From: Octopus vulgaris
Taxonomy: Eukaryota
Length of the DNA stretch: 64,000 bases
NCBI GenBank assembly: GCA_951406725.2
Contig: OX597822.1
Coordinates: 32,116,001-32,180,000 of the forward strand
Direction: 5' to 3'
Each line of letters begins with the position of its first letter. Position 1 is the first letter of the stretch. The notes under the pieces are model-generated. The model was not told the origin of the DNA, searched no databases, and worked only from the letters and a program-made list of their open reading frames with translations. The translations under genes were made by a program, and so were the position numbers. Shown piece after piece: positions 1 to 64,000 of the stretch.

Positions 1-260
1 GAAGCAAGCTACTTACCAAACAACCACGCCAGCGCCTATACAGAAATTTATAAATGCATGCTACATTCTGCGTGTAAAAAAACTGCGACTAGCATAACCA
101 CTGGGCACCTTCTGTTCTGTTGCCGTGAGTTGGTGTTAGTAATGTCAAACACTGTAACCTGCATGCTGTTTGTATGGATACATATATAGTTGTATCCATG
201 TATGTAAGTGCGTATGTAGGTATACATATATTTATACGTATGTATGCTTGTCTGTCTGCA

Positions 261-304
<44 letters not shown>

Positions 305-340
305 TTGAGTTGTGGGGTATCGCACGAGTGGGATTATATA

Positions 341-441
341 AGAAAAAAGGTTTGAAAATGCAATTTAAACGATGTTTATTTAGAGTGAAACCGGTTAAGT
401 AAATAAACATCGTTTAAATTGCATTTTCAAACCTTTTTTCT
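341..441. repeat. Perfect 42-bp inverted repeat with 17-nt spacer, between (TA)n runs
   Basis: 341-382 agaaaaaaggtttgaaaatgcaatttaaacgatgtttattta is the exact reverse complement of 400-441. Confidence 0.95.
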
Positions 442-676
442 ATATATATATATATATATATATAGTTATTGAAGTAGATAAATGAATTATCTTATTACGG
501 ATAATTCGAAAGATAACCGATACCTGGGTACCAAAATTCACAACAGAAAGGGTACGGTTGAAGTTACGACCATGGGGCATAAAATCCGTGCCTTAGTGCG
601 GATATTTGAAGTTTTATATATTAAGTATAGGAAAGAATGGAGCTGAACGAAGATTTAACAAAATTCCTTTATTTTA

Positions 677-760
677 TTTTCGACATATGTTTCGAAGTCT
701 GCAAAGTCCCTAATTCCGATTGAATAAGGAGTCCATTTTGCAGCTTTCTCTTCAGGAAAA
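677..760 (-). ncRNA. Type I hammerhead ribozyme with long stem II
   Basis: Minus strand reads ttttc-CTGAAGA-(~55 nt, ctgcaaa...tttgcag)-GAAAC-atat-GTC-gaaaa. Stem I is ttttc/gaaaa and stem III is the palindrome acatatgt. Confidence 0.8.
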
Positions 761-1323
761 TCCAGGAACTTAATTCTCCAACAAAATGCAGAACAAGCTT
801 TTCGACAAACGCTCACGCGGAGCCCACGAAATTACTGATACAAAATGTCTATTTATATGCGTTGACGCCAGATTGGATGAAAGCAGAAGAGATTGTCCGT
901 TGAGATAGTTCAAGGTCAGAATCAAGGTAGTAGAAGGAGGGTACAGGAAAATCAAAGAGTGTGAATGTATTCTGTATGACTGGTGTTTATATTTGATTTA
1001 TTTTATGAATGAGTGCTAGAATGTATGAGTGTGAAAAATTGCCTTAATGTATATGTGTGCGCGTCTTTGAATGCGTGACAGTGTGTTTTGAAGGCAGAGA
1101 GAGAGAGAGATAGCAAGAATTGACGGACAAGAAACTGAAAAGGCTGTGTCTGTGTGTTCGAATGTGACAACTTAATAGAGAGAGGGTGTCCACAATAGCA
1201 ATGACAAGATACAGTGTTGCTGTAGGGATTGGTAGTAGTTCTTGACAACTATGATAAAGTCTTTTATACTAACAGGCATGAGATATCACCTTTCAAATTT
1301 TTTTAGGAAGTCTATATTAGACT

Positions 1324-2673
1324 TCATTGGTATGAGAAAAAGGTATGCCTTTTCCAGTGGAGGCATCTGAAAGAACTCTGCACAATCGAGTTTACAAGCC
1401 GTCCTCGGGCGAACAAAATATGAAATAGTTCGGAGTTACAAAGGGCACAGATTTTTTTTTCCCTTATCAAACGGTAAAGACACCGATAAAATTGACCATT
1501 CCAGTCTAAAAGTTGAATTCGCGTTCTTCAAACGCCAGACTAATTTGCTTAGCCCAGTAGCGTGTTGCTTATCCCTATCTCGGAACGTGGAAAAATGGTT
1601 CGATATTCTTGTGGCTAATTTTGATGATGTAGCGCCGATATAAAGGAAGACATCGGATTCAGTATAAACTCTGCACTGATAAATGACGTTTCTAATTTTG
1701 GAGTTGCTAGATAAGAACCTTAATCTATTGGGATTGGTTTCCGATACTAATACAGCGTTCTTATTACTATGATGGTTGTAAAAACTACCGCTGGATTCGA
1801 TACTATTCACCCCATTATCATTACTATTTAAGGCAATATCACCTGCATATTCCCTGTTACTGGGAATGCTGTGATTGATAATGTCCGTAAAACTACTGTT
1901 GTTAAAACCGCTGCTAATATTATTGTTGGGACTCCCTTCGTTAATGACGAGATCAGTGCTCTTATCCTTATTACTGTTACTAACTCCAATGTTGGTATGA
2001 AGGCTGCTAATATCTTTGCTACTTCTATTATTATTATTATTACTATGCGTTATGTTGGAATTTGACGGGGCAGAGTCTCTGCTCATGGGTGAGAGGGCCT
2101 TATTTAGCAGCTTATAGTTATGGGAGGCAATTATCTGTGAAATATTTTTAGTATTTGAGAAAGCTATCCTTACTTTGTGCGAATTTATAGTGGAGTAATA
2201 TCTCGAATTTCTGGGAAAATTTCTGGCAATGGCTTGGCGAAACTGCAACGGTAGGTTAGATCTTATTTGTTTACCAAAGGGAATCACAAACCAGATATAG
2301 TTTTTCATGTTCTTGTACTGGCTCGGAGATTCAACTCTTACATTAAGGGGGGCATCTCTGGGTTGAATAATGGGTTTTGGCCTACGATGGCCTCCCATGG
2401 ACCGCAAATTATTTATGTTATCTATATTTGTGTTAGCTGTACTTGTGTCGACATTCCTAAAGCTACCATCACTACTTATATTATTTATATTACTGTAAGT
2501 TGACTTATCCTGATGATAAAATTCTGGTTTCGGAAGGGCCGGGTCTAAATATGTTACCTTTTCCCTATACCCGGCTTTTGACAGGGCGGCATTATAGAAT
2601 TCCGCTTTATGCTTAAAAATGTCGACGTTGGCAGATAAATTTGATAATCTTAGAGAAATATTTTTAACTAAAT
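1324..2673 (-). pseudogene. PLE RT-thumb/linker/GIY-YIG endonuclease, frameshifted
   Basis: Shifting frame in the T9 run at ~1452-1460 continues the protein as ICALCNSELFHILF...VNS...RCLHWKRHTFFSYQ*, restoring the CxxC..E...N...CxH C-terminus. The ORF's ATG (2740) lies in an antisense SINE and is not native. Confidence 0.8.
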
Positions 2674-2732
2674 ATGCATTTATAAATTTCTGTATAGGCG
2701 CTGGCGTGGTTGTTTGGCAAGTAGCTTGCTTC
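2674..2732. repeat. Inverted duplicate of window positions 1-59 (SINE head plus unique flank)
   Basis: 58/59 identity to the reverse complement of 1-59, including about 21 bp of non-SINE flank. Confidence 0.9.
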
Positions 2733-2850
2733 CCAACCATATGCTACCGGATTCAGTCCCACATTGGGCAAGTGTTTTCTACTATACCCTCGGGTCGACC
2801 AAAGTCTTGTGAATGGATTTAGTAAACAGAAACTGAAAGAAGCCCGCTTT
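2695..2850 (+). mobile_element. tRNA-derived SINE family A, 5' part
   Basis: ggcgc.gg.gtgg...gtagcttgct...gggcaagtg...gaaactgaaagaagcccg, shared with many copies in the window. Confidence 0.8.
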
Positions 2851-3371
2851 GTACATACTCACACACACATACATGTTATATATGTTTTAGTTTGTATACG
2901 TTAAAGATTTTTAAGCTCGTGTCATGGCTATCTGAATAGCACCACATTAATTTTTTTCGCAAATCAGTGGTTTGTCTAGTAATTATTGGCGATTAATTCG
3001 ATTCTTGTGGGAATCTTTGATTCTATCGTGATTCAAAATAATAGTGACTAAAGCTGGACTGGCAGTATTTGTGCCACAGATTTATGTGACAAGATCTTTG
3101 TTTTTTTTTAATTTTAATTTATGTACATTTTTTGCTTCAAATATGACACTAAAGTTATTCATAATTTCCCTCTAGTTGTCTCTAGGTTCATATCTGTTAT
3201 GTTGAGGATTTTGGCCTAAATTCTGTATGCTGCGAAACAAGGCTACAGAGAACTATGTCATGGTCTGAGAGATTTGTTTTTCTATCATGTTACAGATGGT
3301 GCTAGCATGGTTTCTTAATATTTACTTCAAATTTTGACACAAGGCCAGCAGTTCCTGGGCAGGGGTTATTC

Positions 3372-3995
3372 CTTATTTTTTTATTGCCGACAAGCGGCTA
3401 AACATAGAGGGGACAAACAAGGACAGACAAAGAGAATAAGTCGATTACATGAACCCCAGTGCGTTACTAGTACTTTATTTATCATCTTAACTCAGAACGT
3501 AACGGCAGACGAAATACTGCTAAACATTGCGCTTAGCATACTAACGTTTCTTATTTCTTTACTGCCCACAAGGGGCTAAACATAGAGGGAACAAACAAGG
3601 TCAGACAAAGGGATTAAGTCGATTAGATCGATCCCAGTGCGTAACTGGTACTTAATTTATCGACCCCGAAAGGATGAAAGGTAAAGTCGACCTCGGTGGA
3701 ATTTGAACTCAGAATGTAAAGACAGACGAAATACTGCTAAGCATTGCGCCTGGCATACTAACGTTTCTTATTTCTTTACTGCCCACAAGGGGCTAAACAT
3801 AGAGGGAACAAACAAGGTCAGACAAAGGGATTAAGTCGATTAGATCGATCCCAGCGGGTAACTGGTACTTAATTTATCGACCACGAAAGGATGAAAGGTA
3901 AAGTCGACCTCGGTAAAATTTGAACTCAGAGCGTAACGGCAGACGAAATACCGCTAAGCATTTCGCCCGGCATGCTAACGTTTATGCCAGCTCGC
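3372..3995 (-). mobile_element. Head-to-tail array of three SINE family B units (period ~217 bp)
   Basis: Repeated aaggggctaaacatagag...gtcgacctcgg...gaactcagaacgtaa...ctaacgttt. The central ggtcgactttgcctttcatcctttcggggtcgataaa resembles the Meta/Sauria-type SINE domain (recalled). Confidence 0.85.
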
Positions 3996-4239
3996 AGGGG
4001 TTAATTCTATTACGTTAACCCCAGTGCTCAACTGATTTTTGTTATAGTAACTTTGGTGTCGATGTTTGGCACACGGCTATAAATTTTAATGAGAGTATAT
4101 GTCGATTATATCGACACCAGTATTCAACTGGTACTTATTTCATCAGTCTAGAAATAATGAAAGGCAAAGACAACCTCGGTTGAATCTGAACTCAGAACGT
4201 AAAGACGGATGAACTATCGCTAAGTATTTGACTGAGCGA

Positions 4240-4442
4240 ATAGTAATAATATTAGTAATAGTGGTGCTGGTGCTGGTGATGCTGATAGTAGTAGTATAAA
4301 TGATGATGATAGTGGTGGTGGTGATGGTGGTGAAAGCATCACTAGCAGCAACACCAGTAGCAGCAGTAGTAGTAGTATTAGTAGTATTAGCAGTAGCAAC
4401 AGTAGTAGTAGTAGCAGCAGCAATAACAGCAACAGCAGCAGC

Positions 4443-4511
<69 letters not shown>

Positions 4512-4770
4512 TATAATTTTTGCTGCTGATGACGACGACAACGATTACAACGATGGTTATGAAGATGGTACTGCAGCTGAAGATAACAATGATGATGATG
4601 GTGTTGATGATGATAATGGTGGTGATGATGATGATGATGATGATGACGGCGACGACGACGACGACGAAGATGCTAATGCTGTTGTTGCTGCTGTTGTTGT
4701 TGTTGTTGGTGGTGGTCGTCGTCGTTGTCGTCATCACAGTAGTGGTGATGATGATGACGACGATGAATAT
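4240..4770. repeat. Compound trinucleotide microsatellite mosaic (TAG/GAT/GTT/GAC/GGT)
   Basis: Read directly; it explains the homopolymer-rich ORFs at 4143-4818. Confidence 0.95.
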
Positions 4771-5503
4771 ATAGGTTCGGTTGCCATGGTGATGGATGTG
4801 GAGCTTAGCGAATGTTGAGGATAGGCTTTACCATAAGAAGCGGAATAGACAGTTACGAGGTGACTGAAGTCAGTGCCAAGTAGAGATTGTTTCTCTTGTG
4901 CAATTTTTTTTTTGTTTTTTTTATTGCCGCTGAACGCAGCAGAAGAAAATATTAAACGGTGGTTTGTGCATTTCTATATTTCTTTATTTGATTATCTATT
5001 TACTTAAGTTGTACATCGGTATAAAGCAAACAAGACATGCCTGACTAAGACAGGTATATAATACACTTTATATAAAAAGGAGAAGCACAGCAAACAAAAA
5101 TGAACAATAAAACGAAAAGAACGCAAAGGGCAGAAGTAGTATACTGATAAAGAATAGCTAAATGTTTCTGTAGTTGAATTTTTATGTAACCCTATGAACA
5201 AGAAGATCATTTTGATGATTGATGGATCCTTGAAAATAGAATGCATCACCAACAATGATAGCAGTTTTAAAGCCGCTTAAAAAATGTTCTATATCTCTCA
5301 GACTAGTAATCTTTACTTTGGAACTTGACATGTCATGGGGTCTCTGAATAGCACAACAAGAAAATAAAATTGGTTGCGTAACAGAATATATTCTAAAGTA
5401 GTATTCCGTTTGAAGCGAACAAAGTCTTTGTTTTGATAACCTTGCTCAATAGGATTGGCTTTAAATGGGTTATTTACTGAGAGGAAAAGTTTTCGATATC
5501 TGC

Positions 5504-5857
5504 TTTATTACCTCCGCCTGAGTGAAGACTGAGCTATTGTTTTCAATCGTCTATGTTTGACTTTAGACAAGATATCTCAAGAACTTCTTGATGGATTCTG
5601 ATGAAACTTTCAAGGATGTTTGGCCACGTGACTGGCACGAATTGATAATGTTTTAGGATTGATCAGGTACCGGAAAAGGATTCTGGATTATTTTTTCCTT
5701 TTTTTTTTTAATTAATTGTTGAGAACAGTCTGGTTCATTTTTAGTATTCTCGTTTGAGAGACCAGTCTAATTTATTTCAGATCTTCTCATTCTAAAATCG
5801 TTAAGAGCACGTTTATGTTGCTTTGGCGGAGATTTGCGCACTCTGAGTGCACTTGTT
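5504..5857 (+). mobile_element. Non-autonomous Helentron/Helitron2-associated (HINE/DINE-like) element
   Basis: 5' tttattacctccgcc; subterminal inverted ggcggag at 5825-5831; 3' hairpin gcactc-t-gagtgc at 5838-5850; T-rich ends; internal ggatt.tgatgaaactt motif. Confidence 0.65.
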
Positions 5858-6119
5858 TAATTTGTTTTTAGTGTTTCTACAATAATCGATTGGGGCAAAT
5901 TTGGCAGTAATGTTAGTGAAACATGTATCATGTGACATGCACGCCCGATGCTTCGGAGAAGACCTACACGTTCGATGATCTTAATATCAAATTTCCTCTC
6001 TGTCAATTTATGATTCTTATTGGATCTGTTCATCATGTTGTAGGATTTTGTAGTATTGTTCGTGAAGATACCTTCTGTTTATTTATACATTATTGTTATT
6101 ATTATAATCATCATCATCA

Positions 6120-6175
<56 letters not shown>

Positions 6176-6199
6176 AAGAGAGAGAATAAAAAAACTGAA

Positions 6200-6495
6200 C
6201 AAATACGACGTTTGGAAGTGGGAAACATGAAGGTTGTAGTCAATGTGGAGAGTAGACGTGACGTCAATAGTAATTTGCGTACTTGGGAGTACCAACAGGA
6301 CTCAAAAAGATTGGTACAAATATAAAGAGAACGCCTACAACAATCAGCATTGCTTGGAACTACATGAGTTCTTTGTAGAGTTCTTGAAACATGACCAGTA
6401 AACAAATGTCAGCTTTGTCTGCTAGCTATGGACACGGACACTTTCCATCATGCTCAGCAAAATAAGCTGAGACTTTTCATCAAACGATAATAATT
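6200..6495 (+). mobile_element. Degenerate RLE (R4/Dong-like) LINE 3' end
   Basis: Encodes LQQSALLGTT*VLCRVLET and ends in ataataat. Its 3' UTR matches the minus-strand copy at ~34508-34610. Confidence 0.6.
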
Positions 6496-6602
6496 CAATA
6501 TTTCTGATTTTGGTGATCAATGAATAAACTTTACTGAAAAAAAAAAAAAAATATATATTTACGAAGTCTACACAAATATCTTCAGCTAGCAGGCCTTGCT
6601 AC

Positions 6603-6648
6603 TCTAGACTGATGATGGGCAAGACCCAGAAACATGCATGTCTCTAGA
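6603..6648 (+). ncRNA. Canonical minimal type I hammerhead ribozyme
   Basis: tctaga-CTGATGA(6609-6615)-tggg caaga ccca-GAAAC(6629-6633)-atgcat-GTC(6640-6642)-tctaga. All three stems pair, and stem I extends imperfectly out to 6552/6696. Confidence 0.92.
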
Positions 6649-7000
6649 CGCAGGCCTAGCTGTTGGGGGTGTTTGTCTCCCCTTCGTAAATATATAAGGA
6701 CACAAGAAATGTGTCAAGGCCGACAGGAAGCTTCGATGCTTCCAAGGGCTAAATAGCGGTGGTATAATCCCTTTACGGGACTGTCACGTTAAGTTGACAG
6801 TATACAACCACAATAGTACTAATAATAATCAGAAGACACTCCTTCCAGCAAAATCCCAGATAATTACATCGCTTGTAGAAACATTATGCAATCATACAAT
6901 CACCTCATCAGTGTCCTCTAGTAAGTACAATAATTGATGTTAAATTGCAAAATATATATATATTATTTTTCCACCATACTACAAATAATTAACAAACTCG

Positions 7001-7933
7001 CATATCACATATACTATATATAAAAAATACAAAAATGGGACAAGAACGCAAAACATCCAGAAAGTTAGGTGAAACAAAAAAAGGAAAACAAAATGTCCAA
7101 ACAGACAATACAAGGAAAACAAAGACGGATCATTCGGAGTTTTCTTTCCTCAGTCGAGTTCCAGATTATCTTTGCAATTTCGGCTGGTTATACTCGAGAT
7201 TGCTCCAATCTGGCCAGCCCCAAGGAAAAATAAGCTAAGAGCATTACATTCCTTGGAAGAAAGCAGCGAATGTATACGAAACAAGGACGAAAAAAAAACA
7301 GAAATTTTATACAAATATAAATAACAGGACATAACAACAGGTGTCTTTCGACTAAGGACGAATTAAATTAAGCTGGCGTGTGTGGAAGTAAAGCCTTACA
7401 GCAGGGACATATGATTTAACAAGCATAGGAAAGAATATAGATGTTGCACGGACAATAGTCCTACTAAGAAAGAAAGGTCAGGCCTAGCCGAAGACCGGTC
7501 ACGTGGGAAGAGAAGAGAGAGAGGTAGAGGCAGAGAGATAGAAGAATTAAGGAGGGGCGAGAGAAAAATGAAAGAGACACAATGAAGTGAAAGTGGGAAA
7601 ATGAGTATGAAGAGAAGGCCATATCACATATACTATATATATATTAAAAAAAATACAAAATGGGACAAGAACGCAAAACATCCGGACAGCTAGGTAATAC
7701 AAAAAGTGACAAGAAAACATCTAGATGAACGATACAAAGAAAACAAGGACGGGTCATTCGAAGTTTTCTTTCCTCTGTCAAGGACCAGATTTTACTCGCA
7801 ATTTCGGCTGATTATTCTTGAGATTGCTCTAATCTGACCAGCCCCAAGGAAAAACTAAGCTAAGAGCATTAGATTCCTTTGAAGAAAGCAGCGAACGTAT
7901 ACAAAAACCAGGTATAGACAAGCATCATATCAC
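7001..7933. repeat. Partial tandem duplication (7001-7619 and 7620-7925) of a TA-anchored repeat, probably a PLE-type pLTR
   Basis: Both units start catatcacatatactatata..aaaatacaaaa(a)tgggacaagaacgcaaaacatcc. CATATCAC occurs at 7001, 7620 and 7926. A related segment lies at ~42130-42300. Confidence 0.7.
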
Positions 7934-8304
7934 GGATATCCGAACAGTGCAATTTCTATCTCAAATCAAAATATATCCAATCAGAGAGAGAGAGAGAGGG
8001 GGGGTAAGAGGGCGAATAAAGAAACCTATAAAACCATAAAAAAAAAACAGAAGAAAGAAGATGATTGACCAAACTGATAGCGGAGGGTCAGCTCGGATTG
8101 TAAATTAGCTAGCGCTGTCGGTAATGCCGATTATTATAAGATAAAAATACGTATCATGTGCATAACAGATAAAATCATACACATTCAGACACGAACGAAA
8201 GCACGCACGTCCTTGCACCTACATATCTACACATGCATATACACACAATACATGTAAATAAACATTAAATACGAACACACACATACCTATGCACACAAAG
8301 ATAA

Positions 8305-8365
<61 letters not shown>

Positions 8366-8913
8366 TATATATATATATATACATACACACACACGCGCGC
8401 GCACACACACATAGACACACACACAGAAACACACACATATATATATACGTATGCATACGTGAATGCCTGTGCGCACAGACAAACACGTAGCTAAATCCAG
8501 AAGCACATATCCTCGGGAAAATACACACAGACACTCCCGCAACACACACACAATTATGTATGTCTATGTAGATGCAAACACTGAAATAGAATATAAAGTT
8601 AACGGGAAATATCGCGAAAGGCTGTTAGCCTTGCAAGTTCAACTAAAACCATAGTTGTGAATACCGTATAATCCCGTATAATGCTATTGCTCCTGCACTT
8701 ATTCCATTCTTTATTTTAAAGAGAATAGAATGAGTACAGCAATAGCAAACAGGAAGACGGATAGTGTCGCTGGAGAGGACACAGATGTGTGATGAAAGAT
8801 TGCCGAACAATGGACATGAATTATAATAAGAATTGTAATAAACGAGTGAATAACGAACATAGAGACCGTGTGTTTATTTGACAAAAAAAAAATGACCATA
8901 CCGAAATACAACA

Positions 8914-8964
<51 letters not shown>

Positions 8965-9029
8965 AGCACTCATAAACATCAGCTCTCACGGATGAAGAGA
9001 CGGACACATTGATATAAACTGTTTAACTG

Positions 9030-9241
9030 ATTTACCTGCTTCAGTCAATTGACTGCGGCCATGGTGGAGCACCGCCCTTACTCGAGCGAATCGACCCCAG
9101 GACTTATTCTTTGTAAGCCTAATACTTATTCTATCAGTGTCTTGTGCCGAACCGCTTAGTGACGGGGACGTAAACACACCAGCATCGGTTGTCAAGCGAT
9201 GTTGGAGGGACAAACACAGACACACAAACACACACACACAT

Positions 9242-9311
<70 letters not shown>

Positions 9312-9461
9312 TGTGTGTGTGTGTGTGTGTATGTATACATATATGCGACGGGATTCTTTCAATAGTAGAAGACATCTGCCCAAGGTGCCGCGCAGTGGGA
9401 CTGAACCCGGAACCATGTGGTTGGTAAGCAAGCTACTTACCACACAGCCACTCCTGCGCCT
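9030..9461 (-). mobile_element. SINE family A with internal (CA)/(TA) microsatellite
   Basis: Matches the family head (ggcgcaggagtggctgtgtggtaagtagcttgc) and tail; has an internal deletion. Confidence 0.85.
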
Positions 9462-10467
9462 ATGCATCATAATTTTTTTGTTATTTGATCCTTTATTTAA
9501 ACATACGACAGCTGCTTCCTTAATATAATCTAACAATTTTTGCACCGACTAAACGCCATAGACGAACAACCAGGGAAAAGCTTTAATGTTAATGACATAA
9601 ACAAGTTCCCATTAAGAATTTGATTGAAATGGCTGTCATTTTTAACGGCATTGTTGTAATTATGCGTAATATCACGTTTACATTCATAAACTTTGTATAC
9701 TTTATTATGTTCATATCAAGTTACATCAAACAAACACTTCCCAGCGGCCGTTGCTAATGAAGCTGTTGCAATGATGTTCATAGATGACATGCATTATATC
9801 ACAAAACTACACTATTTAAATGCGTGTTATGATCTCTTCTGTGTTGCATGAAATCAATAGATTGATTTGTCTACTTATCAATCATGAATTCTCGTTGATT
9901 TGATTTATATTTAGTGGGTTTTTTTACTGTTCATTTGTTGCATGTCAGACCTAAGTTTTCTCAGTGGTAAATTGTGCATAGCGTTACAAATTGGCATACG
10001 AACAAGATAATAAATATCCTTATTATTTATTTCATAGTTAAGTAATATGATTCTCGAAATAAAATATGGTTCATTATACCACTACACTATTTTTTGCTCA
10101 AAAGCATTGAGATACTCTACTAGTAGGAAATAGCCAAAATGCAGTCACATAACAATAGAATCTTAAAAAGTGGATGAAGATATGCTAATTATAGAAAGAA
10201 TAATACATCTGGAGCAATCAAAAGGGTTGATTGAAAAGTGAATCACACTTTCCAAAGCAAGAAGTCTACTTCATGTACATAGTAAATAACATCGTTCCGA
10301 CAGAAAAGGATGTTAAAATATGTCACCAAATATAGATTCTTCTTGTTAGACGCAGTGTCATAAGGTATTTATCACTAGTGTATGACCTTAAGAAAAGCTT
10401 CTTCAGTGATACTTTTCAGCTAGTGTTACTATAGACCTTCAAGCAGACATACGACAAAAACGATAAA

Positions 10468-10770
10468 CGTCGCCCTTTTCAAGCCAAGCAAGGCTCATGT
10501 GCCTGGTTCCCCGGTTTTTGTGGCGTATGTGCCCCCCCCCAGCTGTACGGGACGCCAATCCATTGCATCGTTATTCAAGAAACAGGAAGAGTGAGTGAGT
10601 GAAGGTTTTAGCGAAAGAGTACAACAGGGGTCGCTACCCCCGAATACTGGAGCCTCGTGGAGCTTTTATGTGTTTTCCCTAAATAAACACACACAACACC
10701 CGGTCTGGAAATCGAAACCGCGATCTTCCAATCGAGAGTCCACTGCCCTAACTACTGGGCCATTGCACCG
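10468..10770 (-). mobile_element. tRNA-derived SINE, third family
   Basis: Minus strand begins ggtgcaatggcccagtagttagggcagtggactctcgattggaagatcgcggtttcgatttccagacc (A/B-box-like tRNA head). Confidence 0.65.
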
Positions 10771-11016
10771 CCACTCAAGCAGACATCCATACACAAATTA
10801 GCAGCCATTTAGATTGCGTTCTACAAAACTGCATCTCGTAAAACGGAAGGTTTATGTGAGATTGTTTTGCAACCAATGATTTCATTTCATATAGTCACGC
10901 ACATTTTGTGTGTTGTCCTTTGCAAAACATTGTACCGTTATGGATACATCGAGATAGATATACACAGGTTAGCCATTCAGTACATACATACATACATACA
11001 TACATACATACATACA

Positions 11017-11048
<32 letters not shown>

Positions 11049-11996
11049 ATATAATAACAAAAAATAATGTACATGGTACAGTACACCATGTTTTACTCAC
11101 TGAAAACCTTATTATTATAATGAAAACTATTCCCCTCAAACCATCTCTACTAATTCTTTCAAACACACACACATACACGCACACACACATATATATATAG
11201 TGTGAGTGTATACATATGTGTGGGTAAGCATTTTTGTCGCTGTATTTATGAGTTTTTGTTTGTCTTTGTCAGCTGCAGCTCTTGATGTTGATTTGTCTAT
11301 GTCACTGTGATGAAGAGTTCCGGCAAAAGTGACCGATAGAATAAGTGCCAAAACTGAAATTAGGTGTCGTGGTCGGTGTGTTCACCTAAACCCTCAATAT
11401 CGTTATCCCAGGATCAACAGAGTCCAGACACTAAGAAAAAAGAACAAGTGTACAAATAAAAAATGAAAACATAGAATGATCATTTATTAAAGGTTTGTTC
11501 CAGAATGCTCTTTTGCTTTTTGTCGGAACAAACAAAAAAATTTCGCAACCATAGTGCACTTATATACTTTTATCAGTTTAATTATTGATGACAGAGAGTT
11601 TCAATGATAGCATAGTCAACTTTTATCTATTCTATATTGCCCCAGTGCGTCTCGAGTCAAAAGCAATCAACATTTTATCTGCAACGGCTAATAAGTTTTG
11701 TAGTGATAACTTTGATTTTAGAATTCACTGGTTATGAAATATAGCTGATACGCAATCGAAAACTTAGACTGATGGAACTTGTCTTTTTCTTAGAGTTTAA
11801 AAGTTGCAATACATGTTTTCTAGTACATACTTAACATGAGAAATGAAACAAAATACATAATGAGAATGACTTATCTATCTGTAAATTCATAGATATGATG
11901 CTAAGGATAACACGAAAAAGTCTGATCTTCTAAAGCTATAGCCTTACAAGTACATAAATTCAAAAAGTATGTATGTGTTTTGTATATATATATGTC

Positions 11997-12037
<41 letters not shown>

Positions 12038-13604
12038 GTGAGTGAGAGAGAGAGTGAGAGAGAGAGAGTGTGTGTGCGTGTGTGGAAAGAAGAGGTGTAT
12101 TCCCACGCAAGAAATATAGGAGAATTTGTTTTGTGTTTTGAAACTGCACCTGAATTTGAAAATTTTAAATAGATATATTTGAAATTTTAAATTATTAAAT
12201 AGATTTATTCACATACATACCAAACTAGTTTCGACAATTTTTGTTTATCAATGGTACAAATAGAGGATTTTAAAAGAGTTTAAAATTTCGAAGTAGAAAT
12301 CGGACAAACATGATTAAACGATCAAATGATCACACGTTCACATAAAAGTCAACGTATTTTCACAGGGATAGATAATATTAAAGCAAATGTTCGGCGAAGA
12401 TTATAACAAATGTATATTATTGAAAGTTCGGTCATATTGAGCTTTTAGAGAATACGTGAACAAGACAGAAGAAAAAGGAGAGTAAAAAAATGTCTTTTTT
12501 CGTTGACATTCTCTATCATAGTTCTTTTCTTCGCGTACTAGTCTCTTCGATTATCATGCTTTCCCCCTTGTTTTATATATATTTGTACCATTAATAAACA
12601 AAAAATTTGATGAAATTAGTCTGGTATTTATGTGAATAGATCTATTTGAAAACAACTACATGTTTTCAAATTCAGGTACATTTTCAGAACCCCAAAACAA
12701 ATTTTCATATATACATACATACATACATACATACATACATACATACATACATACATACACACATCCACGCATGCACACGCACACGCACATCGAGAAGCGC
12801 GTGCTCACTGACACATACACAATCATATATACACCGGGCTTCTCTTCAGTTTCTGTCTACCAAAATACTCTCACATGTTATTGATCTGCACAGGGGTTAC
12901 AGAACAATATACGTGCCGAGCGCAGATAGAGCGAACCAGGAACCCTGTAGTTAGAAAGTGAACTTTTCCATCACAGCTCTGCATGCACACATATGGAATT
13001 AGAGCTCTGTAACCTTGTTATTGACGACGTATGCAATATCTTGACCGTTAATATCTTATTTGATTAGATTTCAATTAGATATACACTTATTTAAATCATA
13101 CGGTACCGTAAAGTGTACAGAACACTATAAATCATTTGATTTGTCCTGTTTCATGATAGCAGATCATTTGGGAGACGGTACAAGTGCTGTAATATTGAAT
13201 ATAATATTATAAGCACGACACTTAAGTAATGCATTTTATGCTGAGACAAGCGATAGATATTCTCTGTACCACTTAAGAAGAAGCAGAACAGTTGTATGTA
13301 ATTGTATTATCATTGCATAAACTGCTGTTCTGACACGGCTATTACGGTTTTGTCGATGACGTTTCGCCGAAGAAATGGATGGACAAAGTTTGATGAAAGT
13401 TAGATGGAAATAAATGTGTAAGTTGCTTGAGTTTGACGTTGTTGCTATAGATGTTTAGATCCTTTTCAGTAGCCAGCATTGGGAAAACAGAATTAATGAT
13501 TCAAAGTACTACGTTTGTAATTATCCCGTCTACGCAAAGGAAATCTAAAACTAAATTATCTGTCTAATATGGCCTTCTTTTCTAAGACGTAAGGTAAAGA
13601 TTGA

Positions 13605-14100
<496 letters not shown>

Positions 14101-14599
14101 ACGATGTGTTTACATAGTGGCCACTACGAAAACTTTATACACGCGAACTTTACATTGATATTCCTTTAGCTTTCATTTGCTTCAGTTATTGGACAGCAGC
14201 CACGATGGGGCATCGGCCTGTAGGGTTTAGACTAAGAAATCGACCCTAGTAATGACCTTTCTGTCTGTCACAGTTGCAGAAGCTCTAAACTATGGGAACG
14301 GAAGCAAACCAAAACCAGTTGTTAGGCGGAGTTGGAAAAGAAAAACGCACTGATACAAACACGTTCACATACCCTTAAATATGCTTTATATGTAAACTCA
14401 TACACAAAAATACACAGACGACAGGCTTCGTTGAATTTCTGTTCAACAAATTCTTTCACTAGGAAGTAAATGACCTGTGGCAATCGAAGAAACTTACCCA
14501 AGCGATGTACAGCAGAATTGAACTGAAAATTACAAGGTTCCAAAGTGAGCTCGTGAACTACGTAGCTATGCTTGCACCTATATTAAACATTTCATTTAC

Positions 14600-14798
14600 T
14601 TTTTTACTCCTTTACTTGTTTCAGACTGTGGCCATGCTGGTGCACCGCCTTTAGTCGAGCAAATCAACCTCAGGACTTATTCTTTTGTAAGCCTAGTACT
14701 TATTCTATCGTTCTCTGACGTAAACACGCCAGCATCGTTTGTCAAGAGATGATGGGGGGGACAAACACAGACACAGACACACAAACACAGACACACAT

Positions 14799-14859
<61 letters not shown>

Positions 14860-15025
14860 CATATATCTGACGGGCTTCTTTCAGTTTCCGTCTACCAAAT
14901 CCACTGACAAGGCTTTGGTCGGCCCGAGGCTATAGTAGAAGACACTTGCCCAAGGTCCTACGCAGTGGGACTGAACTCGGAACTATATGGTTGGTATGCA
15001 AGCTACTTACCACACAACCACTCCG
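14600..15025 (-). mobile_element. SINE family A
   Basis: Same consensus with internal (CA)n; an older degenerate copy lies at ~14170-14580. Confidence 0.85.
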
Positions 15026-15830
15026 TTTAACTTTGTACAATTCAAAATAATAAAATCTGAGTTATTATATTAGTAGTCTTCAAGATATTTTCTACAATGC
15101 TTTACAAACCTTGTCCTACGGTTTGCAGTTTCATTATTAATGTAACCTGGTAACAGTGACGCAGAACCAACAATCATAAGAGGAAGAGAGAGGAAAATAG
15201 AACGAGAGAGAGGGGGATAAAGAAAGACAGAAAGAGAAATGTTGATACAACTGTTATTTATTCTATGGTTCTAGATGTACGAAAGGCAAGCTCGACCTCG
15301 AATTCTGAAAGTAAAAAAAAAAATGCATAAAGGTTGATAGCGATTTTTGCCAAGCATTTCCATTCTTGCGCTGTTCAGTATTCAATGCTTAAAATAAATA
15401 ATGAACATTAAAAAAATATAGAAAATAATTGGACAATAAAAACATTTGTGTTCCAAATTTTTTCAGAAATGAATTAAAATACAAAAATCTAATTCATTAA
15501 CTTCAATATCTTTTCATATTTTTACTCAAAGAAATGAATTTTTCGCAATTTAATTAATATAAAATATTTTTCATTCTATTTAAATTTCGTAAACGTAAAA
15601 GCCATTGACGAAGTCGTTTAAAATGTTCTATTTTTTAAAGTTATTTTTAAAATCATTTCTCATTATTATACGGACGAACGCCTACGATGAGAAACATTTT
15701 CGTACACAAAGATGCGTGGCGTGCTCACACAACTCCTATGTACTAATAATATATACATATACGTATACAAACACACCTATATGTATGCAGGTATGTATGT
15801 ATATATGCATGTTTGCATATATATATATAT

Positions 15831-16200
15831 AGGCGCAGGAGTGGCTCTGTGGTAAGTAGCTTGCTTACCAACCACATGGTTCCAGGTTCATTCCCACTGC
15901 GTGGCATCTTGAGCAAGTGTCTTCTACTATAGCCTCGGGTCGACCAAAGCCTTGTGAGTAGACGGAAACTGAAAGAAGCCCGTCGTATATATGTATGTAT
16001 GTGTTTATGTGTTTGCGCCCCCCCCCCAAAAAAAAAAACAACAGATGCTGGTGTACTTACGTCCCCGTAATTTAGCGGTTCGGAAAATGATATCGACAAA
16101 ATAAGTACTAGGCTTACAAAGACTTCCTCGACTAAAGGCGGTGCTCCAGCATAGTCCCAGTCAAATGACTGAAACATGTAAAAGATAAAGTGTAAAGAAT
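15831..16200 (+). mobile_element. SINE family A
   Basis: aggcgcaggagtggc...aaggcggtgctccagcat...gactgaaac. Confidence 0.85.
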
Positions 16201-17048
16201 ATACGTGTGTGTGTATCAATATATGTATGTATTTATGCATGCATATATATGTGTGTATGTATCAATACATATATGTATCTATATCTCTATTCATGTATGT
16301 AACGTATGCATGCATGTATGTATGTATGTGTGTATGTATATATGTGTGTATGTATGTATGTATGTATGTATGTATGTGTGTATGTGTGTATGTGTGTATG
16401 TGTGCGTTCGGTAGTGCGGCTTTGGTATAGGATTCTCAAAGTTGTGATCTGACCCAGATTAGCAACATGGTTAGGTTCCCAGGTACAGGTTAACTAGCGG
16501 GTGACGATAATCTTTCTGCGTGCGAAGAAGCAGTAATGCTCTTGCTTAGTGTCAAAGTGCGCAGTAAATCCACTAGGAGTGAGAGAGCACTAGCTGGTGT
16601 TACAGCATTCTTGTAGTAGATGGACATTCTGATGAACAACCTGTACTTTCACGTGATTACTAAATCACAGCGCTTTCATCTGTCACTAATCAATAATCAC
16701 GGAGACTCTGAATGTGACACTTCTCTTGTACAAGCGTTTATCTCTACAATCCAATGACGCAAATTTTTCTCTTTATATCAGTCTCATTTATCATTCCATC
16801 TGATGAAAGTCCTATAGCAATGGAAGAGTAGTGACGTGTGCAGACGTCACTATTTTAAAATGCAGAATATGTTACAACTGTTGTCTCTCACTTACACTGC
16901 AAATCATGCGGGACCGCAACAGAAGTGAATAGTCATCTGAGAGGTCGTGGGCTGACAGTCAGGAATACAAGTGAGAACAATAAAGCACAAAGTAATGACT
17001 ATCATTTGTTAAGATGGAGAAACCACCCTTAATTGAATACATACTTGC

Positions 17049-17225
<177 letters not shown>

Positions 17226-17285
17226 TGTTTGTATGTATGTATCTATGAATTTATCTCTAGAAAATATATATATAAATATATATAT

Positions 17286-18525
17286 AGTTGAAGTTTACGG
17301 AAAAACCAAAAAATAGGTGTATGAATAACAGGCAGCTGTATCAGTTTGACGCTCGTGAAAGTGATAAAGTCTTATGTTTCGAGCCTACACACTTCAACAG
17401 AAAGAAATAAGAGAAAACACATAGAGAGAGAAAAAAACTTGTAGATTTAGTGATGAAGCATAGCGACTGGTATGCCTGAGAAAATAAGGTTTGACGGTAG
17501 AGGTGTAATGAAGAGGAGATAATAAAGTATTGGTGATCCGAAAACGAAGATGCGCGTGCATGTGTGTATGTAAGAATGTGTAAGTGTGTGCGTGGATAGG
17601 GACTAGTGATTTTGACGTGTGGATGTATGCGTAAGTATGTGCGTCTGTAAACTGTGGCTGTGTGGATGATGGTGTGTGGGTGTGCGGATGATGGTGTGCA
17701 GTGTGAGTGATGATGGTGTGTAGTGTGAGTGATGAGATGTCAGTTCTAGTGTGTGCGGAGTGGTGTGGGGTGTGGGGGATGTGGTGTGGGTTGAATGTGG
17801 GGTGGTGTAGTGTGTTGTAGGGGTGGAGTAGGGTGGTGTAGGGGTGTGTGGAGTAGGGTGGTGTAGGGCTGTGTGGAGTAGGGATGGGGTATGTGGCAGT
17901 GAGGTGCGTGTGGGTGCGGTGTGTGTGGAGGGAGTATCAAAGGAAGTGGAAATGTGAGTAGGACTGAAGAGAGGAAGGAAGTGTCAGAGGAAGAGAGGAG
18001 AGGGTAGGATTGAAGAGAGGGAGTAGGTGTCAGATGAAGAGAAGAGAGGAGCGGAGTCAGATGAAGAGAGGAGGTGAGTTGAGCCGTTCACGGCGACGGC
18101 GGGAAACCGGATGGCCTCTGTGCAAAGACAGTCCGAACATTGACAGGTGGGAATCCAGATGGCCCCTGTGCAAAGACAATCCGGACACTGACAGATATTG
18201 TAAGGAGTTTAGAGCGGAAACGGCGCGAGACCGGGGTGGCATTGCCGAGTCTGATGCCTCGGAGGTGCTCCGCGTACCGGTCAGCCAAACGGCGTCCAGT
18301 TTGACCTTTGTAAAGAGAAAGGCAGAAAGAGAAGGTGATGTAGTAAATGACACTGCAAGAAGTGCAGGCAAAGAAGTCGGTGATATGATAGGGACGATGA
18401 TGAGTGCCTGTGAAGAGGATGGTGTTGGAGAGGTAGTGGCAAGTGCGGCAGCGTGGGCAGGAGCAAGGGAATGAGCCAGGTTGGGATGTAGTGTTAGGGA
18501 AGAAACTGTGGACCAAGAGGTCATG
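17286..18525 (-). mobile_element. 5'-truncated Neptune-like PLE (Cys-rich linker, GIY-YIG, 3' UTR/pLTR) ending in (TA)n
   Basis: ORF 18088-18516: CSCPRCRTC...FACTSCSVIYYI...LYKGQTGRRLADRYAEH. Contains an internal ~48-bp duplication, a degenerate HHR at 17369-17404, and a 3' end shared with 44900-45032 and 53200-53358. Confidence 0.85.
18088..18516 (-). pseudogene. PLE GIY-YIG endonuclease fragment
   Basis: VIY...YKGQTGRRL..R..EH motif, with the frame disrupted downstream. Confidence 0.8.
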
Positions 18526-18578
18526 TAGGCTGCGGGTTCATTTGTGTATAATATATATATGTATGTATACATATGTGC

Positions 18579-18623
<45 letters not shown>

Positions 18624-18841
18624 TCTATTGTTGTGTCTGGGAGAGTCGTTCCCTTTTAATGCCTTATTATTTAACACACTCACCGGTTTAATTTCCACTC
18701 ATTTACTTATTTATTTATTTTTTAAATAGCAACGTTTTCAATAGTCGTTTATATATGAATATAACACATGAATTTATTTTATAGACCCGACCCTGTGCTT
18801 TACAATTTCATTACCTGATTCACTCGAATCTTGATGTATTA

Positions 18842-18959
<118 letters not shown>

Positions 18960-20990
18960 GCGTTATGTGCGTATTTTCACAGGTGCGTGTATGGCTGTAT
19001 GTGTGTTAGTGTATGTTTTAAAGAAATTTTTTCCCGTTAGCGAATGTATCTGATTCATGCATGCTGATGCAATTGGTTTTTCAGAAGGTGTGTGCTGCTT
19101 CTACTGCTGCTTGCCATTGCTTGATGATAGAAATTATAATCATTATTCATTTTTATTGTATGTTACGCTATTTCTATTTGTTATTGATTACCTGCATTTA
19201 TCGCCATATTACCGTACCTAATATAAATATATTAATAATTTATTTCGGATATGCATTTCTGATAAATTAAATTGACTGCTTTATTTTGAGCAATGAATAT
19301 GTCAATTAACCTTACTTATTTTCTCAATGCTATTTAGTAGTGCACTTACGTAGCGTGTAATTATTATATAATCCTAGTTTCCATTCCCAGGTTTCGTAAC
19401 TAATTAGAGAGACGAATATTTTTAAAAATACGTGGGTTGTTAAGAGTTGTTTCTTTCAATAAATTGTTGAATTACACACTTCATGGAATACACTTTCCTT
19501 TTCCCGTCGCTTTAATTTAAACGTTCGCTACTGACAGATCGATACTGAACTAAGAAATGATTGATTAGTATGAGAATGTTTTCTTCAAGCTGGATGTGCA
19601 GCATTTTTCACTATAAACAGCTTCTTGTGGTAGTGTATCTCTGGTCGTCTTCAGGCAATTTTGGTTTAGCTGGATTAGGGAATAAAGTAGAAATATTATA
19701 TATCTGCTGGGACGGCTGCTCTAGCCGCTGATAAGAACAATAAACGTAAAATATCGAAACTTTCGACAGCTAGGAATCACATCAAAAAATCGTTAAAATA
19801 TATAGAAAAAGGAGAGCGAAGAGATCTGAGATAGTATGAAGGTGGATTGGAGAATACAAAACCAAACCAAACAGTATTTATCTGAAACTCGTTGAGAAAT
19901 GAAATTACTTGAAAGTATATACGTGTGCGCGCGACCGCGTTTGGTGCATGTACATACATATATACGTACATACATACATACATACATACATACATACATA
20001 CATACATACACACATACATATATACATACATATATACATATGTATATACATATATACATATGTATATACATATATACATACATATTTTCAGAACTTTATC
20101 ATTTAACTATATACACATATATATGTATAGTTATGCAGTTATATTCATGAGAATGCAAACATAAAACAAAATAAACAAATCTGCATATATACCTACATAC
20201 ACACACACATACATACATACATACATACATACATACATACATACATACATACACATATACATACATACATACATACATACATACATACATACATACATAC
20301 ATACATACACACATACCTACATATACATACATACATACATACATACATACATACATACATACATACACACATACATACATACATACAAAAATACCCTGTT
20401 GATGTTGCTCAAATTCCAATAGAGGAGCCTTGGATCTAGGTTTAAACCGGCTTTTTCTCTATTGGCAAGAAATCTTGAAATAAAACTAAATAACGACAGC
20501 ATGTCTAAATATGCAAGCATACTCATGAGAAGACATACATAAAGAAAACATACAAATCTGAACTATACGTACATACATCCACACATCCATACACAATAAT
20601 ATACATTCATATATAAATATGTATATATTTGTGTGTGCATGTATGTATATTTGAATGTGTGAAACTATAACTCTGTTTGTTGGCTGAAGCAATAAACAAG
20701 GGCTACGAATCATTGTCTGGTGTGCTTGTGAACAACAAACACTGCTATGTCGATACACCTAATATTCCAGAGTCCGTTATGAATTGAATGTGATATGATC
20801 ACACATTCGTTACCAAGGAGAATGTTTTCTGTGACAAAACACAACAGCACTTAGCACGTTCAGACTTATTCAAATATGTATGCATGTCTCTTTTATTTAT
20901 TGATTATTATAAATATTCCACTGAGGAGGTAGCCGGTTTCCAACACAGATACAAGTCTCCATCATTGGTATGTAGTTAACACTAACAAGT

Positions 20991-21530
20991 TTATATTTGG
21001 AACTTGAACAAAGTCTTGCATATTTTTACTGTTCCACTCACAGACTGATCTTGCAATGTACGAATTATCTTTCTGAAAATCCGTTTATCCAGATAGTCCT
21101 CTAAACATTTACTAATAAAACGTAGTGCTCCAATTATTATTGGTAGGAATATGAATTCATAGTCTGGATATAGAAGCTGGATGATTCGAAGCACTTGTTC
21201 ATTGATATCCTCTTTTTCTCTGATATTTAAAGAGATATTTATATCTGCAGGGCAGCTGACCCCTATGGTGGTACATACCTTTGTCCTTCCGTCCCAGACA
21301 ACAATATCCGGCTTGTTGTTTACATTTGGCAAAAGTTTTAATGGGAATATTCCACTAATATTCCTTGAGTTCGTGTTTATGAATGTATTCCCTAATAGAA
21401 TGATGTTCTAAATTTATTTCAAGACAGTCTTTTTTGCGGATGGCATTGTAAATTGCTTTAGAAGCAACATCGTGCTGCATAGAGGGGTATTACCGTGACG
21501 ACATTTCAGGACAGCTGCTAATCACATGCG
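20991..21530 (-). mobile_element. RLE-type (R4/Dong-like) LINE 3' fragment
   Basis: NKPDIVVWD...IGVSCPADINI...EKE...FLPIIIGAL (PD-D/E restriction-like endonuclease); H.ISSC and HDVA remnants upstream. Confidence 0.8.
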
Positions 21531-21719
21531 TTATGTCTTCCTCAAAAACATGACATGGCCGAGAGATGCGGTCGCACCATGGGATTACAAGAGCGCCTAT
21601 GTATATCTTGTTCACAAGGTACTTTGTGGCGATGTCCTGCTCTTTGATTGCAAACGCGTAGCCACAAAGTGTGATGTGATGTATTCATGTATGTATGTAC
21701 GGGTGTATGTTCAAGCCTT

Positions 21720-22530
21720 GTGCTATCAGCATGGAAAACTAAATGCAATCCCAATTAAATTCAATGAACACCGAGGGATTGTAATCCAAGAGACACAGTC
21801 AGTGCGAGACCTGGGCATTTACATGAGTAATGATGCATCCTTCCATGTGCATGTTGCTAAGTTTGCAATGAAATGCAGGCGGCTGACCGAATGGATTCTT
21901 AGAATCTTTAGAACGAGTGATCAGAAAACCATGATGGTTCCCTGGCGGACATTATGCCGCTTTACCTATTGCTCCCAGCTCTAGTCACCAACCAGTGTAA
22001 AATTAATTGCAGAACTTGAGGCAATACAACGAAGCCACACGAAGAAGATAGCCTCTATGTAGCATATAAGCTACTGGGAAAAACTAGAGAGTTTGAAACT
22101 TTATTCCCTAGAGCCTAGGCGTGGAAGATATGTCATAATATACATTTGGAATATCCTAGAGAGATTTGTCTTAAGCTTTCACATCGTGAGTTATACTAAT
22201 ACTAGAAAATTGCCATCAAGATATGGGGCAAGGTATTGCAACATCCTGGGCTTTAAAAGCCAACATCTCTTCAATATCCGCCCGAAGGATCTGAGCGACC
22301 TACATGGGGTGGACGTAGGTGTTTTCAAGACGAAACTGAACCTCTTAATGTCAAGTATCCCAGATGAACCAACTTCACAGCAGGAAGTGCCGATGAGGGA
22401 AGCGGCATCAAACTCCCTCATGCACCAAACGTTAATTTCTAAAAAGAATTATTGAAGTAGTGTAGCATCATCAAATGGCGGTGTCCCAGCATGGCCATAG
22501 CTCATGAACTGAAACTCGATCAAATCAAAT
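21720..22530 (+). mobile_element. CR1-group LINE 3' fragment, degenerate
   Basis: VRDLGIYMSND...WILRIFRT...YCSQL and LYSLE.RR.RY.IIYIW...FKTKL...IPDEP; homologous to the ORF at 40459-41772. Confidence 0.85.
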
Positions 22531-22539
22531 TTGTATATG

Positions 22540-22570
<31 letters not shown>

Positions 22571-22610
22571 ATATTATGAGAACATATGATAAACGCAACT
22601 TTAGAGTATT

Positions 22611-22709
22611 TGTTTCTACGTACGTTTCAACATTCTGGTTGCTTTTAACTCTGGCCTGGATGTTCTAAGTGCAGTGGGATGCTTAATCACAATGGATCGT
22701 CAGGTAACA
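22611..22709 (-). ncRNA. Possible degenerate hammerhead with long stem II insert
   Basis: tgttac-CTGACGA-(~68 nt)-GAAAC-gtac-GTA-gaaaca, close to (TA)n. Stem I has one mismatch and stem II is poorly paired. Confidence 0.45.
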
Positions 22710-23346
22710 TTTTGTCTCACATTGTTGCAGAGGACTAACGTAACATATGCCAATAAAGTGTACGTTGATTATCCGTTTTCGTTATGCTTCCAATTGCATT
22801 TAAATCATGTAATACAGCGTTCCAAAGAACTTCGATTGTGGAACATACGGAAGAATGAATAATATAATCTTGTTTATCGCAATGTGTATATCATCGCTAG
22901 TAATACTACAGAGTCTAGTAATAGCTTAACAACTAGACTTGAAGCAGGCTGGGCAAAGATAATCTATGTGTATCTCTAAGATAACATTAGCAGTCGTACA
23001 TCTCGTTGAACAGAAAATAGAGATAGAGAGAGATATATGCATACATACATACATATATCCCTATGTGCGCACCGGGTGTGTGTGTGCACGTGTTTGTACG
23101 TGTTGTGCGCGTGCCTGCGTGTGCGTGTGCCTGTGTGTGCGCCTATGCGTGTCTGTATGTGAGTGAGTGTGCGTGTATTGAGTGAACATACATGAATATG
23201 CAAGCGCGCATATATTCACAGTCCTTATTTAAGATAATATTGCTTAGGAAGAATCTCTGACGACTGTTCACTAAAGTAGTTGCAGATTTAGACAAATTGC
23301 TACATCTAGTTCAGCTCCACTGATCTGTTATATATATATATACATA

Positions 23347-23416
<70 letters not shown>

Positions 23417-23462
23417 TACATATATATACGCACACACACACACACATAACACATGCATACAT

Positions 23463-23517
<55 letters not shown>

Positions 23518-23632
23518 GAAATAGAAAGATGAATAATCTTGTTGCAGATTAATCAAAAGAAACACGTGTAGAATGCAATAAAACGATTTCTGTTCAATCT
23601 TCGTTCAACTCCATTTCTTCAATTCACTAATA

Positions 23633-23671
<39 letters not shown>

Positions 23672-26600
23672 ATGTATTTATGTATGTATATGTGCGTCAT
23701 AATGTACCAAATTGAATACTTTCGTTCGGTTTTATAATTCTGAAGAAGTTATTATTCTTTCTGTTTTTCTTTTTTTTTTAGCATATTATCCATACGATTT
23801 TTCATTGGTGCGATATGAGGTGTGAGCGATACGTGTCTTTTCTGAAATGATTGCTTCTTTCAAAATATCTTCGTAGTCATCCATCATCGGAAGAACAATG
23901 AAATAGCAATATTAGCAGCTCAATAAGACTGTCTATGCATGAGTTTAGATGGAGGTAATGGGCTGTGCTTTTGCCTCTTGTGTAGTGTAATATTCAGTTT
24001 ATTGATTATGCTTTCTCTCTCTCTCCCATCTCACCTTCGTATTTCGTGTTATCATATTATTTTAGGTTGTCCTTTGTTGAGTGTGTTATACCTACATTAA
24101 TTCACGTTGAGAAGTGGTCGTTTACATCAACACAATCCGTTTTATTGCCATAATTTCCTTCATATTCAGTTCCTCTTCAGAAAAATGAATATATTTTAAT
24201 GCAGTTTCAAGGCTATATTAATTACACAATCTCTTTTCTAATATCCGACCGTTTCCTCATGAGGGGTTACTCTCTTTAAAAATCAAGTAAGGATTTCGTT
24301 CAGAAACTGGATAGCGTCTAGTTAATTTACTGTTTTTATTATTTCTATTTCCACCTCCACCTTCAGGTAGGATGATCAAAATATTTTACAGCTATCCGTT
24401 ATGTTAAGTTCAACTTCGAGCTCCAGTCTTTTCAGCGAAAGGAAAGGGAATTTACCAGACTAAATATTCATCTTTACTTTGTGACTGAAATTGTTGTACA
24501 TTAAGATTTCTGTCAGAGTAACTGGATGTACTGATGTGGATGTGGAAGTACATAGGTAGATTTCAAGTGCCAGGCCAGGAATATTAGAAGACTTCAGATT
24601 TAATATGAAAATGTTAAAATTAAGTATGATAAATTATCGATGACTGGATATTAGCCGCGTAATACAACAGGCCAGGGAGGGATAGCATATGCCGCGGGTA
24701 TATCACCATCCAGTTGAAACCGCCAGATGTAATTTATAAGAAACGTATTAGATAGCACTATGATTGCGAAATTTGCACATAGTCTTAATATATATTTGCA
24801 GTAAAATCATGACAATAGATCAATAGTATTTCTCTTGACAAAAAGGTTCTTTTATGTACAGGTTAACGCTTCTTCTGAGAGCAGATAAATGGCACACATA
24901 TTTATTTTTTTGGAATTACGCTTGTAGATGCCAAATGATGACATATTTTTCACCTCTGTGTCTCCTGAAATATCGGTGACTCATATTTTAAAAAGAAGAC
25001 TGAGCAACGTAAAAAGTATTTGCAGGATGAGCGTGCTTTCAAACCAACGATGTATTCTAAACAATGTGTGGTATCTGCCTTACAGCTTTGGGCCACAAGT
25101 AAGCTTTTAAAGTGATAGTCATTCCAAACTGCATGAAGTGAATATTGTATGAATATACAGAGACCTCTAACATATTCATAAAATAGGATTTGGACTAGAG
25201 ATCTTGATTCATACAATGTGGTTTATACCTAAAATTTACAATGCACTTTATTATATACACGGTTGTGTATATAATATAAGTACATATATAAGTACATTAT
25301 ATACAATGTACTTTATTATACACACGGTTCACTCTTAAATTGTTGAAGAGCTACCTCAACAATAGCTACCGTTATTTGCTATTTTTAAAACTCTTTTGAA
25401 GCTATCAACAAAACGTTCTGCCTGTCCATTAGATCTGGGATGGCATGGTACCGTAGTTATATGTTCTATGGCGAACATTTCACATTTTTCTTATTCATTA
25501 AACACAAATTGGAATTCATTATCATCAATTACTTGCTCTAGGTATTTGATTTTTATTCAGCAAGAATTCACACTTTTCGTCCACACACTGCACGACTGGA
25601 CGTCGTACAGTGTTATTATCTTCAAAGGGTTGGATTGTTATAACGCCCACACAGTGGCTTTTATGTAAACCATGGCGTCTGTTAATATTTAACAAAAGGG
25701 AGCATGTGCAACTAAAAATATCGTTCTCCCTTGTTGAAAAATCTGTACAAGCTCTTCAAATGGTATTGCCCATCCTGCGTGGTCATTCTTTTCCGTTATA
25801 CCAAAACTCTCCAATCTTTCCAGCTCTTTGTTAACTTGATCTATTGCTGCAAACTGTACATTTCTTTTTGGCCTACATACAGGTGTTTGATGTTTTATTT
25901 CGACTTTTTGTTTCAATCCTCCGTCCTCATTTTAACCTTCGACTGAGGCGAGCATATTTCTACACAAAACACATACGTGTATCCCATATATTCAATAATT
26001 ATATCCACTCTGTGCCATATAAATTAAGTGAATGTGTTAATATATATATCTTAGCATTTTTCGTTTGACCTCAAAATGTTACTCTACATACGCATTCACT
26101 GATAAAATATAAACTTTTTTCAGTAGTACTATGTGGTGCCTTTTTTAAATTTAATTAATTTCGGCTTATCGATGTTTTTCGTTTGTAATAGTCATGTCAC
26201 TACCGGTGAGGAACTTCAATTTTACACTTGTACTTTTAATTTTCACATTTACGAATTTTATGTTCGTTGTATTACTCATTTTTTTCGATGAAAATTTATA
26301 ATTTTTTTTTCTGACGTTTTATCGTCTTCGTCTTACAATGCGTCTTTACATGTCCCATATTACCACAACTAAAACACTCCGCTGTTTTTAAATGGACAAT
26401 TTTTCCTAAGGTGCATAACACCACAGGCAAAAAATGGGTTTATACCCTGATGTTTGTCGTGATTTTTAGAAAATACTTATTCTCTATTCAAACACATCCG
26501 CACTGGTTTTACTTGGACACAATCTTTACGTCCAATCTTCTCAGTGTCGTGTCGTAATTTAAGTACCCTTTCACATTCTTCAGAGACATTTTGCAGGGTT

Positions 26601-27154
26601 ACATCCTGGCTTTGCCCCAGCTTTGCAATGCAAGAATTCTACTTCTGAGTTCTGCGTCCTTTTCGGCAGTTAGTCCCTGTGTAAAAATCAGGCATTTGAA
26701 CATATCTGGAGTTAAATATCCAGCTTAAACTTTTCGCATTCCCTGTGTACCCTACCATCTTATGTGATGTAGCCCTCGTTACTATTTTCCTTCAGTTACT
26801 TCCACCGTGTGTTGAACAGTGAGCTTTTTCTCCTGACAATCTTACACAATATAATTATTGTGTCATTAAAATTTACGTCAGGCGGTTTTCTTGGGAATAC
26901 AAAATTACTGTATCGTTCAAGTTCTGTTCATTATGTGAACGTTGTTCGAAAATAATTGTTCGAATATAATTATTCCAAAACAATTATTGAAAAAATATTT
27001 ATTCGAATGGAAAATTGTATGAATAAAATTTTTTCAAAAGGACAATTTACGAAATGTTAATTTTTCTAATTTTTTTTTTATTTTCTTGAAACAATAATTA
27101 TAATATTAAAAATCAAGTACACAAAAGATATTTATATAATAAACATATAATGAA

Positions 27155-27315
27155 CAGGAGTGGCTGTGTGGTAAGTAGCTTGCTAACCAACCACATGGTT
27201 CCGGGTTCAGTCCCACTGCGTGGCATCTTGGGCAAGTGTCTTCTGCTATAGCCCCGGGCTGACCAATGCCTTGTGAGTGGAGTTGGTAGACGGAAACTGA
27301 AAGAAGCCTGTCGTA

Positions 27316-27394
<79 letters not shown>

Positions 27395-27590
27395 TTGTCC
27401 CCCTAGCATTGCTTGACAACCGATGCTGGTGTGTTTACGTCCCCGTCACTTAGCGGTTCGGCAAAACAGACCGATAGAATAAGTACTGGGCTTACAAAGA
27501 ATAAGTCCTGGGGTCGATTTGCTCGACTAAAGGCGGTGCTCCAGTATGGCCGCAGTCAAATGACTGAAACAAGTAAAAGAGTAAAAGAGT
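27155..27590 (+). mobile_element. SINE family A nested inside the MULE
   Basis: Full consensus with (gtaaaaga)n tail. Confidence 0.9.
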
Positions 27591-27699
27591 AATCTTTATT
27601 TGCAATGATTAAAAAAGAAAATTATGAATTTAAGTTATATGCGATGCCACGTAAATACTCAACCACTGAATAGTACCCGGTAAAGGGTGCCATTTTTTT

Positions 27700-28960
27700 C
27701 TTGAGTCTTTCATTTGCGTCTCTTGATATTTTGGCAACCTGCTCTTCATATTTTTGAAATATTAAATTTCTGTAAATCCCATTCTCTTTTAAGGGCGTCT
27801 ACGAATTTCTATATTGTGGGATGACGGTATGACACTTGCTGTGAAAAAAGTTCTATGCCATCCTTCAAGAACGTTGTTAGTTCTTGGTAAACCAGCATTG
27901 ATTCTTTCAAAGACCACATAGGTATCTCGAACATAGAAATTTGTCTATGACGTCTTGAAGGACGAACAATCCACACATCTTCAAAATAATCCAGAATAGT
28001 ATACACTATTGAAGTATATATACTGGAATCTAATAAAGTTTCCAATGATTCAATAATTTTATCTACGCTAACAAACTCGGAAAGGGTATCATAATTTACT
28101 TTGAGACCAGACTCACGAATGTTTTGAAAGAAGGATAGACCCAAGTGAAATAAAGACATCCATAATGTGAAGCTGTGCTGAATTCTTCTTTAACAGCTGT
28201 TATAGCCACAAACTTAAAATCTGACGTTGTAGTCGTAACTTGCAAAGTAAGAACACTTGACTTCATTTTAGCAAACAATTTTCTATAAGTATCAGCCTTC
28301 TTATCTGGAAGTAAGGCATACATTATCGGAATGGTAAAGTTATATTTAACAGCATGTACTGTATATAATTGTTCAAACTGTTGAGGTACAGTTTTAAATG
28401 TTCCATCTACTTACAAATGTTCACTTGATACAAATATACTCAAATTATTCTGAGTTCCGAGAATGACCATTTTGTCATGCCTCGGTCTGAATGATATATC
28501 ACAAATTGTTCCCCTCTATTAGTTATCTTTTTGCTCATCAGTGAAAGTAATTTCTCTTCCATGAATAGGATTAAGCAAGCCGGATCTCACCTTTTACCTT
28601 ACATTGTGAATAGCCCTTATTATAGAGTTTATTGCTGGTAAAGCTTGCCTTAGGTTTTCACTTAACTGCGAGGCTGCTGTAGAAATTATATAATGCGAGT
28701 AATCACAGAGTTCTTTAGTCTCTTGTTTTACTCTGTTCATATAAGTACGCACTTCGATGTTTACGGAATCACCAGAATGATTATTTTCACGAGAAACTTT
28801 AACCACTTCACCATCATTAGTTATTGCACGGCATTTACAATACGAGGCAAACTTATTGCACTTCCAATATATTTTGGTTCCAATTTGGTAATCCTTTACA
28901 AATAAGAAACCATCAATTTTGAGCATGGGCTTACCTTTTTTACTATCAATATATCCAGCC
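27700..28960 (-). pseudogene. FLYWCH-MULE DDE transposase, disrupted
   Basis: SKKGKPMLKIDGFLF...YWKC...CKCRAIT...NH (FLYWCH); VDGTFKTVPQQFEQLYTVH; YALLPDK...TY; SDF...AI; GCLFH. Multiple stops and frameshifts. Confidence 0.88.
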
Positions 28961-31900
28961 ACCTTTAAAGGGTATATAAATTCCAGGTAAATCAGCACGA
29001 GCAAATCTTTTTTCGTCTTTCACATTCCGGTAACATATCTGTCACTGGCCCATGTTCAAATCAGCAAACAATTTAAACAGTCGTCAATTCGAAGAATTTT
29101 CTTTCGATAAATTAACAGTTCGAATAACTGTTTTTCGAATAATTGTCTTCGGATAACTGTTTTTCAACAATTGTTTTCGAACAATTTTCTTGATATAGTT
29201 CTGTTGGTGCCAGTTTTCTCGAGATTAAGAGAGTTTCCATCTCGCTGTCCCAATCTTTACCTTCTTTCTTGAAGATTTGCCTATATCTTCAGTAGTATGC
29301 TTCGAAGGCAACTCTCTCGTTAGGTTCGTATTTGAATTCAGTCATTGAATTCACAACAGTTTGGCGGGAACAATTTTTCTGACTTTCCTGACGAAGTCAG
29401 CAATTGCAGTATTTGTTGCTGTAATATTAATTGTTGTTGTTTTGTTTCTGTTGTTGTTCTTGCAGTTGCACCCGCTGCTGTTGCTGTTGCTCTTTTTGTA
29501 ACTCAAGCAAACCGGCCAATAAATCTTCCTTAATTTTACGATTTGCCTTAAAATTTACGCAACAAAAACTTTTGTGAGTTTGATAACTTCTCTTCGTGTT
29601 TCTATTAGCTCCACGTGAATTGGTTATTCCCCATTGAGTTTATCAATTCCTCGTGAGTTGTTTAAATCCTCTTCGCCACTATAATATAGCGGTCGTTTTG
29701 CCGCTGTTGTATCTATCATTGTCCGACTACTGTCGCTCTGATATGTATTGCGATATTCCGAAGTTTAAGATAGGATGTGTCTATCTGAGACTGTACGATC
29801 CTCAGTGATACAGTGTTATTATCCTCAAAGAGTTGTATCATTATAACACACACTCAGTATCGCAGTATAATTACTAGGTCAGTACAGACACGACTAATAT
29901 GCACTGTGCATTCTCTTTCGATACTGGTCGACGTCACCTTAGATATAGCGACACCCTCATTCCATTCGTCACGTGGAGTGGGGTGTACCATTATTACTAA
30001 TTCCTTACAATACACTTCAACCTCAGGTACGTTATATACTATTGTAGGTATCCCCTTTAGAAAGACGTGTGGTGGAAAATGGTGCGGAAGCATAGAAGCA
30101 ACTTTTTCCTTGGATTATAGCAGTGTTTAGCATGGACATTTGAGATTGCTAACAGATAAAGATTGTGAGAATTGTGTTTATTTTATTAAAAATTGAGAAT
30201 GCAGTCGAAATTCAGTCTCAAATGTTATAGCATTACATTGTATAACGCTAGTCACAAATTATAACTGTTTACGACAGAATAGCATCGTTATTCTCTCTGT
30301 CGAGTTGGTTTACTTAATCAGGCATCTCACAGTATCAGTTATATTAAAATATTAACCAGTCGTTTAGCGATAATATAACAGCAGTTTAAATTACGTGATT
30401 TTAAAATGTGAATAAAAAGAATGACATGAAATAGCAAGCAGCATATTCGGCCTATGGTGTGTATAATTGAGAAACGCAGTATATCGTGTATGGACTAATT
30501 AAAGTAAATTGGTCGTCGGTTACCGCACATAGAAGAACTTTGTTGGTATAGCAATGTTTCCGTAAAGAGAAGATTTAAGAGTTATTTTCATAATTCATGA
30601 TCTTGATTGGATAACTGAAGAAAGCGGACTTAAAGGAAGATTCATCAACTCAAAATATTTTCACGTTTGGGCTCCATTGAAAAAAAAAAACCTGAGGAAG
30701 ATTTTTTTCTGATTAAATCTGATGAGCAAATGGTGTAGTTTGTTTAGTAATAACCACGGAGCCATTAGACTTCCTAAAAATAGCAACCAAATCTACCTCT
30801 ATTCACATTCCACTTTCATAACAGCGAATACATTAGATATTATAGTATTGAATATAGAGAATGTGAAAAGTCTAGTGATCGTGGCTGGACAGCTTTGATT
30901 ATAGATCTACTTAAATACAACAGTCTGGTACACAACAACAACAACAACAACAACAGCAGCAGCAACAACGACAACAACGACAGCAACAACACTTAATAGT
31001 ATTCTAGAAATTCCTATAAGCTACTGATTCTTATTTACATCTTCTGGCATTCTTTAGAGGCATTGCTTGTAGCTATTACTAAGTTTGAAATGTACCCAGC
31101 TACCCTTTTCCTGCCTTGTATTTTCCGCATTCCGATCTTTATCATCCCACCATCCTTATCATCTCCTTTCATTATGAAAATTTCAAAATCATCAATGGCT
31201 GATTAAAATTAATTACATTGACCTCAAACCGCAATAAAGTGACCTTTTCCATTTTCGGTACGTCAAGTACAACATCAAATTGTTTCTTAGTTCCTTTACA
31301 TTCGCAGCAAATCGTTATGATGAAAGAAATGTAGTCGTAAAAATCTGATTAATATCTTTATAGTTACGGTTGTTACTTCCTTTTGAATTCAACTTATTTA
31401 CCTATTGCCCTACCCCACTCTTTCGCTGTACCACTATGCCAAAACAGAAAACGGATAATGAGTAAAATTACTCGAAAGTCTTAATTCTTAATTATTTAAG
31501 ATATTTTGAGTGTTGTAGGCCAGAGTAAAGGTAAAGAAATTTGTTAGCAAAAAAACCTTTTATAAACATGTGCATTTGGTCTCTGGTTTTAACTAGTGTA
31601 TACACTCAGAGCCTATGTGACTTCAAGAGTGTACGACTGAAATCAGGCGTTTACGTATAGTGGTAAGTATAAATTTGTAAAGGAATTGTACGTTTGTTGT
31701 AATTAGGTTATGTTTGCACTGAGAACGTGTAATCTCTACTGCAGCCGTTTCTGTTGACTATGAGTCTCTCTACTGTCTCTTCTATTTACATACAAAATAA
31801 GACTTATTACCTTCTCGGGGTAGTTTTAAAACATGAGATAAGGAATAATCTGACAGTTACCGATATAGCAGCCCATATTCACAACATTAAATTTTTTCTA

Positions 31901-32269
31901 GCTTCTTCTTTCCCATTATAATCGAATGTTTAATCATCCATCTCATGTATACAAGAAATAATATCGGAGTGAAAGTATAAAGCTGATCGCTTAAAAAACT
32001 TTAAATAATAACAGAAATATTGTTTGACGGTTAAACAGATGTTACCTGCAGATAGTCTTCAAACCATTTTGCAATAACATCAAAATGATTAGTCTTTTAC
32101 TATAATACTTTTCACTGGAAGGCATGATATATTTTACTCACTTGTACTGCATATATTTTAATCCAGTAATTACTTCTATTTTTCAATGCTTGCGATGCTT
32201 GCGTTGTAATGGAAATTACACAACGCCTACAGTATCGTGTTGAACAATAAAAGAGCAATTCATTTAATA

Positions 32270-32600
32270 AAACGTGGATCTGATATGTCTTGACCCTATG
32301 AAGGCCTTCGATAATCTCATCATAGAGTAATGGCTAAAACTGTTGTGCTCTCTGCATCTTTGAAATACCAAGGGAATGACTATCTGATTTTATATAGACA
32401 GTTGCCGTTATAGATTACCTTGCAGGTAGGTTATTAATTTTAAGTGAAATCTCTTAGGGAGTTTTACGGCAGATGCTGCTGATAACCTTGCTTAGCAGCT
32501 ACACTGACGATCAAAATTTTCTCGTGTAATTAAGAAACTAGATTATATATAAAACACCTCTAACGAGATCTGAACGCTACCTGCAAACAGGCTGAACAAA
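32270..32600 (+). pseudogene. Highly degenerate CR1/L2-type RT fragment
   Basis: NVDLICLDPMKAFDN (cf. D.IYLDF.KAFD) and YTDD (cf. YADD). Confidence 0.5.
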
Positions 32601-32864
32601 TCAACTAGTAATTCAATGCTACAAACTTTCCAAAACTTCCTTCCAGTCTACAAACTAAACGTTATCAGAAGCCACACGATAAGGATTAATTGGGATTCCA
32701 TATTTATAAACAGTGCATTCCATGGATAGAAGACTGGACGGGTAGATTCTGAGATTATTCAGAGTAATAGTACATAAAATCGCGTTGAAACCGCAGCTGA
32801 CATTTAATCGTAGATCTCTGGATTATTACTCACGACCATGGTTATGAAAATAACTTTCAACTAT

Positions 32865-33290
32865 CGACACAAGGCCTGAAATTTGTGGGAAAGAAAGCTA
32901 GTTGATCATATCTACCCTATTGTTCAACTGGTACTTATTTTCTCGATCCAGAAATGATGAAAGCCAAACTCGTACTCGGTGGTATTTAAACTCAGACAAG
33001 CGAAATCCTGCGAAGCATTTTGCACGGCTTGCTACCGATTTTGCCCGCTCACCGCTTTAATGGTAGCCAAATATTCCTTTGTACTATAAGCAAAAGGCAT
33101 GGAATTGTAGAGGAAGGGATTAGTCGATTACATTGACCCCAGTGTTTAACTAGCATTTAATTTATCGACCCCTTAAGGATAAAAGGCAAAGTCGACCTCG
33201 GCAGAATTTGAACTCAGAGTATTGCGACGGGCGAAATACCGCTAAGCATTTCTTCCAGCGCGCTAACGACTCTGCCATCTCGCCGCATTT
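32865..33290 (-). mobile_element. Two degenerate SINE family B copies
   Basis: aaggcaaagtcgacctcggcagaatttgaactcagag and related motifs. Confidence 0.7.
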
Positions 33291-33707
33291 TAATGGTCAT
33301 CAACTAATGCCAGTTAGTATGCAAGTTTTAGTGTTAAGACACTTTGGCATCATGGACATTGCCCCATTGCAACAGATCGAGAACTGGGAGAGAGTGACAG
33401 AAATGATACTCTATACTGTGGAATGAGAGCATAAAAGATGGGCAATGATAATAAGCATTTCCCACCTAATACAAATAGAAAAGGTATACCATATACAAAG
33501 CAGTAATCTTCGATTGGGAGTGATATCCGTATAAATATATGTACGCCTAGAAATATTAATGTATATATGCACATCTGAGTTGGCAGGAGCAGAAATGTTA
33601 GGAACATATATTTCGCCCCTTATATTACCTGTCTATCTCGGTCTTTCCCTCTGTATATCTGTCTATCGGTCTCTTTCTCACTCTCCCTCTCTTTGCGTGT
33701 ATTATGA

Positions 33708-34439
<732 letters not shown>

Positions 34440-34849
34440 GTGTGCGTGTTGTGTGTAGATATTCATTTTGCCTTTGGGTAATTTGGAGATTTTATTACAC
34501 ACTGCCGTTATTATTATTATGCTGGGCATGATGGAGTCAGCTGTCCACAGCTAGCAGACAAAGGTAACACTTGTCTACTGGTCATGCTTCAAGAACCCAG
34601 CGAAGAATTCTACAACCTTAGGACCCACGTTTACATCTTTTTGGCTAATTAGAGAAGATACCACTTTCTATTAAAAAAAAATATACCTGTATTCAGTCAA
34701 GACAGATGTTAGTATTTCATACATTGTTGTTAAGCAGGTTATGGGTCTATAATATTATGGTTCATTTATTTCTTCATTTTTCATTTTATTAGCATCATTA
34801 TTATTTAAGACGTCACACAGTATCAAATATCGTGAGGTTGTTGATTGAA

Positions 34850-35290
34850 AACATTGTGTTTACACGAGGGTTGTATTGTCTGTGAAGTCATAACAAGGAT
34901 ATCTGACAAACAGTACTTTACGCAGTATGGGTTCACTTCCAAGAAATGCCGACATTGCAACACACCTACATTGTAGGGCATTTCTAAAGTCTCCAGATGT
35001 TTGTTTCAGGTTGGGTGGAATCGAACCCACTGCTCCGATAGTAATAGGAATAATCTTTATGTTTGACTCTCGTAGCTGCCACATCTTAGTGATTTCAATT
35101 CTCATGTTTCCATATTTATCAGTCTTTTCTCTATATAATATGTTGATCGTCTGGCAATGCCACGTTGATTATTAGGCATTCTTGTTTGTCCTTGATAAAG
35201 TTTACTATATCCGGATTTCCGTGCTCTAACACCTTGTCTGTCTGGAAGTCAAAGCTTCAGAGAAATTTTGCCTTTCTCATTTGTCCATTA
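34850..35290 (-). mobile_element. Degenerate RLE (R4/Dong-like) LINE 3' fragment
   Basis: EITKMWQL...KIIPITIGAVG...AFLGSEPILRKVL; upstream DFQTDKVLEHGNPDIV. Confidence 0.75.
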
Positions 35291-36080
35291 CCTTTACCCG
35301 TGTATGTTGGTATCAAGCAGCCGTCACCTCGTATCCATACCTCCGGCATACTAGGCATTGAATGTTTCGGGTTACCTTGTCGTGTCTGCGCTAATTATTA
35401 ATAGATTTGCAAACTGGGAGCGATGTGCCTAACAACAAACATCGCTTATTATCAATTTTCTCTCTCTTTCATTATATCACTGTAGTATTATGGTTGTGTA
35501 TGTATATTTGTGTATGCGCGTGTGTGTGTTCATGTGTGCATCCATGTGCGTGTTGATATGAACGTTTGTGATTTGTGTGATTCTGTACGTGTGTGCTATT
35601 GTGTGTGCTTGTGCGGGTATGTTTGTGTGTGTGTGTTTGTGTATGTGTATGCTCGCGCACGTGTGAGACCATGTAATTACTTGTAAAGAAATATGCATGT
35701 TTGCGTTATATTTTTGGAATCAAATATATCTTATTTAATAGGTTTCATGAAGGCTAGATGCCCATTCTTTAAAATAATATTCGTTTAATACGTTATGTGA
35801 TATTTAATTAAGATTTCTTGGATTTATGTGACAGCTAAGATTACGGATTTTGGATTAATTTGCAAGAAGTATATTTTTTCAGAATCCATATGTGAATTCA
35901 TATGAGTTTTATTCAGCCTTTCTTGTAATGATGTATTTTCTAATATCGTCGATGGCGACATTTTACAGAAATAAAATACCGAAATAATAATTACTTCCAT
36001 AATATTCAAAAGTTGATATAACCGTCAAGAAATTTCAATATTTAATATCTGTATATTTCGTTGTTAATAATAACAATATT

Positions 36081-36123
<43 letters not shown>

Positions 36124-36125
<2 letters not shown>

Positions 36126-37008
36126 CGAACCATGATAAAACAATGGCAAGAAAAGCCCCTTCATGGTAAATACAGGACTAAACTAAACGCAAAAGAAATA
36201 GACAAAGATAAATCCCAACAATGGTTGAGAAGCTCAGGACTCAAAGGAGACAGAGGGATTTTTAATTGCAGCACAAGACCAAAGCCTTCCCACCAGAAAT
36301 TACCAAAAACATGTAATGAAAAGAAATAGACCCAGTAACTGCAGAATATGTGGAGATGGACAAGAAACAATAAATCATATTATCTCTGGCTGCCCAGTCC
36401 TGGCTAAGAAGGAATATATTCACAGACATGACAGAGTTGGAACCTACATACACTGGAAGCTATGCCAACATTATGGAATAACAACAAAAAAAAGAAGGTA
36501 TAGGCACACACCAGAAAATGTCACAGAAAACGAGAAAGCAACCATACTCTGGGATATGCCGATACACACAGATAGAGAAATTAAGGCCAACAGACCAGAT
36601 ATAGTTGTCAGAGATCATGAAGAAAAAAAATGCTTTCTAATTGATGTATCAATACCGGCAGATGACAACGTGTCTCTAAAAGAAATGGAGAAACTTTCAA
36701 AATACAAAGACCTGGAAATAGAGGTAACAAGAATGTGGAATCTAAAAACAGAAACAATTCCTATCATAGTAGGTACATTAGGCATGATAAAAAATATTCA
36801 GACAAATACATAACAAAAACACCAGGACTTACAAACACATATAACACACTGAAAATTGCGCTACTAGGCACTGCACACATCCTACGCAGAACACTTTCCA
36901 TACAGTAACCATCAGAGCATCACAACAAATCACAGCACATACCTAAGGCACACAGAGCTGCGCTCGGTAGTGAAGTGAAAGCACGCTATAAAAATGAAAC
37001 TACTGAAT
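36124..37008 (+). mobile_element. 5'-truncated R4/Dong-like LINE inserted in (TAA)n
   Basis: WQEKPLHGKY; CRICGDGQETINHIISGC zinc knuckle; RHD; RPDIVV...LIDVSIP...EKLSKYKDL. Flanked by (TAA)n-type repeats on both sides. Confidence 0.92.
36316..36813 (+). pseudogene. CCHC knuckle plus restriction-like endonuclease fragment
   Basis: ORF translation; frameshifts at both ends. Confidence 0.88.
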
Positions 37009-37112
37009 ATTAATTATAATAATGATAATAACAACAACAACAACAACATAAACAACAACAACAACAACAACAACAATAATAATAATAATAATAAATATAA
37101 AAATAATAATAA

Positions 37113-37472
37113 TGTGCATCTCTGATCACGAGCAGAAGTAGTGGTGGAGCATCATAACCATGTGTTGAGACGGATTCTTTGGGGTTTGAATAATTCACCT
37201 CTGGAAACATTCCGTGTTTCGTTCAACATCCTTAAACAACCCTTATTCAGTTACCTTGTGAGCGGGATAGGTTACTCGACCAGAAGAAAATTCTAACTAG
37301 GCCCCATCTGCAAGGGCTGATTATCTTGATATGAGATCAATATGTCGCGCACACATAGTTGTGATGCATGTGCCTAGTGTACTCTTATCAGACGGTTAGT
37401 CATGATGGGTAAAGTGAGCTTCGCATATTTTACCCCAGTGTCACTTTGATGGCATGCACTACTCTCTCACTC
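37113..37472 (+). mobile_element. Unclassified retroposon 3' end with (TAA)n tail
   Basis: Non-coding block lying between two (TAA)n runs and ending ...ctctctcactc(aat)n. Confidence 0.45.
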
Positions 37473-37536
<64 letters not shown>

Positions 37537-37552
37537 GTACTGAGAAGAAGAA

Positions 37553-37614
<62 letters not shown>

Positions 37615-37684
37615 AGAAGAAGAAGAAGAAGAAGAAGAAGAAGAAGAAGAAGAAGAAGAAGAAGAAGAAGAAGAAGAAGAAGAA
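37473..37684. repeat. (AAT)n followed by (AAG)n microsatellite
   Basis: Read directly. Confidence 0.97.
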
Positions 37685-39349
37685 TCCTTATTTCGTCTAC
37701 CTCAAAAGAAAAAAGTTAAAGTCGACCTTATTTTGAACTCGAATCCTTAAGAAATGCAATTAAGTATGATGTCGAACGCTCCAACGAATTTTCTGAGTTC
37801 GAATTTGGCAACAAAATCAGCAAGTTTTGAGGTAGGAACCACGTACTCGGTGGCTATATAATTAAAAACGAGCCCGGCTTTTAGCCCTCGAAGCATAAAA
37901 TGTAAAGCTGTATCTGTGAAAATTGAATTCATAATATACAGTTCAATAACCGCTGAGGACTTGATTCAAAGCGTGGTCAAAAAGGGAAGAACTTAAAAGT
38001 GGAAAATCGAAAAACAACTGAATTAATTATTCAGGGCCTTTTGAAATGATATGCTATTCACTCGGGCGTTTTGGATTCAGCAATTTATATTGATTCTTTT
38101 TTAACATTATCCATAACTGTAAAACATGTCTTTTTAATGTAACTGACCATTGCGAATAAATTCTGGAAATAAATATAGCTGAAAGCTTCTGTAGATAATA
38201 CATAAAAATAAATTTCCAATCTCAGTGATGAAAATAGTCTTGGATGTTTACAACATATCTAATTATTGGAAAGATTTAAAGATCTGCAGACTAAAATTTG
38301 CCGTCATGCATCTATTTTTGTCATGCTTTCGTTTGAAGACTAATTTGAAAATTGTTCGCTTAAAATGCCAATACGTTCCTCAATTTATATAAAATCGTTG
38401 CTATTTTTGTGACTTTATTGTATAAGTATAAACAAACATAGGCATGTTGTATACTTGATATTGCTAACGGGAGATATGATAACTGCAATGTATTGGTTAT
38501 TTTAAAAGGCTGTTTATAAAGGAATTAAATTTCCAAAGTTTTACTATTTTGACTTGGTCTTGCCTTCTTTATTTTATTTTGCTCCAGGTCAGCTCTGAAT
38601 CAAGAGACATCTCATCAGGGGTATTCACGCGAAGACCAATCCAGTTACATTGTCTAATAAGGTATTGCTGATATTTTAAACACGGTGGTGGGAGTTCGAA
38701 AGATATATACATGACAGACTGAGTGACCTGTTTAGTTGTTTATTTTAGGTAAACCTCAGAAATACTAAAGCGTATTTAAAATCGGTGATGACGAGTCGAA
38801 CATATAAAATAGTCACCATATCCAAGTAAGGAACTACAGCCATCTATTATTTTTGTTTTAAGTTACAAGTTAAATAACTTAAGGGACAACAAAATGTTAT
38901 TTACAGAAATTGATATGTCAGAAGGCAAAGATATAGTTTTCACTAATTTGATATTTACATTGAAAAAAAAAACAACAAAAAAATAAATAAACACAACCGC
39001 ATAATTCTACGAGTTTAGCCATTCCCCTTTTTAGGCCCAGTGAATAATACATGAATGTGTGCTACAAATAATCACTTGGAATTACAAAAGGTTTATGGCT
39101 TCCGAAGATCCAATTATTTTATCAAGTATTATGGTTTCTGATTTAGGCAAAAGGTTAGAAGAGAGGCTTTGTTTGGTTACATCGACTGACTCCAGTATTT
39201 AGATAGATTTCTATTTTACTGACGCTGGAGAGGGAGAGGCAAATTTATCCGCAGCTAGATTTGAACTGAGAATGTTAGGAGTTGAGAATATTACAGCAAA
39301 ACATAAGTCCGGCGCTCTAACTATGCTACCTCTTCATCGGCTTTACAAT

Positions 39350-39757
39350 AGGAGTAGATGTGTGGTAAGTAGCTTGCTTACCAACAACATGGTTCCAGAA
39401 TCAGTCCCACTGCGTGGCACCTTGGGCAAGTGTCTTCTACTATAGCCTCAGGCCACCAAAGCCTTGAGAGTGGACTTGATAGACGGAAACTGAAAGAAGC
39501 TTGTCGCATATATGTATATATACATTTATGTATGTGTGTGTATATGTTTGTGTGTCTGTGTTTGTTTCCCCAACATCGCTTGACAACCGATGCTGGTGTG
39601 TTTACGTCCCCGTAACTTAGCGGTTCGGCAAAAAGAGACCGATAGAATAAGTACTAGGCTTACAAAGAATAAGTCCTGGATGTCGAATTGCTCGACTACA
39701 GGCGGTGCCCTAGCATGGCCACAGTTAAATGACTGAAACAAATAAAAGAGTAAAAGT
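39350..39757 (+). mobile_element. SINE family A, followed by a SINE B copy at ~39770-39970
   Basis: Consensus match. Confidence 0.88.
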
Positions 39758-40409
39758 GTATTTGAATGTTAAGGCAGTGAGGTGGCAGAAACGGTAGCAC
39801 GCCGGGCGAAATACTTTGCGTCATTTCGTCTGTCGTTATATTCTGAGTTCAAATTCCACCGAGATCGATTTTGCCTTTCATTCTTTGGGGGTCGATAAAT
39901 GAAGTACTGGGCTCGATCTAATCGACAGGCACCCGCCCCCAAAATTTCGCGCATTGTGCCTTGAATAGAAAATAATATAATATGAATGATTTAGCTACTG
40001 ATTAAAACATGAACGTGTTCTAATAAACACATAAAACACCGAGTTGTATTAAGACTGCAGGAGCATTGCTCAGACTGTTTTGTTTTATTGAGATCACTAA
40101 TAATTGACTAGTATAGTTACAAAGAAGACTTGTTGAAAATAGTAAGCAATGTTGAGAAGAAAAGAAACAGCATTTAACAACACGTGTACTGCAGTGCTGG
40201 CTATATGCCTAGGTAGCTCTCTCTACAACGATTTGCTATTCTTGTTTATTAAACAGCATTGTTATGTAAGAAACACTTTATACAGCATGGACAATCGCTG
40301 TTAAACGAACGCTCGTATGCCACTAGTACCGATGGTGTAAATCAACACGGGAAAACGGAAAGTGAAGATACGTTCAGTGTTCGAGAAATTATATATATAT
40401 ATATAAATA

Positions 40410-41858
40410 TTACCGTCCAATCTCACTCACCTCTCATATCATCAAGGTATTTGAGAGGGTGCTGAGATCGCGTATGACTCACTTCCTTGAGAGTCATAAT
40501 ATGCTGAACCCCAACCAGCATGGATTCCGTAATGGGAGAGATTGCCTGACGCAGCTACTGCATCATTTTGATGACATTTTGAGAGCCTTGGGAGAAGGTT
40601 CCAACACTGATGTCATCTACCTTGATTTCAGCAAGGCCTTTGACAGGGTTGATCATAAGATCCTTCTGAGAAAGCTGTCCAATATTGGTGTCACTGGAAA
40701 GCTGCTGCAGTGGATCAAGTGCTTCTTGTCTAACAGAACCCAACATGTTGTAGTCGAAGGAGTCAAATCCAGCCCAGCCAAAGTCAGCAGTGGTGTCCCA
40801 CAAGGCACTGTGTTGGGCCCACTTCTCTTCATCACCTACATAAATGATATTACTGACACCATCAAACACAGTAACATCAGAACCTTCGCTGATGATTCCA
40901 AGCTCCAGAAGGTCATCAATGGCGTGGATGACCGAATAAACCTTCAGTCAGACCTACTGGCTGTTGTCCAATGGGCGGAAAAGAATAACTTGTTGCTAAA
41001 TGAAGACAGATTCGAACTGATCCACTTTGGAAGGGAGGACGCTCTGAAACTCCCATACTCTCTTCCTTCTGGAGAAATTCTCATGGCATCCAACAACATC
41101 AGAGACTTGGAAGTAACAGTGGACAACAACATAAGCTGGGCTACACATATAAGCAGCAAAGTTGACATGGCCCGCAGAATGTGTTCCTGGATTCTCAGAA
41201 CCTTCCAGTCGAGAGATTCCCACGCTATTATCCTTCTCTTCTCCACTTTTGCCCGACCCCACCTTGAATACTGCTGTCCACTGTGGTCTCCCTACATAAA
41301 ACAAAATATTATGAGAATTGAAGCTCCCCAAAGGTCAATCACAAAAAAGATAGATGGCATGTCAGACCTTGACTACTGGGGTAGACTAGAGAAGCTGAAA
41401 TTGTATTCACTCCAACGACGCCGTGAACGCTACATTATCTGTATGATGTGGAAAATATTCCATCAGCACTGTCCGAATGATGTTGGCATCACCTTCAAAA
41501 TACATCCAAGGCTTGGACCACGTGCCATCCGTCCACAACAAAAATCTAAATCGCATCACATAACGACAATACGGCACAACTATTTCACCTCAATTGGACC
41601 CGCTCTCTTCAACATTACACCAGGACACGTCAAAAAAGAAACTGACCACACAAAATTCAAGAAGTCTTTGGACAAATTCCTTCAAACAGTACCGGACAAA
41701 CCACCCACACCCGGATATGTCTCCGCAAACAATAACTCTCTGCTCGAATGGGCCTTGGTGCCCAAATCCTGAACTGAAAGACTTCGCCAGGTGGTGCTAT
41801 TAAGTTAGACATGGCCTGGGCCAATACTGACCAAAACCTTTCTAAGTTATTCTAAGTT
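40410..41858 (+). mobile_element. 5'-truncated CR1-group LINE between (TA)n runs
   Basis: Starts in-frame at YRPISLTSHIIKVFER; 3' tandem tail ttctaagtta x2. Confidence 0.93.
40459..41772 (+). CDS. LINE ORF2 reverse transcriptase (5'-truncated, uninterrupted 437 aa)
   Basis: QHGFR, IYLDFSKAFDRVDH, SGVPQGTVLGPLLF, FADD, RPHLEYC, LYSLQRRRER. No native start, so unlikely to be expressed as is. Confidence 0.9.
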   Translation: MLRSRMTHFLESHNMLNPNQHGFRNGRDCLTQLLHHFDDILRALGEGSNTDVIYLDFSKAFDRVDHKILLRKLSNIGVTGKLLQWIKCFLSNRTQHVVVEGVKSSPAKVSSGVPQGTVLGPLLFITYINDITDTIKHSNIRTFADDSKLQKVINGVDDRINLQSDLLAVVQWAEKNNLLLNEDRFELIHFGREDALKLPYSLPSGEILMASNNIRDLEVTVDNNISWATHISSKVDMARRMCSWILRTFQSRDSHAIILLFSTFARPHLEYCCPLWSPYIKQNIMRIEAPQRSITKKIDGMSDLDYWGRLEKLKLYSLQRRRERYIICMMWKIFHQHCPNDVGITFKIHPRLGPRAIRPQQKSKSHHITTIRHNYFTSIGPALFNITPGHVKKETDHTKFKKSLDKFLQTVPDKPPTPGYVSANNNSLLEWALVPKS

Positions 41859-41948
41859 ATATATATATATATATATATATGTAGGTCCCGGGTTGAGTCG
41901 GGGTTAACCACAGTAAATAAGGTACTCAATACATAGCAGAGTAAATTA

Positions 41949-42073
41949 ATTTATTTTATAGAAGGAGCTTCTACAGGACTAGAACTGTTTCATTCAAAAG
42001 AAATCATCAGGAAGCTCCTGATGATTTCTTTTGAATGAAACAGTTCTAGTCCTGTAGAAGCTCCTTCTATAAA

Positions 42074-42079
<6 letters not shown>
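41949..42079. repeat. Perfect 64-bp inverted repeat with 3-nt loop
   Basis: 41949-42012 is the reverse complement of 42016-42079; loop agc; the block is flanked by (TA)n. Confidence 0.96.
41964..42018 (-). ncRNA. Type I hammerhead ribozyme
   Basis: ggagcttc-CTGATGA-tttc tttt gaat-GAAACAG-ttctagtc-CTGTA-gaagctcc: 8-bp stem I, stem III acag/ctgt, GUA cleavage triplet. Confidence 0.85.
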
Positions 42080-42126
<47 letters not shown>

Positions 42127-42299
42127 GACTCACGCATATATGGGTACAGGACGTTAGCAACTTTGTAAACAACATGAAGTACGAAAACAAACGAGTTAAA
42201 TACGCAAACATCGAGACAAAAAATTGCAAAACAGGACAAGTAAAAACTGAAAACGACCCTTTATCAGTTGTCGGCTGTCTATCTACTTCGCATTTCGAA

Positions 42300-42680
42300 T
42301 AGCTGTGTAGTGAGAAGCCTGTTTCCAAACAACATAGTTGCAGGTTCAATCCCACAGCATGGTCACTTGGACGGGTGCCTTCTGCTATAGCTTCAAACCG
42401 ACCAAAGTCTTGTGAGTGGATTTGGCAGAGGAAAACTGAAAGAACCCCATCTTATAGTTATACGTATGTGGGTGTGTGTTTGTGTATGCGTTTGTCCCCC
42501 ATTACCACTTGACAACTGGTACTGGACTTTACTCCCACGTAACTTAGAGGTTCGACAATAGAATAAGTACAAAGCTTAAAAGAAATAGGCCCTGGAGTTA
42601 AATTCTTCGACTAAAATCCTTCAATTCGGTGCTACAGCATGGCCGCAATCACATGAGTGAAACAAGTAAAATAATAAAAG
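42300..42680 (+). mobile_element. Old SINE family A copy
   Basis: Degenerate consensus match. Confidence 0.75.
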
Positions 42681-42742
42681 GATATATATATATAATTTCA
42701 AAAATACGTGCAGACATACATATATGTATATATATATATATA

Positions 42743-44034
42743 CGAGGGGCGTTCAATAAGTAATGCCCCTGACCCACTTCCCATAGCAGTAGAGCAACGA
42801 AACTTGGCACAGTTATTAATATTTTTCTATATATGAACCACCCAGAGTTACGCATTTCTCCCATTGTTTGATGCAGCTCTGGAGACCGTTTTTGTAGAAA
42901 ACCCCAGCTTGGTTCTCCAACCACGACGTGTCTTCAGAAATCAAGGCTGCATCATCTGGGAAACGCTTTCCTTTCAAAAACAACTTCATGGCTGGGAAGA
43001 GGTGAACATCAGAGGGTGCAAGGTCAGGAGAGTAGGGGGATGGGGGAGGAGTTCATAGCCGCACGCCTGTGCTTCTGATCTGTCGACACGCAAGTTGTGG
43101 ACCGGAGCGTTGTCCTGCAGGAGGAGGATGCCTTTGCTGATCTTGCCCTGCCGCTTGATTTTGATAGCTTCTCTTAATTTCCTCAAAAGTGAAGCATAAT
43201 AAGCTCCTGTAATTGTGGTACCCTTTGCCAGGAAATCTGTCATCACTACTCCGTCCTGGTCCCAGAAGACTGTGAGCATGAGCTTGCCAGCGGAGGGCAG
43301 CACCCTTGCCTTCTTTGGAGGAGGTGAGTCACGGTGCTTCCGCTGTATTGACTGGGCTTTGGTCTCTGGATCATAGTGATGGACCCAGGTTTCATCCTGT
43401 GTAATCTGTCTTTTGAAAAATGTTGACTCATCTTCTTGGCACATCTCCAAATTCATCCTCGAGCACTCGACGCATTCTTACTTCTGGAAAGGTGTGAGCA
43501 ACCTGGGAATCCATCTGGCAGACACCTTTAGCATATGCAAATGGTCATGAATGATAGTTTCTACAGACCCGATACTAATCTTGACCTCATGGGCTATTTG
43601 GCGAATAGTTATGCGTCGATCTTCCAAAATGGCAGCTTCAACTTGACGGACAGATGCCTTATCAATGGCAGAAGGGGGGCGACCAGATCTGGGAGCTGTT
43701 TCCACAGAGTTCCGACCATATTTGAATTCACGATGCCAGCGTTTTACAAGGTCATATGATGGGGCATCATCACCTTAAGTTACTTTCATTTCATCAAAAG
43801 TCTCTCGTGGTGTGTGTCCTTTCAAATACAAAACCCGGATCACTGCTCGACACTCAACAGGCTCCATTTCACACTTGACTCAGTTCAAACACCTGTAAAT
43901 CAGAAACCACATTTAGTTCAGAGCTGTAATTTGCCACTTAATCTATAGAGATATCAATAATTGCACATGCAAAATTGCAGCTAGATCAACCAACTGCAAG
44001 CGGGTCAGAGGCATTACTTATTGAACGCCCCTCG
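42743..44034 (-). mobile_element. Full-length mariner transposon (1292 bp) with TA TSD
   Basis: 33-bp TIRs cgaggggcgttcaataagtaatgcc(c/t)ctgaccc with one mismatch; TA on both sides. Confidence 0.96.
42816..43867 (-). pseudogene. Mariner DD34D-type transposase, inactivated
   Basis: MEPVECRAVIR...; RSGRP; WIPRLL; TQDETWVHHYDPE; LLQDNAP; HPP/SPDLAPSD across a frameshift; in-frame stops. Confidence 0.93.
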
Positions 44035-44277
44035 TATATATATATATTTCTGCTATAAGTTATGAATGAAGAGAAAGCTTCTCCTACGGATTCCGCCAAC
44101 CTTCCACATAGTAGTTTTATACAGAGAAGTGTAATGTACAGTTTGAATGCAGATGTGATCCAGAAGGTCCGATCAATGTAATTAGTTCAAGAGGAGTGTA
44201 AAACCCATAAAATCCAGGCATGTTGTGAGAGTACCTGTTCGATTTTTGTGCTCTCAAATTTAAAATTACTGAAATCT

Positions 44278-44358
44278 TTGTGCTGATGACGGGAATGTTA
44301 GAATAGGGATGTATTTCAAGCAATTCTATATCTGACTAAACCAGAAACGCGTTCACAA
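44278..44358 (+). ncRNA. Type I hammerhead ribozyme with long stem II
   Basis: ttgtg-CTGATGA-(cgg..gttagaatagggat...attctatatctgac..cca)-GAAAC-gc-GTT-cacaa. Stem III is the palindrome aacgcgtt. It lies upstream of (TA)n at ~44545, with a possible GIY-YIG remnant (SVMY.FECRCD) at ~44128-44160. Confidence 0.75.
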
Positions 44359-44550
44359 GTAATCAAATACCGGGTGAACTTTCGTTTTATTTTTGCCCTC
44401 TATGCCTACGTGAATGCTTTTGAGTATACATTGTCTGGGAGAGTCTTCTTATAGTAGAAGAAATAGCTAAATTCTTTGGCTGGTATTTCTAAAAGTTCGG
44501 TATGTGGCAAAGCAAAGTTTTTGCTGGACCCTAATTATATAAAGTATATA

Positions 44551-44637
<87 letters not shown>

Positions 44638-44639
44638 AT

Positions 44640-45032
44640 GGATTACTGTTCATGTTCATTCGGATTACACCATTTCTGCACCTTGATTGTCCGTCACTCT
44701 TCCACTTTATTTTCAGGTCCTTGTACATATCTTCTGTTCTACTTCCACTCTCAACCTCTTTTCTCTTTCTCTTTTCTTTTTTGTCACCGCCAATAACGTA
44801 TGCACCGTAATTCTTCATCCATTCCCTTCCGGTCATTTCAAAATGTAACCATGTGTGCATTGTTGGCGATTTTCTTCCTCCGTCTTCCTTTGTACTTCCT
44901 TTTTACTTTCCTCTATTTCTGAAGAAGAGCTTTACTCGAAACGTAAATGACTTTCTCACTTCCCGAGCGTTAAACTAATACGTCTGTTTGTTGTTTATAC
45001 ACCCATCTTTTGTTTTTGGCTAAATTCTCAAT
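44640..45032 (+). mobile_element. PLE 3' UTR/pLTR fragment between (TA)n runs with minimal HHR core at 44919-44945
   Basis: CTGAAGA-agagctttactc-GAAAC-GTA; downstream gagcgttaaactaatac...tatacacc is shared with 17286-17400(-) and 53280-53358. Confidence 0.7.
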
Positions 45033-45266
45033 ATATATATATATTTAAATTGCACGAAGCGTAATGATGCTTAAAAAGCATTCACCTGCTAGAAACAAGA
45101 GCTAATGTCTTAAATTAATCCACCGTACAACACCAATCTTAGTGTTTGAATCTTTTGCTTATATATATATATAGCCCTAATTAGTGGTTCAAACTTTAGC
45201 TGTTCCTTCTAGCGTTAGAGAGTCCTATGTTGGATACCTCTTAATGTGTTTAAATGTACACTGTAT

Positions 45267-45325
<59 letters not shown>

Positions 45326-45367
45326 ATATGTCGTGTATATATAAATATATATATATGATGCATATAT

Positions 45368-45403
<36 letters not shown>

Positions 45404-46604
45404 GTGTGTGTGTGTGTGTGTGTGTATCTAATTATATATGTATGCATGAGGGTATGAAGTTTCTACAGATAGACGCAGCTGAATGTTTCCTAAACTAATA
45501 CGTAAGTAAAGAATTAGATCTATGGAACAAAAGCATCAGCGCCAGAATGCTCTGGGATAAATGTGCAACATTGTATTAAATTATTATTATCATCTGATTA
45601 TAATAGATGAGTTTTTCATTATTCTGAAAGAATCATTGAATTGCATAATTGAAAAGGATATTAAATAGAAAATGATATGATATTATAATGCTAAGACTTT
45701 AAAGTATTCAGAAAAGTCTAACGGGTGGTAATGCGTAAATTAGAGATTCCAGTTGTTTCAAAATGGTTCCTCGAGTCACAAACAACAAATCTCAGATTCG
45801 AGAAACACTTTTATCAATTTTATGATTTCAGAATGGAAATATTAGATATCCATACGAAATTATTTTTACTAGGCGGATCCATGAAAAATCCATGTTTCAT
45901 AAACATCATTCTATTTTTATGCATAAATCTATAGAGTATATTCATTGTGGAATATTCGATATTTCTTTGTTCCGCTAATAGAAAATATTATATTATAATA
46001 TTGTATCTTTAAAATGTTCAGAACGCTCCAGTTGTTGGTTTGGTATAGATTAGTGTTAACAATCAGAGATTCCCGTTGTTAGATGACATGAATATAACCT
46101 AATAGTTGATACAGTATTGTTTACTTGTTAAACTGAGTTAAAAACAAGAGATTCTCATTGTTTGTATACATCTATATAAATAGATATATCCCCAGTGACC
46201 GTCGCTCCTGGTCGTGAAGGGAGGGGCTTGCGTGGACTACTGACTCAGAGCGAATCCGTCGGAAGTTGTAAACACTCGATAGGGCCAACGTTGGCGGCAA
46301 AGTCAAAGACGATGACCCTGACTAAACGCGGCCAACACCCAAAGACTATATCGGTGGAACAAACGGGTGTTAACTACTACTGATCTCAATGCCTGAACCA
46401 GCAGATGATTAGGGCTACGCACGACGGACAGGTTACAGAAAGCGCCACTCAAAATTATAACCGCGTCAGTGGTATTCTGTTGCAATTTCATAACTGGTTC
46501 CTGCACGTTTTATTCTGTATGTGTTGCAGAGGAAGTTCATGAATTAAAGTGTGTGGGTTTCGTCCTGGCAAGTGAAGGGCCACCTTAAAAAATTGCACGC
46601 CATA

Positions 46605-47348
46605 CTCTTTTACTCTCTCTTTTACTTGTTTCAGTTATTTGACTGCTGCCATGCTGGAGCACCGCCTTTAGTCGAGCAAATCGACATCCAAGACTTTTTC
46701 TTTGGAAGCCTAGTACTTTTTCTATCGGGCTCTTTTGCCGAACCACTAAGTTACGTGGACGTAAACACACCAGCATATGTTGTCAAGCGATGTTGGGGGA
46801 ACAAGCACAGACACACAAACATATACACACACATAGATATACACATATATACATATATATACAACGGGCTTCTTTCAGTTTCCGTCTGCCAAATCCACTC
46901 ACAAGTGTTTGTTCGGCCCGAGGCTATAGTAGAAGACACTTGCCCAAGGTGCCACGCAGTGAGACTGAACCCGGAACCATGTGGTTGGTAAGCAAGCTAC
47001 TTTATTTTGCATCATTTGCCATAGAGGCAGTACAAAGATGTGTAGCTTTGCGGGCTGGACAAAACATTAATGCAGCGAATGATAATAATACAATATGATA
47101 AAGATGAGAGAAAACAGAAAGCGCCCCCGCCGACTCACTGCTTCTCTAAAACATTATTCGTTAAAAACAACATATATAGAGGTATTAACCTCTCAATATA
47201 TACAAAAATATATACAAAAAATTGGACTAGAAGTCCATCACAAAGGAAACAAATTTTATACACATGGAGGCGATAAACCTCTTACATTATTCCTTCAATT
47301 AACTCTTTTGATAAGCAAGCTACTTACAACACAGTAACTCCTGCGCCA
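46605..47348 (-). mobile_element. SINE family A split by a 309-bp insertion
   Basis: The SINE runs to 47002 and resumes at 47312; taagcaagctactt is duplicated at both junctions. Confidence 0.85.
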
Positions 47349-48584
47349 TTGGCCATTTTCATTATTCCATGACGACGATGACCACAACAACGACGACGAT
47401 GATGACAATGACAACGACGACGATGACCAGATATTCATTATATAACAGGATATGTTCATCCATTTCATTACAAAATGTAGGTTGTTTAAAGCTCAATCTC
47501 TAATCTTATTTCTTGTAATATAAGATTTTGATTATATATTCAATTTCGTTCCGCAGTGTATTTGATCATAATCATATATTTCAGTTATGTCTTCGTTTTC
47601 GTTGCATATTTAAGGTTGTTTAAATATCTAACGCCAAAACAAATATCAGGGAAAGTTGAATTACGATTTATTAAACAAATAAGGAAGCACATTTGAATAG
47701 AAAACAAACTTATTTTTCTGTGACATTATCAGCAGAAGTGAAAATATACTGTGCATAAAACATTTAGAACAAAAAAATGTAATGGTTCAAACAAAAAAAA
47801 GCTGTTTAATAATGCTGCTCAGGAACGACACAATTCTAAACGAACACTATTATAGAAAACATTTGGCACCAAACTAGACGCCGTAAAACATTTAGCCCGG
47901 CGCTCTAATGTCCCAACAATAAATATTGAAGAATAACAGTTTTAATGTAAAAACATTTATCCGTTCATGTATGACATCTGTGTCAAATATGCTATTATAT
48001 TTTCCAGTGTTTGTGAAAATGAACAACAGGAAAAATAAAAAGGACACTAAAGATAAGAAAACAAAAAGGAACGGACAGTTATAAAGATGAAGAGAGTGAA
48101 AGAGATAAAGGGAGAGAATGAAGGGGAAGCTGCAAAAGGCGAGACATAGAAAAATGTGTTGGTGAACGGGGAAAAGATTTTAGTTAAGGCTGTTCATATT
48201 TCATTTTAATGCCGCTTGATTGCGTTCACTGCCACTTGGTCGCTTCCGATCGGCTTAGTCGTGTAATTTGAAATCATTTCCTCACAATCCTCCCTCGTTC
48301 GCTTCTTTGTTAGAATTTTTGTATAGGCTTTTACTGTAAAAATATTTGAACAACGCAAAGAATAACAAAATGAATAAACAAAATACCAGTCACACTAACA
48401 CACTTTCACTATGATTATTATTTAACTAGAATTACTACTGTCATGTGTAAGAAAAAAATACATACATATTCTGAGAATAGATAGAAAATATATGACACAT
48501 TCAATGCATTACTTACTCACAAAGAATAAATATTTACTTAACAAAAGTTTGAAAGCGACGAATATGTAATGACAAATATATACT

Positions 48585-48795
48585 TTATTACCCACAAGGG
48601 GCTAAACAAGGACAGACAAACGGATTAAGTCGATTATATCGACCCCAGTGCGTAACTGGTACTTAATTTAGCGACCCCGAAAGGATGAAAGGCAAAGTCG
48701 ACCTTGACGGAATTTGAACCCGGAACGTAACGGCAGACGAAATACGGCTACGCATTTTGGCCGGCGTGCTAACGTTTCTGCCAGCTTGCCGCCTT
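48585..48795 (-). mobile_element. SINE family B
   Basis: Consensus match. Confidence 0.88.
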
Positions 48796-49269
48796 ATGTA
48801 ATGTTAAGTATATTTTTGTCTAACATACCTGTCTGATAAACGAAATTAGTTCATTAACATGATGGGAATTTCTGACAATCATGGCCTTCCCAGTAACATT
48901 TAAGAAGTAAATTGAATGGCAATGGCCTACAATGGTACCTGTTCACAAATTGATTTATCAAGAACAAACCGTATATCCTACCGCAATTTACTTTTCAAAA
49001 TAGTACAATAATGTCGAAATTCTGAAATTTCATTGCCAGAATCATGCACCAATCGAATAAATGATTATATACACCTCAACGATATCCATACCATCATGTC
49101 TTGTGACTTTTCATTATTGATTTTATCGATTGATAATCTTAGTATTATTGATTTTATCGATCTTGGTTGTGAAATGTAAAATTTGGTAGTCCGAAGTGTT
49201 TGTTTTATACTCGTCAAGGCTGAAAGCAGGGGCAGGACCCATAGCACTGTCAGATATTTGGTGTCTGGT

Positions 49270-49520
49270 AAGATTGACACCGTTAATTTTCCTTGTATTC
49301 TGTAGGTGAGATATGAGCAGGGCGGAAATTCCAGAGAGTTGATGTGCTACTTTAGACAGATTGGGTTGCAGTTAGAACGGGAAAGGAATATTGTGCTAAA
49401 CAAGGGTGAAGTGTCTGAGAGAGATGAGGGTCGGAGAGCATCTGAGTAATGGATGCAGCAGCAGCAGCCTCGTCGCAGATACATCTGTATGCATGTGACG
49501 GGCCTGTTCTCTTGTGAGAC
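49270..49520 (-). mobile_element. Very degenerate L2/Crack-like LINE 3' fragment
   Basis: TLWNFRPAHI (cf. LWNxLP) near the end; little other support. Confidence 0.3.
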
Positions 49521-50523
49521 CTGTATGATGTTAACAGGTGTTGGAGACTGAAATATCTTCTGGCCTGAAGAGAGTGGCTAGTCTTTGGGATGCAGTCCTA
49601 GCTATGCCTACGATGTCTTATAAGATGTTAACTGCTTAAACATTTACGACGAATTATTCCAGCTATTTGTCTCATCAGTACCAGCGAAAATAGATTTCAC
49701 TTTAATAGCCCACTCCACACACATCTATGTCTTTGGCCAAACTAATTAACTGTTAAAGAATACACCTTTCTTTCCATCCTTGATTAAGTCAATGAATGAC
49801 ACTGGCGACTACTAAGCACTATGAGAGTGTAAAAATAAGGTCTGATATTACTGTCTTTCGCCCGTTCGCGTTTCTGAGAAGATATGAACTTGTTAGCTAT
49901 AAGTAATTCTGGGAGAAAGCGGGAAAGAGAACGAGAGATAAAACGAGAGGGAGAGAGAGAGGATAGAAACTATACTGGTGCATCATCTTACAATGTTAAA
50001 AACGCTGAAAGTGAAATATGTCTTAGATGAGATCTGAACCCAGGGCCCAGTGATCCAAAAAAATTAATGCAAATAAGCCTAAGCGAGATTCTAATATCAA
50101 ACTCTACAAATTTGATTCCAGCGTGTATATAATCCATTTATATGATTAAAGCAGGCTACTATAATTATCAGCAGTCAGCAAAGGAACAATATATTTTTGC
50201 TAAAGTTGGATTCTCCTTGTAGGTGCGGTTTCTTCGAGAGAGAGAATACGATATTTCTTAATGGATCGGCAAAATATCTTCACAAAACAAATAGCTCTGT
50301 ATTTCCGCTGCAAGAGAAGTTTTCATCTGCAATTGAAGCACTTGGGTACCACATTAATTGTTCACTGGCAAGCATGTTCAAGTATGGAGTGGGACTTAAT
50401 AAAACACGCACTATACCATTTAGGCCAATGAAGAATTCATTACGCCATCGTTCGACCTTCTAAGAGTAACACCTCATCTCAATCAAGTAATGGAGACAAG
50501 GTTTGGACATTGTAGTGTTATAC

Positions 50524-50554
<31 letters not shown>

Positions 50555-51120
50555 CACACACACACACATACACACACACATGTACGAGTAACCCCCCTCC
50601 AATGGACGGTGCTGAGTTGTCAAACATTTCAGCCACATTTTCACAAAACAACTTGTCTGACCTTTCCATAGGCCTTCCCTTTGAGAAACACTGATTTAAC
50701 CTAAATTTGAGACACCAGAAAAAGAAGAAATAAAGATAGAATTTTTTTTCTATTCCAAAGATAAACGATTTTATTCACACAAATATGCAACCGAAGAGTT
50801 TGAGAGCACAAACATGGCTTAAACAGTAAGCTTGGCAGGAATGAAACGTACCTTTAAGCTGTACAAAAACAACAACAGATAGAAGGTGCAGTTATGTACA
50901 GATTGACGGAAGAAACCAGGACAAAAACGGTTTTATCGATCGCATTCTCGCCTGGAATCGATTTTTGTAATTTTTTCAAGACTATACACGCCCTGATACC
51001 GTCGGTATCTACATATCAAATTGGAGCGCAATCAGATGGAGGATGACCGAGATCCGAAAAGACACACACACACACACACACACACAGAACGGATTTTATA
51101 TAAGATATGTATATATATAT

Positions 51121-51348
51121 CGGCGAGCTGGCAGAAACGTTAGCGCGCCGGGCGAAATGCTTAGCGGTATTTCGTCTGTCGTTACGTTCTGAGTTCAAAT
51201 TCCGCCGAGGTCGACTTTACCTTTCATCCTTTCGGGGTCGATAAATAAAGTACCAGTTTCGCACTGGGGTCGATGTAATCGACTTATTCCCTTTGTCTGT
51301 CCTTGTTTGTCCCCTCTATGTTTAGCCCCTTGTGGGCAGTAAAGAAAT
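51121..51348 (+). mobile_element. SINE family B, full-length monomer between (TA)n runs
   Basis: cggcgagctggcagaaacgttagc...gagttcaaattcc (A/B boxes)...gtgggcagtaaagaaata. Confidence 0.92.
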
Positions 51349-51370
51349 ATATATATATATATACACACAA

Positions 51371-51422
<52 letters not shown>

Positions 51423-52144
51423 TCCTTAACTTATTCCAATTGCGAATAGTTTTGGTAGGCACCAGCAGGCTTCGAGAGGCATGTATGTATCTATACTGAG
51501 AGATGCAGGAAGATTACGGCAGAAATTCTATGAAATTTGACGTAGCTCTAAACGAGAGGAAATAGATAGTGACCATTTTTTAAATCAAAATTGCAAAAGC
51601 AATCCCTTCCGATCTGAAGTCAGATAAACATCCTACGAATGTTCAGTTCAGTGCTTTACGAAATTGAGATAATAAATCGTCGGATTGTTTTGGGGGTTTT
51701 AAGTGCCAGCTATGTTTCTATCTTACACAACGAGCATGTAACAATGAAGGTGGTATGAATCATAAAAAAAGTGACACTGACATAAACACCGTATTATTAT
51801 CATATAAATTATTTGCATTTGTTTTTAGTTCTTTATTTAATGGACTGTGCCAAAGCTGGCATTTGGACGCATATGATTTTAGCTGTTTATATCTAACCTG
51901 CTTCATTGTCAGGTACACAAATTTTCAACGTTTAAGGAAAACTAAGAGTGAAATCATTACCGCGTAAAAGGGAGGTAATCTATACTGGACTTAACAGAGT
52001 TGGTCATGTTGATTCAGCTGAATGTGGTTGCCATAGAAAGATTATACACACAAACTCGCACACGCACTAACCGCGCGCGTTGCGCACACACACACGCATA
52101 TACGTACAAACACACGCAGGTACAAACGCATACATATAAATACA

Positions 52145-52187
<43 letters not shown>

Positions 52188-52976
52188 ATATATTTATATA
52201 TATATGTATATATATATATGTATATATATATATATGTATATATATATATTTATAAATATATATATATATATATATCTGTATATATACATACATATATATA
52301 TATATTTATAAATATATATATATACATATATGTGAGTGTGTATATTGATAAATGTGTGTGTATGCATATTTATATATTTGTGCGTATGAATATATATATA
52401 TATAGACATATGTATAAACACATGCACAGACACTCACACATATATATATATACATACGGCAAACTTCTACACTAAATTCCACTCATGCGCTATTGGTTGC
52501 AACGAGGTGGCAGTTTATCACAAAGCTATTCATGCGCTATTCATATATAAACTAAATTCATACAAATAAAACGCATATAAATCAGTGAAAGCACGCTGAT
52601 ACTTATTTTAGTTATCACGTTGCAAACCATTGCAACATCGTTGCGGTCATCTCAACTTCTCTACACAATACCATCTCAAAACTACTCTATCAGTCAAACG
52701 AACGTAACAGCTGCAATTTAATCTTATAAGAACTGGCGAACATTTGATATGCCTATGATGCTTGTTAAAGAAAAAATGTATCTGTTTTAACATAGTAGTT
52801 ATTCATCTCTGCTCCAGAATATAAAGGAGTTTTCTCTATCCGAGAAACCAGTTGTAGACCTTTGCCGATCGGCTAAGTTTTAAAGGATAAGAGCAAAGCA
52901 ATACTGGTCGTCAGTCGGTAAAAGACTAAATGTAAGATGCGCGCTCGAACGCATACACACTCTTTTTTTCTGTTTG

Positions 52977-53011
<35 letters not shown>

Positions 53012-53102
53012 AATATATACATAAAGTACTTATATATATATGCATATATATATGAATATGCACATATATGTATATTTATGGTACTACACACACACACGCA
53101 CA

Positions 53103-53171
<69 letters not shown>

Positions 53172-53194
53172 TGTGTGTGTGCTTGTCTGCTGAA

Positions 53195-53354
53195 CTCTAC
53201 AGGTTTTTTTTTCATTCTGTCTTTGTATTCCTTTCTGTTGATGAGCCTAGGCTCGAAATGTAAGATACTTTATCATTTTTGCCGAGCGTCAAACTAATAC
53301 ACTTCTGCGTGGTTCATAACACCTGTCTTTGTCTTTTGCCTTTCTATAAATTTC

Positions 53355-53358
<4 letters not shown>
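53195..53358 (+). mobile_element. PLE pLTR fragment with variant HHR core (CTGTTGA) ending in (TA)n
   Basis: cttt-CTGTTGA(53235-53241)-tgagcctaggctc-GAAAT-GTA; same family as 17286-18525. Confidence 0.65.
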
Positions 53359-53427
<69 letters not shown>

Positions 53428-54531
53428 CATTAGAATAACATATATTAGAATAATGAACAAGAGAAATAAATAGAAAATTAGGAAGTTTCTAACATTCTAA
53501 CAATGCAGGTATATAAGTTGAAAATCCCTCATTTATTGCATGCGTAGATGCCCAAGTTCAGAAGGATACAGTCACAGATGATTGGCACTGATGCCTACCT
53601 GCAACATGTTCGCCACCGCCGATGCCGTTGCTTGCTGCGATGAGGATACTTGCTTTTGTCAGCCGCTACCTTGTCAATGACTACAACAAGGATATACACA
53701 ACCAACGCTACAACCGATTAATAAATTACACAGCATTTGTCACCAGCAACAACGTCCATATGCACAACCACCTTCACCAACACCATTAACTACCTGACTT
53801 GATTGTTTTAAGATCAGTGACTATGTGTCGCTTAGTGTTCTATGTTTTGCGAGCTGCAGTGAACTACTGCTATCTCTAGCGGGCAAGTATCCACCACAGT
53901 TGATGACCACAAAGAGATCGAAACTGCATGGTCTGATGGGCTCGTGGCGTGGCTAGAACGTGGTAGGAGTTCACTCCTCTGCTTGCAATATATATCGGGT
54001 GCAGATTGACTCGAATATGCAGCTGGAGGAGATGTCATACTGCGATTGAAAATAACAGTAACATCAATTCCTGCGGAACAGCCAAGTTTAAGTAGCGCAA
54101 AACATTACTTCTCAGTATAGTTTCTGCTCTTATCTCTTATAAAGATATTCTAAGTTGCTAATTTGCTTGTTATATTGTCATGTTTTCTTTTTCTTCTTTG
54201 ACAAATAAACACACGTGCTATATAATTGTTCATCATTCGTTTGTTAGATTTCTTATTTTCATTTTAAGTCAAGTCCATTATAAAATTGTAGAAGTCTACA
54301 GTTTATTTTCCTTGCAACTAATGGCTTGAAGAAGAATGAAATATTGTGAATAGAGCTGGAAAGAGGAATAAATTGTGGTTGAGAGTTAGCAGCGGTGTGA
54401 GCAGAAGTCAGCTATATTTTGGACATGAGTTAGAATAAAAAGAAAAAAGAACAGTGATAAACTAGTGAAGAACAAATATATAGTGCGTGTGTTTATTTGG
54501 CAAAAAAACAATGAACGTCCCGAAATGCAAC

Positions 54532-54602
<71 letters not shown>

Positions 54603-55889
54603 TTGCAGTTGGAGAACCATCCTATCATCCAAATGGTACCATTTGAAGAATGTTGCAAGTTAAAGTTATCACAATTTCTTCTTCGTGGCTTACCACTTTG
54701 TTTAGATTCAGAAGTTACAGGAAAATGTCCTGAATAGTTTTGGCCATATCCGAAACTGCGTGAATAATTAGCAATTGCTGTTTCCAGGGCCTTAACAATC
54801 ATCTGGGCTGCAACTTTCTGAACCTAATCTATTTGGCGAACCAATGTCTCCAATAGAGAGAATCTCAGTATCTTCACTATTGTGATTGTAGATGAGAGAT
54901 TATTTTGTTACTTTCTGAGCATATGTGGAATGGTGGACAGAAACCATGCCATTCCTTTTTACAGGTCGATCGTTTTGAACGCTGGTAATTGTTATTGGGA
55001 GTCTTCTGTCTTCTATAACTTTCACGGCGATTTTTCTCAGAAATTTGGTGGTGTTCTTCATACTGGACTACTAGAGTAATGAGACTCATTCTGGTTATAA
55101 TTTGTATGAGATGCAGGTGGATCAGTAATACTCTTGTTTGCGGCTGCCTGCCGTACTTTCCTATCAAATCACTTCTATCTATTCTGTACAAAGTCGGATT
55201 CACTACATTTCGTGAAGGAACACTTGCAAGACGAGCCAATTCTATGGTCTTTAAAACTAGATGCTTCATTAAGCGGTCTTACCACTCGGGATGTACATTC
55301 AAATTTGTTTCCTTCGGAAGAATGGGCAAGGTTTGAAGATACCATTCCTTGGTAAGGTCATCAAAGTCTAAACCAATATTTTTACTTCCGTACTGATGAC
55401 TCCATCCAGAGAATAAGATCAAATTTTCATCCATGCTGAGGATCTTCTAGAAGGCTCAGCTGAAAATCCTGGCAGCGGGCATGCCCCGATCTCGGCTTCC
55501 CGACCTACCACCGGCATTTCTACATCTTCTGCCCGAATATCGTCCTTGTTTGTAGTAGCCATAGTCCAAATTCCCACCACTTATGTCAGCCATCCCTTGA
55601 CTCACTGAGGAAGGTATACTGGTGTTCACCACGAATGTGTTTGCTATTCTGCCTGAAGATACTGTCAAAGTGGACAGTCCACCAGTCACCCACCTCCTAG
55701 ATTAGGGAAGAGGAAAAAAGTAGTTTCCTCTCGAGAAAATTTCCCCGTTCTTAACAGATCCTGAATTTGGAAAATAAGATCCAAAACAAGATAGGGAGGC
55801 CGGCGTAGGATATGTGGGCGTAAGGAATAGAGCTTCAAAACTCAACCTGCACAAAGCCCTAGAACTGAGACAATGCCTCACCAAAACCG

Positions 55890-55977
<88 letters not shown>

Positions 55978-57143
55978 CGGGCTTCTTTAACTTACCGTGT
56001 ACCAAAACCACTCACACCACTTTAATCAAGCAAAAAGAAATCTAAATTTATGCACACCGACAACACAGTCACTTGTTGCAGCTTTTTTCATTCATGCAAA
56101 ATGTTAGAAGTGTACAATTTATTTTGTTTGTAACTAAATGACATGAAGAAGAATGAAATATTGTGTTTTATAAATTATATTGTGAAAAGAGCTGGAAACG
56201 AGGATAAACTGTGGTTGAGAGTTAGCAGGGCTGTGAGTGGAAGTGAACTATATCTTGTTATTATATGAATCTGCATAATTCAATAAGAAAAAATTAATCC
56301 CATTGGAAGCTTGGTGGAGGAGAATGTTTCGAAGAGAGGCGAGAATTAATGGCTAATGTAACTGTGTTAATGAGAAAATACAAATAACTAGTTGCGATAT
56401 GACGAAGTAAAAATATAATAGACGCGGATTAAGTTGTGAAATTCTGGAGAACCCAGAAAATCAAAATGCATTAGTTTATATGTTTATGGTTTTACATAAC
56501 TATCTTCTTGGTCCTGACAGTACGTAATGTATTTATCAGCTTATTTATTTACTAAGCAGGTGAGCAATTAAAAAGACGTTTTAATGATATGTAAATATTC
56601 TTCATATATATTTTATTCTTTTTAATCGCTTTATGAGATATTCTATTAAATATTTATTTATGCATATATTTATATTTTACGTTTATGTAGGTAAAATGGT
56701 GGAGAATGAGAGTATATAAATAAATCTATCATGGGAGAAAAAATAGCGATTGATAAGGTGGAGGCGGTTGAGGGAGAGGAAAGCGGTTATGTAAGTGCTA
56801 TGTGAATTTGAGGTATTGTAACAAAAATTCTAGGAATTCATTTGCTTATTTAATGATACTTGCTAATGGCTCATTTAATTATGATTATCATTAGAGACAG
56901 GTGGAGAAATTCCTAGCGAGAGAAATTAAACATAAGCAATTGTGAGTGTTCAAAGTATAATTAATGCGTTGATTTCAAACAAGTTGTAAGAGTTACTGAA
57001 AGTTTTATGTAATTGAGTTTCTATCGAATACATTAATAAGTGATATAGTGTATGCTTATAATTTGTGACAATGACAGAACGATTGTTTTCAGTATAAACA
57101 CACACACACTTACAGATCGATAAATAGATAGATAAATAGATAG

Positions 57144-57174
<31 letters not shown>

Positions 57175-57261
57175 GAATAGATAGATAGATAGATAAGATA
57201 TGTAATTTCGACAGTCGTTTATTCATCGTATCATCGGCACAAATATATATATATATATATA

Positions 57262-57466
57262 CTCATTTAATTGTTTCACTTATTTGACTGCGGCTATGCT
57301 CGAGCACCGCCTTTAATCGAGCAAATCGACACCAGAACTTATTCTCTGTAGTTCTAGTACTTATTCTATCAGCTTCTTTTTGCCCAACCGCTAAGTTACA
57401 CACAGGCCTCGGTTGTCAAGCAATGGTGTGGGGACAAATACAGACACACAAACATATACTCACACA

Positions 57467-57511
<45 letters not shown>

Positions 57512-57668
57512 GACGGGCTTCTTTCAGTTTCCGTCTACCAAATCCACTGACAAGTCTTTGGTCGGCCCGAGGCTGTAGAAGAAGAAACTTGCCCAAGGTG
57601 CCACGCATTGGGACTGAACACGGAACCATGTAGTTGGTAAGCAAGCTACTTACCACACAGCCACTCGA
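57262..57668 (-). mobile_element. SINE family A
   Basis: Consensus match. Confidence 0.88.
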
Positions 57669-57801
57669 GCCATACCTGAATCATAAGGTATATATATATA
57701 TATATATATGAGAAAATATATATGAGAAAATTCACGACAATTGGCCATCATCGCCACGTACAACCCTCCACAAACGACCAACTGAATTCAGAGGTTTTTA
57801 A

Positions 57802-58425
57802 AGGCAGCGAGTTGGCAGAAACGTTAGCGCGCTAGACGAAATTCTTAGCGGTATTTCGTCTGCCGTTACGTTCTGAGTTCAAATTCTGCCGAGGTCGACT
57901 TTACCTTTCATCCTTTCGGGGTCGATTAAATAAGTACCCGTTACGCACCGGGGTCGATATAATCGACTTAATCCGTTTGTCAGTCCTTGTTTGTTCTCTC
58001 TGTATTTAGCCCCTTGTGGGTAGTAAAGAAATAGGTATTTCTTCTGCCTCTACGTTCTGAGTTCAAATTACTCCGAGGTCAACTTTGCCCTTCATCCTTT
58101 CGGGGTCGATAAATTAAGTACCAGTTACGCACTGGGGTCGAATTAATCGACTTAATCCGTTTGTCTGTCCTAATTTGTCCCCTCTGTCCTTGTGTGTAGC
58201 CCCTTGTGGGCAGTAAAGAAATAAGAAACTTTAGCACGCCGGGCGAAATGCTTAGCGGCATTTCATCTGCCGCTACGTTCTAAGTTCAAATTCCGCCTAG
58301 GTCGACTTTGCCTTTCAACCTTTCGGGGTCGATAAATTAAGCACCAGTTGCGTACAAGAGTCGATCTAATCGACTGGGCCCCAAACTCCCCCGAAACGTC
58401 GGGCCTTGTGCCTAGAGTAGAAGAG
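57802..58425 (+). mobile_element. Head-to-tail array of three SINE family B units
   Basis: Junctions at ~58033 (tail to ggtatttc) and ~58223 (tail to agaaac.ttagc). Confidence 0.9.
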
Positions 58426-58799
58426 AATTCAGTGGTTTTTAAGCGACATAATAACCCGAACTCCTCTTATCATAAACCACTACTTATATCTTCCTTTCAC
58501 TGTGTAAACTATACAAGCGCAATATTGAAACCCCCTTTAATAGTATAATAGGCTCTCCTGCAGAGCGAAACAAGCATTCCATTTGCCGGATTCTACATGT
58601 ATGAAAGAACAAATTTTCTTTAATTTTTACTATCGTGTCGTTTTCTTTAAGTCAAATCGGAGGAGCGGTTGTTCTACTAAGCAAGGTAATTAGATGAATA
58701 TACATATAAATAGATACACAGGCACACATGTATGTGTTTATGTATGTATACTCTCATATACACATATATGTACGTGCATGCGCACACCAACTCGTATAT

Positions 58800-60030
58800 G
58801 CCAAACCAAATTCTGCACAGTTCCGAGCCAAAAATTGACGAGATCTAGACTATCAGTAGAGTACACGTGAACCATGTATCACGCTGTTGGACTTGAATTT
58901 AGTCTTCGTGCTTTGACACAAACCTTACATAAATGTCTACGTCTATCCGAATTTCTTGTGACTGCTTTGGCGCAGTTCTCTGATAAAAGCTGACTTGAGC
59001 TCATATTAGAAATATATTCATACCATTTTCTCTCAACGCGCGCTTCATTCATTAGAAATTTGGTTTGCACCAAATCAACCAGAACGTATTGAAAATGAAT
59101 AGATACGTAATTGCTTGGACTCTCGCTGTTTTTCCCACATCTCAGGAATTGTTTTCTGATTGGAAGACATCAACACGCATGATGTCTGCCAATAATTTGT
59201 TTTTTAGATTCTCTAAACTATAACCGACACTCTTGTTGCATTAATCAGTCCGGCAGGATAAAATGACGGGGAAACACTTTAGGGTCACAAAATTTCCTTA
59301 CACCAGTTAATCGCGTGTTATGAACACACATCTTGTCAAGGGAGATTTTTTCCGCTAAAGAAAAACAACAGCAATCGGATATTTGCATTCGAATCAGCCA
59401 CAATGCCGTGAGAATGGATAGCTAAGTTATAGAATAATCAAATTATATTTCTAATTTAAATAACCAGTCTGGAATGTTACGTCTCAAACTGGTGATTACT
59501 TATAAAGGACGAAATTCGAAAGTTTTCCAGCGAATGTGTCGTAAATAAAACATCAACCTCTTCATGAATCTATTCTCTTTTAATAACTATGTAAATATTC
59601 TGTGCCTTGTAGTAGGCCCCTCGAATCTTGATGGAACAGTATAGATGGCGTAATAATATAGAGCATGTCTTGGAATTTTAGAGGTTGGTGAAATTTCCTT
59701 CCAACCGCAGCCATTTTTTATTCGAAGATGAGACAGGCAGATATACAGAAAAAAATACGTAGAGAAAAGTCAATGCTACAACTAATATTATACTGATCAA
59801 CCCCGAACATATAAACGGGAAAAGTTAGTGTCAGCACTATTTGATCTCGGATAACTCAAACACGGAAAGAAGAGTGGAACACCTATTTAACGCTCTAATA
59901 ATTAGACCAATTTGCCGCCTTATGTAAATATAAATTAGCTGTAAGATAGTGTGATATGTAGCGTTCATTAAATAAGAGCTCTCGTCTACAACAACTGCCA
60001 AATTATGTGCAACTGTTGGCGCCAAAAACA
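58800..60030 (-). pseudogene. Possible very decayed piggyBac-like transposase
   Basis: LAVVVDESS (cf. first catalytic VDESM) near 59980 and RRHLCKVC (Cys-rich tail) near 58930, at plausible spacing; the sequence between is not recognisable. Confidence 0.3.
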
Positions 60031-60134
60031 AATTAGTTTGTTAGTGTTTCTCATATTGAATGGCAACAAGTGTGCGAGTTGGAATGCTTAATGACTGTTA
60101 TTGCTGCTGTTGTTGTGGTTGCTAAATATGACAA

Positions 60135-60154
60135 TTATTATTATTATTATTATC

Positions 60155-60232
<78 letters not shown>

Positions 60233-60260
60233 GTTGTTGTTGTTATCATCATCATCATCA

Positions 60261-60316
<56 letters not shown>

Positions 60317-60344
60317 GTTGTTGTTGTTGTTGTTATCAACATCA

Positions 60345-60385
<41 letters not shown>

Positions 60386-60400
60386 ATTATTATTATTACT
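60135..60400. repeat. (TAT)n/(CAT)n/(TGT)n compound microsatellite
   Basis: Read directly. Confidence 0.96.
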
Positions 60401-60994
60401 ATTTCGTGTCTATATCAAATTTTTCCTTACTCATTCTGAAATCGTGCAGGTGTTTTTGAAGCAAAATAGACATAAAGTTCTTTGTGGCTTATACACTATT
60501 CTGTTTTAATAATCAGTTCGCTAATTTCAGTAATTTTGGCATTGATATTATGTGAGACTCTAAAACATTTTTTGAAAGATTGAAAATAGTAATTAGCACA
60601 ATTTCAAGAAAATTTTACCCGACAGAAGTCATGACATTATAACCGACACGGGAATTTTAAATTTACTTCATAATAGCTAGAAACTCTGAAAGAATTTATG
60701 TCCCCACGTGAAAACTCCAACAATAATAACAAAATAAAAATGCGATCGTACGGATTTCTACCTTCACTGTTATTATTAATATATCGCCTGATATTGCTCA
60801 CTTTTAAGGCATATTAGATTACAAAGAGCGGTTCTAATTATACGCTTTAACTATGCACTTACTACCATAGCTCTCTATATACCACACATTTAACAACCTT
60901 ATAAACAAATATACAGAGAGATATGTATGTGACTGCGTGTATATATATGTGTGCACGTGTGAGTGTGTATTGGTTTATATTCTTTTATACTCTA

Positions 60995-61195
60995 GACACA
61001 AGGCCGGAAATTTTGGGGAAGGAGGCCAGTCGATTAGCTCGACACCGGTACGCAGCTGGTACTTAATTTATCGATCATAAAAGAATGACAGGTAAAGTCG
61101 ACCTCAAAGGAATTCGAACTCAGAACATACAGAACGACAAAATGCCGCTAAGCATTTTGCCCGCCGTACTAACGTTTCTGACAGTTCACCGACTT
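60995..61195 (-). mobile_element. SINE family B variant
   Basis: gacacaaggcc...ggtacttaatttatcga...aaagtcgacctc...gctaagcattt. Confidence 0.8.
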
Positions 61196-61416
61196 CGTGT
61201 GTTGATGTATATTGGTGAATATACATATGATTCAGTGTTTACACGATATTTTCTTGCTATTTTTTCCCACTTATGGCAGACGTTTTTCATATTTTATTGC
61301 AAGCTTCAACATTAGCAATTCCTGAAGATTCAGCTTAGAAAAAACGTATTCCTATTCATTTTATATAAATATTTATCCTGTAAATATATTAAAGCGTAGA
61401 CATTCATTTATATGTG

Positions 61417-61475
<59 letters not shown>

Positions 61476-61582
61476 GTATATATTTATATATATGTGTGTG
61501 TGTATGTATATATATATATAAATATACCCACACATATATATATATGTATATGTGTGTGCAAATATGTGTACATATATGTATT

Positions 61583-61615
<33 letters not shown>

Positions 61616-61644
61616 ATTTCTACACTCATGATTATATATATATA

Positions 61645-61901
61645 TAAAATAACGAGGGTAGAAATTGATAGCAATCAATTAACATCAATTTAAACCAGTG
61701 GTCCAGCATATAAAAAAATCCGATGATTTGAAAATTATATTACAATTAATAAGGTGAATAACCACTAAGGTGGATTGCTATACGCTAGAGATAGACGTCA
61801 AATCGCCTTACCACAAAGAGTGTGTTCTCAAGAAAAAAATTTTCTCTTCATTCGACGTCTATCTCTAGGTTATAGGAATCCACTTTAGTAGTCCTTCCTC
61901 T

Positions 61902-61910
<9 letters not shown>
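61645..61910. mobile_element. (TA)n-embedded PLE-type end with imperfect fold-back
   Basis: Arms 61744-61799 and 61854-61909 share ctagagatagacgtc exactly; homologous to 33771-34140. Confidence 0.7.
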
Positions 61911-61967
<57 letters not shown>

Positions 61968-63489
61968 TATTGTTATATGATCAACTTCTTTCAGGGAAAG
62001 TCGTTTAACGTATTCTAACGTTTTTCTTGCGACTTCAGACACATATTTTGATAGAAATATTTTCACACAATTTAATCAGATGGTATTTCGGCGAAGGGAG
62101 ATTCAAAAGGAAGCCATTCAAATTTGTCATACGATTTTTGTATACAGACGCAGGAACAAGCACACACGTACAATCACGAGCCTGCACATAAATACACATG
62201 AATACATACATACATACACACATACATACATACATACATACATACATACATACATACATACATACATACATACATACATAAATCCATACATAGAAATATA
62301 TATATATATATATAATATATACATACATATATATATATATATATATAATATATACATACATGTATATATATATATTTATATATATACACCCCCAACATGG
62401 TTTATACGCACACACAAATACATATACATATATATATGTATATGTATATATGAATATATACATACATAAACATACGCACACATTTATGTGTGTATGCTAA
62501 CATTTTTATATACTTTTGTGTTTTTATATGTTGATATTTAAGTGATTTGTTTGTGTGATTGTGTGTATATTTTTCTATGTATACACAATCGTATATTCGT
62601 CTACACTGTAATTTTAAGATTCCATTTCAAGATAAATGTCTTGTTGTTATAAATGTCTAAACTACATCAAATTATCTTTTCTTGTCGCATCTAACACATT
62701 TCCAGACGAGTTGTTTGTTATAATTAGTTCGGTAAGACGGAATTTCATTTGAGTCTTGGAATTTTGGATAACCAACTAAAATGATGTATCTTACTTTGAT
62801 CACAAATTCTGAAATATGTAATACGTTCAGTAAAACTTTTATAGATTCAGGTCCTATATTTTATCAAATCTACGATGCGTAATCATACTATATATGTGTA
62901 ATAAATATTAGTTTGTAATTAAAAAACCTGAAGAATTGGTGGCGCCAGGTGAATCTGAAAACAGTGATCTTAATACGTTTTTAAACGCGTTATCAACGTA
63001 ATCAAGTTTAATGGCTTATAAATGAGAAATGAATCTTTGTAGTTGATTTGTCTTCCATAAAATTCATCTCCTCACTTTTCAGAAGTTGCCGCATGTCTTG
63101 TGGTCGAGTGAGGTGGAGTGTGGTAGGTGTGAAATGTATCCTATTTCAATTGAATTCAACAGGTTTTACAGCCGACAGGTTTTTAATTACATCAGTGCTT
63201 TCTTTTTTTTTATTCAATGAACGAGCAATGGGCTAAACCACAAATAAATAATTCAGACCACTTACATTAAGTGTTATGAAATGCGGGACACATATTCAAT
63301 TTCGTCAAGTGTTTTCTAAGTTCAAACTTATATTAAAAACTGAACTAGGATTTGATTTCTGAAAGTTTCTAAATTATGATATCGGTGCCGTAACAATAAA
63401 GATTCTATGGAGTGTGGTGGGGTAGAATTTATAAGAACTGAGTAATAATTCAAGCATAACACTAGAAAAACCAAATTTGTCACAACTGC

Positions 63490-63810
63490 CTTTCCGTCGA
63501 TTAAGAAAACAAAGGTTCCAGTTGATATGGTCAACGAAACAGTCGGCTCGCGAAATCAACGTGCAAGTGACTGAGCACTTCACAGACACGCGCATTTTTA
63601 ATGTAGTTCTGAGAGTGGTTCAGCGGGACACAGACTGTGATATGACTGGCATTTTGAGTTACATGTATAACTCATATTTGACAGCTGAGTTGGCTGGTGC
63701 AGCGGGAAATAAAGCACTTTGTGCAAGTTCACAAAGCGCCACTAAGGCATCAAAATCACGATCTTACGATTGTGAGCCGAATACCCTAACCACTAAGCCA
63801 CACTTCTTCA
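63490..63810 (-). mobile_element. tRNA-derived SINE, fourth family, degenerate
   Basis: Minus-strand head gtgtggcttagtggttagggtattcggctcacaatcgtaagatcgtg. Confidence 0.6.
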
Positions 63811-64000
63811 CAGTTATCATCTTGAGTTGTATCAGGAAATGAGGATCAAAATGCCCTTAATATTATTGAGTATGTTCCATGCGAAGCCTCAGTGCAATTT
63901 GATATCATAGACTCTGCCTGCAGTGTAAAATTATCTAAAAGGCTAAAAACAATCTTACTCTGTTATCGAGACTTAATATATTTGGCATGGCTGCGTGATT

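Follow-up and report, generated by a model that had tools for sequence, protein, structure and literature searches.

Organization of the window copy

The window analyzed here is a stretch of 64,000 nucleotides of Octopus vulgaris DNA (contig OX597822.1, positions 32,116,001 to 32,180,000 of the forward strand). It contains an element of 320 nt at 6492–6811, an extent that is matched by other genomic copies; an earlier reading made from the letters only (hereafter the sequence-only reading) had placed its start at 6552, and the true start is 6492. The insertion, on the + strand throughout, is built as follows.

6492..6811 (+): whole insertion; a single 5'-truncated arm that runs to copy-end site 1 and covers 320 nt of the ~360-nt family-A unit
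6492..6508 (+): what is left of hairpin H1; the tail end, copy-end site 2, falls at ~6505–6508 in unit coordinates
6518..6536 (+): hairpin H2, with AATAAA (6523–6528) as its loop
6537..6551 (+): A15, a private expansion of the A4/(TA)n linker
6552..6696 (+): long rod extending stem I of the hammerhead
6600..6649 (+): canonical type I hammerhead
6600–6602 (+): hammerhead loop I, TAC
6603–6608/6643–6648 (+): hammerhead stem I, TCTAGA
6609–6615 (+): hammerhead core, CTGATGA
6616–6628 (+): hammerhead stem II
6629–6631 (+): hammerhead GAA
6632–6641 (+): palindromic hammerhead stem III, with the predicted cut after C6642
6699..6715 (+): hairpin H4, gacaca/tgtgtc, strands at 6699/6710
6718..6750 (+): hairpin H5 in two parts, ggcc/ggct and ggaagc/gcttcc, with covariation between families
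6756..6811 (+): 5' strand of H6, inner hairpins, and A/C-rich strand with copy-end site 1

The rod is closed by a perfect 15-bp helix, as had been read from the letters, 6552–6566 being the exact reverse complement of 6682–6696. The predicted cut after C6642 was also borne out, with CTGATGA at 6609 and GAAACATGCATGTC at 6629–6642, and the hairpins gacaca/tgtgtc (6699/6710) and ggaagc/gcttcc (6726/6738), as well as the inner hairpins of the H6 region, tccc/ggga (6768/6777, variable) and ctgtca/tgacag (6781/6795), were found where they had been described. Two other proposed helices did not hold. The majority base at 6754 breaks the pairing of gcta/tagc (18 of 27 copies), and instead of the domain gtggtata/tatacaaccac the full units form H6, in which GCGGTGGTG pairs with a strand absent from the window copy; the sequence-only reading saw another helix because this partner strand is missing there. 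The AATAAA (6523) and the A15 (6537–6551) are present as claimed, but both lie inside 6492–6811 and not upstream of the element. Their interpretation as a poly(A) signal and tail was rejected: AATAAA is an internal hairpin loop, and A15 is private to the window copy, the position reading A4 in 39 of 50 other family-A arms.

The region 6540–6830 folded at −104.1 kcal/mol, compared with −65.3 ± 4.6 for 200 shuffles, none of which was as good (z −8.45). The element is thus structured, as had been proposed, but it does not stand alone: it is one of many copies, and the exact 20-nt hammerhead motif of family A occurs 106 times in the genome, against 0 for the control.

The window copy differs at 17 positions from the majority of 27 copies. 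Its H2 is weakened by two private substitutions (6520 and 6532), and it has C6649 in loop I where 26 of the 27 have T. It comprises 0.9 unit with one hammerhead, the 43 nt closing the unit being absent from it. A clean target duplication was not found by eye at this copy, which belongs to the class left out of the target-duplication count given below. Because it has a single hammerhead and an incomplete initiation domain, the window copy is likely a dead end, and in itself it is an ordinary decayed insertion.

Other features of the window were a LINE-type RT fragment (PF00078) at 40366–41772 (+), a zf-RVT fragment at 36229–36813 (+) and a mariner-type transposase fragment (PF01359) at 42986–43477 (−). 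Two unrelated repeat pairs were also present, 7001–7281/7620–7906 (83% identical) and 6366–6465/34514–34610 (−) (81% identical), the former member of the latter pair lying directly 5' of the element.

The repeat unit, its families and their fold

When the genome (G000; 2.8 Gb in 227 contigs) was searched, 3170 candidates emerged at first look, a figure that is not a copy number; 40 were scored, with 58 matches. Other copies run 43 nt past the position equivalent to 6811 and then re-enter the sequence of 6492; therefore the unit closes on itself. Natural monomers of 345–366 nt were found in families A (13), B (14) and C (13). The unit is non-coding, with a GC content of 0.40–0.445 and a circular-fold z of −7.5 to −10 in the three monomers folded. 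The superfamily has at least eight non-coding families in this genome; B, C, D, F and H were reached through divergent matches in flanks, and further families are represented by single examples in L192, L125, L297 and L058. Five divergent look-alikes were traced, and each was another self-closing non-coding family, none with an ORF. Mean identity was 0.83 between A and B and ~0.56 between A and C and between B and C. Within-family identity was 0.97 in B and C, which are young families.

When 53 named pairs were placed on 16 natural monomers, 94% were paired and 28 had changes on both sides, an amount of covariation exceeding 500 of 500 shuffles and every slid control; these counts represent four or five lineages and non-independent events, and it was this alignment that also supplied the structure. 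The compensatory changes include the 3' hairpins. As the unit is self-closing and non-coding, and both its rod and its 3' hairpins covary, the proposal of a non-autonomous hammerhead retroposon or retrozyme was sustained. H6 had a probability of at least 0.85 in two of three full units. A conformational switch between H6 and the gtggt/accac helix of the sequence-only reading was considered and rejected, the alternative having a probability of at most 0.03 in all three full units and no counterpart in families C or F.

The hammerhead

In families A, B, C, D and F the hammerhead has a 6-bp helix I with an internal loop, a 4-bp helix II and a short palindromic helix III, a layout termed canonical in PMC4209133. 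The window motif had been called minimal; the minimal hammerhead of Penelope-like elements (PLEs) described in that article has a helix III that is missing or pared down to the core, a short helix I and a long helix II, features that the window motif does not show, its layout being canonical type I instead. In Rfam scans of 5000–8500 and 6500–6850 neither a hammerhead nor any other ribozyme family was matched, the only matches being to simple repeats. The element is therefore called a hammerhead from its motif, its pairing and its covariation.

The cores are CUGAUGA or CCGAUGA in family A, CCGAUGA in B, UUGAUAA in C (33/33) and CCGAAGA in F. Family C thus carries a swap from C3–G8 to U3–A8 in all 33 copies, a covariation already described in PMC4209133, and stems I and II covary between families. 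Stem III is ACATGCATGT or ACATGCGTGT in family A, ACACGGTGT or ACACGTGT in B, ACATGT in C, ACTGCAGT in F and ATCGCGAT in H; ACCCGGGT, ACGCGT and ACTAGT also occur. Its sequence therefore varies across families and its self-complementarity is largely kept. The 3–8 swap, the covarying stems I and II and the differing stem III palindromes suggest a hammerhead under selection. Its activity may be low, because position 10.1–11.1 is U-A, U-U, A-U or C-A and in no family the usual G-C, U4C occurs in many copies, and the commonest stem III of family B is an imperfect palindrome of 9 nt.

In loop I TAC faces T, and loop II ranges from CAAGA to CAAATA; the two loops may resemble those that make contact in the Schistosoma hammerhead. 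For the window rod, stem III of the monomer had a predicted probability of ~0.01, with the active fold 2.7 kcal/mol above the minimum, and the double hammerhead was predicted as the two-strand minimum-energy fold (−135.9 compared with −124.6 kcal/mol).

Anatomy of the insertions

Once 14 duplicate loci had been removed, 141 loci of families A, B, C and F remained and were placed on the unit; they are the best 30–40 matches per query, a non-random sample. Their 3' ends fall at two fixed sites 46–59 nt apart. Site 1 lies in the A/C-rich strand inside H6 (the equivalent of window 6811–6815) and site 2 behind hairpin H1. Head-to-head two-arm insertions made up 78 of the 141 loci, and 22 of 30 in family H, where eight were scored as one-arm. 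The arms are inverted, 5'-truncated and of varying length, and partial tandems occur.

The two outer ends of an insertion use one site each. This was so in 76 of the 79 two-arm insertions of A, B, C, F and H with both ends assignable (A 14/15, B 16/16, C 12/12, F 13/15, H 21/21); three broke the rule, and an end fitting neither site was seen in 21 of 100 two-arm insertions, one of them in family H. For A, B, C and F combined, 58 of 78 were assignable and 55 used one site each. The first 2x2 count, on A to C, was 0/18/20/2 (Fisher P 3.4e-9); the loci of F and H were fetched after the rule had been seen, and the queries of B, C and H pushed the found arm towards site 2, leaving the other arm unconstrained.

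A simple repeat, mostly (TA)n, was present in a flank of 88 of the 141 loci. Among the 53 loci without simple-repeat flanks, 26 had target duplications of at least 8 bp (8–16 bp), the shuffled-pair control giving 2.7%; they were found in 20 of 28 two-arm and 6 of 25 one-arm loci. The features of PLE-type insertion were thus all present, namely one site per end, inverted truncated arms, and AT-rich or microsatellite targets, and the combination of two-site ends, inverted arms and target duplications is the signature of PLE insertion. Among the loci inspected, a family-D copy interrupts an old PLE ORF (L223), and a family-F two-arm copy lies beside a family-A dimer (L186/L227).

The possibility of a second RNA domain at the 3' side was supported as far as conserved structure is concerned, but a second ribozyme is less likely. 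As this domain holds both copy-end sites, it is more likely an RT-binding and initiation domain.

PLE enzymes in the same genome

Purified PLE protein uses two RT start sites bounding a tail, cuts both strands at AT-rich sites and starts at an A/C-rich stem-loop (PMC11167929), and inverted 5'-truncated arms with the tail at one end are a PLE pattern (PMC8557442). Since the end pattern described here matches that of PLEs, the driver class would be a PLE-type RT-endonuclease supplied in trans. The only PLE assayed in vitro could do without its hammerhead and copied mainly uncut RNA (PMC11167929).

Among the PLEs of the genome are some with intact ORFs, 781 aa or ~900 aa long. The 781-aa ORF encodes RT plus GIY-YIG, with an upstream ORF, and its family seems Neptune-like from its cysteine linker; the ~900-aa ORF has RW and DKT motifs matching the Hydra description. 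In both families there is a hammerhead whose stem III is palindromic, copies end 3' at two positions and the flanks are (TA)n, and the 781-aa family shares the UUGAUAA core and the ACAUGU stem III with family C and has a 39-nt tail. The 3' domain of the unit had no match in these two or in an older third PLE family (blastn, nhmmer; three of the PLE families of this genome), so that no homology to a pLTR or 3' end of an autonomous PLE was found among the three. In agreement with the sequence-only reading, which had seen no adjacent PLE ORF, none was found joined to the unit in the loci of A, B, C, D, F and H. PLE fragments do lie in some flanks, as separate elements with their own ends or interrupted by the insertion.

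A 5'-truncated Hydra-like PLE, with an ORF fragment from RT thumb to GIY-YIG, lies in the window itself at 1436–2743 (−) and 682–755 (−). Downstream lies its type I hammerhead, in which stem II carries an insert of ~55 nt and stem III is the palindrome ACATATGT; intact ORFs of ~900 aa occur in its family, which gave no Pfam match and whose 3' ends lie at two places ~130 nt apart. The fragment at 1436–2743 was considered as the driver or the source of the unit and discarded, because the two are unrelated in the sequence of the 3' end and of the hammerhead. A weak match to the linker and GIY-YIG of the 781-aa protein at window 18250–18534 (−) is probably another decayed PLE. Outside the window, L123 carries a young Neptune-like PLE (768–2204 and 2126–4468) whose ORFs of 479 and 781 aa overlap and whose pLTRs form a perfect pair of 504 bp; it also has a U3–A8 hammerhead and a 39-nt tail. 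At L111:2050–2074 (+), a single example of a hammerhead-like motif was seen at a PLE 3' end, with core AUGAAUA (A3–U8) and a palindromic stem III. Finally, eight short hammerhead-bearing 3' stumps (L008:3134–3212, L069:2960–3027, L071:68–145, L099:455–532, L211:1236–1311, L036:735–823, L138:829–908 and L228:1203–1251) have a long stem II and a palindromic stem III and end in (TA)n. These are probably the ends of other PLE families and candidate drivers.

Template of copying and proposed mechanism

The cut site of the hammerhead was examined in the arms. There was one stop in 57 passes, in arms not selected to span the hammerhead. A linear cut monomer is disfavoured as template because every transcript would stop at the cut, and only 1 of 57 did so. 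Arms longer than one unit were found in 94 of 141 loci, a count inflated by long queries, and in 15 of 29 loci of family B, found with a 177-nt query; two units were reached by 5 of 141 loci and none extended beyond about three. Read-through together with arms over one unit implies a template that is either a circle or an uncleaved multimer. Unit positions 181–203, the 3' base of the rod, end 16 of 60 shorter arms (one of them query-bounded), and this frequent 5'-truncation point suggests that folded RNA was copied. A pile-up of 5' ends near unit position 338 might be taken for the completion of one circle, but it includes arms that began at either site, and stalling at a structure would explain it with equal likelihood. 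The repeated parts of an insertion were more alike within than between loci in family A (94.4 compared with 91.5%, 31/34, P 2.6e-6) and in B (18/24, P 0.013), and the same test was null in C (12/21) and F (14/24). Contig depth was also tried as a sign of expression and discarded: it was 3'-biased in four runs guessed to be RNA, and because three large runs of unrecorded kind had the same shape it is uninformative on transcription, ends and circles.

Several readings of these data were weighed. A DNA-level element (MITE, fold-back or satellite) with an incidental hammerhead could account for the inverted ends and target duplications of two-arm copies, but it is largely refuted, and we give it hardly any credence: arm lengths vary with 5' truncation, the two ends differ by the tail, the duplications range from 8 to 16 bp, and an RNA is indicated by covariation that tolerates G-U and by the swaps in the ribozyme core. 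The sequence-only reading had left room for a solo pLTR, and the corresponding option, that the unit is a solo pLTR or the 3' remnant of an autonomous PLE not sampled at full length, is compatible with the PLE-like end features, with a sampling of best-scoring copies and 1.5-kb flanks, and with the report that Xenopus retrozymes often match PLE termini (bioRxiv 10.64898/2026.07.22.740005). It is nevertheless very improbable, for the longer copies have the unit itself before and after the unit, with no ORF, which makes a ~360-nt repeat and not an ORF plus pLTR, and the PLE fragments seen in some flanks are bounded by ends of their own or split by the insertion.

The same element could also be moved by a PLE enzyme from an uncleaved linear multimer transcribed from tandem source loci, the hammerhead acting later or in trimming only. 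Cut-site read-through and arms over one unit fit this equally well, stem III of the monomer is predicted to be unstable, and the anole PLE inserts from unprocessed RNA (PMC11167929). This template is considered unlikely, however, in view of the few loci that reach two units, the lack of a long array among 40 scored candidates (496-nt query), printed flanks that, segmental duplicates apart, share no non-unit sequence, and a catalytic core conserved with covariation; moreover, related repeats of mussel, coral and axolotl accumulate as circles (PMC7229834). A circular RNA is favoured over the uncleaved multimer because long arrays were not found and these published relatives accumulate as circles. 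The element is thus, with good probability, a ~360-nt non-coding hammerhead repeat copied from circular RNA by a PLE RT-endonuclease in trans.

For this copying from a circle the following course is proposed. Loci with at least two hammerheads would be transcribed and the RNA cut, probably in the form of a double hammerhead since a single stem III would not be strong enough, and the unit-length RNA would be ligated into a circle, as suggested by published retrozymes. Staggered cuts would then be made at AT-rich targets and both ends extended, site 1 starting one end and site 2 the other, as is visible at the DNA level; a single RT dimer may prime both DNA ends on the structured 3' domain. Copying would run through the cleavage site, often beyond one unit and with frequent stops at the rod base, as the arms record. 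The two cDNAs would finally join head to head, or a single arm would be captured, as in the window copy.

A more far-reaching version can be put forward tentatively, with somewhat less than even expectation: the elements would be viroid-sized circular RNAs with lineages of their own (identity down to ~55%, one conserved fold and no PLE terminus that matches). A PLE enzyme acting as a dimer, with one subunit per start site, would prime the two ends of a single chromosome cut on the same circle and roll round it. If this is true, the insertions are a genomic record of twin-primed rolling-circle retrotransposition, and both the PLE tail and the way in which animal retrozymes move would be explained.

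The enzyme that moves animal retrozymes and the circle as its template have so far been proposed rather than shown. From its sequence the element appears to be a new non-LTR retrozyme of animals, for which the genome offers unusually direct signs of PLE-type mobilisation: its short, young insertions, which number in the hundreds, fix both start sites to a few bases, obey the rule of one site per end almost strictly and show read-through at the predicted cut. Because this genome also has intact PLE ORFs, the question becomes directly testable in the existing in vitro PLE assay, and the natural variants of core and stem III are a test set for dimeric hammerhead cleavage.

Comparison with known systems

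The element is not an autonomous PLE, no RT plus GIY-YIG ORF being joined to the unit. Like Poseidon of Anolis carolinensis (Frangieh et al., 2024, PMC11167929), it has two internal RT starts bounding a tail, an A/C-rich stem-loop start and AT-rich targets, and like the PLE insertions described by Craig et al. (2021, PMC8557442) it has an inverted 5'-truncated arm and the tail at one end only, a pattern thus already known for PLEs themselves. It differs from both in the lack of an ORF and in a tail of 46–59 nt instead of 30–40. For Poseidon in vitro no strand difference in start site is described (PMC11167929), whereas the pairing of one site per end is strict here. Chlamys elements such as MRC1 (PMC8557442) are also non-coding PLE passengers with head-to-tail partial tandems; they generally match autonomous families at their 3' end, and no such match was found here. 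In a literature search by title and opening of the abstract, no report of two-site PLE ends in retrozymes was found; supplements may hold such structures or families.

Retrozyme repeats are described in a 2020 review as showing no motif that identifies their driver (PMC7761336), and no such feature appears to be named in PMC7229834. In their preprint, Li, Clavereau and Pollet (bioRxiv 10.64898/2026.07.22.740005) present animal retrozymes as PLE passengers and leave the mechanism open. The driver class and the existence of families rich in monomeric copies are shared with the present case; the evidence there is Xenopus co-occurrence and pLTR homology, while here it is the anatomy of the insertions, a homologous pLTR not having been found. 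In that preprint two hammerhead units define an active element, and the window copy has only one.

Close counterparts are the metazoan non-LTR retrozymes, which include mussel repeats of ~350–390 bp (Cervera and de la Peña, 2020, PMC7229834) and for which cleavage and circles have been demonstrated (PMC7229834). Those form tandem arrays, whereas the present element is found mostly as dispersed insertions of 0.5–1.5 units with inverted arms; its fixed internal end sites, tail and target duplications have been mapped. Both have a short, non-coding, highly self-paired unit (~170–400 nt and GC under 45% for these retrozymes, 345–366 nt and GC 40–45% here) with one canonical type I hammerhead per unit and a weak palindromic stem III, in genomes that contain PLEs. 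The element thus seems to work like a metazoan non-LTR retrozyme and, by its testable features, to be one.
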